A DNA stretch of 43,301 bases, taken from Clostridiales bacterium. GTDB taxonomy: Bacteria > Bacillota > Clostridia > Christensenellales > SZUA-584. Below are positions 1 to 43,301 of the stretch, piece by piece. The notes under the pieces are model-generated. The model worked only from the letters and a program-made list of their open reading frames with translations, did not search any database and had not been told where the DNA came from. Within the stretch, counting starts at the first letter, position 1, and the number at the start of each line of letters is the position of its first letter. The position numbers were made by a program, and so were the translations under genes. The stretch covers positions 1-43,301 of the forward strand of contig JAJUJH010000005.1 in the NCBI GenBank assembly GCA_029265435.1, given 5' to 3'.

Positions 1-261
1 AAGGGGCCTTTCGTACACGCGAAGCTGCTGGAGAGGATCCGGCAGATGAACGAGAAGAACGAAAAGAAAGTGCTCAAAACGTGGTCCAGAGCATCAACGA
101 TATTTCCGGATATGGTTGGACATACGATAGCCGTTCATGACGGCAGAAAATTCGTGCCGGTATACATGACGGAAGATATGGTCGGACATAAGCTGGGAGA
201 GTTTGCGCCGACAAGGACATTCCGCGGCCACGCGGGCGATAAAAAGTCCGGCTCCAAGTAG
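1..261 (+). CDS. rpsS: 30S ribosomal protein S19 (5'-truncated by window edge)
   Basis: Frame is open from base 1 ([10 protein letters not shown]...[30 protein letters not shown]...[13 protein letters not shown]); lies directly before rplV. Confidence 0.98.
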
Positions 262-276
262 AGGGAGGAACGATTA

Positions 277-675
277 ATGGCAACTCGTCAGAGAGAAAAA
301 GCTCAAAAGAGGCATGAGCTCAAGGATAAAAGGCCGATGGCCAAAGCGAAATACGTGCGGATCTCTTCCTCGAAAGTCAGGATCGTGATTGACCTGATTC
401 GGGGCAAGAAGGTGGATGAAGCGGTGGCTGTGCTGAAAAACACGCCTGCCGCGGCCAGCCCGATTGTCGAGAAGGTTTTGAATTCCGCCGTCGCAAATGC
501 GGAGAACAACCAGGGACTGCTGCGCGACGATCTTATCGTTGCCGAGTGCTTTGCGGATCAGGGGCCGACGCTTCGCCGTTTCCGTCCGCGTGCGCAGGGA
601 CGTGCGTCCCGCATCCGCAAGAGGTCGAGCCATATCACCATTATACTCGACAGTGCAGTCAAGGAGGAATCTTAA
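277..675 (+). CDS. rplV: 50S ribosomal protein L22
   Basis: [14 protein letters not shown]...SAVANAENN...[15 protein letters not shown]...SHITI; GGAGG RBS. Confidence 0.98.
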
Positions 676-677
676 GC

Positions 678-1373
678 ATGGGTCAGAAAGTCAATCCTCA
701 CGGTATGCGCGTGGGCGTCATCAAAGACTGGAATGCGCGCTGGTTTGCGAAGAAAGGCGATTTTGCCGCGAACATCAAGGAAGACAATGTGATAAGGAAG
801 CAGCTCAAAAAGCAGCTTTATGCGGCGGGCATTTCCAAGATCGAGACGGAGCGGGCAGCCAACAAACTGACCGTGAACATATATACCGCCAAGCCGGGCA
901 TCGTGATCGGCAAGGGCGGCCAGGGCGTTGAGATACTCAAGGCGCAGCTCTCCCGCCAGACGGGCAAAACGGTGATACTCAACATCATCGAGATCAAGCG
1001 TCCCGACATCGACGCGCAGCTGGTGGCTGAGAACATCGCGTCGCAGCTGGAACGCCGCATCAGTTTCCGCCGCGCGATGAAGCAGTGCATCGGCAGAGCC
1101 ATGAAGAGCGGTGCGCTCGGCATCAAGGCCGTGTGCTCGGGCCGTTTGGGCGGCGCCGAAATCGCCCGCAGCGAGAAGTATCACGACGGTTCGATTCCGC
1201 TTCAGACAATCCGTGCCGATATCGACTACGGTTTTGCCGAAGCCAGCACCACATACGGCAAGATTGGATGCAAGGTCTGGATATATAAAGGCGAGATTCT
1301 TGGCAATCCTTTAAGGGATAAGTTCAAGACCGCGGAAGGAGGCAGCAAAGATGTTAATGCCAAAAAGGGTTAA
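678..1373 (+). CDS. rpsC: 30S ribosomal protein S3
   Basis: [13 protein letters not shown] start at 678 after AAGGAGG; KH motif [10 protein letters not shown]; [13 protein letters not shown]. Confidence 0.98.
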
Positions 1374-1797
1374 GAGAAGAAGAGTGCACCGCGGCCGCAT
1401 GAAGGGCAACGCCAACAAGGGCAATACCATCACATACGGCGAATACGGTTTGGTCGCGCTGGAACCCGCATGGATCACGAGCAATCAGATCGAGGCCGCG
1501 CGTATCGCGATGACACGTTACATCAAAAGAGGCGGTCAGGTTTGGATCAAAATATTCCCGCACAAGCCGGTCACGGAAAAACCGGCTGAAACACGGATGG
1601 GCTCCGGTAAAGGTTCCCCGGAATACTGGGTGGCCGTTGTAAAACCGGGCCGCGTGCTGTTCGAGATAGCGGGCGTGACGGAAGATATCGCGCGCGAGGC
1701 GCTTCGCCTTGCGGCACACAAGCTGCCGATCAAGTGCAAAACGATCAAAGCTGAAACGGAAGCCAAAGAAGTGGGTGGTGAGCAGGATGAAAGCTAG
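1351..1797 (+). CDS. rplP: 50S ribosomal protein L16
   Basis: MLMPKRVK...[10 protein letters not shown]...[14 protein letters not shown]. Confidence 0.98.
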
Positions 1798-1993
1798 CAA
1801 GCTGCATGAAATGTCGACTGATGAGCTCAGCGTTCAGCTCAAGGATTTGAAGCAAGAGCTTTTTAACCTGCGTTTCCAGAATGCCACAGGGCAGCTCGGA
1901 AACGTGATGAACATTCAGAAGACGAAGAAAGATATCGCAAGAGTGAAAACGATCTTAAGAGAGCGCGAATTGAAAAGCGCGGCTCAGCGCTAA
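1787..1993 (+). CDS. rpmC: 50S ribosomal protein L29
   Basis: [10 protein letters not shown]...[14 protein letters not shown]...IARVKT; ATG at 1787 in frame with the listed ORF. Confidence 0.96.
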
Positions 1994-2004
1994 GGAGGAC
2001 GCTC

Positions 2005-2262
2005 ATGTCTGAAAGAGGAATTCGCAAAACAAAGGTTGGCATCGTCGTCAGCGATAAGATGGATAAGACGATCGTGGTGCAGATTGTCCGCAAGGCCAAG
2101 CATCCGCTTTACGGCAAGACTGTGAAGATCACAAAGAAGTACAAGGCGCACGATGAAGAAAACAAGGCGAAAATCGGCGATAAAGTGATGATCGCCGAAA
2201 CGCGTCCGTTAAGCAAAGACAAGAAATGGAGACTGGTTGAGGTTGTAGAAGCCGCCAAATAG
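2005..2262 (+). CDS. rpsQ: 30S ribosomal protein S17
   Basis: [14 protein letters not shown]...HPLYGK...AHDE...ETRPLSKDK. Confidence 0.98.
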
Positions 2263-2289
2263 CCAGTAGTATAAAGGGAGGCGTAAAAA

Positions 2290-2658
2290 ATGATTCAAGC
2301 CCAAACACGCCTGAAAGTGGCGGATAATTCAGGAGCCAAAGAGATCATGTGCATCAAGGTTCTCGGCGGCTCAAAAAGGGTCACAGCCAATATCGGCGAT
2401 GTGATTATCGCGTCCGTAAAATCGGCGGCTCCCGGCGGAGTCGTCAAGAAGAAGGATGTTGTGAAGGCCGTCGTGGTGCGCAGCGTTTATGGCGTTCGCC
2501 GCAAAGACGGTTCGTATATCCGGTTTGATGACAACGCGGCGGTGATTATCGACAATCAGAAGCAGCCAAGAGGAACGCGTATATTCGGACCTGTTGCCCG
2601 GGAGCTCAGAGAGAAGGAATACATGAAGATCGTCTCTCTTGCGCCCGAGGTACTATAG
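2290..2658 (+). CDS. rplN: 50S ribosomal protein L14
   Basis: [17 protein letters not shown]...[13 protein letters not shown]...SLAPEVL. Confidence 0.99.
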
Positions 2659-2676
2659 GAAGGCAGGAAAAATACA

Positions 2677-3000
2677 ATGGCGAGAATGCACATAAGGAAA
2701 GATGACAAAGTTGTTGTGATTTCCGGCAAGGATAAAGGCAAGAAGGGCAAGGTTCTGGTAGCCGAGCCCAAAAACGGCAAGGTTGTCGTCGAGAAGATCA
2801 ATATGGTGACGAAGCATGAGAAGCCGAAAGGACAGGGCAAGCCGGGCGGCATCATGCATCAGGAAGCGCCGATTTATGCGAGCAAGGTCATGCTTGTCTG
2901 CGGAAAATGCGGCAAGGCCACACGCATCGCTTTTAAGCTTTTGGAGAACGGAAGCAAGGTGCGCGTGTGCAAAAAATGCGGCGAGACGTTCGACAAGTAA
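2677..3000 (+). CDS. rplX: 50S ribosomal protein L24
   Basis: KOW motif [17 protein letters not shown]; [10 protein letters not shown]. Confidence 0.98.
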
Positions 3001-3014
3001 GGGAGGAAATAAGA

Positions 3015-3554
3015 ATGCCTAGGTTAAAGGATACGTATTTGAGCCAAGCCGTACCCGCCCTTATGAAAAAGTTCGGGTACAAAAACATCATGCAGGTGCC
3101 GAAGCTTGAAAAGATCGTCATCAATATGGGACTTGGCGATACGAAGGATAATCCTAAAGGAATGGACTCGGCCGTAAACGATTTGATGGTCATTTCGGGA
3201 CAGAAACCCGTGGTCACAAAAGCGAAAAAGAGCGTGGCCAACTTCAAGGTGCGCGAAGGCATGAAGGTCGGCGCAAAGGTGACGCTGCGCGGAGACCGCA
3301 TGTATGAGTTTGCCGACCGCCTCATGAGCATCGCGCTTCCGCGTGTGAGAGACTTCCGCGGTATTCCGACATCGTCGTTTGACGGACGCGGCAATTTCGC
3401 GCTGGGCCTTAAGGAACAGCTCGTGTTTCCCGAAATCGTCTATGACAACGTGGATAAAATCCGCGGCATGGATATCGTGATGGTGACGACGGCGAAAACG
3501 GACGAGGAAGCCAGAGAGCTTTTGACGCTGCTTGGCATGCCGTTCAAGCGTTAA
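3015..3554 (+). CDS. rplE: 50S ribosomal protein L5
   Basis: ATG at 3015 after GGAGG; [12 protein letters not shown]...[21 protein letters not shown]...LPRVRDFRG. Confidence 0.98.
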
Positions 3555-3573
3555 GGAAGGGGAGGAAATCCAC

Positions 3574-3759
3574 GTGGCGAAAAAGTCGATGATTAACAAA
3601 CAGCAGAGAGGCTCGAAGTTCTCAACGAGGAACTATACGCGCTGCAGCATTTGCGGGCGGCCGCATGCGGTGCTCAGCAAATACGGCGTCTGCCGCATTT
3701 GTTTTAGGGAGCTTGCCTATAAGGGCGAAATACCCGGCGTGAGAAAAGCGAGCTGGTAG
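3574..3759 (+). CDS. rpsN: 30S ribosomal protein S14, zinc-binding (type Z), 61 aa
   Basis: GTG start after GGAGG; CSICGRP...CRICFRE...IPGVRKASW. Confidence 0.97.
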
Positions 3760-3794
3760 GCTTTTGTGTTCGATAAAACAAGGAGGAAAATGAC

Positions 3795-4193
3795 ATGCCA
3801 GTAACAGATCCAGTGGCGGATATGCTCACCCGTATCCGTAATGCGATTGGAGCAAAACACGAAGTGATCGATGTGCCCGCTTCCCAGATGAAGAAGGCGA
3901 TTGCCGGTATTCTTCTTAAAGAAGGCTTTATAAAAGGTTATGAATATAAAGAAGAAGGTCCTCAGGGAGTCATCCGCATCACGCTGAAATACGGCGAAAA
4001 GGATGCTTCGATTATCCACGGCCTTAAAAGGATCAGCAAACCGGGTCTCAGAGTGTATGCGGGCAAGGACGAGCTTCCCAAAGTGCTTGGCGGTCTTGGT
4101 ATTGCCATTATATCCACGTCCAAAGGCGTTATGACCGACCGTGACGCAAGAGAGAACGGCGTGGGCGGAGAAGTTCTCGCTTACGTGTGGTAA
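3795..4193 (+). CDS. rpsH: 30S ribosomal protein S8
   Basis: [13 protein letters not shown]...[10 protein letters not shown]...STSKGVMTD...GGEVLAYVW. Confidence 0.98.
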
Positions 4194-4251
4194 AGCGGGA
4201 GTTCCGGCTGATCGCAGCATTGAAAATTACGCATTTGCGGAGGAGATAAAA

Positions 4252-4791
4252 ATGTCGAGAATCGGTAGAATGCCTATCACGATTCCCGCGGGCGTCACGG
4301 TGACGGTCGAGCCGGGAAACATCGTGAGGGTTGCAAGCAAAAAGGGCGAGCTGACCGAAAGGATTCCGTCTGTTATTGAAGTGAGCCAGGAAGACGGCGT
4401 GCTGTATATAAAGCGCAGCTCGGATGATAAGAAAGCGAGGGCCATGCACGGCCTTTCCCGCGCCATTGTCGCCAACATGATAACCGGCCTGACAGAGGGG
4501 TTCACCAAAACGCTCGAGGTTGTGGGCGTCGGTTACAGGGTGCAAAAAAGCGGCAATAAAATCGTGCTGAACGTGGGCTACTCGCATCCGGTTGAAGTGC
4601 CTGAGACAGACGGCATCAAGCTGGATGTGGAAGGCACCAACATCATAAAGGTGACCGGCATCAGCAAGCAGGCTGTCGGCCAGTTCGCGGCGAATATCCG
4701 CGAGATCCGTCCGCCGGAGCCGTACAAAGGCAAAGGCATACGCTATCAGGGCGAGACGGTACAGATCAAAGTCGGCAAGACCGGAATGTAG
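4252..4791 (+). CDS. rplF: 50S ribosomal protein L6
   Basis: MSRIGRMPI start at 4252 after GGAGGAG; [13 protein letters not shown]. Confidence 0.98.
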
Positions 4792-4805
4792 AGAGGTGGC
4801 TTAAG

Positions 4806-5174
4806 GTGATTAACAAGGTTAATAAAAACGCAATCAGACAGGCGCGCCACTTGCGGGTCCGCAACAAAATTTCCGGTACGGCGCAGCGGCCGCGGCTTAA
4901 CGTGTTCCGCAGCACCAACCATATTTATGCGCAGATCATCGACGATGTGAAGGGCGTGACGCTTTGCAGCGCATCCACGCTCAGCGGTGATCTGAAGAAA
5001 GACATCGAAGGCAAGACAAAAAAAGAAGCAGCCAGGATCGTCGGTATGGCGATCGGCAAAAAGGCGCTTGCGGCCGGCATCGACCAGGTTGTGTTCGACC
5101 GCGGCGGATATATCTACATGGGCCGAGTTGAGCAGCTGGCAGAAGGCGCCAGAGAAGCCGGACTCAAGTTTTAA
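4806..5174 (+). CDS. rplR: 50S ribosomal protein L18
   Basis: [20 protein letters not shown]...VFDRGGY...AREAGLKF. Confidence 0.98.
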
Positions 5175-5189
5175 AAGGAGGTTTGTCTG

Positions 5190-5756
5190 GTGCAAAGGAA
5201 CGATTCATTCCCGAAGGGCGAAAGAAAGAACGAAAAAGGCGCTCCGCGCGGCGGCCGCAAGAACTTCAAGCGTGAAGAAGAGCAGGAGTTCAAGGAAAAG
5301 CTTGTTTACGTCAACCGTGTTGCGAAGGTTGTCAAAGGCGGCCGTAACTTCAGGTTTACGGCGCTGGTTGTCGTCGGAGATGAGAAAGGCCGCGTCGGCG
5401 CGGGGCTTGGCAAGGCGGCGGAGATTCCCGACGCGATTTCCAAGGCTGTGCAGAAAGCCAAACGCAGCCTGATACAGGTTCCCATCGTGGGAACAACGAT
5501 CCCCCACGAAACGGTGGGCATATTCGGAAGAGGCCGCGTGCTGCTTTTCCCGGCTACCGAAGGTACCGGCGTTATCGCGGGCGGTCCGGCCAGAGCGGTG
5601 CTTGAGCTGGCGGGCGTGAAGGACATCAAGACGAAGTCTCAGGGATCTAATACGCCGGTCAACTGTGTGAAGGCCACGCTTGAAGGCTTAAAGACGCTCA
5701 AGACCGCGGAGGAATATGCCAGACTTCGCGGTATCAGCGTCGATCAGCTTAAATAA
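5190..5756 (+). CDS. rpsE: 30S ribosomal protein S5
   Basis: [23 protein letters not shown]...GTGVIAGG; GTG start after AAGGAGG. Confidence 0.98.
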
Positions 5757-5770
5757 GGAGGCCAAAGACC

Positions 5771-5962
5771 ATGGCAAAGAAAGCGGCAAAGATCAAAGTA
5801 CAGCTTGTCAAGAGCCCGATCGGTTGTTCAAAGGATCAAAGGGCGACGGTGGAAGCGCTTGGTCTTCGCAAAATGAACACAATCGCGGAGCATGAGGACA
5901 ACGCTTGCATTCGCGGCATGATCAATAAAGTGACGCACCTTGTGAAGGTGCTTGACGCTTAA
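5771..5962 (+). CDS. rpmD: 50S ribosomal protein L30
   Basis: VQLVKSPIG...TVEALGLRK...[11 protein letters not shown]. Confidence 0.97.
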
Positions 5963-5976
5963 AAGGAGGCAGGGTT

Positions 5977-6420
5977 GTGAAAATCTATGAATTAAAGCCG
6001 GCTCCGGGCTCCAAAAAGAAAAGGAAACGCGTAGGCAGGGGCGTGGGTTCCGGCCACGGCAAAACGTCCACGCGCGGACAGGGCGGCCAGTGGTCCAGAA
6101 GCGGCGGCGGCGTGCGCCCCGGTTTTGAAGGCGGACAGATGCCGCTTTCGAGGCGTCTGCCCAAGAGAGGCTTCACCAATATATTCGCCAAAGAGTACGC
6201 AACCGTTAACGTGAGCGACCTCAATGTGTTTGAAGACGGCGCGGAGGTGACGGCGGAAGTTTTGAAGGAAAAAAGAATCATCAGAAAGACGTATGACGGG
6301 CTGAAGGTGCTCGGCAACGGCGAGATTACCAAAAAGCTTACCGTCAAAGCGGCGAAGTTCACGTCTACGGCTGCGGAAAAGATCGCCGCTGCCGGAGGAA
6401 CGGCAGAGGTGATTGAATAA
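5977..6420 (+). CDS. rplO: 50S ribosomal protein L15
   Basis: [17 protein letters not shown]...[18 protein letters not shown]. Confidence 0.98.
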
Positions 6421-7703
6421 TGTTTAGTACGCTCCGAAACGCATGGAAGGTTCCCGATATCAGAAAAAAGATGCTCTATACGATCATGATGCTGGTCGTA
6501 TACCGCATCGGCGCGCATGTGCCGGTTCCCGGTGTGAATTCAGCCGTGATTTCAAACATGATCTCAGGCAGCACACTTGGCAGCTTCGTCGATCTCTTTG
6601 CGGGCGGCGCGTTAAAAGATTTTTCGCTGTTTGCGCTGGGTATTGTGCCGTATGTCACAGCATCCATCATCATGCAGCTTTTGACAATGGCCATCCCTCC
6701 GCTTGAAAGGATGCAGAAGGAAGGCCCCGAAGGCCGTAAAAAGATCGCGTCGATAACGCGGTATGCGGGTGTGGCGCTCGGTCTGATTCAAGCCATCGGC
6801 ATACTGACCACTCTGGTCTCAAACAATGCGAGCGTTGTGGAGAATACGGGAACGCCGGTTGTTCTCAACTATATCACCATCGTGCTATGTCTGACGGCCG
6901 GTACGGCGCTGATTATGTGGATCGGCGAGCACATAACCGAAAACGGTGTGGGCAACGGCATTTCGCTGCTGATTTTCGTCAGCATCATATCCCGCCTGCC
7001 CAACTCGGTGATAAGCTACATATCGGGCATTGCGCAAGGCATGGAGAACTATTCGGTGATGACGTTCATCATCATCGTGATTGCGGCGCTGGCAATTGTG
7101 ACGGGCATTACGTTTATCGACCTTGGCGAACGGCGCATTCCGGTGCAATACGCAAAACGCGTGGTGGGACGAAAAATTTACGGCGGCCAGTCGACGCATA
7201 TCCCTATGAAGATCAATTCTTCGGGCGTGATGCCGCTGATTTTCGCGCTGACGCTTCTGCAGTTCCCCGGCATGATCATGCAGTTTGTGTCATCGAAGGA
7301 AGCTTTGGCCGGATATGAAAGCGTGATGGGTTCAAGCCAGCCGCTGTATCTGGTTCTCTACGCGCTGCTGATTTTCTTCTTTACATTCTTCTATTCGCAG
7401 GTGACGTTCAATCCTGTGGACGTATCGAAGAATCTTCAGCAGAACGGCGGGTTTATCCCGGGGATCCGTGCGGGCAAGCCGACATCGGATTATCTTCAGA
7501 AGATACTGGTGCGTGTCACGCTGTTCGGTGCGATATTCCTTGCGCTGGTCGCCACGATACCGCAGCTTTTCGTCACGCTTGCGAAGTTCAGTTCGCCTTT
7601 CGGCGCGACGAGCCTGCTGATTATGGTCAGCGTGGCTCTTGAGACCACGAGACAGCTGGAATCCCATATGTTGATGCGTCATTACAAAGGATTCCTGAAA
7701 TAG
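6420..7703 (+). CDS. secY: Preprotein translocase subunit SecY
   Basis: About 10 hydrophobic segments; FALGIVPYVTASII, GVGNGISLLIF, FIPGIRAGKPT. Confidence 0.98.
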   Translation: MFSTLRNAWKVPDIRKKMLYTIMMLVVYRIGAHVPVPGVNSAVISNMISGSTLGSFVDLFAGGALKDFSLFALGIVPYVTASIIMQLLTMAIPPLERMQKEGPEGRKKIASITRYAGVALGLIQAIGILTTLVSNNASVVENTGTPVVLNYITIVLCLTAGTALIMWIGEHITENGVGNGISLLIFVSIISRLPNSVISYISGIAQGMENYSVMTFIIIVIAALAIVTGITFIDLGERRIPVQYAKRVVGRKIYGGQSTHIPMKINSSGVMPLIFALTLLQFPGMIMQFVSSKEALAGYESVMGSSQPLYLVLYALLIFFFTFFYSQVTFNPVDVSKNLQQNGGFIPGIRAGKPTSDYLQKILVRVTLFGAIFLALVATIPQLFVTLAKFSSPFGATSLLIMVSVALETTRQLESHMLMRHYKGFLK

Positions 7704-7710
7704 AGGTAGC

Positions 7711-8340
7711 ATGATGAAACTGATGTTTGTGGGGCCGCCGGGAGCGGGCAAAGGAACGCAGGCGGTTCGGATCGCTGCAAGGTATGGCATTCCTCATATT
7801 TCAACGGGCGACATGCTGCGCGAAGAAATCAAAAACGGGACGGAGCTTGGAAAACAGGCGAAAACCTATATCGACGCGGGCGAGCTTGTGCCGGACGAAG
7901 TGATCATCGGCATGGTCAAAGAGCGTATCGCCAGGCCGGACGCGGCAAACGGATTTATACTGGACGGTTTTCCGCGCACAAAACAGCAGGCGGAAGCGCT
8001 CGGCGCAATCGCGGCGCTCGATGCGGTCATCAACATCAACGTGCCGGATTCGAAGCTGATTCACAGGATCTGCGGAAGGCGCGTCTGCTCAAGCTGCGGC
8101 GCCACCTATCATGAATCGATGCTGGAAGATCAGAAGCATTGTCCCAAATGCGGCGGCGCGTTGTATATACGGGACGATGACAGGGAAGATACCGTCAAGC
8201 AGAGACTGGCCGTATATAAGGAAAAAACACAGCCGCTCATCGAATACTATACGAATATCGGTATATTGCATGATGTGGTGGGCAGCGGCGGTATCGACGA
8301 CATCACCGAAACGATCGTGGAAGTGCTGGAGAAGAAATGA
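7711..8340 (+). CDS. adk: Adenylate kinase (Zn-binding LID)
   Basis: P-loop GPPGAGKGT; HISTGDMLR; LDGFPRT; LID motif CSSC...CPKC. Confidence 0.98.
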   Translation: MMKLMFVGPPGAGKGTQAVRIAARYGIPHISTGDMLREEIKNGTELGKQAKTYIDAGELVPDEVIIGMVKERIARPDAANGFILDGFPRTKQQAEALGAIAALDAVININVPDSKLIHRICGRRVCSSCGATYHESMLEDQKHCPKCGGALYIRDDDREDTVKQRLAVYKEKTQPLIEYYTNIGILHDVVGSGGIDDITETIVEVLEKK

Positions 8341-9083
8341 TTACTCTGAAATCCCCCCGCGAGATCGAGTTTATGCGTGATGCCGGCAGGATATCGGCGC
8401 AGGCGCTTCAAGCGGTGGGAGAGGCTATAAAACCGGGCATCACGACGAGGGAGCTGGATGCGATCGCGAAACGATATATTGAAAAGCAGGGCGCCGAGCC
8501 GTCTTTTCTCGGGTTTTGCGGCTATCCCGCTTCGATATGCGTTTCCATCAACGACGAGATCGTTCATGGCATTCCGTCGGACCGCGTTATACAAAGCGGC
8601 GATATCGTGAGCATAGATCTTGGCGCCAAATACAAAGGCTACCATGGCGACAATGCCAAAACATATGCCGTTGGGCAAGTGAGCGGCGAAGCGCTCCGGC
8701 TGATAGAAGTGACCGAAAAGGCGTTTTACGCGGGCATGAACGCTTTCATAGACGGAGACCGTCTTTCGAGCATATCCGCCGCTGTGCAGAACACGGCGGA
8801 AGCCGCCGGTTTTTCGGTGGTCAGAGAGCTGGTCGGGCACGGCATCGGGCGAGACATGCATGAGGAGCCGAACGTGCCGAATTTCGTAAGCGGCGGCCGC
8901 GGTCCGAGGCTTCGGGTGGGCATGGTGCTTGCGATAGAGCCGATGATCAACCTTGGCGCCAAAGAGACGGTGACCATGCCGGACGGCTGGACGGTGCGCA
9001 CCAAAGACGGAAGCCTCTCCGCCCATTATGAGCATACGGTGGCGCTGACGGATAACGGGCCTTTGATCCTCACTCGGGCGTAG
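8337..9083 (+). CDS. map: Type I methionine aminopeptidase
   Basis: CVSINDEIVHGIP; DIVSIDLG; GHGIG; AIEPM; SAHYEHT. Confidence 0.98.
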   Translation: MITLKSPREIEFMRDAGRISAQALQAVGEAIKPGITTRELDAIAKRYIEKQGAEPSFLGFCGYPASICVSINDEIVHGIPSDRVIQSGDIVSIDLGAKYKGYHGDNAKTYAVGQVSGEALRLIEVTEKAFYAGMNAFIDGDRLSSISAAVQNTAEAAGFSVVRELVGHGIGRDMHEEPNVPNFVSGGRGPRLRVGMVLAIEPMINLGAKETVTMPDGWTVRTKDGSLSAHYEHTVALTDNGPLILTRA

Positions 9084-9100
9084 GCAAAGGAGGATGAGAT

Positions 9101-9385
9101 ATGGTTGAGTATCCCGCGGAAATCGGAAGAGTTGCCGTATCGACCGCCGGCCGCGACAAAGGCAGATATTTCGTGATAATGGACATCATCGACAGCCAAT
9201 ATGTATATATTGCGGATGGTGACCTGCGGACAAAGGACCATCCCAAGAAAAAGAAGCTCAAGCACCTGAAGCTTTGTCCCGAAGTGCTTGACGGGATAGC
9301 GGGCAAGCTGAAAACGGGAGCCAGAGTCTTTGATGCGGAGATACGAAGCGCGATACGGTCGTGCAGAAGCGACAGCGACGCTTAG
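9101..9385 (+). CDS. KOW-domain RNA-binding protein (L14e/L27e-like)
   Basis: [18 protein letters not shown]...IADGDLR...PKKKKLKHL; usual position between map and infA. Confidence 0.9.
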
Positions 9386-9399
9386 AAGGGGGAAGCGAT

Positions 9400-9755
<356 letters not shown>

Positions 9756-9834
9756 ATGTTTGTACGGAGCGGCTGCGAAGAGTTTTCTTCGATCCGTATA
9801 GCTTCTATATAAAGAATTTCGGAGGTGTAATTTA

Positions 9835-10203
9835 GTGGCACGTATATCAGGTGTTGACCTGCCAAAGGAAAAAAGGGTTGAGATCGGCCTGACCTATATC
9901 TATGGTATCGGGCTGAAGACATCCCGTGATATTTTAGCGGCGACCGGTGTTGACCCCGACACGCGGGTTAAGGATTTGACCGAGTCGGAAGTCAGCAAGT
10001 TGAGAGAATATATCGACAAAAACCTGAAGGTGGAAGGCGATCTGCGGCGTGACGTGACGCTGAGCATCAAGCGTCTGATGGAGATCGGCTGCTACAGAGG
10101 CATCCGCCACCGCAAAGGTCTGCCGGTAAGAGGACAAAGCTCCAAACAAAACGCGCGCACAAGAAAAGGCCCGAAGCGGACAGCGGGCGCAAAGAGAAAG
10201 TGA
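9835..10203 (+). CDS. rpsM: 30S ribosomal protein S13
   Basis: [10 protein letters not shown]...LTYIYGIG...[16 protein letters not shown]. Confidence 0.98.
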
Positions 10204-10212
10204 GGATAGGCA

Positions 10213-10605
10213 ATGGCTAAGCCTAAGAAAGTTGTTAGAAAGCGCAGAGAAAAAAAGAACATTGAGCGCGGTCAGGCGCATATCCGTGCTTCCTTTAACA
10301 ATACGCTCGTGACGATGACCGATGTCGGCGGCAATACGCTCTCGTGGGCCAGCGCAGGCGGCATGGGGTTCAGAGGATCCCGCAAGAGCACGCCGTTTGC
10401 CGCGCAGGTGGCGGCCGAGAAAGCGGCGACCGCTGCGATGGAGCATGGCCTGCGCTATGTGGACGTTTATGTGAAAGGCCCGGGCTCCGGCAGGGAAGCG
10501 GCGATCCGCGCTTTGCAGACCGCGGGGCTTGAGGTGTGTCTCATCAAGGATGTGACGCCGATTCCGCATAACGGATGCCGTCCGCCCAAACGCAGGAGAG
10601 TATAA
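10213..10605 (+). CDS. rpsK: 30S ribosomal protein S11
   Basis: ASFNNT...[14 protein letters not shown]...[18 protein letters not shown]. Confidence 0.99.
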
Positions 10606-10620
10606 GGAGGAGAATGGACA

Positions 10621-11244
10621 ATGGCTAGATATACAGGTTCCGTGTGCCGTCTTTGCCGCAGGGAGGGCTGCAAGCTTTTCTTGAAAGGCGACCGGTGCTA
10701 TTCCGGAAAATGCTCGTATGTGAAACGCCCCGTAGCGCCCGGCATGCAGAGCAAAAGCAGAAAGAAAATATCCGAATACGGGATTCAGCTTCGCGAAAAG
10801 CAAAAGGTCAGGCGCGCGTACGGCATGATGGAGTCCCAGTTTGAGAAATATTACGGCATTGCCGAGCGCATGAAGGGCAAAACGGGCGAAAACCTGCTGC
10901 AGCTGCTGGAGTCGCGTCTCGATAATGTGGTTTACCGTCTCGGCCTCGGCGATTCAAGGGCACAGGCCCGTCAGTATGTGCTGCATGGGCATATTCTTGT
11001 GAACGGCAAGAAGGTGGATATTCCGTCGTACATCGTTAAACCGGGAGACGAGATCACGGTTAAGAAGAAGCTCGCCGATACCGAGAAGTTCAAGGAGATC
11101 CGTGAAAGCGAAGCGCGGCCGATGCCGAGCTGGCTGACGATGGACAACGCGAATCTGACGGGCAGAGTGGTTTCTGCGCCGGCAAGAGAGGATATCGACC
11201 TGACCATTGAAGAGCACTTGATTGTTGAGTATTACTCTAAGTAA
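10621..11244 (+). CDS. rpsD: 30S ribosomal protein S4 (Zn-type N-terminus)
   Basis: [16 protein letters not shown]...[11 protein letters not shown]...HGHILVNG...IVEYYSK. Confidence 0.98.
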
Positions 11245-11298
11245 CGGATATGAGCGGTTGCCCTCAAAAACTATTCGTCTATAACAGGAGGGTTATAA

Positions 11299-12243
11299 AT
11301 GTTAGAAATTGAAAAGCCGAGCATACAGTGCGTTGAAAAGGCAAGCGATAATTCGTATGCGAAGTATGTGATGGAGCCGCTGGAGCGCGGTTTCGGCTCG
11401 ACGCTTGGAAATTCTTTGCGCCGTGTACTGCTTTCGTGTCTGCCCGGCGCCGCGGTAACGCGCGTCAAGATCGACAACGTGCTGCACGAGTTCTCCACGA
11501 TTAAGGGCGTCACTGAAGACGTTGTGAATATCGTGATGAACTTGAAGGGCCTTGCGGTCAAGATGTATGTGGATGAGCCAAAGACGCTCACGCTGGACGT
11601 AAAAGGGCCGAAGGACGTGACGGCGGCCGATATCATCACGGATGCCGACGTCGAGATTCTCAATCCGGAGATGCATATCGCGACGCTCGATAAGGACGGC
11701 AGCATCTATATGGAGATCACCGTCGAAAAGGGCCGCGGCTATGTGCTGGCCGATAAGAACAAACAAAACGACATGCCGATCGGCGTCATACCCGTCGATT
11801 CGCTGTTTACGCCCGTGAGGAAGGTCAATTTTACGGTGGAAAACACGCGTGTCGGCCAGATGACAGACTACGACAAGCTTTCGCTGGAGCTTTGGACAAA
11901 CGGCACGATTTCGCCGGACGAAGCGGTATCGCTTTCGGCAAAGATATTAAACGAGCATCTTGCTCAGTTTGTTGCGCTGACCGATCACGTCCAGAACGTC
12001 GAGATTATGGTGGAGCCTGAGGAAGACAAGAAGGAAAAGGTGCTTGAAATCACAATCGAAGAGCTTGATCTTTCCGTCCGCTCATACAACTGCTTAAAAC
12101 GCGCCGGCATCAATACGGTGGAAGAGCTGATTAAGCGCAACGAAGAAGAAATGATGAAGGTCAGGAATCTTGGGAGAAAATCACTTGAGGAGGTCGAGCA
12201 GAAGCTCGCCGCGCTCGGGCTTTCTCTCCGCCTGGACGACTAA
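11299..12243 (+). CDS. rpoA: RNA polymerase subunit alpha
   Basis: [21 protein letters not shown]; [14 protein letters not shown]; NLGRKSLEE. Confidence 0.99.
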
Positions 12244-12312
12244 ACAAAAAGACATTTTATGGCCGCATGGCATTTGTGATATGTCCGGCTTGCGGCAACG
12301 AGGAGGCTAATT

Positions 12313-12822
12313 ATGGCTGGATACAGACATCTTAATCAACAGCAGGATCAGAGACAGGCAACGCTTCGGAACCTGGTGACGAACCTGTTATGGTATGGCC
12401 GCATCGAAACAACGCTGGCCCGGGCAAAGGAAGCCAGGAGCATTGCGGAAAAGCTGATTACGATTGCGGTTAAGGAATACGATAATACCGTCAAAATTGT
12501 TAAAGAGGTTACGGAGGACGACGAAAAGGTCAAGCGTGAAGTGATCAACGACGCACCGTCGAAGCTGGTCGCGCGGCGCAAGCTGATGAGCTATTTGTAC
12601 AATGTGCCGGAGCCGAGAAAAGACGGCGAGACCAAGTACGATTATAAAAAGCGTGCCGGCGAAATCACCAATCCGCTTGTCGAGAAAATGTTCCGCGAAT
12701 ACGGCCCGAAGTACGACAAACGCGCCAAGGATCTGGGTACCGGCGGCGGTTATACGCGCATCATCAAAAAGGGTCCCCGCCGCGGCGACGCGACCGAGAT
12801 GGTCATACTCGAGCTGGTTTGA
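12313..12822 (+). CDS. rplQ: 50S ribosomal protein L17 (long form with internal insertions)
   Basis: GRIETTLARAKE...AEKLIT; GGYTRIIK.GPRRGDA; follows rpoA. Confidence 0.95.
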   Translation: MAGYRHLNQQQDQRQATLRNLVTNLLWYGRIETTLARAKEARSIAEKLITIAVKEYDNTVKIVKEVTEDDEKVKREVINDAPSKLVARRKLMSYLYNVPEPRKDGETKYDYKKRAGEITNPLVEKMFREYGPKYDKRAKDLGTGGGYTRIIKKGPRRGDATEMVILELV

Positions 12823-12871
12823 TGAGGCCCGTTTGGGCAGTACCGATTATAACCCCTTTATGGGGTATCGC

Positions 12872-12907
12872 AAAAAAAGGCTTTGAATTTTGTTTTCAGA
12901 GCCTTTT
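12872..12907 (+). terminator. Intrinsic terminator ending the ribosomal operon
   Basis: AAAAGGCTTTGAA-loop-TTCAGAGCCTTTT hairpin with T tail. Confidence 0.75.
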
Positions 12908-12917
12908 GGTGTATAAT
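12890..12917 (+). promoter_or_regulatory. Putative sigma-A promoter for the ecf-truA operon, overlapping the terminator
   Basis: TTGTTT-N16-TATAAT, 33 nt upstream of the ecfA1 ATG. Confidence 0.5.
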
Positions 12918-12950
12918 AAGGGCTATTAACAGGCAGAGGAAGATGAAAAA

Positions 12951-13781
12951 ATGGCCATAGTAGAGGTAAACGACATCTCGTATTCATACACGGGAGAGAT
13001 GAGCGTGACGCCCGCGCTCTCCGGCGTATCGCTGTCGGTCGAGAAAGGCGCGTTTGTGGCCGTCATCGGGCACAACGGGTCCGGGAAATCAACGTTTGCA
13101 CGGCATATCAACGCACTCTTTCTGCCCGTATCGGGCAAGGTATTGATCAACGGCATGGATACGCAGGATGAAGCAAAGGTGTGGGATATCCGCAAATGTG
13201 CGGGCATGGTGTTCCAGAATCCCGACAATCAGCTTGTCGCAACGATTGTTGAGGAGGATGTGGCGTTCGGGCCTGAAAACATCGGCGTACCGTCCGAGGA
13301 GATCCGCGCGCGTGTGGACGAGGCGCTTCAGCAGGTGAATATGATCGAATTCAAGGAACGTGCGCCGCATATGCTTTCGGGCGGACAAAAACAGCGTGTG
13401 GCCATCGCGGGAGTGCTTGCGATGCGGCCCGATATCATCGTATTCGATGAGCCGACAGCCATGCTTGACCCGGAAGGCCGGGCCGAGGTACTGGAAACGA
13501 TACGCAAGCTGAACGGCGAAGGGAAGACGATACTGCTGATCACGCATTACATGGAAGAAGCGCTGCTGGCGGATACCGTGGTGGTGATGACGGGAGGCCG
13601 TATCACAAAAACAGGCACGCCGCGCGAGGTGTTTGCGGACGAACAGGCGCTCAAAGATGCGGGGCTGTCCGCGCCGCCTCACATCGAGCTGTATCATCGT
13701 CTGAAAGCCAAAGGGGTGGAGCTTGGCGAATGTCCGCTCACAATTGAAGAACTGGTGGAAGAGATATGTCGATTGAGCTAG
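12951..13781 (+). CDS. ecfA1: ECF transporter ATPase A1
   Basis: GHNGSGKST; FQNPDNQ; LSGGQKQR; DEPT; canonical position after rplQ. Confidence 0.93.
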   Translation: MAIVEVNDISYSYTGEMSVTPALSGVSLSVEKGAFVAVIGHNGSGKSTFARHINALFLPVSGKVLINGMDTQDEAKVWDIRKCAGMVFQNPDNQLVATIVEEDVAFGPENIGVPSEEIRARVDEALQQVNMIEFKERAPHMLSGGQKQRVAIAGVLAMRPDIIVFDEPTAMLDPEGRAEVLETIRKLNGEGKTILLITHYMEEALLADTVVVMTGGRITKTGTPREVFADEQALKDAGLSAPPHIELYHRLKAKGVELGECPLTIEELVEEICRLS

Positions 13782-14641
13782 ATAATCTGACCTACACATA
13801 TATGCCGGGAACGCCGTTTGAAGCCAAAGCGGTGGACGGCGTGAGCCTGAAAATCGAGGACGGAGAGTTTCTCGGTGTGATCGGTCATACAGGATCCGGC
13901 AAAACCACAATGATCGCGCTGATGGCAGGGCTTTTGAAGCCCACATCGGGGCGTGTGCTGATAGACGGCAAAGATATCGCGGAGAAAGGCTTTGACCGAA
14001 AAGAACTGCGCCGTTCCGTGGGCGTGGTCTTTCAATATCCGGAGCACCAGCTCTTTGAAGAAACCGTTTATAAAGACATCGCGTTCGGCCCAATCAAAAC
14101 GGGCGTGCCCGAAGATGACATCGAGAGGCGCGTGAGGGATGCAATGGCGCTTATGGAGCTGGATTACGACGGCGTGAAGGATTTGTCTCCGTTTGAGCTT
14201 TCGGGCGGCCAGAAACGGCGCGTGGCGATTGCGGGCGTGCTTGCGGTGCGCCCCAGAGTGCTGATACTCGACGAACCCGTCGCGGGGCTTGATCCCAAAG
14301 GCAGAGCGCATCTGATGAACCTGATCACGCATCTCAATGCGGAGGGTGTCACAATCATCATGATCACGCATTCGATGGACGATCTTGCCGAATATGCCCG
14401 CCGCGTGGTGGTGCTGAACGGCGCAAAGCTGGTGATGGACGACACGCCCCAGCGCGTTTTCGTCAGAGAGAATGAGCTCAAGCAGATCGGCCTGGATATT
14501 CCCGAGGTGGCCGATATTGCTTCAAGGCTCCGCAAAAAAGGACGGAAGGTGGATGAAAGCGTGATACGGCTGGACGAGCTTGAAAAGGCGGTATTGCGTC
14601 TGGTGCGCGCAAAGGCCGGAAACGAGGCGTTCAATGATTAA
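13766..14641 (+). CDS. ecfA2: ECF transporter ATPase A2
   Basis: YMPGTPFE; GHTGSGKT; FQYPEHQLF; LSGGQKRR. Confidence 0.93.
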   Translation: MSIELDNLTYTYMPGTPFEAKAVDGVSLKIEDGEFLGVIGHTGSGKTTMIALMAGLLKPTSGRVLIDGKDIAEKGFDRKELRRSVGVVFQYPEHQLFEETVYKDIAFGPIKTGVPEDDIERRVRDAMALMELDYDGVKDLSPFELSGGQKRRVAIAGVLAVRPRVLILDEPVAGLDPKGRAHLMNLITHLNAEGVTIIMITHSMDDLAEYARRVVVLNGAKLVMDDTPQRVFVRENELKQIGLDIPEVADIASRLRKKGRKVDESVIRLDELEKAVLRLVRAKAGNEAFND

Positions 14642-15428
14642 GAACGTATCTTTCGGCCAGTATTTTCCCGGAAACTCGGTGATCCACCGTCTTGATCCGC
14701 GCATGAAGCTTGTGCTTGTGATTGCCGTTATCGTATTGATCTTTATGATGGATACGTTTATCGGCAATCTCGTCGTATTCGGATTCATCGTGTTTGTCGT
14801 GATACTGTCGCGCGTCAACGTCAGATTCGTGCTGCGCGGATTGAAGCCGCTATGGTTTATCATATTGCTGACATTTGTGCTCAACACGTTCTTTTACTCG
14901 GGAGGCAGGGAGCTTTTTTCCTGGTGGATATTCCGCGTGTCGGAAGAGGGGCTTACCAGCGCCGTCCGGCTTGCCGTTCGGCTCATATACCTGATTACGG
15001 CGACTACAATGCTGACGCTCACAACGTCGCCGATTGCGCTGACAGACGGTATAGAGAGCCTTATGAAGCCGCTGAAGGCGGTCCGGTTCCCCGTGCATGA
15101 GCTTGCAATGATGATGACGATCGCGATGCGGTTTATCCCTACGCTGATCGAGGAAACGGATAAAATCATGAAGGCGCAGACCGCGAGAGGCGCCGAATTT
15201 GATTCGGGCAGCGTGTTCAAAAGAGCCGCCGGCATGGTGCCTCTGCTGGTGCCGTTGTTTGTCAGTGCGTTCCGACGCGCGGACGAGCTTGCCTTCGCGA
15301 TGGAGTCGCGCTGCTATCACGGCGGAGAGGGACGCACGCGCATGAAAGTCATGCATATGCATTGGCGCGACGGCGCCGCAGCAGCAGTCGTGGCGGGGCT
15401 TATCGTGTTTGCGGCGTTCGGGTATTGA
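14634..15428 (+). CDS. ecfT: ECF transporter transmembrane component T
   Basis: ATG at 14634; HRLDPRMKL; RFIPTL; ARG and ESR motifs. Confidence 0.93.
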   Translation: MIKNVSFGQYFPGNSVIHRLDPRMKLVLVIAVIVLIFMMDTFIGNLVVFGFIVFVVILSRVNVRFVLRGLKPLWFIILLTFVLNTFFYSGGRELFSWWIFRVSEEGLTSAVRLAVRLIYLITATTMLTLTTSPIALTDGIESLMKPLKAVRFPVHELAMMMTIAMRFIPTLIEETDKIMKAQTARGAEFDSGSVFKRAAGMVPLLVPLFVSAFRRADELAFAMESRCYHGGEGRTRMKVMHMHWRDGAAAAVVAGLIVFAAFGY

Positions 15429-15432
15429 TTTT

Positions 15433-16179
15433 ATGAGAGTAAAGCTGACCGTAGAATATGACGGCACGAATTACGCGGGCTGGCAGAGCCAAACAAACGC
15501 GCTTTCCGTGCAGGATGTTCTGGAACGCGCGTTTGAAGCCGCGACGGGGGAACGCGTGCGCATACACGGGGCGGGGCGCACCGATGCGGGCGTTCACGCG
15601 CTGGCACAGACGGCGCATCTGGATACGCAGTGTTCCATACCGCCCGATAAGATCTGTTTTGCGATGAACACGCATTTGCCGCCCGATATCCGCGTCAAGC
15701 GCTCTGAGACTGCGGCGGACGGCTTTCATGCAAGGTTTTGCGCCAAAGCAAAGCACTACCGGTATACGATTTGCAACGCGGAGCATGCGCCGGCGGTCTT
15801 CCGCCATACGGCGGCGCATGTGCGCGGCACGCTCGATTTGGCGGCGATGCGCGAAGCGGCCGCGTATATCGTCGGTACGCACGATTTCAAGTGCTTCTGC
15901 GCGAGCGGCGGAGAGACAAAGGATACGGTGAGGACTGTATTCAGCCTTGATATTGAAAAGGACGGGCCGTATATATTGATGGACATCAAAGGCTCGGGCT
16001 TTTTGCATCATATGGTGCGGATTATTGCGGGTACGCTGATCGAGATCGGTCTGCACAAAAGACCGCCGGAAAGCGTGCGTGATATCATCAACAGCAAAGA
16101 CAGGGAACGGGCAGGCGTGACCGCGCCGGCCAAAGGCTTGATGCTGATAGCCGTGAGCTATCCGGACACGGCGCCGTAA
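15433..16179 (+). CDS. truA: tRNA pseudouridine(38-40) synthase
   Basis: YDGTNYAGWQ; AGRTDAGVHA; GFLHHMVR; TAPAKGL. Confidence 0.97.
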   Translation: MRVKLTVEYDGTNYAGWQSQTNALSVQDVLERAFEAATGERVRIHGAGRTDAGVHALAQTAHLDTQCSIPPDKICFAMNTHLPPDIRVKRSETAADGFHARFCAKAKHYRYTICNAEHAPAVFRHTAAHVRGTLDLAAMREAAAYIVGTHDFKCFCASGGETKDTVRTVFSLDIEKDGPYILMDIKGSGFLHHMVRIIAGTLIEIGLHKRPPESVRDIINSKDRERAGVTAPAKGLMLIAVSYPDTAP

Positions 16180-16219
16180 TCGTTTTGGGTGATGGTGAGT
16201 TTTTGAAGGGAGTCTTAAA

Positions 16220-17011
16220 TTGAAAAACTCAAAATGGCAGACATGCTTTTATTCGGCTGTGATCATACTCGGCGCAGCTGCAATCGGGTGGAGCGTGTTG
16301 GCGGCGATGTCGTCGGTGGGCTTCAGCATCGGCATGGCGATTCCTATAGCGGCCGGAATACTGCTCGTCTTCTGGGCCATATGGCATCTCAAATACCGAA
16401 AGCCGCTGATAAAGCCAAAATGGTTTCGGATTGCGGCGGTGTCCTGTGCGGGTATGGGCATGGCGGCGGTGATTGTGATCGAGTCGCTCATGACGGCCGC
16501 GGCGGCGGCAAAACCGGACAACGCGGCGGATACGGTCATCGTGCTTGGCTGCGGCATATTTGAGGACGGACGGCCCACGCTGTCGCTTCAAAACAGACTG
16601 GAGACCGCTTGCGCGTATCTCAAGGAGCATACAGGAGCCAGCGTCGTTGTGACGGGCGGAAAGGGCGATAACGAACCCGTTTCCGAGGCGGCGGCAATGC
16701 AGGCGTATCTTGTTTCACACGGCGTCGATCCGTCGAGAATCTATACGGAAGACAAATCCACGAGCACCGAAGAAAACATGAAATACGCGATGAGCATCGT
16801 GGACAATAACGGTTTGAGCAGGCATACGGCCATCGTGACAAGCGATTATCATATGCTTCGTGCGCTTTGGTGTGCACGCGAGCTGGGCTTTGACGCGTAC
16901 GGCCTTGCATCGCCGACGCCGTGGCGCGTATGGCTCTCGTGCCATGTACGTGAATGGCTTGCGATTATCAAAACGGCGCTGTTCCAAGACCTTGAAATAA
17001 GAATTGAATGA
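16220..17011 (+). CDS. YdcF/ElyC-like DUF218 membrane protein
   Basis: Three N-terminal TM segments; VLGCG...RL...VTGG...SEA...EDKSTSTEEN...VTSDYH..RA. Confidence 0.88.
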   Translation: MKNSKWQTCFYSAVIILGAAAIGWSVLAAMSSVGFSIGMAIPIAAGILLVFWAIWHLKYRKPLIKPKWFRIAAVSCAGMGMAAVIVIESLMTAAAAAKPDNAADTVIVLGCGIFEDGRPTLSLQNRLETACAYLKEHTGASVVVTGGKGDNEPVSEAAAMQAYLVSHGVDPSRIYTEDKSTSTEENMKYAMSIVDNNGLSRHTAIVTSDYHMLRALWCARELGFDAYGLASPTPWRVWLSCHVREWLAIIKTALFQDLEIRIE

Positions 17012-17060
17012 TTTGACGATATTTGAGTGCAAAATTGGCCGCCAGCACAATCAAAAAAGC

Positions 17061-17089
17061 TTCACAATTGCATGAAAATATAGTAAGAT
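17061..17089 (+). promoter_or_regulatory. Putative sigma-A promoter of the BMP ABC operon
   Basis: TTCACA-N17-TAAGAT. Confidence 0.45.
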
Positions 17090-17148
17090 AGCAACGTACA
17101 AAATTAGTCATACAATCAGATTTTTTTATTTAAATGAAGGAGGAACAT

Positions 17149-18459
17149 ATGAAAAAGAGTATCGCATTGGTTCTGGCCTTTGCCATGGTTCTCGCGTTCG
17201 CGCTCGTTGGGTGCGGCACGCCGCAGGCATCCGAGTCGGCTTCACCGTCTGAATCGGCACAGGCATCCGAGTCGGCACAGGCATCCGAATCAGCATCGGC
17301 TGAACCGGCAGCGGCGTCCGATGTGAAGATCGGCGTGATTTTGGTTCACGACGAAAACACGGGTTATGACTCCGCACACATCGAGGGCATCAAGAAAGCC
17401 GCTGCGGCGGTCGGGTTTACAGACGACCAGATCATCTGGAAGTACAACATACCCGAAGACGAAACCTGCTATGATACGGCGACCGACCTTGTGGAGCATG
17501 GCTGCAAATACATCTTCTCTGACAGCTACGGCCATCAGAGCCATATGCAGCAGGCCGCGGAAGAAAATCCGGACGTCACATTCGTGTCGATGACGGGCGA
17601 TCAGGCCGCGCTTTCCGGTCTTAAGAACTTCAAGAATGCATTCAATGATACATACCAGTCCCGTTATGTATCGGGCGTTGTGGCCGGCATGAAGCTCGCC
17701 GAGCTTGTGGCCGACGGCAAAGTGGCCCAGAAAAACATGGATAAAGACGGGAACATCAAGATCGGCTATGTCGGCGCATTCCCGTATGCGGAAGTTGTTT
17801 CGGGCTATACCGCCTTCTATCTTGGCGTGAAGTCCATCGTTCCGAACGTTGTGATGGACGTGCAGTACACCAACTCATGGTACGATCCGACGGCCGAAGC
17901 GGAAGCCGCCAACGCTCTCGTATCGTCCGGCTGCATCATCATCAGCCAGCATGCCGATTCTACGGGCGCTCCCTCTGCCTGCGAGGCGCTGCTTGAGGGC
18001 GGCACCACCGTTTACTGCGTGGGCTATAATGTGGATATGCTCTCCGTTGCGCCGAAGGCTGCGCTGACCAGCGCTCAGAACGATTGGAGCGTTTACTACA
18101 CATATGCGTTCAACTGCATCAAAAACGGTGAGGAAATCAAAACGGACTGGGCGGAAGGCTATAACCAAGGCGCCGTCATGATCTCCAAGCTTGGCGAAAG
18201 CTGTGCAAAAGGCACCGCCGAGAAGGTTCAGGAAGTTGAATCGGCTCTCAAAGACGGCACGCTCAACGTGTTCGATACGGCCAACTTCACAGTGGGCGGC
18301 AAGAAGGTCACCACTTATCTCGCAATCGATACCGACGGCGATTGGGTGGGCGATACCGGCGAAGCGATTGAGAACGGCGTGTTCAATGAATCGACGCTCC
18401 GCAGCGCTCCATATTTCGGTTTGCGCATCGACGGCATCACCGAGCTCAACGCCCAATAA
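17149..18459 (+). CDS. BMP-family ABC substrate-binding lipoprotein (nucleoside/purine-type)
   Basis: ATG at 17149 after AAGGAGG; lipobox LVGC; SRYVSGVVAG, IGYVGAFP, YTNSWYD, IISQHADS. Confidence 0.9.
   Translation: MKKSIALVLAFAMVLAFALVGCGTPQASESASPSESAQASESAQASESASAEPAAASDVKIGVILVHDENTGYDSAHIEGIKKAAAAVGFTDDQIIWKYNIPEDETCYDTATDLVEHGCKYIFSDSYGHQSHMQQAAEENPDVTFVSMTGDQAALSGLKNFKNAFNDTYQSRYVSGVVAGMKLAELVADGKVAQKNMDKDGNIKIGYVGAFPYAEVVSGYTAFYLGVKSIVPNVVMDVQYTNSWYDPTAEAEAANALVSSGCIIISQHADSTGAPSACEALLEGGTTVYCVGYNVDMLSVAPKAALTSAQNDWSVYYTYAFNCIKNGEEIKTDWAEGYNQGAVMISKLGESCAKGTAEKVQEVESALKDGTLNVFDTANFTVGGKKVTTYLAIDTDGDWVGDTGEAIENGVFNESTLRSAPYFGLRIDGITELNAQ
17224..17300 (+). repeat. Short imperfect tandem repeats (CAGGCATCCGAGTCGGCA-like, 18 nt) encoding a QASESA linker
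   Basis: Three near-identical CAGGCATCCGA(G/A)TC(G/A)GC units plus one diverged unit. Confidence 0.8.
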
Positions 18460-18478
18460 TCAATACTGTCAATGAAGG

Positions 18479-18506
18479 GAAAGAGCCACCTCAAAGTGGC
18501 TCTTTC
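18479..18506 (+). terminator. Intercistronic stem-loop (partial terminator or mRNA stabiliser)
   Basis: Perfect 11-bp stem GAAAGAGCCAC / GTGGCTCTTTC between the binding-protein and ATPase genes. Confidence 0.65.
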
Positions 18507-18532
18507 TATCACTTCCAAGGGGGTAATCCTGT

Positions 18533-20065
18533 ATGCGAAGCGCTCAGGCGGCTGTCCGCATGTGCGGCATAACCAAGACGTTCGGCTCTGTGGTTGCAAA
18601 TGACAAGATCGATCTTGAGATTTACCGGGGAGAAATCCTTGCCATGCTCGGAGAAAACGGAAGCGGCAAAACGACGCTGATGAACATGCTCTCCGGAATT
18701 TACTATCCCGACGGCGGGCACATTTTGGTTGACGGCCGCGAGGTTTCGATCCGCAGTCCAAAGGATGCCTACGACCTTGGCATCGGCATGATCCATCAGC
18801 ACTTCAAGCTTGTGGATGTGCTGACTGCAGCGGAAAACATCATACTGGGAATGGATGGGAAAATCCGTCTTGACCTTAAGAGCGTGGGTGAAAAGATTCG
18901 AAGCATATGCGGCATGTACGGCTTTGAGGTGGATCCGGAGCAGAAAGTCTATGATATGTCCGTATCCCAAAAACAAACGGTGGAAATCGTCAAGGTGCTG
19001 TACAGGGGCGCAGACATACTGATACTGGATGAGCCGACCGCCGTGCTGACGCCGCAGGAAACCGAAAAGCTTTTTGCGGTGATGCGCAACATGCGGGACG
19101 ACGGAAAAGCGATCGTGATCATCACGCACAAGCTTCATGAGGTTGAAGAAATATCGGACCGCGTGGTGGTGCTTCGCCGCGGCCAATATGCGGGCGGCAT
19201 GGCGACAAAGGACACAAATGCGGCGGAAATGACCAATATGATGGTGGGCCGCGCCGTATCCTTGAACATTGAAAGGCCGGAGCCCATAGACCCCAAACCG
19301 CGTGTGATCGTGGAGGGCCTGACCGTTCGGGATGCCGACGGGGTCACAAAGCTTTCGGATGTGTCTTTTACCGCTTATTCCGGAGAAATACTCGGTGTGG
19401 CGGGTATTTCCGGCTGTGGTCAGAAAGAGCTTCTCGAATCCATAGCGGGTTTGCAGCCGTCTGAATCGGGAAGCATTATCTATATCGATCCCAAAACCGG
19501 TGAAGAAATCCAGCTTCTCGGCAAGGATCCGCGCGAGATCCTTTCCATGGGCGTGATGCTGTCGTTTGTGCCCGAAGACAGGCTTGGCATGGGGCTTGTC
19601 GGCAGTATGGACTTGACCGACAACATGATGCTGCGTTCGTTCCGACATGGAAAATCCATATTTACAGACAGGAAAACGCCGCGCAGCCTGGCCGAACGCG
19701 TTGTGAACGATTTGGCCGTGATAACGCCGAGCCTTTCCACACCGGTCAGAAAGCTTTCGGGCGGAAACGTGCAGAAGGTTTTGGTCGGGCGCGAGATCTC
19801 GTCGTCGCCGACCGTTTTGATGACGGCATATGCCGTGCGCGGCCTCGATATCAATTCGTCTTACACCATTTATGACTTAATCAACCGGCAGAAGCAAAAT
19901 GGCGTCGCCGTCATTTTTGTGGGGGAAGATTTGGATGTTCTGCTGGAATACTGCGACCGCATTCTTGTGCTTTGCGGCGGGAAGGTCAGCGGCATCGTTC
20001 CGGGCAGAGGCGCCGATAAGAACCAGGTCGGCATGATGATGACCAAACTGGGAGGAGAAAAATGA
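18533..20065 (+). CDS. ABC transporter ATPase with two NBDs (CUT2/nucleoside type)
   Basis: GENGSGKT; ILDEPT; LSGGNVQK; 510 aa. Confidence 0.92.
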   Translation: MRSAQAAVRMCGITKTFGSVVANDKIDLEIYRGEILAMLGENGSGKTTLMNMLSGIYYPDGGHILVDGREVSIRSPKDAYDLGIGMIHQHFKLVDVLTAAENIILGMDGKIRLDLKSVGEKIRSICGMYGFEVDPEQKVYDMSVSQKQTVEIVKVLYRGADILILDEPTAVLTPQETEKLFAVMRNMRDDGKAIVIITHKLHEVEEISDRVVVLRRGQYAGGMATKDTNAAEMTNMMVGRAVSLNIERPEPIDPKPRVIVEGLTVRDADGVTKLSDVSFTAYSGEILGVAGISGCGQKELLESIAGLQPSESGSIIYIDPKTGEEIQLLGKDPREILSMGVMLSFVPEDRLGMGLVGSMDLTDNMMLRSFRHGKSIFTDRKTPRSLAERVVNDLAVITPSLSTPVRKLSGGNVQKVLVGREISSSPTVLMTAYAVRGLDINSSYTIYDLINRQKQNGVAVIFVGEDLDVLLEYCDRILVLCGGKVSGIVPGRGADKNQVGMMMTKLGGEK

Positions 20066-21162
20066 ACAAATCTGCTGTAAAGGTGCCATTGGTGCGCATC
20101 GTCAAGCGCGACACCATAGCGGTATGGCGCAGCTGGCTGGTACGTCTTATCGGCCTTGTGCTGGCGCTTGCCGTCAGCGCCATCGTAATATATGCCATCG
20201 TTCATATCAATCCCCTCAAGGTTTACAGCGCCATGTTTGAGGGAAATTTCGGTACCGAAAAGCGTTTTTGGGTCACGCTGCGCGATATGATGATGCTGCT
20301 TTGCATCGGCGTCGGCCTGGCGCCGGCTTTTAAAATGCGGTTTTGGAATATCGGCGCGGAGGGGCAGATACTTGTAGGCGGTATAGCCACCGCCGGCGTG
20401 ATGATTTATCTCGGCAAATCGCTGCCCACATGGGAACTGCTGCTTATTTCACTGGTTGCCAGCTGTGCGGCAGGCGCGCTGTGGGGCTTTATTCCCGCGC
20501 TGTTTAAGGCGCGCTACGGCACGAACGAAACGCTGTTTACGCTGATGATGAACTATGTCGCCATTCAGCTCACGTCGTATTTTGTCGCCGTATGGGAGAA
20601 TCCGTTCGGTTCCAACACCGTTGGAATCATCAACCAGCAGACAAAGGCCGGGTGGTTTCCGGCTGTGTTCGGCCAGCAGTATATGATGACGCTGATCATC
20701 GTGATGGTGTTGACGGCGCTGATGTTCATTTATCTGCGGTACTCCAAGCAGGGATATGAGATTGCGGTCGTGGGCGAATCGGAGCGAACCGCCCGGTATG
20801 TCGGCATCAACGTCAAAAGCGTTGTGATACGGACGATGATGATTTCCGGTGCGATATGCGGTCTGTCGGGTTATATCGCGGTAGCGGGCGCGTCCCATAC
20901 GATTTCAACGAGCACGGCGGGCGGAAACGGATTTACGGCCATAATTGTGGCATGGCTCGCAAAGTTCAACACATTTATGATGATATTTGTGGCCGCGCTG
21001 CTGGTGTTTCTTGAAAAAGGCGCGATACAAATCGCTTCCCAGTACAACCTAAACGATTTTGCCTCGAAAATGATTACGGGCATTATTCTGTTTTTCATAC
21101 TTGGAAGCGAGTTCTTTACAAATTACCGGTTGGTTTTCCGCAACAGAAAGGAGGCGCGCTGA
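20062..21162 (+). CDS. ABC transporter permease 1 (nucleoside type)
   Basis: FWNIGAEGQ; multiple TM segments; GFTAIIVAWLA. Confidence 0.9.
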   Translation: MNKSAVKVPLVRIVKRDTIAVWRSWLVRLIGLVLALAVSAIVIYAIVHINPLKVYSAMFEGNFGTEKRFWVTLRDMMMLLCIGVGLAPAFKMRFWNIGAEGQILVGGIATAGVMIYLGKSLPTWELLLISLVASCAAGALWGFIPALFKARYGTNETLFTLMMNYVAIQLTSYFVAVWENPFGSNTVGIINQQTKAGWFPAVFGQQYMMTLIIVMVLTALMFIYLRYSKQGYEIAVVGESERTARYVGINVKSVVIRTMMISGAICGLSGYIAVAGASHTISTSTAGGNGFTAIIVAWLAKFNTFMMIFVAALLVFLEKGAIQIASQYNLNDFASKMITGIILFFILGSEFFTNYRLVFRNRKEAR

Positions 21163-21163
21163 T

Positions 21164-22135
21164 ATGGCTCAGATACTGTCTTTGCTTCAGGCGGCCATTG
21201 TGTTCGGTACGGTGATATTATTTGGTTCAGTCGGAGAAATTCTGACGGAGAAGTCCGGAAACCTGAATCTGGGCGTACCGGGAATCATGTATCTCGGAGG
21301 CATCGCGGGCCTTGCGGGTTCTTTTATGTATGAAACGGCTGCGGAAGTTCCAGTGCCTTGGGTCGGAATGGTGATCGCTCTTGCGTGTGCGTTGGCGGCG
21401 TCGCTGCTGGCAGGGCTGATATACAGCTTTCTGACGATCACGCTGCGTGCCAACCAGAACGTCACGGGCTTGACGCTGACCATTTTCGGCGGCGGTGTCG
21501 CGAACTTTTTCGGCGGCGCGCTCAACAATATGGCCGGAGGCGTGGGGCAGATATCCGTCGCGGCAACGAGCAGCGCATACCGCGCAACGTTGCCGTTTCT
21601 ATCAAGCATAGACGTTTTTTCCGCACTCGGCTTTATGGTTTATCTGGCGATTATACTGGCCTTTCTGGTCAGCTGGTTTCTCAACAAATCGCGCAAGGGC
21701 CTAAATCTCCGCGCGGTGGGTGAAAATCCCGCAACGGCGGATGCGGCGGGCATCAACGTGACCAAATACAAGTACTTTGCGACTTGTATCGGCGCGGCCA
21801 TTACCGGCCTTGGCGGTTTGTATTACGTAATGGACTATATAAAGGGCACATGGGCAATTGACGGCGGCATTGAAAAGCTCGGCTGGCTGGCCGTGGCGCT
21901 TGTGATATTCGCGCGCTGGAAGCCCAAGCACGCCATCTGGGGTTCTTATCTGTTTGGAGTATTGTTTTGGCTGTTCTTTTATATACCGGGCCTCACGCGC
22001 TCGTCGCAGGAGCTTTTCAAAATGCTGCCCTATCTGGTGACGATCGTTGTGCTGATCATCGTATCGATGCGCAGGAAGCGTGAGAATCGCCCGCCGGAAA
22101 GCCTCGGGCTTCCATACTTCCGCGAAGACAGATAA
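21164..22135 (+). CDS. ABC transporter permease 2 (nucleoside type)
   Basis: ATG at 21164 after AGGAGG; EKSGNLNLG; RAVGENP.TADAAGINV; LPYLVTI. Confidence 0.9.
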   Translation: MAQILSLLQAAIVFGTVILFGSVGEILTEKSGNLNLGVPGIMYLGGIAGLAGSFMYETAAEVPVPWVGMVIALACALAASLLAGLIYSFLTITLRANQNVTGLTLTIFGGGVANFFGGALNNMAGGVGQISVAATSSAYRATLPFLSSIDVFSALGFMVYLAIILAFLVSWFLNKSRKGLNLRAVGENPATADAAGINVTKYKYFATCIGAAITGLGGLYYVMDYIKGTWAIDGGIEKLGWLAVALVIFARWKPKHAIWGSYLFGVLFWLFFYIPGLTRSSQELFKMLPYLVTIVVLIIVSMRRKRENRPPESLGLPYFREDR

Positions 22136-22153
22136 GCAGACCATATTTGATGC

Positions 22154-22185
22154 AAAAAAGGCTTTGGCTTGTGTCAGAGCCTTTT
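22154..22185. terminator. Bidirectional intrinsic terminator between convergent operons
   Basis: AAAAAAGGCTTTGG-loop-TCAGAGCCTTTT. Confidence 0.8.
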
Positions 22186-22186
22186 A

Positions 22187-22711
22187 TTATCGGTCGTATA
22201 CGCTGCTGCCGCGGCTGTCGACGGCGACAATGAGCGGCACATGGTCAAAAGTCAGACGACGGATCGCTTCCGCGCCGAGATCGGGAAACGCGACGAGCTG
22301 CGCCTCGATAATATGCGAAGCAATCAGCGCGCCTGCGCCGCCCACAGCCGCAAAGTAAACGGCGTTGTTGCGCACAATGGCCTCGCGCACCTCGGGAGAA
22401 ACCGGCCCTTTGCCGATCACGAAATGCAGACCCATATCGTAAAGCATGGGAGCATAAGCGTTCATACGTGACGAGGTGGTGGGGCCGCACGAGTTGATGA
22501 CGCGCCCGGGCATATCCGGGCACGGTCCTGCATAATAGATGCCGCTTCCGGACACTTCAAACGGCAGCGCTTCGCCGTTTCGGATCATTTCATACAGCCG
22601 CGCGTGCGCCGCATCGCGGGCGGTGTAAACAGTTCCCGAAAGCGTTACGCTCATTCCGGCGCGAAGATTTTTTCGTATATCGGCGCTCAACGGTGTGGTC
22701 AAATCGGTCAT
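22187..22711 (-). CDS. Fe-S hydro-lyase beta subunit (class I fumarate hydratase / tartrate dehydratase)
   Basis: YTARDAAHARL; YYAGPCP; GPTTSSRM; IGKG; GGAGA; LGAEA. Confidence 0.93.
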   Translation of the reverse strand: MTDLTTPLSADIRKNLRAGMSVTLSGTVYTARDAAHARLYEMIRNGEALPFEVSGSGIYYAGPCPDMPGRVINSCGPTTSSRMNAYAPMLYDMGLHFVIGKGPVSPEVREAIVRNNAVYFAAVGGAGALIASHIIEAQLVAFPDLGAEAIRRLTFDHVPLIVAVDSRGSSVYDR

Positions 22712-22720
22712 ATCGGCTCC

Positions 22721-23557
22721 TTAAAGCGTAATGCTTGCGTGGCGCGCCGCATGGCACTGGAAGTTGACGGCCACGGGCAGCCCCGCAATATGTGTAGGGT
22801 AAGCGCTAATGTGAACGGCGAAACAGTAGCTGCCGCCGCCGAAACCCATTGCGCCTATGCCAAGCGCGTTGATATCGTTTTTGAGCTCGGCTTCCAGACC
22901 CGCGAGAAACGGATCGGGATTCACGCTGCCGATTTCGCGCAGCAATTGTTTTTTAGCCATCAGCGCGCACTTTTCAAATGTGCCGCCTATGCCGACGCCG
23001 ATTACGACGGGCGGGCATGGGCTGCCCCCCGCGGCTTTCACGCTTTCGATGACAAAGCTCTTTATGCCGCTTAAACCGTCGCTCGGCTTGAGCATCGCGA
23101 TCCTGCTCATGTTTTCACTGCCGAATCCTTTGGGCGCGGCGCTGATTTTAAGACCGTCGCCCGAAACGATATCGTAATGGATGACGGCCGGCGTGTTGTC
23201 ATTCGTGTTTTTGCGGCTGATCGGGTTAAGAACGGACTTTCGCAAATAGCCCGTGTCATAGGCTTCGCGCACGCCCGCGTTGACGGCATCTTCAAGGCTG
23301 CCGCTGATATGCACGTCCTGTCCGATCTCGATAAAAACCACGGCCATACCCGTATCCTGGCAGTATGGCATATGCGTCTCTTTGGCGATCCTGGCATTGA
23401 GCAAAAGCTGACGCAGCCCTTCCTTGGCGGGCGCGCACGTTTCATTCTCATAGGCGTTTTTGATGGCATCCAAAACATCGGCGCCCGGCATGCGGCAGGC
23501 TTCAAGAAAAAGGCTTTTGACGGCGGCGGTAATCTCGGCGGCTTCAATGTTTCTCAT
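22721..23557 (-). CDS. Fe-S hydro-lyase alpha subunit (class I fumarate hydratase / tartrate dehydratase)
   Basis: CQDTG; PKGFGSEN; PCPP..IGVGIGGT; HIAGLPVAVNFQCHAAR. Confidence 0.93.
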   Translation of the reverse strand: MRNIEAAEITAAVKSLFLEACRMPGADVLDAIKNAYENETCAPAKEGLRQLLLNARIAKETHMPYCQDTGMAVVFIEIGQDVHISGSLEDAVNAGVREAYDTGYLRKSVLNPISRKNTNDNTPAVIHYDIVSGDGLKISAAPKGFGSENMSRIAMLKPSDGLSGIKSFVIESVKAAGGSPCPPVVIGVGIGGTFEKCALMAKKQLLREIGSVNPDPFLAGLEAELKNDINALGIGAMGFGGGSYCFAVHISAYPTHIAGLPVAVNFQCHAARHASITL

Positions 23558-23581
23558 GCGGTTCTCCTCCCGTTTGCGTCA

Positions 23582-26500
23582 TCAGCCGTTCGGAAACAGC
23601 TCAGCGATCTTCTCATCTGAAAGATTGAAATAAGACTGAAGGCCCTTGATCGCGTAATGACGCCTGTTCTCTATGTTGCTGCGAAGCTTGCGGATATTGT
23701 TCTCCCAGCTGCTCATAGACGATGGGCGCCCCCATTTTTGTATTGTGCGCGGCATCTCGCTCCGTATTGAGTCCGTCAAGCTGTCGTAAAGAGAAAGAAG
23801 CTTGTCGGTGGTGAGCACCGTATTCAGCACCTGCGCGTATCGCTTCACAAACGCGTCGCACCAGGCCTGATTCTTCCTGAAGCCATAGTAAAGCCCCATA
23901 TCAAAAAAGTATTGCTTGCCGTCTTCATGCAGCGGTCCTAAAATGCCGGTTGAACTGAAAATCGAGCCGAAATTTGAGGCGCTTGCGCTTCCAAGCGCCA
24001 AATCAAGGTCGTAAAACAAAGGACGCCACTTGAGCGTGTTATCCGACGTGTGGGCGTATTTCTGGTTGTAATAATCCGAACTGTTAAAAAAGTGTATGGC
24101 GATCAGATAGTCCATGAAGTAATCGGAATCCGCAATCTCGGTGTATTTGGCAAACTGCTCGTCGCTTGCCGTGTTGCCTCTGGCTATCGAGAAAACGCGG
24201 TTGATGCTGGCCTGCTGGCCGACAAAAATCCACTGGTTGCGCGCCATTTCCACCTTGTCCGCATCGATTCCATGTTTTGCGGCAAGATAATCCTCGTTCT
24301 GGTTTTCTTTGAATTCATAGAGTCCGTAATATTGCCCGTTGATATAGACGACGACGAATTTCGACTGCATATTGTCGATATTCATGCCGTTGACAGCCAT
24401 TTGAAAGTAAACGTCTCGAAGCCGCGTATTGTCCTGATCCTGCCCCATATTGCGCAGAGACAGCGATTTGAACGTTGTGATGCCGTAGCCTTCGAAAAAC
24501 GGATATGTGACGGCGCTTTGGCCGTAGCCGCCGCGCAGATAAAGATTGATGGACTTCTGCGGATACTGACGCGTCCCTGCGCCCGCTAGCCGAAAGCCGG
24601 CAGGAAACCGGACGCCGAGAGTGCCGTCCGCTTCGTAGTATTCCACATATCCCGCGCGTTCTTTTCCGTCACCGCGCTCCTGGCTTGAAAACACATAACT
24701 TTTATCGCTTTCGGATATCGAAAGACAAACCACTGGAAGCGAATGCTTTTCTTCAAAAAGATATGTCGCCACGGTTTCATTGCTGGAAAGCTTGCCGGGC
24801 GCCGCTGCGATTGCGCGCACGGTCTGAGTGGAGGATATGGTGATCGGCCCTGTATACGGCGTGGAGCTTTCGGACGGTGTGGACCCGTCCAGCGTGTAGT
24901 AAACGGTTTCTCCCGCCTTTGCTGTGATTTCAAGTGTGATAGGCGCAGAATGGTAGCCGCCGTTTACCGAAAAAAACGGCGCGTTGCAGTATCCGCTGAT
25001 CGTATCGGCGGTGTTCGCCGCGCCCGGTGTGGGCGTGCTGAAAAAAGCCGTTGTGACGGTTTCGCCGCTTGTGAGCCTGCCCTTGGATATGCCGGGACGC
25101 AACACGCCGGTATTAAGCTGGTCAAGTACAAGACCCTGCGGATTCGACAGATAAACCGTCTCACCCGAAAGCGATATATGAAGCTCGTCTGTTGCGTCGC
25201 CGTTTTGAAAACGGTCGATCTTGATATAGCCGCCGGCACTGACGGATGCGCTTCCGATCTGCCATTTTTTCAGGTTTTTGCGCGAATCCGACAGGTAATA
25301 GCCCGATATGTCGATATCGGATTGTGTGCCGTTGTAAAGCTCGATCCAGTCGCTTTGACCGTCTTTGGCCTTACTGACGCTCGACACCTCGCTGATGATA
25401 AGATAAGAAGTGCCGCCTGCGGCGGCAATTTCCGTGAAACCCTGTGTGCTGTTGGCGGCAAGCGGCGTCGGCATTGGGAAGTACTGCCATGTTCCGTCTG
25501 CGGTCCGTCCGTAAGACACGTTGTCCTTGCTTTGGGCGGGCAGGTCCACCGTTTGTACCGTACAGGACGCGATATCGGTGAGAAAAAGCTGTGTTTCATC
25601 GCTGCCGATTTTGAAGTTGGCATGAAGCTCCGAGCCGATCCTGTCTTTTCCCGAAAGGTAAACGAGCGCGTAGCCGCCGGGCGCGATCTCTGCGTCGGGC
25701 AGCCGGTACTTCAACAGCCTGTCTTTGTTGTCGGAAAGCGCATAGTCCGAAAGGTTCACGGTTTTATCGGACGTGTTGAAAAGCTCGACCCACGGCGAGC
25801 GATCGCCGTCTTCGTCGATGATGGAAAAGCTGTTCTTAAGCAGTATCTCATCGACGATGACATCGCCGGCACCGTCCGAAATGGCGATTGAATCCAAACA
25901 TTCCGTATCGTTGGCTTCGCCGGGTGTTGAGCGCATATAATAGACGGTATTGCCGTTATCGCTTCGGCCTGCGGAAATGCCTGCGGGCGAGGCGGCGTCC
26001 CATGTGATTCTATCGACGACGTTTCCGAATACGTCAAGAAGCGCCACGGTGGTTTCCTCACTGCCGATTTTAAACGGCACCTCGGCATCTCCGGCTGAGC
26101 CCGTAAACCGAATGACCGCGTATTGTCCGGCCTCGAGCGTCATTTTCGGCAGCTTGGCTTTTTTGGGGTTGGACAGATTCTCGGTGATATAGTATTGAGA
26201 GAGGTCGATCGGTTCGCTTCCCGTATTTGTCAGCTCAATCCACCCGTAAGGATCCGAATCGGATACGCTTTGCGGCAGTATTTCGCTGATTTTGAGAGAC
26301 GCGTCGATTTGGCCAGAGATTTCGTCGATGGAGGAGAAACCCTGCGCATCGTTCGCAGCGCCGGGCGTTGGACATGAGAAAAACTGGTATGAACCATCCT
26401 TGCCGATTCCGTATGAAATATCGGCTTCAAGCGCGGGAACAGATAGTCTTTGGAGCGTTCCGTGCGGTGCGGACAAAACCAGCTGTTCTCCGTTTTTGGA

Positions 26501-26854
26501 AAGCTTAAAGCCCGTACAGTAAATCTGGCTGCCCGCGTCTTCGGTTGCGGTGCAGCAGTAAACGATCATATAAGCGCCGGCTTCAATGGAAGCGCCGTCG
26601 GGGAACTCAAATTCGTTTTTGGATGCAACGATTGAATAGCCGCTCAAATCGATCATTTCGCCCGATGCGTTGTAAAGCTCTATCCAGTCCGGGTTGCCAA
26701 GCACAGGGTCTGTCAGCGAGCTGCTGTTGGAACTGACCACTTCGGATATATACAGGCCGGAGGGCGCCGCGCCGGATGCCGCTTGGGTGCATCCCGCAAG
26801 CGACGCAGCCGTCAGTATGACTGCCAAAACAAGAGAGTATAATCGCTTCATCAT
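23582..26854 (-). CDS. Large lipoprotein: four lamin-tail-like domains, Fn3-associated/chitobiase-like domain, CotH-family kinase domain
   Basis: Probable start MMKRLYS at 26854 with lipobox LAGC; four I(S/D)E...W(I/V)ELxN...TP(G/L) repeats; YYTLDGSTP; QKS, VYINGQYYGLYEFKE, WRPLFYDLD. Confidence 0.85.
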   Translation of the reverse strand: MMKRLYSLVLAVILTAASLAGCTQAASGAAPSGLYISEVVSSNSSSLTDPVLGNPDWIELYNASGEMIDLSGYSIVASKNEFEFPDGASIEAGAYMIVYCCTATEDAGSQIYCTGFKLSKNGEQLVLSAPHGTLQRLSVPALEADISYGIGKDGSYQFFSCPTPGAANDAQGFSSIDEISGQIDASLKISEILPQSVSDSDPYGWIELTNTGSEPIDLSQYYITENLSNPKKAKLPKMTLEAGQYAVIRFTGSAGDAEVPFKIGSEETTVALLDVFGNVVDRITWDAASPAGISAGRSDNGNTVYYMRSTPGEANDTECLDSIAISDGAGDVIVDEILLKNSFSIIDEDGDRSPWVELFNTSDKTVNLSDYALSDNKDRLLKYRLPDAEIAPGGYALVYLSGKDRIGSELHANFKIGSDETQLFLTDIASCTVQTVDLPAQSKDNVSYGRTADGTWQYFPMPTPLAANSTQGFTEIAAAGGTSYLIISEVSSVSKAKDGQSDWIELYNGTQSDIDISGYYLSDSRKNLKKWQIGSASVSAGGYIKIDRFQNGDATDELHISLSGETVYLSNPQGLVLDQLNTGVLRPGISKGRLTSGETVTTAFFSTPTPGAANTADTISGYCNAPFFSVNGGYHSAPITLEITAKAGETVYYTLDGSTPSESSTPYTGPITISSTQTVRAIAAAPGKLSSNETVATYLFEEKHSLPVVCLSISESDKSYVFSSQERGDGKERAGYVEYYEADGTLGVRFPAGFRLAGAGTRQYPQKSINLYLRGGYGQSAVTYPFFEGYGITTFKSLSLRNMGQDQDNTRLRDVYFQMAVNGMNIDNMQSKFVVVYINGQYYGLYEFKENQNEDYLAAKHGIDADKVEMARNQWIFVGQQASINRVFSIARGNTASDEQFAKYTEIADSDYFMDYLIAIHFFNSSDYYNQKYAHTSDNTLKWRPLFYDLDLALGSASASNFGSIFSSTGILGPLHEDGKQYFFDMGLYYGFRKNQAWCDAFVKRYAQVLNTVLTTDKLLSLYDSLTDSIRSEMPRTIQKWGRPSSMSSWENNIRKLRSNIENRRHYAIKGLQSYFNLSDEKIAELFPNG

Positions 26855-26891
26855 TTTCCCGCTTTTTAAGACAAAATTTCGTGATGCAAGT

Positions 26892-26920
26892 ATTATAATA
26901 CATATTATAGTAATGAACAA
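26892..26920 (-). promoter_or_regulatory. Putative sigma-A promoter of the CotH-like gene
   Basis: Minus strand TTGTTC-N17-TATAAT, 37 nt upstream of the 26854 start. Confidence 0.55.
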
Positions 26921-27012
26921 TGGCTTTGTAGACTTTGAGCGACAATTCACAATCATTTCATTATTCTGTGACTTGCCGCAGTATGCCGCCACATTTTTAC
27001 ATCAATTGCGGC

Positions 27013-27040
27013 TTGACTTTTGTTGCGTATATGTTATAAT
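27013..27040 (+). promoter_or_regulatory. Sigma-A promoter of tRNA-Leu
   Basis: TTGACT-N16-TATAAT with extended TGn. Confidence 0.75.
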
Positions 27041-27058
27041 CTCATCTGCGGCAAAAAT

Positions 27059-27143
27059 GCGAGGGTGGCGGAACTGGCAGACGCGCACGTTTGAGGGGCG
27101 TGTGGTGTATACCGTAGGGGTTCAAGTCCCCTTCCTCGCACCA
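27059..27143 (+). tRNA. tRNA-Leu(GAG)
   Basis: Acceptor stem GCGAGGG/TCCTCGC; anticodon arm CACGT-TTGAGGG-GCGTG; long variable arm; GGTTCAAGTCC; encoded CCA. Confidence 0.96.
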
Positions 27144-27151
27144 TTGAAATC

Positions 27152-27183
27152 GAAGGCTCGTGAATGCGGGTCTTTTGTTTTGT
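27152..27183 (+). terminator. Terminator after tRNA-Leu
   Basis: AAGGCTCG-loop-CGGGTCTT followed by a T-rich run. Confidence 0.65.
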
Positions 27184-27325
27184 TTAAGCGTCACAAAGAC
27201 GCGGCATAACTACCGATACAAACATGCTCTCTTTTCACCGACAGAATAACCGTACGACAATCTGAAACAGAATATTGGTTGAAGCTTATTAATAATGTGT
27301 ATTAATAAAGAAAAGGGAGACGCCA

Positions 27326-28582
27326 ATGTGCCGCTTGCAGAATAAACAAGAGAAGCCGAATGGAAAAAGGCCGTACAGCGCGAGGGAGATTCTGAAATAC
27401 ATCGGCCCCGGTTTGCTTGTGACCGTAGGCTTTATTGATCCCGGCAACTGGGCATCCAACATATCGGCCGGCAGCGATTACGGATATACGCTGCTTTGGA
27501 TGGTCACGCTGTCCACGATCATGCTGATACTGCTTCAGCATAATGTGGCGCATCTTGGCATCGCGACAGGCGACTGCCTTGCCGAAGCGGCGTCGAAGCA
27601 TTTAAGGCCTGCCGTTTCGCGGACGCTGCTGGCAACCGCCGTGCTGGCCTCGGTATCCACAGCGCTTGCGGAGATACTTGGAGGCGCAATCGCGCTGGAG
27701 CTGCTTTTTGGGCTGCCGATCCGTCTCGGCGCGGTGATGGTGTTGGTTTTGGTGCTCTGGCTGCTATTGACCAATTCGTATAGACGGCTCGAGAAATTCA
27801 TCATCGGATTTGTCTCAATCATCGGGTTTTCGTTTTTATACGAGCTCAGTATTGTGAATGTGGATTGGGGTCAGGCGGCGCAAGGGTGGGTGATGCCGGC
27901 GTTTCCGCACGGTTCAATGCCCGTTATCATGGCGGTGCTGGGCGCGGTGGTGATGCCGCACAACCTGTTTCTGCATTCCGAGGTCATACAAAGCCGAGAG
28001 TGGAACAAGAAGGACCCGGCTGTGATCAAAAAGCAGCTGAGGTTTGAGTTTGTGGATACGCTTTTTTCAATGGTGATTGGATGGTGTATTAACAGCGCAA
28101 TGATCATATTGGCCGCGGCCGCATTTTTCAGCAGAGGCGCTTCGGTGACGGAGCTTTCACAGGCGCAGCGGATACTGGAGCCGATGCTCGGCAAGGGTGC
28201 GGCAGTGGTGTTCGGCGTCGCGCTTTTGTTTTCGGGCATATCGTCTGCCACAACGGCCGGCATGGCGGGCGGCACGATCATTGCGGGCTTTTTCAAGCAG
28301 CCGTATGATATCAAGCAGAAGCATACGAAGTTTGGAGTTGCCGCCATACTCGCAGCCGCCACATCCGCCATATTCCTTATTTCCGATCCGTTTCAGGGGC
28401 TTGTTTACTCGCAGATGTTTTTGAGCATACAGCTGCCGTTCACGATATTTTTGCAGATCTATCTCACATCGTCGAAAAGGGTCATGGGGGAATACAGAAA
28501 CTCCGCGGCGCATCAGGCTGTGCTGATCGTGATTGCCGCGGCGGTCACTGCGCTCAACATCATGCTGATAATAAGCCTCTGA
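27326..28582 (+). CDS. mntH: Nramp-family divalent metal (Mn2+) transporter
   Basis: TM1 motif DPGNW and TM6 motif VMPHNLFLHS; about 11 TM segments. Confidence 0.92.
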   Translation: MCRLQNKQEKPNGKRPYSAREILKYIGPGLLVTVGFIDPGNWASNISAGSDYGYTLLWMVTLSTIMLILLQHNVAHLGIATGDCLAEAASKHLRPAVSRTLLATAVLASVSTALAEILGGAIALELLFGLPIRLGAVMVLVLVLWLLLTNSYRRLEKFIIGFVSIIGFSFLYELSIVNVDWGQAAQGWVMPAFPHGSMPVIMAVLGAVVMPHNLFLHSEVIQSREWNKKDPAVIKKQLRFEFVDTLFSMVIGWCINSAMIILAAAAFFSRGASVTELSQAQRILEPMLGKGAAVVFGVALLFSGISSATTAGMAGGTIIAGFFKQPYDIKQKHTKFGVAAILAAATSAIFLISDPFQGLVYSQMFLSIQLPFTIFLQIYLTSSKRVMGEYRNSAAHQAVLIVIAAAVTALNIMLIISL

Positions 28583-28738
28583 TTCATTTGAGCAAGAATG
28601 CGGTTTTGGTGAGCAGCTCGTCGTCGGGCATTACGCTCTGATGATATTTCCTGATTATGTTTTTCTATACCGCCATAATCGATATCCGGCCATGTTCCAA
28701 ACCAGTGGCTGGAAATAAAAAATAGTCAAAATGCCCTA

Positions 28739-28767
28739 TTGCGCGCCTGACGAAAATACGCTATAAT
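28739..28767 (+). promoter_or_regulatory. Sigma-A promoter of tRNA-Ala
   Basis: TTGCGC-N17-TATAAT. Confidence 0.7.
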
Positions 28768-28781
28768 ACGTTTCTGGACAT

Positions 28782-28857
28782 GGGGCATTGGCTCAGCTGG
28801 TAGAGCGCTGCGTTCGCAATGCAGAGGTCAGCGGTTCGATCCCGCTATGCTCCACCA
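28782..28857 (+). tRNA. tRNA-Ala(CGC)
   Basis: 76 nt; acceptor stem GGGGCAT/ATGCTCC with G3:U70; anticodon loop TTCGCAA; GGTTCGATCCC; CCA. Confidence 0.97.
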
Positions 28858-28888
28858 AAGGCATCGGAGAGATCCGGAGCCTTTTTTA
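28858..28888 (+). terminator. Terminator after tRNA-Ala
   Basis: AAAGGCATCGGA-loop-TCCGGAGCCTTTTTT. Confidence 0.7.
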
Positions 28889-29002
28889 TTTTCCCGACAG
28901 GGCCTGTTCTTGGGTTTAATCGGTTGCCAATAAGCCCCTTATTCTGATAGTATACGTTTAGAAACGCATATCTAAATTCATTTTTACAGAAGGTGATTAT
29001 CA

Positions 29003-30733
29003 ATGGAATCCAGTCAGCTCAAAAAGCTCGTTGACACAGCCGCGGGCAGAATACCTGCCGATACCGTGATTAAAAATTGCAGGGTTGTTGATGTTTTCAA
29101 TTCCGCCGTTGTGGAGGGGGACATTGCAATATGCGGCGGACAGATCGCGGGCGTGGGGCGATACGACGGGCTTCAAACCGTTGATGCGAACGGCCTTTAT
29201 GCCGCGCCGGGGTTTATTGACAGCCATATCCATATTGAATCGTCATATGTGAGTCCGGAGGAATTGGGCAGGCTCATTGTGCCGCACGGCACCACCACGA
29301 TCATGGCCGATCCGCACGAAATCGCGAACGTATGCGGCCTGAGCGGCCTGCAATACATGGCCGAAGCGTCAAAAAAAACGGCGCTGGATATCAAAATGAT
29401 GATGCCTTCCTGTGTGCCTGCCACACCGTTTGAACACAGCGGCGCTCAGATCGAGGCGGAAGATATGGACGAATGGCTGTCGGGCGGCAGTATATTCGGA
29501 CTGGGCGAGTTTATGAACTTCCCCGGCGTGATCGGCGCCGACAGCCGAGTGCTGGCGAAGCTGGCCGCCGCGAAAAGATACGGAAGAATCATCGACGGGC
29601 ATTGCCCGGGCATTGCCGGCAATGAGCTCAACGCCTATGCGTCGGCGGGAATACGCACCGACCATGAATGCTCGACCGCGGAAGAAATGCTCGACCGCAT
29701 TTATAGAGGAATGTATGTGCTGATGCGCCAGGGTTCGGCGTGTCATAATCTTCCTGATCTGATCAAAGGGCTGACGCCCGCGAACAGCAGGCGCTGTCTT
29801 TTGTGCTCGGACGACTGCCAGCCGAAAACGATACTCAGCGACGGACATCTTGACCATCATCTGCGTATTTTGACAGGCGCGGGCATCGACCCCATCACCG
29901 CGATACAGATGGCCACTCTCAATGCGTCGGAGTGCTACGGCCTTGCCGACAGGGGCGCCATTGCGCCCGGCTTGCGCGCCGATATCGTTCTGCTCGGCGA
30001 TCTGGAACGTTTCAGAGTGGATAAGGTGTTTATTGCGGGAACGGAAGCGGCCGCCGGCGGCAGATATTTATTGCCTGTTGAAAGGCACGATATCTCTTTG
30101 ACAAAAGGCCGTTTTTATGTCAAGGATTTCTCAAAAGAAAAGCTGCGGCTGATTATCCGTTCAAACAAGGCGCACGTCATCGCCATGCGGCCCGGAGGCG
30201 TCGTGACGGGAAAGGAGATCGCGGAGGTCAAAACCGACGATAACGGAGAATTTATCTATGAGCCGGACAAAGACGTTGTCAAAATCGCCGTCGTCGAGCG
30301 CCATCAAAACACGGGAAACGTGTCCGTTGCGCTTTTGAAAGGATACGGCATCAAAAGGGGCGCTGTCGCTCTTTCCATCGCGCATGATTCTCACAACATC
30401 ATAACGGTGGGCGTGAACGATGACGATATGGCATTTGCCGTTCGGGAATTGATCAAGCAGGGCGGCGGCCTGATGCTTGCGCTCAACGGCCAGATCGTCG
30501 AAAGCATGCCAATGCCCATTGCGGGCCTCATGAGCGACCAAAGCGGAGAATGGGTCAAGGAAAAGCTCGAAAGCATTCATGACGCGGCAATCCATACGCT
30601 CGGCATATCCGGTCATGTGGAGCCTGTGATGACGCTGAGCTTTATGGCGCTGCCTGTGATTCCGGAGCTGAAGCTGACGGATATGGGGCTTTTTGACGTT
30701 GCGAAGTTCGGTTTTATTCCGATTGAAGCATAG
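29003..30733 (+). CDS. ade: Adenine deaminase
   Basis: DSHIHIESS; DPHEIANV; PSCVPAT; GEFMNFPG; DHEC; IAHDSHN; LPVIPELKLT. Confidence 0.96.
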   Translation: MESSQLKKLVDTAAGRIPADTVIKNCRVVDVFNSAVVEGDIAICGGQIAGVGRYDGLQTVDANGLYAAPGFIDSHIHIESSYVSPEELGRLIVPHGTTTIMADPHEIANVCGLSGLQYMAEASKKTALDIKMMMPSCVPATPFEHSGAQIEAEDMDEWLSGGSIFGLGEFMNFPGVIGADSRVLAKLAAAKRYGRIIDGHCPGIAGNELNAYASAGIRTDHECSTAEEMLDRIYRGMYVLMRQGSACHNLPDLIKGLTPANSRRCLLCSDDCQPKTILSDGHLDHHLRILTGAGIDPITAIQMATLNASECYGLADRGAIAPGLRADIVLLGDLERFRVDKVFIAGTEAAAGGRYLLPVERHDISLTKGRFYVKDFSKEKLRLIIRSNKAHVIAMRPGGVVTGKEIAEVKTDDNGEFIYEPDKDVVKIAVVERHQNTGNVSVALLKGYGIKRGAVALSIAHDSHNIITVGVNDDDMAFAVRELIKQGGGLMLALNGQIVESMPMPIAGLMSDQSGEWVKEKLESIHDAAIHTLGISGHVEPVMTLSFMALPVIPELKLTDMGLFDVAKFGFIPIEA

Positions 30734-30757
30734 CAAAATAAAAAGGAGGCTGCGGTG

Positions 30758-32242
30758 ATGGCGGGCTATATTTTGGCGCTGGATCAGGGAACCACCAGCT
30801 CGCGCGCGATTCTGTTCGATCGGGATCAGAATATCGTCGGAATGGCGCAAAAAGAGTTTACTCAGTATTATCCCAAACAGGGCTGGGTTGAGCATGACCC
30901 GATGGAAATCTACTCGTCCCAATACGCCGTGATGATGGAGGTCATCACAAAGAGCGGCGTCGATATCAAAGACATTGCCGCCATTGGTATCGCGAACCAG
31001 CGTGAAACGACGGTCGTTTGGGATAAGCTTACCGGAAAGCCTGTTTATAACGCCATTGTTTGGCAATGCCGGAGGACCGCCGGGCTGACCGACGCGCTGA
31101 AGGCCAAAGGGCTTGGCGATCATATCAGAGAAGCTACGGGGCTTGTGCCCGACGCCTATTTTTCGGGCACGAAAATCAAATGGATACTCGATCATGTGGA
31201 CGGTGTGCGCAAGCGCGCCGAAAAGGGCGAGGTATTGTTCGGAACGGTAGACAGCTGGCTTGTATGGAAGCTCACAAACGGCGAACGGCATGTGACGGAT
31301 TATACCAACGCGTCACGGACGATGATCTATAATATCAAAACGCTTGACTGGGACGAAACCCTGCTGCGTGAGATGGATATTCCGCGGGGGATGCTGCCCG
31401 AAGTGAGAAGCTGCAGCGAGATTTACGGCTATGCCGCCATACAGGGCGTTCGGGTGCCGATCGCGGGCATAGCGGGCGATCAGCAGGCCGCGCTGTTCGG
31501 GCAGGCTTGCTTTAAAAGCGGAGAAGCCAAAAACACTTACGGTACGGGGTGCTTCCTGCTCATGAATACGGGGGAAACGCCGGTGACCAGCCGGAACGGA
31601 CTGCTTACTACGATCGCCGCCGGCTATCACGGCAAGGTGCAGTACGCGCTGGAAGGAAGCGTGTTTGCGGGCGGCGCTGTGATACAATGGCTGCGCGACG
31701 AGATGCGGTTGATTGAGGAAAGCCGCGACGCGGAATATTATGCGCAAAAGGTTTCCGATACGGGCGGGGTATATCTTGTGCCCGCCTTTACCGGCCTTGG
31801 CGCGCCGTATTGGGACATGTACGCACGCGGCTGCCTGATCGGCATCACACGGGGCACGCGGCGTGAGCATATCATCCGCGCGGCGCAGGAGTCCATCGCG
31901 TACCAAAGCCTTGAGCTTGTGGAAGCAATGGAAAAAGACAGCGGCATTACGCTCGGTTCGCTCAATGCGGACGGCGGTGCGAGCCGCGACGGGTTTCTGA
32001 TGCAGTTCCAGGCGGATATTCTCAACAAGCCCGTCAGACGTCCGAAGATACGGGAGACGACCGCTCTGGGCGCCGCTTTTCTTGCGGGGCTCGCGGTCGG
32101 GATTTGGAAGGATACCGAAGCGATCAAAGAGAGCCGGGAGGACGATATCTGCTTTGTTCCGAATATGGACGGCGAAAGGCGTGAAAAGCTTATCGGCGGA
32201 TGGCGCAAAGCGGTGGAGCGAAGCCTTGGCTGGGAGCGCTGA
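30758..32242 (+). CDS. glpK: Glycerol kinase
   Basis: [10 protein letters not shown]; NQRETT; WQCRRT; [10 protein letters not shown]; KNTYGTGCF; [11 protein letters not shown]. Confidence 0.96.
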
Positions 32243-32279
32243 ATCAAACTTTTCATATGATATGGCAAAAGAAGATGAT

Positions 32280-32429
32280 CAGCTTGTCGAAAAACCTTCG
32301 GTTTTACGACAGTTTTCCGGTTTTGCTTGTTCCTCGCAAGCTCGAAACGGCGCAAAACCGCAAGGTGCGGCTGCGCGGGCAAAGCCCGTCTTGCCCACAT
32401 ATTATAATTTTAGCTTTATTGACAGTCTG
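32280..32429 (+). mobile_element. MITE-like element, copy A (150 bp)
   Basis: Ends CAGCTTGTCGAAAAA ... TTTATTGACAGTCTG (11/15 inverted match); flanked by ATGAT direct repeat; homologous to the reverse complement of 33947-34079. Confidence 0.75.
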
Positions 32430-32435
32430 ATGATG

Positions 32436-32467
32436 TTGATTTGCCGCCGCGTTATTGCTAGTATAAT
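32436..32467 (+). promoter_or_regulatory. Putative sigma-A promoter of xdhC
   Basis: TTGATT-N17-TAGTAT with TGn, overlapping a TATAAT at 32462. Confidence 0.5.
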
Positions 32468-32496
32468 CGAAAAAGGTTTGAAAGGTCATAACACTC

Positions 32497-33555
32497 ATGA
32501 AAAACCATATCTACACGGACATTATGAATGCGCTCCGCGCCGGCAAATGCGCGGTGCTTCAGCAGAGGCTGCCTCAGGATGAAGGCGATACCGCCTCTAT
32601 CATCAAGAATTTGATGGATCCGGAAGACGCCCATGCCATAAGCGCCATTCAGATCGGTGCGCCTGTGCTGAATACCGAGAACGGCGCCGCAACCGTTTTG
32701 GAGCCGTTTTTTCCAGAACAGCGGCTTATTGTGCTGGGCGGCGGGCACGTCGCGCTGCCCGTTGTGGATTTTGCGTCAAAAACGGGGTTTTCCGTGGTGG
32801 TTGCCGATGACAGGCCGAGCTTTGCGAACCCGATGCGTTTTCCGTCTGCCGACGGCGTGATATGCGAGAGCTTTGAAAAGGTATTCGACAGGCTCAATGT
32901 CACATCGTCCGACTATGTGGTCATCATCACGCGCGGCCACCGGTACGACATGCTTTGCCTTGAGAAGGTGCTTCAGGGCCCGGAGCCGTTTTATGTGGGC
33001 ATGATCGGTTCACGATCGCGCGTCGCCGCGGTCAAAAACGCGCTGATTGAAATGGGGTATGATGCGGCGCGCGTCGAACGCACGCATACTCCCATCGGGC
33101 TCAAGATCGGCGCGCTTACTCCCGCGGAGATCGCCATATCCATATTGGCGGAGATGATTTCCTGCAAGCGCCTCGGCGGAGGAAGCGGCGCCACGAACCG
33201 TTCGGATATGGACATGAACGTGCTGCGCGTGCTGGCCGAGGAAACGGGAGAGCCAAAGGCCGTCGTCACCGTGTTGTCCGCCAGGGGCTCCGTACCGCGC
33301 GGTCCGGGCGCTAAAATGCTCGTGTATCCCGACCGCCGCATTATCGGCAGCATCGGCGGCGGCTGCTGCGAATCCGCTGTCATCGACATCGCGTGCCGGA
33401 TGATCGGCACGGGCCGGTACCGCCTGCACACCGTCAATCTGACCGCAGATATCACCGAGGAGGAAGGCATGGCCTGCGGCGGCATGCTGCAGGTGCTGAT
33501 CGAGGATTTCCAGCCGGAATTTTCGGCTGCTCAGGAAATCACGAACAAAGGATGA
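32497..33555 (+). CDS. XdhC/CoxI-family molybdoenzyme maturation factor
   Basis: Rossmann-like GGGHVA...DDRPSF...TRGH..D...GMIGSR...PIGLKIGA.TPAEIA; C-terminal GSVPRGPGAKM...GSIGGGC...CGG. Confidence 0.9.
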   Translation: MKNHIYTDIMNALRAGKCAVLQQRLPQDEGDTASIIKNLMDPEDAHAISAIQIGAPVLNTENGAATVLEPFFPEQRLIVLGGGHVALPVVDFASKTGFSVVVADDRPSFANPMRFPSADGVICESFEKVFDRLNVTSSDYVVIITRGHRYDMLCLEKVLQGPEPFYVGMIGSRSRVAAVKNALIEMGYDAARVERTHTPIGLKIGALTPAEIAISILAEMISCKRLGGGSGATNRSDMDMNVLRVLAEETGEPKAVVTVLSARGSVPRGPGAKMLVYPDRRIIGSIGGGCCESAVIDIACRMIGTGRYRLHTVNLTADITEEEGMACGGMLQVLIEDFQPEFSAAQEITNKG

Positions 33556-33560
33556 TCACG

Positions 33561-33920
33561 ATGGATAAAGCAGAAAGGGAAAAAATCCGGCACATTATTG
33601 ACAAAAGAAATGCCGCGCATACTGAACTTAGCCAAAAATCGGATGTATATCGCGCGTTTCTCGGCATGGAAGAAGCCGCTTTTTTAGACGGAGCTCTGAC
33701 AAAGCTTGAAAAGGAGCTGATTGCCGTGGGCATATCCGTCGTAATCAACTGTGAATCGTGTATGGAGTGGCATATTCATCAGGCGGTTTTAAACGGCGCA
33801 AGCGAAAAGCAGGTGATGGAAGCCATCGGCGTGGGTATCGAAATGGGCGGCGGCCCCGCGACGGTATCCGCAAGGTTTGCAATGAGTGCGCTTGAATATC
33901 ATCTGGATACCGGCATATAA
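33561..33920 (+). CDS. Carboxymuconolactone decarboxylase / AhpD-family protein
   Basis: GALTKLEKELIAVGISVVINCESCMEWHI; MGGGP; alternative start at 33552 overlaps the xdhC stop. Confidence 0.88.
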   Translation: MDKAEREKIRHIIDKRNAAHTELSQKSDVYRAFLGMEEAAFLDGALTKLEKELIAVGISVVINCESCMEWHIHQAVLNGASEKQVMEAIGVGIEMGGGPATVSARFAMSALEYHLDTGI

Positions 33921-33946
33921 ACAAAAGCGGCCCGTTTCGGCCGCCT

Positions 33947-34079
33947 CAGACTGTCAATAAATCTAGAAAAATCATTTGTGGGAAAAAGGGCTTTGCCCGC
34001 GCCGCCCGCACCTTGCGGTTTTGCGCCGTATTGAGAGGTACAAGCAAAGCCGGAAAACCGAAGGTCTTTCGACAAGCTG
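33947..34079 (-). mobile_element. MITE-like element, copy B (133 bp), inverted relative to copy A
   Basis: Ends CAGACTGTCAATAAA ... TTTCGACAAGCTG; flanked by 22-bp direct repeats at 33925-33946 and 34080-34101 (20/22 identical). Confidence 0.8.
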
Positions 34080-34113
34080 AAGCGGCCCGTTCCGGCTGCC
34101 TATGTACCCGCAT

Positions 34114-34329
34114 CTAACAGCAATTGCTGATGCAGAATGTCACGGCTTCAATGTCTCTCAAGCGGCAGATAGTTACGCATCCGCGGCAGACGATCTTGCA
34201 GGCGTCGTCGGAAACCCCCGTTAAAAGTCCCTTGAAGCTGCCTCCCGATGTGGTCACGCACACACATTCGTCGATATTATCCTCAAGCTCGCTTAAAATG
34301 CTGTCGCGATGGTCGCAATCATATGACAT
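34114..34329 (-). CDS. Small Cys-rich protein (71 aa, 10 Cys), possible spore coat/exosporium protein
   Basis: AAAGGGAG RBS; V.VTT.GGSFKGLLTGV.DD pattern suggests an Sm-like/DUF2642-like fold. Confidence 0.65.
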   Translation of the reverse strand: MSYDCDHRDSILSELEDNIDECVCVTTSGGSFKGLLTGVSDDACKIVCRGCVTICRLRDIEAVTFCISNCC

Positions 34330-34409
34330 GGCTTTCGCTCCCTTTCATTCGATGTTAGCTGATACCATATTATTCAACACACCGTTTTTTGTGACAGCCT
34401 TTCTTCAAG

Positions 34410-35108
34410 CTAAAAATCGACGAGGCCGTATTCGTTAAGCCGCTTGTCGCAAATCTTTCGCTGCGGGAAGTACGATTCGAGCGCCTTGTAAAACGCGCTT
34501 GAATGGTTTGGCGAATCCAAATGGCACAATTCATGCATAATCACATAGTCGATCAGTTCCGTTTCACAGCGAAGCAGATGCACCGACAGGCTCAGATTAA
34601 GCCGCTTCGTGTTGATGCTGCCCCATCGCGTGAGCATGTTTCTCACCGAAAGGCTGATCGCCGCGTTTGAATGGAAAACCTTTTGCATGGCGGCAAGCCG
34701 GGTTAAGAACACGTCCTTTGCCGTGCGCGTCATAAACCGCGCAAACGCCGTTTTGACGTTTGTTTCGGGCGGAACGCAGAGCACCAGCTCGCCGCCGTCT
34801 ATGCCTGCCCATGCTTTTTTGTCGCGCACCACGCGCAATGTCATCCGCCGCCCCAGTATCATCAGGCTGTCGCCGCTGGCATACGAAGCCGGATAACAGC
34901 GGCTGCGTTTCTGCTCCACCGCATGAAGCCGTTCTTTGATGAACCGCTCGTTCTGCGCCACAAACGCGATGATGCGGTTTTCCGGAAGATGATGGGGAGC
35001 CGATACGCAGACGCGCTTATCGCCCGACACGCGAATGCGCATATTCTTCATATTCTTCCGACGGATCGTGAACTCGATCCCGCTCAGCTCGGTCTCTTTT
35101 TTCTTCAT
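34410..35108 (-). CDS. M48-family (YgjP/DUF45) zinc metallohydrolase
   Basis: RWGS; DYVIMHELCH (HExxH); NHS..FY; probable start MKKKE at 35108. Confidence 0.88.
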   Translation of the reverse strand: MKKKETELSGIEFTIRRKNMKNMRIRVSGDKRVCVSAPHHLPENRIIAFVAQNERFIKERLHAVEQKRSRCYPASYASGDSLMILGRRMTLRVVRDKKAWAGIDGGELVLCVPPETNVKTAFARFMTRTAKDVFLTRLAAMQKVFHSNAAISLSVRNMLTRWGSINTKRLNLSLSVHLLRCETELIDYVIMHELCHLDSPNHSSAFYKALESYFPQRKICDKRLNEYGLVDF

Positions 35109-35244
35109 AGCCCTATCATACACAAAAACGGCCGTTTTGTCCTGTGCAGACGCAAAATGAACCGAACGATTTTATGCAATTTTTTCAGGCTATGTTTTTT
35201 TGATGGGCGCAAATAATAAGCTTACTTCACTGCGAGGAACAACG

Positions 35245-36510
35245 ATGACAAGCACGACGCAATCCGGCAAACAGCTGATAATTACCGGCGGCAGTCCGCT
35301 TAACGGGCGGTGCGGCGTCAGCACATCCAAAAACGCCATACTGCCCATTCTTGCGGCATCGCTGCTCACGTCGGAGCCCGTGACCATACACAAGGTCCCG
35401 GCCATCAGCGACGTCAAAAACATGTTTACGTTGCTGCGCGCATTCGGCGCCCGTATCAGCATTGCCGGCGACGACGTCACAATCACGACAAAATCCATCA
35501 AAACGACGTCGCCCGCCGCCAATATCATGGAGAAGCTGCGGGCCTCCATACTTTTCATGGGGCCTATGCTTGCGCGAGAAGGCAGCGTGACGCTGCCTCT
35601 CCCGGGGGGATGCCGTATCGGCGCGCGACCAATCGACATCCACATTCAGGGGTTTCGGGCGCTTGGGGCGAAATCCGTCACCGTCAACGGGCATGTGCAC
35701 GCATGGGGCCGCCCTCTCCACGGGGCGGATATCCTTTTGCGGTTTCCTTCCGTCGGCGCGACGGAAAACCTGATCATGGCGGCGTCGCTGGCCGTGGGCG
35801 ATACCGTGATCCGCGGCGCGGCTTTCGAGCCCGAGGTGACGGATCTGATACGATTTTTGAATACGATGGGTGCGCGGATTGAGACGGCATCAGACCGTAT
35901 TATGATTCGCGGCGTGAAGGCGCTGTCCGGCACGGAATACACGCCGATAGCCGACCGCATTGAAGCCGGTACGCTGATGCTGGCCGCCGCCGTCACAGGC
36001 GGCGAGGTGGACTTGCTGCGCGCCGATGCCGGGCATTTAAAGCCTGTCTGCGACAAGCTGATTGAAGCGGGCGCGGAGATCTTTCCGTACGAAAACGGCA
36101 TCAGAATCCGTGGACGCGGCGTCCGTCCTTTAAACATCGTTTCATCGCCGTTTCCCGGGTTTCCGACGGACATGCAGGCGCCCTTTATGGCGGCCTGCTG
36201 CTTTGCGAAAGGACGTAGCACGATTGATGAAACGGTGTTTGAAAACCGTTTTCTTCATGTGGATGAGCTCAGAAAAATGGGCGCGGATATCACGGTGAAC
36301 GGCCGCACGGCATATGTCAACGGAACCGGCCGCCTGCACGGCGCAGAGGTTTCCGCGACGGATCTTCGCGCGGGAGCGGCGCTATGCATCGCAGGGCTGC
36401 TTGCGCAGGGCGAAACCGTCATTTCAAACATCTATCACATCGACCGCGGTTATGAAAATTTAGAAGCCAAGCTTTTATGTCTAGGCGCGCGCATTGTTCG
36501 TCTGTCATAA
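35245..36510 (+). CDS. murA: UDP-N-acetylglucosamine 1-carboxyvinyltransferase
   Basis: SKNAILP; PGGCRIGARPID (catalytic Cys); PSVGATEN; PGFPTDMQ; DLRAGA; HIDRGYE. Confidence 0.96.
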   Translation: MTSTTQSGKQLIITGGSPLNGRCGVSTSKNAILPILAASLLTSEPVTIHKVPAISDVKNMFTLLRAFGARISIAGDDVTITTKSIKTTSPAANIMEKLRASILFMGPMLAREGSVTLPLPGGCRIGARPIDIHIQGFRALGAKSVTVNGHVHAWGRPLHGADILLRFPSVGATENLIMAASLAVGDTVIRGAAFEPEVTDLIRFLNTMGARIETASDRIMIRGVKALSGTEYTPIADRIEAGTLMLAAAVTGGEVDLLRADAGHLKPVCDKLIEAGAEIFPYENGIRIRGRGVRPLNIVSSPFPGFPTDMQAPFMAACCFAKGRSTIDETVFENRFLHVDELRKMGADITVNGRTAYVNGTGRLHGAEVSATDLRAGAALCIAGLLAQGETVISNIYHIDRGYENLEAKLLCLGARIVRLS

Positions 36511-36532
36511 ACCCGAAGCCTTCGCATACACT
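36505..36532 (+). promoter_or_regulatory. Putative sigma-E promoter of spoIID
   Basis: TCATA-N15-CATACACT matches the sigma-E consensus; spoIID is sigma-E dependent in model spore formers. Confidence 0.65.
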
Positions 36533-36575
36533 GCTTTATGGAACGCCACACCGTATTGATAAAGGAGTTTTTGAT

Positions 36576-37568
36576 TTGTGGAGGAAAACGCGCGGTTTGA
36601 GCCGCGAAAGCGCATGCATCATCGCAATCGTTGTATTCATCCTTTTGGCTGTCGTCCTGCCCGCCGTTTCCGTTAAAAAAAACGCCGCGCCCGCCGAAAA
36701 CGACCCGATGCCGGAAATCGAATTCAGCATTTCAAAACTACCCGAATCCGGCGATATCACCGTCTGGGTTGACGGAAATTATAAGAAAATGCCCATGGAA
36801 GAATATCTTGTGGGCGTTGTGGCGGCGGAAATGCCCGCCTCATATGAAATGGAGGCGCTTAAGGCACAGGCCGTCGCCGCACGCACCTATACGCAGTATA
36901 AAAGGGATCACGGCGGATGCTCCGCACATCCCGGCGCGGATATATGCGGCGACAGCAATCATTGCCAGGCGTATATGACGCCTCAGGAAATGGCCGATGA
37001 ATGGGGAAGCGACGCCGCGAAGTATACACAGAAAATTGTGGACGCCGTCAACGAAACGCGCGGTCAAATGATCTATTACGACGGCGAAGAAATACAGGTG
37101 TTTTTCTGCGCTTCGGCGGGCGGACGCACCGAAAACAGCGAAAACGTGTACGGCAAAGCGCTGCCCTATCTTGTGAGCGTCAGCAGCGAGGGAGAGGAAA
37201 CGTCGTCGCACTATTACGGCGAAGTGACCGTCAGCCGTGAGACGTTTATCAAAAAAATGAAGGCTTTCTCACCGGGCATCAAGTTTGATTCGTCTCAGAT
37301 CATCGGCAAAATCACCCGTTTTGAAAGCGGTCGCGTGGAGAGCATCGAAATCGGAAACGAGACGTTTACGGGCCGCGAGGTGCGCGAGATATTCGGTCTC
37401 AATTCCGCGAATTTCACCGTCAAGGCAGACGATTCGATCACCTTTTCCACGATCGGCTTCGGGCACGGCGTGGGCATGAGCCAAACCGGCGCCAACGCGA
37501 TGGCCAAAAAAGGTGCGGATTATATCGAGATTCTGACCCACTATTTCACGGGCGTCACGGTGAAATAA
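36576..37568 (+). CDS. spoIID: Stage II sporulation protein D (lytic transglycosylase)
   Basis: TTG at 36576 after AAGGAG; N-terminal TM; EEYLVGVVAAEMPASY..EALKAQAVAARTY; GFGHGVGMSQ; follows murA. Confidence 0.93.
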   Translation: MWRKTRGLSRESACIIAIVVFILLAVVLPAVSVKKNAAPAENDPMPEIEFSISKLPESGDITVWVDGNYKKMPMEEYLVGVVAAEMPASYEMEALKAQAVAARTYTQYKRDHGGCSAHPGADICGDSNHCQAYMTPQEMADEWGSDAAKYTQKIVDAVNETRGQMIYYDGEEIQVFFCASAGGRTENSENVYGKALPYLVSVSSEGEETSSHYYGEVTVSRETFIKKMKAFSPGIKFDSSQIIGKITRFESGRVESIEIGNETFTGREVREIFGLNSANFTVKADDSITFSTIGFGHGVGMSQTGANAMAKKGADYIEILTHYFTGVTVK

Positions 37569-37621
37569 ACCGTATGTTCATTGCAGCCCCTCAGCAACGG
37601 CGCGGCATTTTTTAAGGCGCC

Positions 37622-37651
37622 GTATTTTTTTGCGCAATTATGGGAATGATG
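37622..37651 (+). promoter_or_regulatory. Putative sigma-F promoter of spoIIQ
   Basis: GTATT-N15-GGGAATGAT resembles the sigma-F consensus. Confidence 0.5.
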
Positions 37652-37672
37652 TAAGCGTGGAGGTGTGAAACA

Positions 37673-38404
37673 ATGAATTTTAAAAGCATCAAAGAGAAGG
37701 TTTCCAGCAAAATCAACAAGCAATCCGTCAAGACCTTTTTTCAGAAACAGGGGCTTTACATCCTGATATTTTTATGTGTGGCGGCTGCGGGCATAACGGC
37801 GCTTGTGGCGTGGCCTCGTCCGCAAGAAGCCGCTCCCGAAGACTCGGGAACCGATGTGTCATTGATCGATGTGCCGAATCTTGAGCAGGAAATGGCGGCC
37901 GCAAGCCAGTCGCCGACGCCGTCCGTATCACCCAGCCCAAGCCCGACGGCAACGCCGACGGCTTCGCCGAAACCGACGGCGCACAGCGGCTCCAACGGCA
38001 GCGGCTCAATATCGCTTAAAAAACCGGTGGAGGGAAAAATCATCAACTCATTTTCCGGTGATGAGCTTGTTTACTTTGCGTCGCTTGATATGTGGGCCAC
38101 CCATAACGGCGTGGATATTCAGGCCGAAAAAGACGCGCCCGTTTCTGCGGCGTTATCCGGCACCGTAAAAGATGTTTATGCGGATGAATCGAACGGCGGC
38201 GTTGTGGTCATTGAACATTCCGATAAAGCCGTCACCTTATACGCGGGGCTGTCGGAGATGAGTGTCAACAAGGACGATAAGGTCAACGCGGGCCAGCAGA
38301 TCGGCAAAATCGGCGAAATGCCAAAAGAACTGGATCTTTCATACCATCTGCACTTTGAATATATGGTAAACGGCGAATACAAAGACCCTGCGAAATACTT
38401 CTAG
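37673..38404 (+). CDS. spoIIQ: SpoIIQ-like M23/LytM membrane protein
   Basis: N-terminal TM (GLYILIFLCV); Pro/Ser linker; HNGVD and HLHFE motifs; directly after spoIID. Confidence 0.8.
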   Translation: MNFKSIKEKVSSKINKQSVKTFFQKQGLYILIFLCVAAAGITALVAWPRPQEAAPEDSGTDVSLIDVPNLEQEMAAASQSPTPSVSPSPSPTATPTASPKPTAHSGSNGSGSISLKKPVEGKIINSFSGDELVYFASLDMWATHNGVDIQAEKDAPVSAALSGTVKDVYADESNGGVVVIEHSDKAVTLYAGLSEMSVNKDDKVNAGQQIGKIGEMPKELDLSYHLHFEYMVNGEYKDPAKYF

Positions 38405-38418
38405 CCGAGAGGAACCCC

Positions 38419-38451
38419 ATGCTCCGTTTGTATTGAACGGGGCATTTTTTA
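38419..38451 (+). terminator. Terminator after spoIIQ
   Basis: ATGCTCCGTTT-loop-GAACGGGGCAT followed by a T run. Confidence 0.75.
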
Positions 38452-38525
38452 TTGCGCTTATCGATTGTTGTCTCATGATCTGTTCTTTTATGTTATAATG
38501 GGGGAGTTGTTGTTGGAGGTGTTTT

Positions 38526-39500
38526 ATGAAGAGACTTGTCGCATTTTTGCTTATCATTTTGCTTTTTTTGTTGCTGGCCGCAGCGTGCCAAAGCACGGCG
38601 AAAATTGAGGTGACCGTCCGGCCGGCAGCCGAGCCGACGCCTTCGCCGAGCCCGATACCGACTTCGTCTCCCACACCGAACCCGACACCGACTCCGTCTC
38701 CCACGCCGGACCCATACTTTTCCGCCGAAGAGGAGGTCACATCGGATGCGGAGGCGGGCCGCTGGCTTTACCGTTCTCCTTCGCTGTATGTGGATGTGAG
38801 CCGCGTACACGACGAAGAGAACTCCGTCACTTATTTCGCCGCGGAGATCCGTTTGAAAGAAGGCGAAACGGAACGCGGCGGCATGTCTAAGCCCGGAAAT
38901 ATCAGCGCCAAAAACGTGCCGCTGTACGAAATTGCGCAAGCCTACAACGCAGTGATCGCGGTCAACGGCGATTTCATGAAGGACAACACGTCCGACCCGA
39001 AGGGCGTGATCATCCGCGACGGAATCGTGGCGCTGGACGACGACAAAGAAGACACGCTCGCGTTTATGCCGGACGGCACGATGAAGATATTCGAAAAGGG
39101 TGAAACCTCAGCCGACGAGCTGCTCGCGGCGGGCGTCAAGAATTCGTTCTCCTTCGGCCCGACGCTCATCAAAGACGGCGTCATTCAGGACGGCCTCGAC
39201 AAGCACCGCCTCAGAAGCAAAAACCCGCGGACAGCCGTCGGCATGATTGAGCCGTATCACTTTCTGCTTGTCGTTGTAGACGGACGGCAGGGGAGCTACA
39301 GCAAAGGCATGACGCTGACGGAGCTGGCGGAACTGTTTTCGTCGTATCACTGCGAGGTCGCATTCAACTTTGACGGCGGCGCATCGGCGGCCATGTGCTT
39401 CATGGGGCAGAACATCAGCAAATATGCCGGTTCCTATACCGGGCAGCGCGATGTGCCCGACGCACTGATGTTCGGCGAAAGCGAGCTCGTCGGCAAGTGA
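38526..39500 (+). CDS. Phosphodiester glycosidase (NAGPA/DUF2233) family lipoprotein
   Basis: Lipobox LAAAC; PT-rich linker; AVNGDF, FSFGP.LI.DG, NPRTAVG, VVDGR, NFDGGAS. Confidence 0.88.
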   Translation: MKRLVAFLLIILLFLLLAAACQSTAKIEVTVRPAAEPTPSPSPIPTSSPTPNPTPTPSPTPDPYFSAEEEVTSDAEAGRWLYRSPSLYVDVSRVHDEENSVTYFAAEIRLKEGETERGGMSKPGNISAKNVPLYEIAQAYNAVIAVNGDFMKDNTSDPKGVIIRDGIVALDDDKEDTLAFMPDGTMKIFEKGETSADELLAAGVKNSFSFGPTLIKDGVIQDGLDKHRLRSKNPRTAVGMIEPYHFLLVVVDGRQGSYSKGMTLTELAELFSSYHCEVAFNFDGGASAAMCFMGQNISKYAGSYTGQRDVPDALMFGESELVGK

Positions 39501-39511
39501 AAAACGCAAAC

Positions 39512-39539
39512 AAAAAAGGCATCTTCGGAAGCCTTTTTT
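39512..39539. terminator. Bidirectional terminator
   Basis: AAAAAAGGCATC-TTCG-GAAGCCTTTTTT between convergent genes. Confidence 0.75.
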
Positions 39540-39557
39540 GAAATCTGAGAAATACTG

Positions 39558-39962
39558 TTATTGGTCTTGCGAACCGTCGAGTATCGGGTTGGTCGGCGTC
39601 TCAAACAGCGAGCTCAAATCGTCTTCACTTGTCTCCGGTGTCGTCGTGGCCACGGGCGATTGTGACGGCACTGGCGAGGCCGTCGGCATGGCTGTTTCCG
39701 CTGCCGCAGTCGGCTGTGTGGCCGCAGGCTGCTTGTCCACCGTCTGAACTCGATTGGGCTGAGTGAGAAGCAGCACGCCGATAAATACAACGCCCGCCAC
39801 GAGCAGCAATCCCACAGTAATCAGCACCGCAAGCAATCCTTTCGGTATCTCGCGCTGCCCGCGGGGCTCATATCCTTCAAATTCCCGCCTTGGCTGTACG
39901 TGAACCGTGATGCTTGACGGCGGCCTTTTCCTTATCTTTTCGGTTTCATTTTTTCCTTCCAT
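39558..39962 (-). CDS. Hypothetical single-pass membrane protein with Pro/Thr-rich tail
   Basis: Start MEGKNE after GAGAGGA; one TM (GLLAVLITVGLLLVAGVVFIGVLLL); downstream of serS. Confidence 0.7.
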   Translation of the reverse strand: MEGKNETEKIRKRPPSSITVHVQPRREFEGYEPRGQREIPKGLLAVLITVGLLLVAGVVFIGVLLLTQPNRVQTVDKQPAATQPTAAAETAMPTASPVPSQSPVATTTPETSEDDLSSLFETPTNPILDGSQDQ

Positions 39963-40000
39963 ATCAATCCTCTCAATCATACCGACAATATCGGTGCTTC

Positions 40001-41263
40001 TTAAGATGAAATTCGGTCTGTTCTCATATAATCTTTGAGCGCGTCGGGCACATCCACCGTGCCGTCCTCGCGCTGATAGTTTTCGAGTATCGCCGCGACC
40101 GTCCGTCCGATGGCCACGCCGCTGCCGTTAAGCGTATGCACAAACGCGTTTTTCTTGTCGTCCGTCTTGTAGCGTATGCCCGCGCGCCTCGCCTGAAAAT
40201 CGAGGAAGTTCGAGCACGAGGAGATCTCGACATAACGGTTGTAGCTCGGCATCCATACCTCAAGGTCATACGTTTTGGCCGATGAGAAACCGAGATCGCC
40301 CGTGCAGAGCTGAACCACGCGATAAGGCAGCCCCAGCTTCTGAAGTACCTTTTCCGCGTCTTTCACAAGGCTTTGAAGTTCGTTTTCGGAGTCTTCAGGA
40401 CGGACAAACTTCACAAGCTCCACCTTGTTAAACTGATGGACGCGGATCAAGCCGCGCGTATCGCGGCCCGCGCTCCCCGCTTCGGCGCGGAAGCAGGCAC
40501 TGTAAGCGGTATGATAAACCGGCAGCTTTTCCATGATGCTCTCGCGGTACATGTTTGTCACCGGCACTTCCGCAGTGGGAATCAGATAGTATTCCGTATT
40601 TTTCACGCTGAAAGCGTCTTCTTCAAACTTGGGGAGCTGGCCCGTACCCTGCATCGCGTTGCGGTGCACCATGAACGGCGGAAACACCTCGGTATACGGC
40701 CCTTCAAGCGTATGGGTATCAAGCATAAAGCTGATGAGGCTGCGCTCCAGACGGCTTCCAAGCCCTTTGTAGAAAACAAAGCGCGTCCCAGTGACTTTTG
40801 CCGCCGTTTCGAAATCCAATATGCCAAGCTCCGTGCCGATATCCCAGTGGGCCTTTGGCGTAAAGCCGAATTTCCTCGGCTCGCCCCAGCGTCTTATCTC
40901 GACGTTGTCGGCGTCGCTTTCGCCGACGGGCACATCGGGCAACGGTTCGTTTGGCGTTTTCAGAAGGATATCGTTGATCTTGGCGTCGATGTCAGCGAGC
41001 TCCGCGTCGATGGCCTTGATTTCATCCGCCACGCGCTTCATCTCGGCAAAAAGCGCCTCCACATCCTCTCCCGCTTTCTTTTTCATCGGCACCTGCTTTG
41101 ACGCCTCGTTGCGCTGCGCTTTGAGACCTTCCGTCTTCACAATGAGCGCGCGGCGCTGTTCGTCAAGAGCGGCCACCTGCTCCACCACACCCGTCACGCC
41201 GCGCTTTTTGAGATTCGCAGCCACTTCTTCAGGCACAGTCCGTATTCTTCTGATATCCAGCAT
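40001..41263 (-). CDS. serS: Serine--tRNA ligase
   Basis: MLDI start at 41263; GTGQLPKF; LIPTAEV; [21 protein letters not shown]; EISSCSN; HTLNGSG. Confidence 0.98.
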
Positions 41264-41311
41264 GTTATTACCTCTGAATGAAAAATCAAAATCCAATCCG
41301 TATTATCTCAC

Positions 41312-41340
41312 AAAAAAAACGGCGGAGCAATAAACCGCCG
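41312..41340 (-). terminator. Terminator after argS
   Basis: Minus strand CGGCGG-loop-CCGCCG followed by T8. Confidence 0.75.
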
Positions 41341-41390
41341 CAGTTTTTACAAAAACAGGCGGCATAAAAGGCCGAACTGAAACAGTCCGA

Positions 41391-43085
41391 TCACATTCTG
41401 TCGGGCGCGTCCACGCCGATCAGCCAAAGCCCCGTTTTGATCACCTGTTTGATGCAGGCCGCAAGCTCAAGGCGTGCGGCGGTTTTGGGCGCATCGTCGT
41501 CGATGATGCGGTGTTCATAATAAAAGCGGTTCATCGCCTTCGCAAGTTCAATCGTATGGCGCGTGATCAGATACGGCTCGTTTTTCTCGCACGCTTTCAG
41601 TATCGTATCGGGAAACGCGTAAAGCAGCTTGGCGGCCGCAAACGCTTCGTCGTTATTCAGCGCCGAATAGTCTTTATCCGTTGATTTCCAGTCAAAATCC
41701 GCACGCCTTAACAGACTGGCGCAGCGCGCATGCGTGTATTGCACATACGGCCCGGTTTCGCCGTCGAAATTCAGCACGCGGTCGAACGAGAAGGTGATGT
41801 CCTTGATGCGCGCGGCAGACAGCGTGTCGAACACAACGGCGCCCACGCCCACCGTTTTAGCCACGTCTTCCTTGTTTTCAAGGTCGGGCGATTTTTCTTT
41901 GATAATGGACAGTGTTTTTTCGATGGCCTTGTTCAGCACATCCAGCAGAAACACGACCTTGCCCTTGCGCGTGGAGAGCGTGCCGTCCTCTAAGGACACC
42001 ATGCCGAACGCCACATGCTCCAAATCCTTCGCCCAGCCGTAGCCCATCATCTCGATCACCTTGAACCACTGCTTGAAATGCAGATTCTGCTGATAAGCCA
42101 CCACGTAAAGGCATTTGTCAAAATCATACGTTTTTTTGCGGTAAAACGCCGCCGCAAGGTCGCGCGTGGAATAAAGCGTCGCGCCGTCGGACTTCAGCAC
42201 CACACACGGCGGCATGTCGTCTCCAAGCCGCACCACATACGCGCCGTCCGAAAACTCGAGCAGGTTTTTCTCTTTGAGCTCGTCGATGACGGGCTGCATT
42301 TTATCATTGTAAAAGCTTTCTCCGGCGTAGCTGTCGAACTTGACGCCCAGCATATCGTAAATCACGCCGACTTCCTTGAGCGTCAGCTCCTTGAACCAGT
42401 TGAATATCTCAAGCGCTTCGGCGTCGCCGTCCTCGATTTTCTTGAACCATGCGCGGCCTTCGTCGTTAAGGCTCTCGTCCTTCTCGGCTTCTTCGTGAAA
42501 ACGCACGTACAGCTCAAGCATGGCGGTAATCGCGTTCCGCTCGATGTATTCTCTGCTGCCCCATTTTTTATATGCCGCAATGAGCTTGCCAAACTGAGTG
42601 CCCCAGTCCCCGAGATGGTTGATGCCCACCGTTTTGTAGCCGAGAAAACCGTATATGCGATACAGCGAATTGCCGATGACCGTTGTGGAAAGGTGTCCGA
42701 TATGAAACGGTTTTGCGATGTTGATGGATGAATAGTCGATGCAAACGGTACGCCCTGCGCCGATATCGCTTCTGCCATAGCCTTCGCCGGCCGCCACTAC
42801 GTTTTGCATGACGTCTTCAATAAACCGCCGCTTATTCAGATAAAAATTGATATACGCGCCCACAACCTGTACGCCGGCCATGCATGAAGGCTTTTCGAGC
42901 TTTTCGCACAGCTCCTGTGCAATTGCCTGCGGCGCTTTTCGCATTTGCTTGGCGAGCTTGAAGCACGGAAACGCATAGTCGCCCATGGAGGGGTCGGCGG
43001 GTATCTCGATCAGCGGCAGCAGCTCTTCTGAGGCTAGGCCGGAAGCCTTCGCAGCCGCATCCGCTATCACTTGCTTGTAGTCCAT
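41391..43085 (-). CDS. argS: Arginine--tRNA ligase
   Basis: DYSSINIAKPFHIGH (HIGH); NHLGDWGTQFG; STRKG; GETGPYVQYTHAR; PDRM. Confidence 0.98.
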   Translation of the reverse strand: MDYKQVIADAAAKASGLASEELLPLIEIPADPSMGDYAFPCFKLAKQMRKAPQAIAQELCEKLEKPSCMAGVQVVGAYINFYLNKRRFIEDVMQNVVAAGEGYGRSDIGAGRTVCIDYSSINIAKPFHIGHLSTTVIGNSLYRIYGFLGYKTVGINHLGDWGTQFGKLIAAYKKWGSREYIERNAITAMLELYVRFHEEAEKDESLNDEGRAWFKKIEDGDAEALEIFNWFKELTLKEVGVIYDMLGVKFDSYAGESFYNDKMQPVIDELKEKNLLEFSDGAYVVRLGDDMPPCVVLKSDGATLYSTRDLAAAFYRKKTYDFDKCLYVVAYQQNLHFKQWFKVIEMMGYGWAKDLEHVAFGMVSLEDGTLSTRKGKVVFLLDVLNKAIEKTLSIIKEKSPDLENKEDVAKTVGVGAVVFDTLSAARIKDITFSFDRVLNFDGETGPYVQYTHARCASLLRRADFDWKSTDKDYSALNNDEAFAAAKLLYAFPDTILKACEKNEPYLITRHTIELAKAMNRFYYEHRIIDDDAPKTAARLELAACIKQVIKTGLWLIGVDAPDRM

Positions 43086-43119
43086 TCGTATTCCTTCTTT
43101 GTCTGTTTAATCTTAAGCA

Positions 43120-43148
43120 AATATATCATATGCGTTTTTAATTATCAA
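43120..43148 (-). promoter_or_regulatory. Putative sigma-A promoter of argS
   Basis: Minus strand TTGATA-N17-TATATT with TGn. Confidence 0.55.
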
Positions 43149-43301
43149 CGACGGGCTGATCAGTGATCGCGTCAACCCACTGTAGGGAAATCAAATCACA
43201 GTATTACGATAAGCCAATCCCCTCAAAGCCATATAGGTTGGTGTATATTGACCTGCCGCTAAAATGGGCAGGCGAATATTCTTCATTGCGGAATCAATTC
43301 T

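Follow-up and report, generated by a model that had tools for sequence, protein, structure and literature searches.

A 151-bp miniature element bracketed by duplicated hairpins in a Clostridiales genome, with ends resembling those of the IS1182 family

Most transposases generate target duplications of a fixed length. Target choice guided by DNA structure is poorly documented: there is IS1630, in 1999, and there are hints for the IS1182 family, whose direct repeats range from 0 to 60 bp according to ISfinder. Work by Calcutt in 1999 is said to have found that IS1630, an IS30-family element of Mycoplasma fermentans, targets and duplicates inverted repeats. The accessible portions of later papers give its target duplications as 19–26 bp (PMC2853133) and, for M. 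fermentans M64, report duplications of 16–26 bp at four of seven IS1630 copies (PMC3317919). Within the IS1182 family, the available text on IS1272, and on TnSha1, describes targeting of hairpins, in many cases terminators, without any consensus of primary sequence, and repeated hits on one and the same hairpin (PMC4923244; PMC5678879); some IS1182 members are said to target palindromes (both papers, citing Siguier 2015). In the IS1272/TnSha1 cases given there, the stem-loop is partly or wholly deleted and no target duplication is made (PMC4923244; PMC5678879), and attack at the 5′ feet of a stem-loop is predicted to duplicate the whole of it, by a hypothetical “pathway b” (PMC5678879).

The element described here resembles IS1272 and TnSha1 in its hairpin targets, and in that elements sharing its ends carry a transposase of the IS1182 family (NF033551). 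It differs in that the whole stem-loop is duplicated, and in being non-autonomous and 151 bp long. With IS1630 it shares long, inverted-repeat target duplications that vary in length; IS1630, however, is autonomous, 1.2–1.4 kb in length, encodes a transposase of another family, and belongs to a different phylum. Small size, lack of coding sequence, inverted-repeat ends, intergenic location, and multiple copies are common to this element and the bacterial MITEs. The Correia/NEMIS, RUP, SPRITE, MITEAba12, and QMITE families make short target duplications of fixed length. As characterized in the portions available of a 2024 review, such elements are small and non-coding, have terminal inverted repeats, lie between genes in many copies, and need an IS transposase in trans (PMC10969869); IS1182 is mentioned nowhere in the review, and those portions describe no hairpin-sized duplications. 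No report of a MITE with duplications of this kind was found in the open-access literature. In this genome the hairpins have unrelated sequences and are duplicated in full, unlike the targets of insertion sequences directed to REP elements. Such insertion sequences recognize one specific, repeated REP sequence, and their duplications are short or absent. IS1397/ISKpn1 and the IS110-family ISPpu9, for example, insert into extragenic palindromes, in the accessible text of two papers (PMC1525189, PMC12288879).

The window analyzed is a 43,301-nt stretch of a Clostridiales genome (assembly GCA_029265435.1, contig JAJUJH010000005.1). A sequence-only reading of it had picked out two inverted, non-coding repeats around an xdhC–cmd gene pair and taken them to be homologous along their whole length, which is borne out by alignment (Table 1). 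Copies A and B align end to end in MAFFT, copy B being short of 11 and 6 nt, and blastn gives 78% identity across 151 columns. A repeat search of the window divides the match into inverted pairs of 90 nt (32341–32430/33946–34035, 77%), 30 nt (32279–32308/34051–34080, 93%), and 28 nt (32312–32339/34031–34058, 89%). The identical 24-mer remarked on in the same reading occurs exactly twice in the window, at 32347–32370 (+) and 34006–34029 (−), and in none of 100 shuffled controls. The terminal inverted repeats are imperfect, again as described: in copy A, 12 of 15 positions match between 32280–32294 and the reverse complement of 32415–32429. Neither copy contains a credible ORF, also as claimed; the family consensus is open in four of its six frames, in stretches of only ~50 codons, and includes no transposase gene. 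The gene names originally given to the neighbors (glpK, xdhC, and cmd) agree with their Pfam matches to FGGY, XdhC, and CMD. A promoter scan found no strong promoter arising from the outward-facing TTGACA of copy A.

Table 1. Features of the two element copies and their surroundings, in window coordinates.
Feature	Position	Strand	Basis
Copy A, miniature element, 150 bp, young	32280–32429	+	Alignment, blastn, end comparison
Copy A left inverted repeat	32280–32296	+	
Copy A right inverted repeat	32415–32429	+	
ATGAT, left 5-bp target duplication of copy A; site without hairpin	32275–32279		
ATGAT, right 5-bp target duplication of copy A; site without hairpin	32430–32434		
Copy B, 133 bp, older, two internal deletions, 78% identical to copy A	33947–34079	−	
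Duplicated 22-nt terminator hairpin, adjoining copy B right end	33925–33946	−	Direct repeat, fold
Duplicated hairpin, adjoining copy B left end, directly after stop of 71-codon ORF	34080–34101	−	
FGGY-family kinase gene (glpK-like), upstream of copy A	30755–32242	+	Pfam FGGY_N, FGGY_C
xdhC, starting 67 bp 3′ of copy A	32497–33555	+	Pfam XdhC_C, XdhC_CoxI
CMD-family gene, convergent with minus-strand genes whose terminator took copy B	33561–33920	+	Pfam CMD
71-codon ORF, no Pfam match, 3′ end abutting duplicated terminator	34114–34329	−	
YgjP-like gene, upstream of 71-codon ORF	34410–35123	−	

A 22-nt direct repeat encloses copy B; its two hairpin-forming copies are identical at 20 of 22 positions. 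A terminator-like site was identified on the minus strand at 33947–33924. The repeat copy at 33925–33946, with a predicted fold of −7.3 kcal/mol, keeps its T-tail; reading along the minus strand, the other copy is followed by the element in place of a T-tail.

Duplications of this type are the rule for the family in this genome. Target duplications were scored for 72 full copies with flanks, two of a total of 74 being left out because they lie at contig edges. An ungapped flanking direct repeat of at least 15 nt, comprising one whole hairpin, was found at 61 of the 72, with a median length of 24 nt (range 17–35, n = 61); control windows shifted by 300–1000 bp had such a repeat in 1 of 413 cases. 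Four further copies of the 72 have gapped hairpin repeats. A hairpin duplication is missing in seven of the 72, and duplications of 4–6 nt at hairpin-free sites are found in three of them all told, copy A included. In 38 of the 61 ungapped cases the repeat is centered precisely on the loop of the hairpin, and in 52 to within 1 nt; the repeat ends with no more than one unpaired nucleotide in 58 on the 5′ side and 55 on the 3′ side. The duplicated sequence differs from locus to locus, and mismatches between the two repeat copies grow with divergence of the element from its consensus (Spearman 0.36, p = 0.004, n = 61). These junctions show the preferred target to be a stem-loop, whatever its sequence or size, and in most cases a Rho-independent terminator; they show as well that insertion there leaves one complete copy of the stem-loop on either side of the element. 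Duplication of an entire hairpin, absent from the sequence-only reading, is the element's most unusual property.

An extragenic, hairpin-rich, high-copy sequence might at first glance be taken for a palindromic repeat of the REP or REPIN type, spread by recombination or by a tyrosine (RAYT) transposase. The element, however, has terminal inverted repeats of the DDE type and target duplications of locus-specific sequence; REPIN/RAYT elements are not known to make such duplications, and a relationship to them is scarcely credible.

Filled and empty versions of the same site could be compared at two positions. Downstream of one conserved gene, the congeners G021 and G022 have a terminator of a single hairpin; in the congener G003 and in this genome the element stands there with the hairpin doubled. 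A second site is filled here, and has a single hairpin and no element in G017, G021, and G003. These comparisons of orthologous loci show the element to be mobile; combined with the inverted repeats and the target duplications, they uphold its initial classification as a non-autonomous MITE. Next to the xdhC orthologs of five congeners (64–68% identical), no glpK or cmd homolog and no element was found within ~1.5 kb on either side. A query for public sequencing runs over 31800–34500 gave none.

The high copy number anticipated from the window is found in the genome as a whole, where blastn gives 128 HSPs, or 117 loci after merging, making up 0.61% of 2.59 Mb. HSPs of at least 130 bp (n = 93) have a median identity of 94% to the 151-bp family consensus, and ten of them are at least 98% identical to it, which suggests recent activity. 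Within the genome, copy A shares as much as 97% identity with other members of the family, and the end sequences are conserved over the 72 full copies. It is thus supported by sequence comparison that both window repeats belong to a single non-autonomous, high-copy MITE family. Of 22 other species of the genus, 15 have DNA matches to the element; none of 18 genomes searched outside it does.

Could the element instead be a functional RNA or cis-regulatory module (a 3′-UTR element, a small RNA, or a terminator accessory) kept by selection, its mobility being incidental or past? Copy A does fold well as single-strand DNA, into three internal hairpins (−28.8 kcal/mol, z = −3.4), and in a nine-copy subfamily the first of these has an altered loop and a restored base pair. 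The terminator T-tract is on the right-end side of the element in 35 copies vs. 14 (binomial p = 0.004, by a crude classification), which would place most copies in the transcript of the gene upstream of them. The fold is gone, however, from older copies like copy B (z = −1.45), whose structure has therefore decayed; both orientations of the element occur; and transposition alone accounts for the duplications at the flanks, for filled and empty sites alike, and for the ends shared with insertion sequences. A match to Rfam had been named beforehand as a possible refutation of the MITE classification; the element matches no Rfam family, the two hits of an E-value scan over 31500–35000 (E = 0.23–0.3) being far below gathering level and off the element. 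A selected RNA function as the primary explanation is accordingly regarded as improbable.

The element ends point instead to the IS1182 family, as had been suggested in the sequence-only reading. Among 80 related loci in other genomes, the 38 with enough flank were examined. Both IS ends were located in 27 of these, the ISs being ~1.5 kb long; in the other 11 the end pattern missed them. Hairpin duplications of 20–38 nt flank 19 of the 27 full-length ISs, 17 of them perfect, and are missing from eight, in three of which the right end is doubtful. In the complete genome of Chakrabartyella piscis, all eight IS copies analyzed have hairpin duplications. The left 17-mer of the element matches the ends of these related ISs at 12–15 of 17 positions and the right 17-mer at 12–16. 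Similarity is confined to the terminal 15–17 nt, and the end matches by themselves have E = 0.013–0.2. Because the likeness stops there, descent of the element by simple internal deletion from any of the ISs seen was rejected.

Closer to home, ends much like those of the element are found on a 1516-bp IS in the congener G006 and on contig-end IS pieces in G021, with a 15-nt right tip that matches the element at 14 of 15 positions. The G006 transposase gene is frameshifted, its halves scoring 205 and 135 bits (NF033551 positions 3–307 and 315–488), and the element itself is matched only once, and in part, in this genome with the matching IS. Another congener, G018, has two intact IS1182 transposases and no element; the 11–12-nt A-rich, non-folding repeats picked up near these by an automatic search are probably due to chance. 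No PF13751 matches were found in the draft genomes of the element-bearing congeners G001, G003, G005, G007, G008, G009, and G011. The genomes of the congeners just named are all drafts, in which repeats often go unassembled.

A transposase gene between matching ends, the search for which had been recommended at the outset, was found in congeners and in many Clostridia, but not in this assembly, where no element combines both ends with a transposase gene and the matching IS type is represented by a 45-bp relic only. End pairs 1–5 kb apart in the genome turned out to be neighboring small copies or a chance in-gene match (C102), and solo ends to be truncated copies of the element. Since the assembly has no autonomous partner with these ends, mobilization in trans by an IS1182-family transposase in this genome is inferred.

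A single intact IS1182-family transposase is nevertheless present in the assembly, in a resident single-copy element on contig C95 (“C95” below). It is 486 aa long, scores 447 bits against NF033551 (cut-off 270), and has the Pfam domains DUF772 and DDE_Tnp_1_6; the C95 IS is itself flanked by a whole-hairpin duplication, of 20 nt. With the best-matching IS type reduced to a relic and ten element copies close enough to the consensus to suggest recent activity, cross-mobilization by C95 could conceivably take the place of mobilization by the best-matching type. The C95 ends, however, match the element at only 8–12 of 17 positions (11 and 11 for its left end, 12 and 8 for its right) vs. 12–16 for the other IS clade, the transposases of C95 and of the matching type are only 37% identical, and the genome has neither a further copy of C95, nor a derivative of it, nor C95-type ends elsewhere. 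C95 as the mobilizer is therefore considered rather unlikely.

Much less can be said for a transposase of the IS30 family, even with IS1630 as the classic case of long, variable inverted-repeat duplications: the best NF033563 match in a search of the genome scores 41 bits (cut-off 80) and contains a stop, and the element ends match those of IS1182-family elements that have hairpin duplications themselves. Mobilization by an IS1630-type enzyme is very improbable.

The favored reading, to which a probability of about 0.8 is assigned, is that the element is a ~151-bp MITE moved in trans by an IS1182-family DDE transposase that targets and duplicates stem-loops. The transposase would recognize the 15–17-nt terminal inverted repeats, which begin with CAG and contain TGTC and an A-run. 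The two 3′ ends of the transposon would then attack both strands of the target at the 5′ feet of the stem-loop, probably in an extruded cruciform, although a single-stranded DNA hairpin would fit equally well. The stagger between the cuts would equal the length of the palindrome, 17–35 bp in this genome, and gap repair would duplicate the entire hairpin. Acting on ordinary duplex DNA, this enzyme would produce a stagger of 4–6 bp, as seen for copy A. With a hairpin left on either side, the upstream gene would retain a terminator-like structure; the element, lodged between two hairpins, would do little harm, which would explain its rise to 117 copies. The mobilizer here may have been an IS of the congener type, either unassembled or lost, or else the resident C95 element.

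Since duplication length here follows local DNA structure, the element points to structure-guided choice of targets. Taken jointly, the 65 natural junctions in this genome and the 19 from full-length relatives define a rule: cuts at the feet of the stem, symmetric about the loop. For annotation, the family means that more than 100 intergenic regions in this genome, and many in the genus, have doubled terminators with a 150-bp insert. Element loci break assemblies (12 of the 117 touch a contig end), and could pass for small RNA genes or regulatory repeats. Intact relatives are carried by cultured hosts with complete genomes, C. piscis among them, which makes the mechanism testable at the bench.

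A more general reading, held tentatively and at somewhat less than even odds, is that a clade of IS1182-family DDE transposases, with this miniature derivative, reads DNA shape and not sequence: an extruded cruciform or hairpin would be captured and the transposon ends joined at its two 5′ feet, with the hairpin setting a stagger of 17–38 bp. If so, these insertions would supply evidence from nature for a route to stem-loop duplication that was only hypothesized for IS1272, and the transposase might be redirected merely by supplying a palindrome. Each insertion would make two terminators from one and place the element in a transcriptionally insulated pocket, and most copies would be co-transcribed as a 3′-UTR extension of the upstream gene.

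[quoted passage not shown] The sequence-only reading had already proposed a non-autonomous MITE family mobilized in trans, and the interpretation is supported; mobilization in trans and the identity of the acting enzyme are inferred, as discussed below. The two copies are indeed homologous from end to end in inverted orientation, by repeat search, alignment, and blastn (78% identity). The repeat search gives collinear inverted segments of 90 nt (77%), 30 nt (93%), and 28 nt (89%), and most of the difference between the aligned copies is due to an 11-nt and a 6-nt deletion in copy B. The 24-mer they were said to share occurs exactly twice in the window, with no matches in shuffled sequences; the terminal inverted repeats bounding both copies are imperfect, as noted earlier, those of copy A pairing at 12 of 15 positions; and the neighboring genes, as named before, encode an FGGY kinase, XdhC, and a CMD-family protein. 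The possibility that the element is a known structured RNA was also raised, but it matches no Rfam family. Elsewhere in the window, CcsR1 gives a weak match at chance level (18.7 bits, E = 0.3; gathering score 65.3).

Coordinates of the element copies, their flanking repeats, and related loci (G000, the genome assembly containing the window; G021, a congener)
Feature	Location	Position	Strand
Copy A	window	32280-32429	+
ATGAT duplication at copy A, left	window	32275-32279	
ATGAT duplication at copy A, right	window	32430-32434	
Copy B	window	33947-34079	-
Hairpin flanking copy B, left	window	33925-33946	
Hairpin flanking copy B, right	window	34080-34101	
Terminator-like hairpin at copy B	window	33947-33924	-
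Weak CcsR1 match	window	34856-34937	+
Conserved block with six element loci (L088)	G000:C189	1-15296	
Contig with resident IS (L048)	G000:C95	1-2129	
Resident IS	G000:C95	about 192-1755	
IS behind tRNA gene (L060)	G021:C49	~1380-1445	
Relic of second IS type	G000:C200	11038-11095	
Truncated element right end	G000:C157	2654-2701	

The G000 assembly (2.59 Mb in 224 contigs, 52% G+C) yields 128 blastn HSPs with copy A as query, merging to 117 loci, or 0.61% of the genome; the high copy number expected from the two window copies is thus borne out. The repeat breaks the assembly, as twelve of these loci reach the end of a contig. Seventy-two full copies with flanks give a consensus of 151 nt, to which HSPs of 130 bp or longer (n = 93) show a median identity of 94% (range 76–99%). 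Ten are at least 98% identical, suggesting a fairly recent burst. Beyond G000, element DNA is matched in 15 of 22 other species of the genus, and in none of 18 genomes outside it (two of the same family, sixteen of the same order). Nine G000 copies (contigs C114, C142, C54, C36, C57, C185, C178, C82, and C212) form a subfamily with an altered loop in the first internal hairpin, which one added base pair makes a perfect palindrome; these also yield a short reverse-strand HSP. The congener G003 has “half elements” of ~69 bp (L042–L045, on C93, C120, C72, and C115) that begin near consensus position 83 and have a normal right end; one of them (L045) has a 26-nt hairpin duplication, though its left end has no inverted repeat.

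When 40-nt flanks are compared, nearly every copy proves to lie between directly repeated hairpins, whose sequence is different at each locus. Two of 74 full copies were left out because they touch contig edges. Of the remaining 72, 61 have an ungapped repeat of at least 15 nt (median 24, range 17–35; 18 perfect), compared to one of 413 control windows shifted by 300–1000 bp at the same loci; in another four a hairpin repeat of this kind contains a one-base gap, three (including copy A, with a 5-nt duplication) are at sites without a hairpin and have 4–6-nt duplications, and in four the duplication is absent or doubtful. The hairpin loop is at the exact center of the repeat in 38 of the 61 and within 1 nt of it in 52, and there is at most one unpaired nucleotide at the 5′ end in 58 and at the 3′ end in 55. 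What is duplicated is therefore the stem-loop, regardless of how large it is (stems of 4–14 bp, loops of 3–9 nt). Divergence of the element from consensus correlates with mismatches between repeat copies (Spearman 0.36, p = 0.004), as it should if both arose with the insertion. Copy B is a window example: its 22-nt flanking hairpins are identical at 20 positions, and on the minus strand one retains its T-tail and scores as terminator-like. Copy B therefore lies within the terminator of a minus-strand 71-codon ORF and YgjP-like genes, convergent with cmd.

Filled and empty sites were compared not at the window loci but on contig C189, where gene order is conserved across the genus and nearly every intergenic region of a 15-kb block contains one of six element loci. 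Around the xdhC orthologues of five congeners, no homologue of glpK or cmd lies within ~1.5 kb to either side, and no public sequencing run is listed for window positions 31800-34500. Behind one conserved gene, the terminator is a single hairpin in G021 and G022 and hairpin-element-hairpin in G003 and G000. Within each filled genome the two hairpins are alike, and they differ from those of the other, so the two insertions, which share both terminator and orientation, look independent. A second site is occupied by an old copy in G000 but is a lone hairpin without the element in G017, G021, and G003.

As to a source of transposase, a PF13751 search found one intact IS1182-family gene in G000 (486 aa; 447 bits against NF033551, cut-off 270), on the 2.1-kb contig C95. 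The apparently intact, single-copy IS there is in a terminator. On both sides of it is the same 20-nt hairpin, a perfect duplication; thus an IS1182-family element in the same genome inserts as the miniature element does. Its ends match those of the element poorly (8–12 of 17 positions), and are found nowhere else in G000. A second IS type, represented by a 1516-bp copy in G006, pieces at three contig ends in element-rich G021, and a 45-bp relic in G000 (C200), fits much better: its 15-nt right tip matches that of the element at 14 positions. The IS1182-family gene of the G006 copy is frameshifted and 37% identical to that on C95. In G021 the full-length IS lies directly behind a tRNA gene, in its apparent terminator hairpin. 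The C200 relic resembles two right ends face to face, ~58 bp apart, and a truncated element right end on C157 abuts nearly the same hairpin sequence.

Relatives of this second type are widespread in Clostridia. Thirty-eight of 80 returned loci, chosen for sufficient flank, were examined, and both ends could be placed by end pattern in 27. Nineteen of these have direct repeats of 20–38 nt folding as one hairpin (17 perfect), and in one the repeat is 6 nt long; the other seven, of which three have doubtful right ends, lack a repeat; in the complete genome of Chakrabartyella piscis, all eight analyzed copies have hairpin duplications. The IS1182-like ends suggested from the sequence are apparent here: terminal 17-mers match the element's at 12–15 (left) and 12–16 (right) positions. 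Immediately internal to the left end, both have a small hairpin, and no similarity was found beyond the terminal 15–17 nt. Transposase-bearing elements with ends close to these, as anticipated, exist in congeners and other Clostridia, but neither a long element with the miniature element's ends nor a partner IS is in the G000 assembly. Among draft genomes, seven congeners holding element DNA have no IS1182-type match, and one with two intact IS1182 elements has no miniature element. Given draft assemblies, and a shortest G000 contig (1.5 kb) about the size of the IS, such absences are weak evidence.

Among known systems, IS1272/TnSha1, of the IS1182 family, target hairpins and terminators without sequence preference, reportedly with deletion of the stem-loop and no duplication left (PMC4923244, PMC5678879), whereas the miniature element duplicates it whole. 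IS1630 is described as generating 19–26-bp duplications of inverted repeats (PMC2853133, PMC3317919), and so resembles the element in this respect, but its transposase is of the IS30 family, none of which scores over cut-off in G000. The text of a 2024 review of prokaryotic MITEs makes no mention of IS1182, and the passages of it that were consulted contain nothing on hairpin-sized duplications (PMC10969869), and no MITE with hairpin-duplicating behavior was found in the open-access literature.

The element is mobile and prefers stem-loops of any sequence, with a whole stem-loop ending up on both sides; full-length IS1182-family elements with near-identical ends likewise duplicate whole stem-loops. 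Mobilization in trans by such an enzyme would fit this pattern. [quoted passage not shown] A plain duplex target would instead give a 4–6 bp stagger. Either a cruciform (supercoiled DNA) or a single-stranded hairpin could be the target; sequence does not distinguish the two. By a crude classification, the terminator T-tract is on the right-end side of 35 copies and the left of 14, with 12 ambiguous (binomial p = 0.004); the count for the ISs, 7 to 3, settles nothing. With this bias toward the right end, transcription from the upstream gene would pass through most copies of the miniature element and terminate at the second hairpin.
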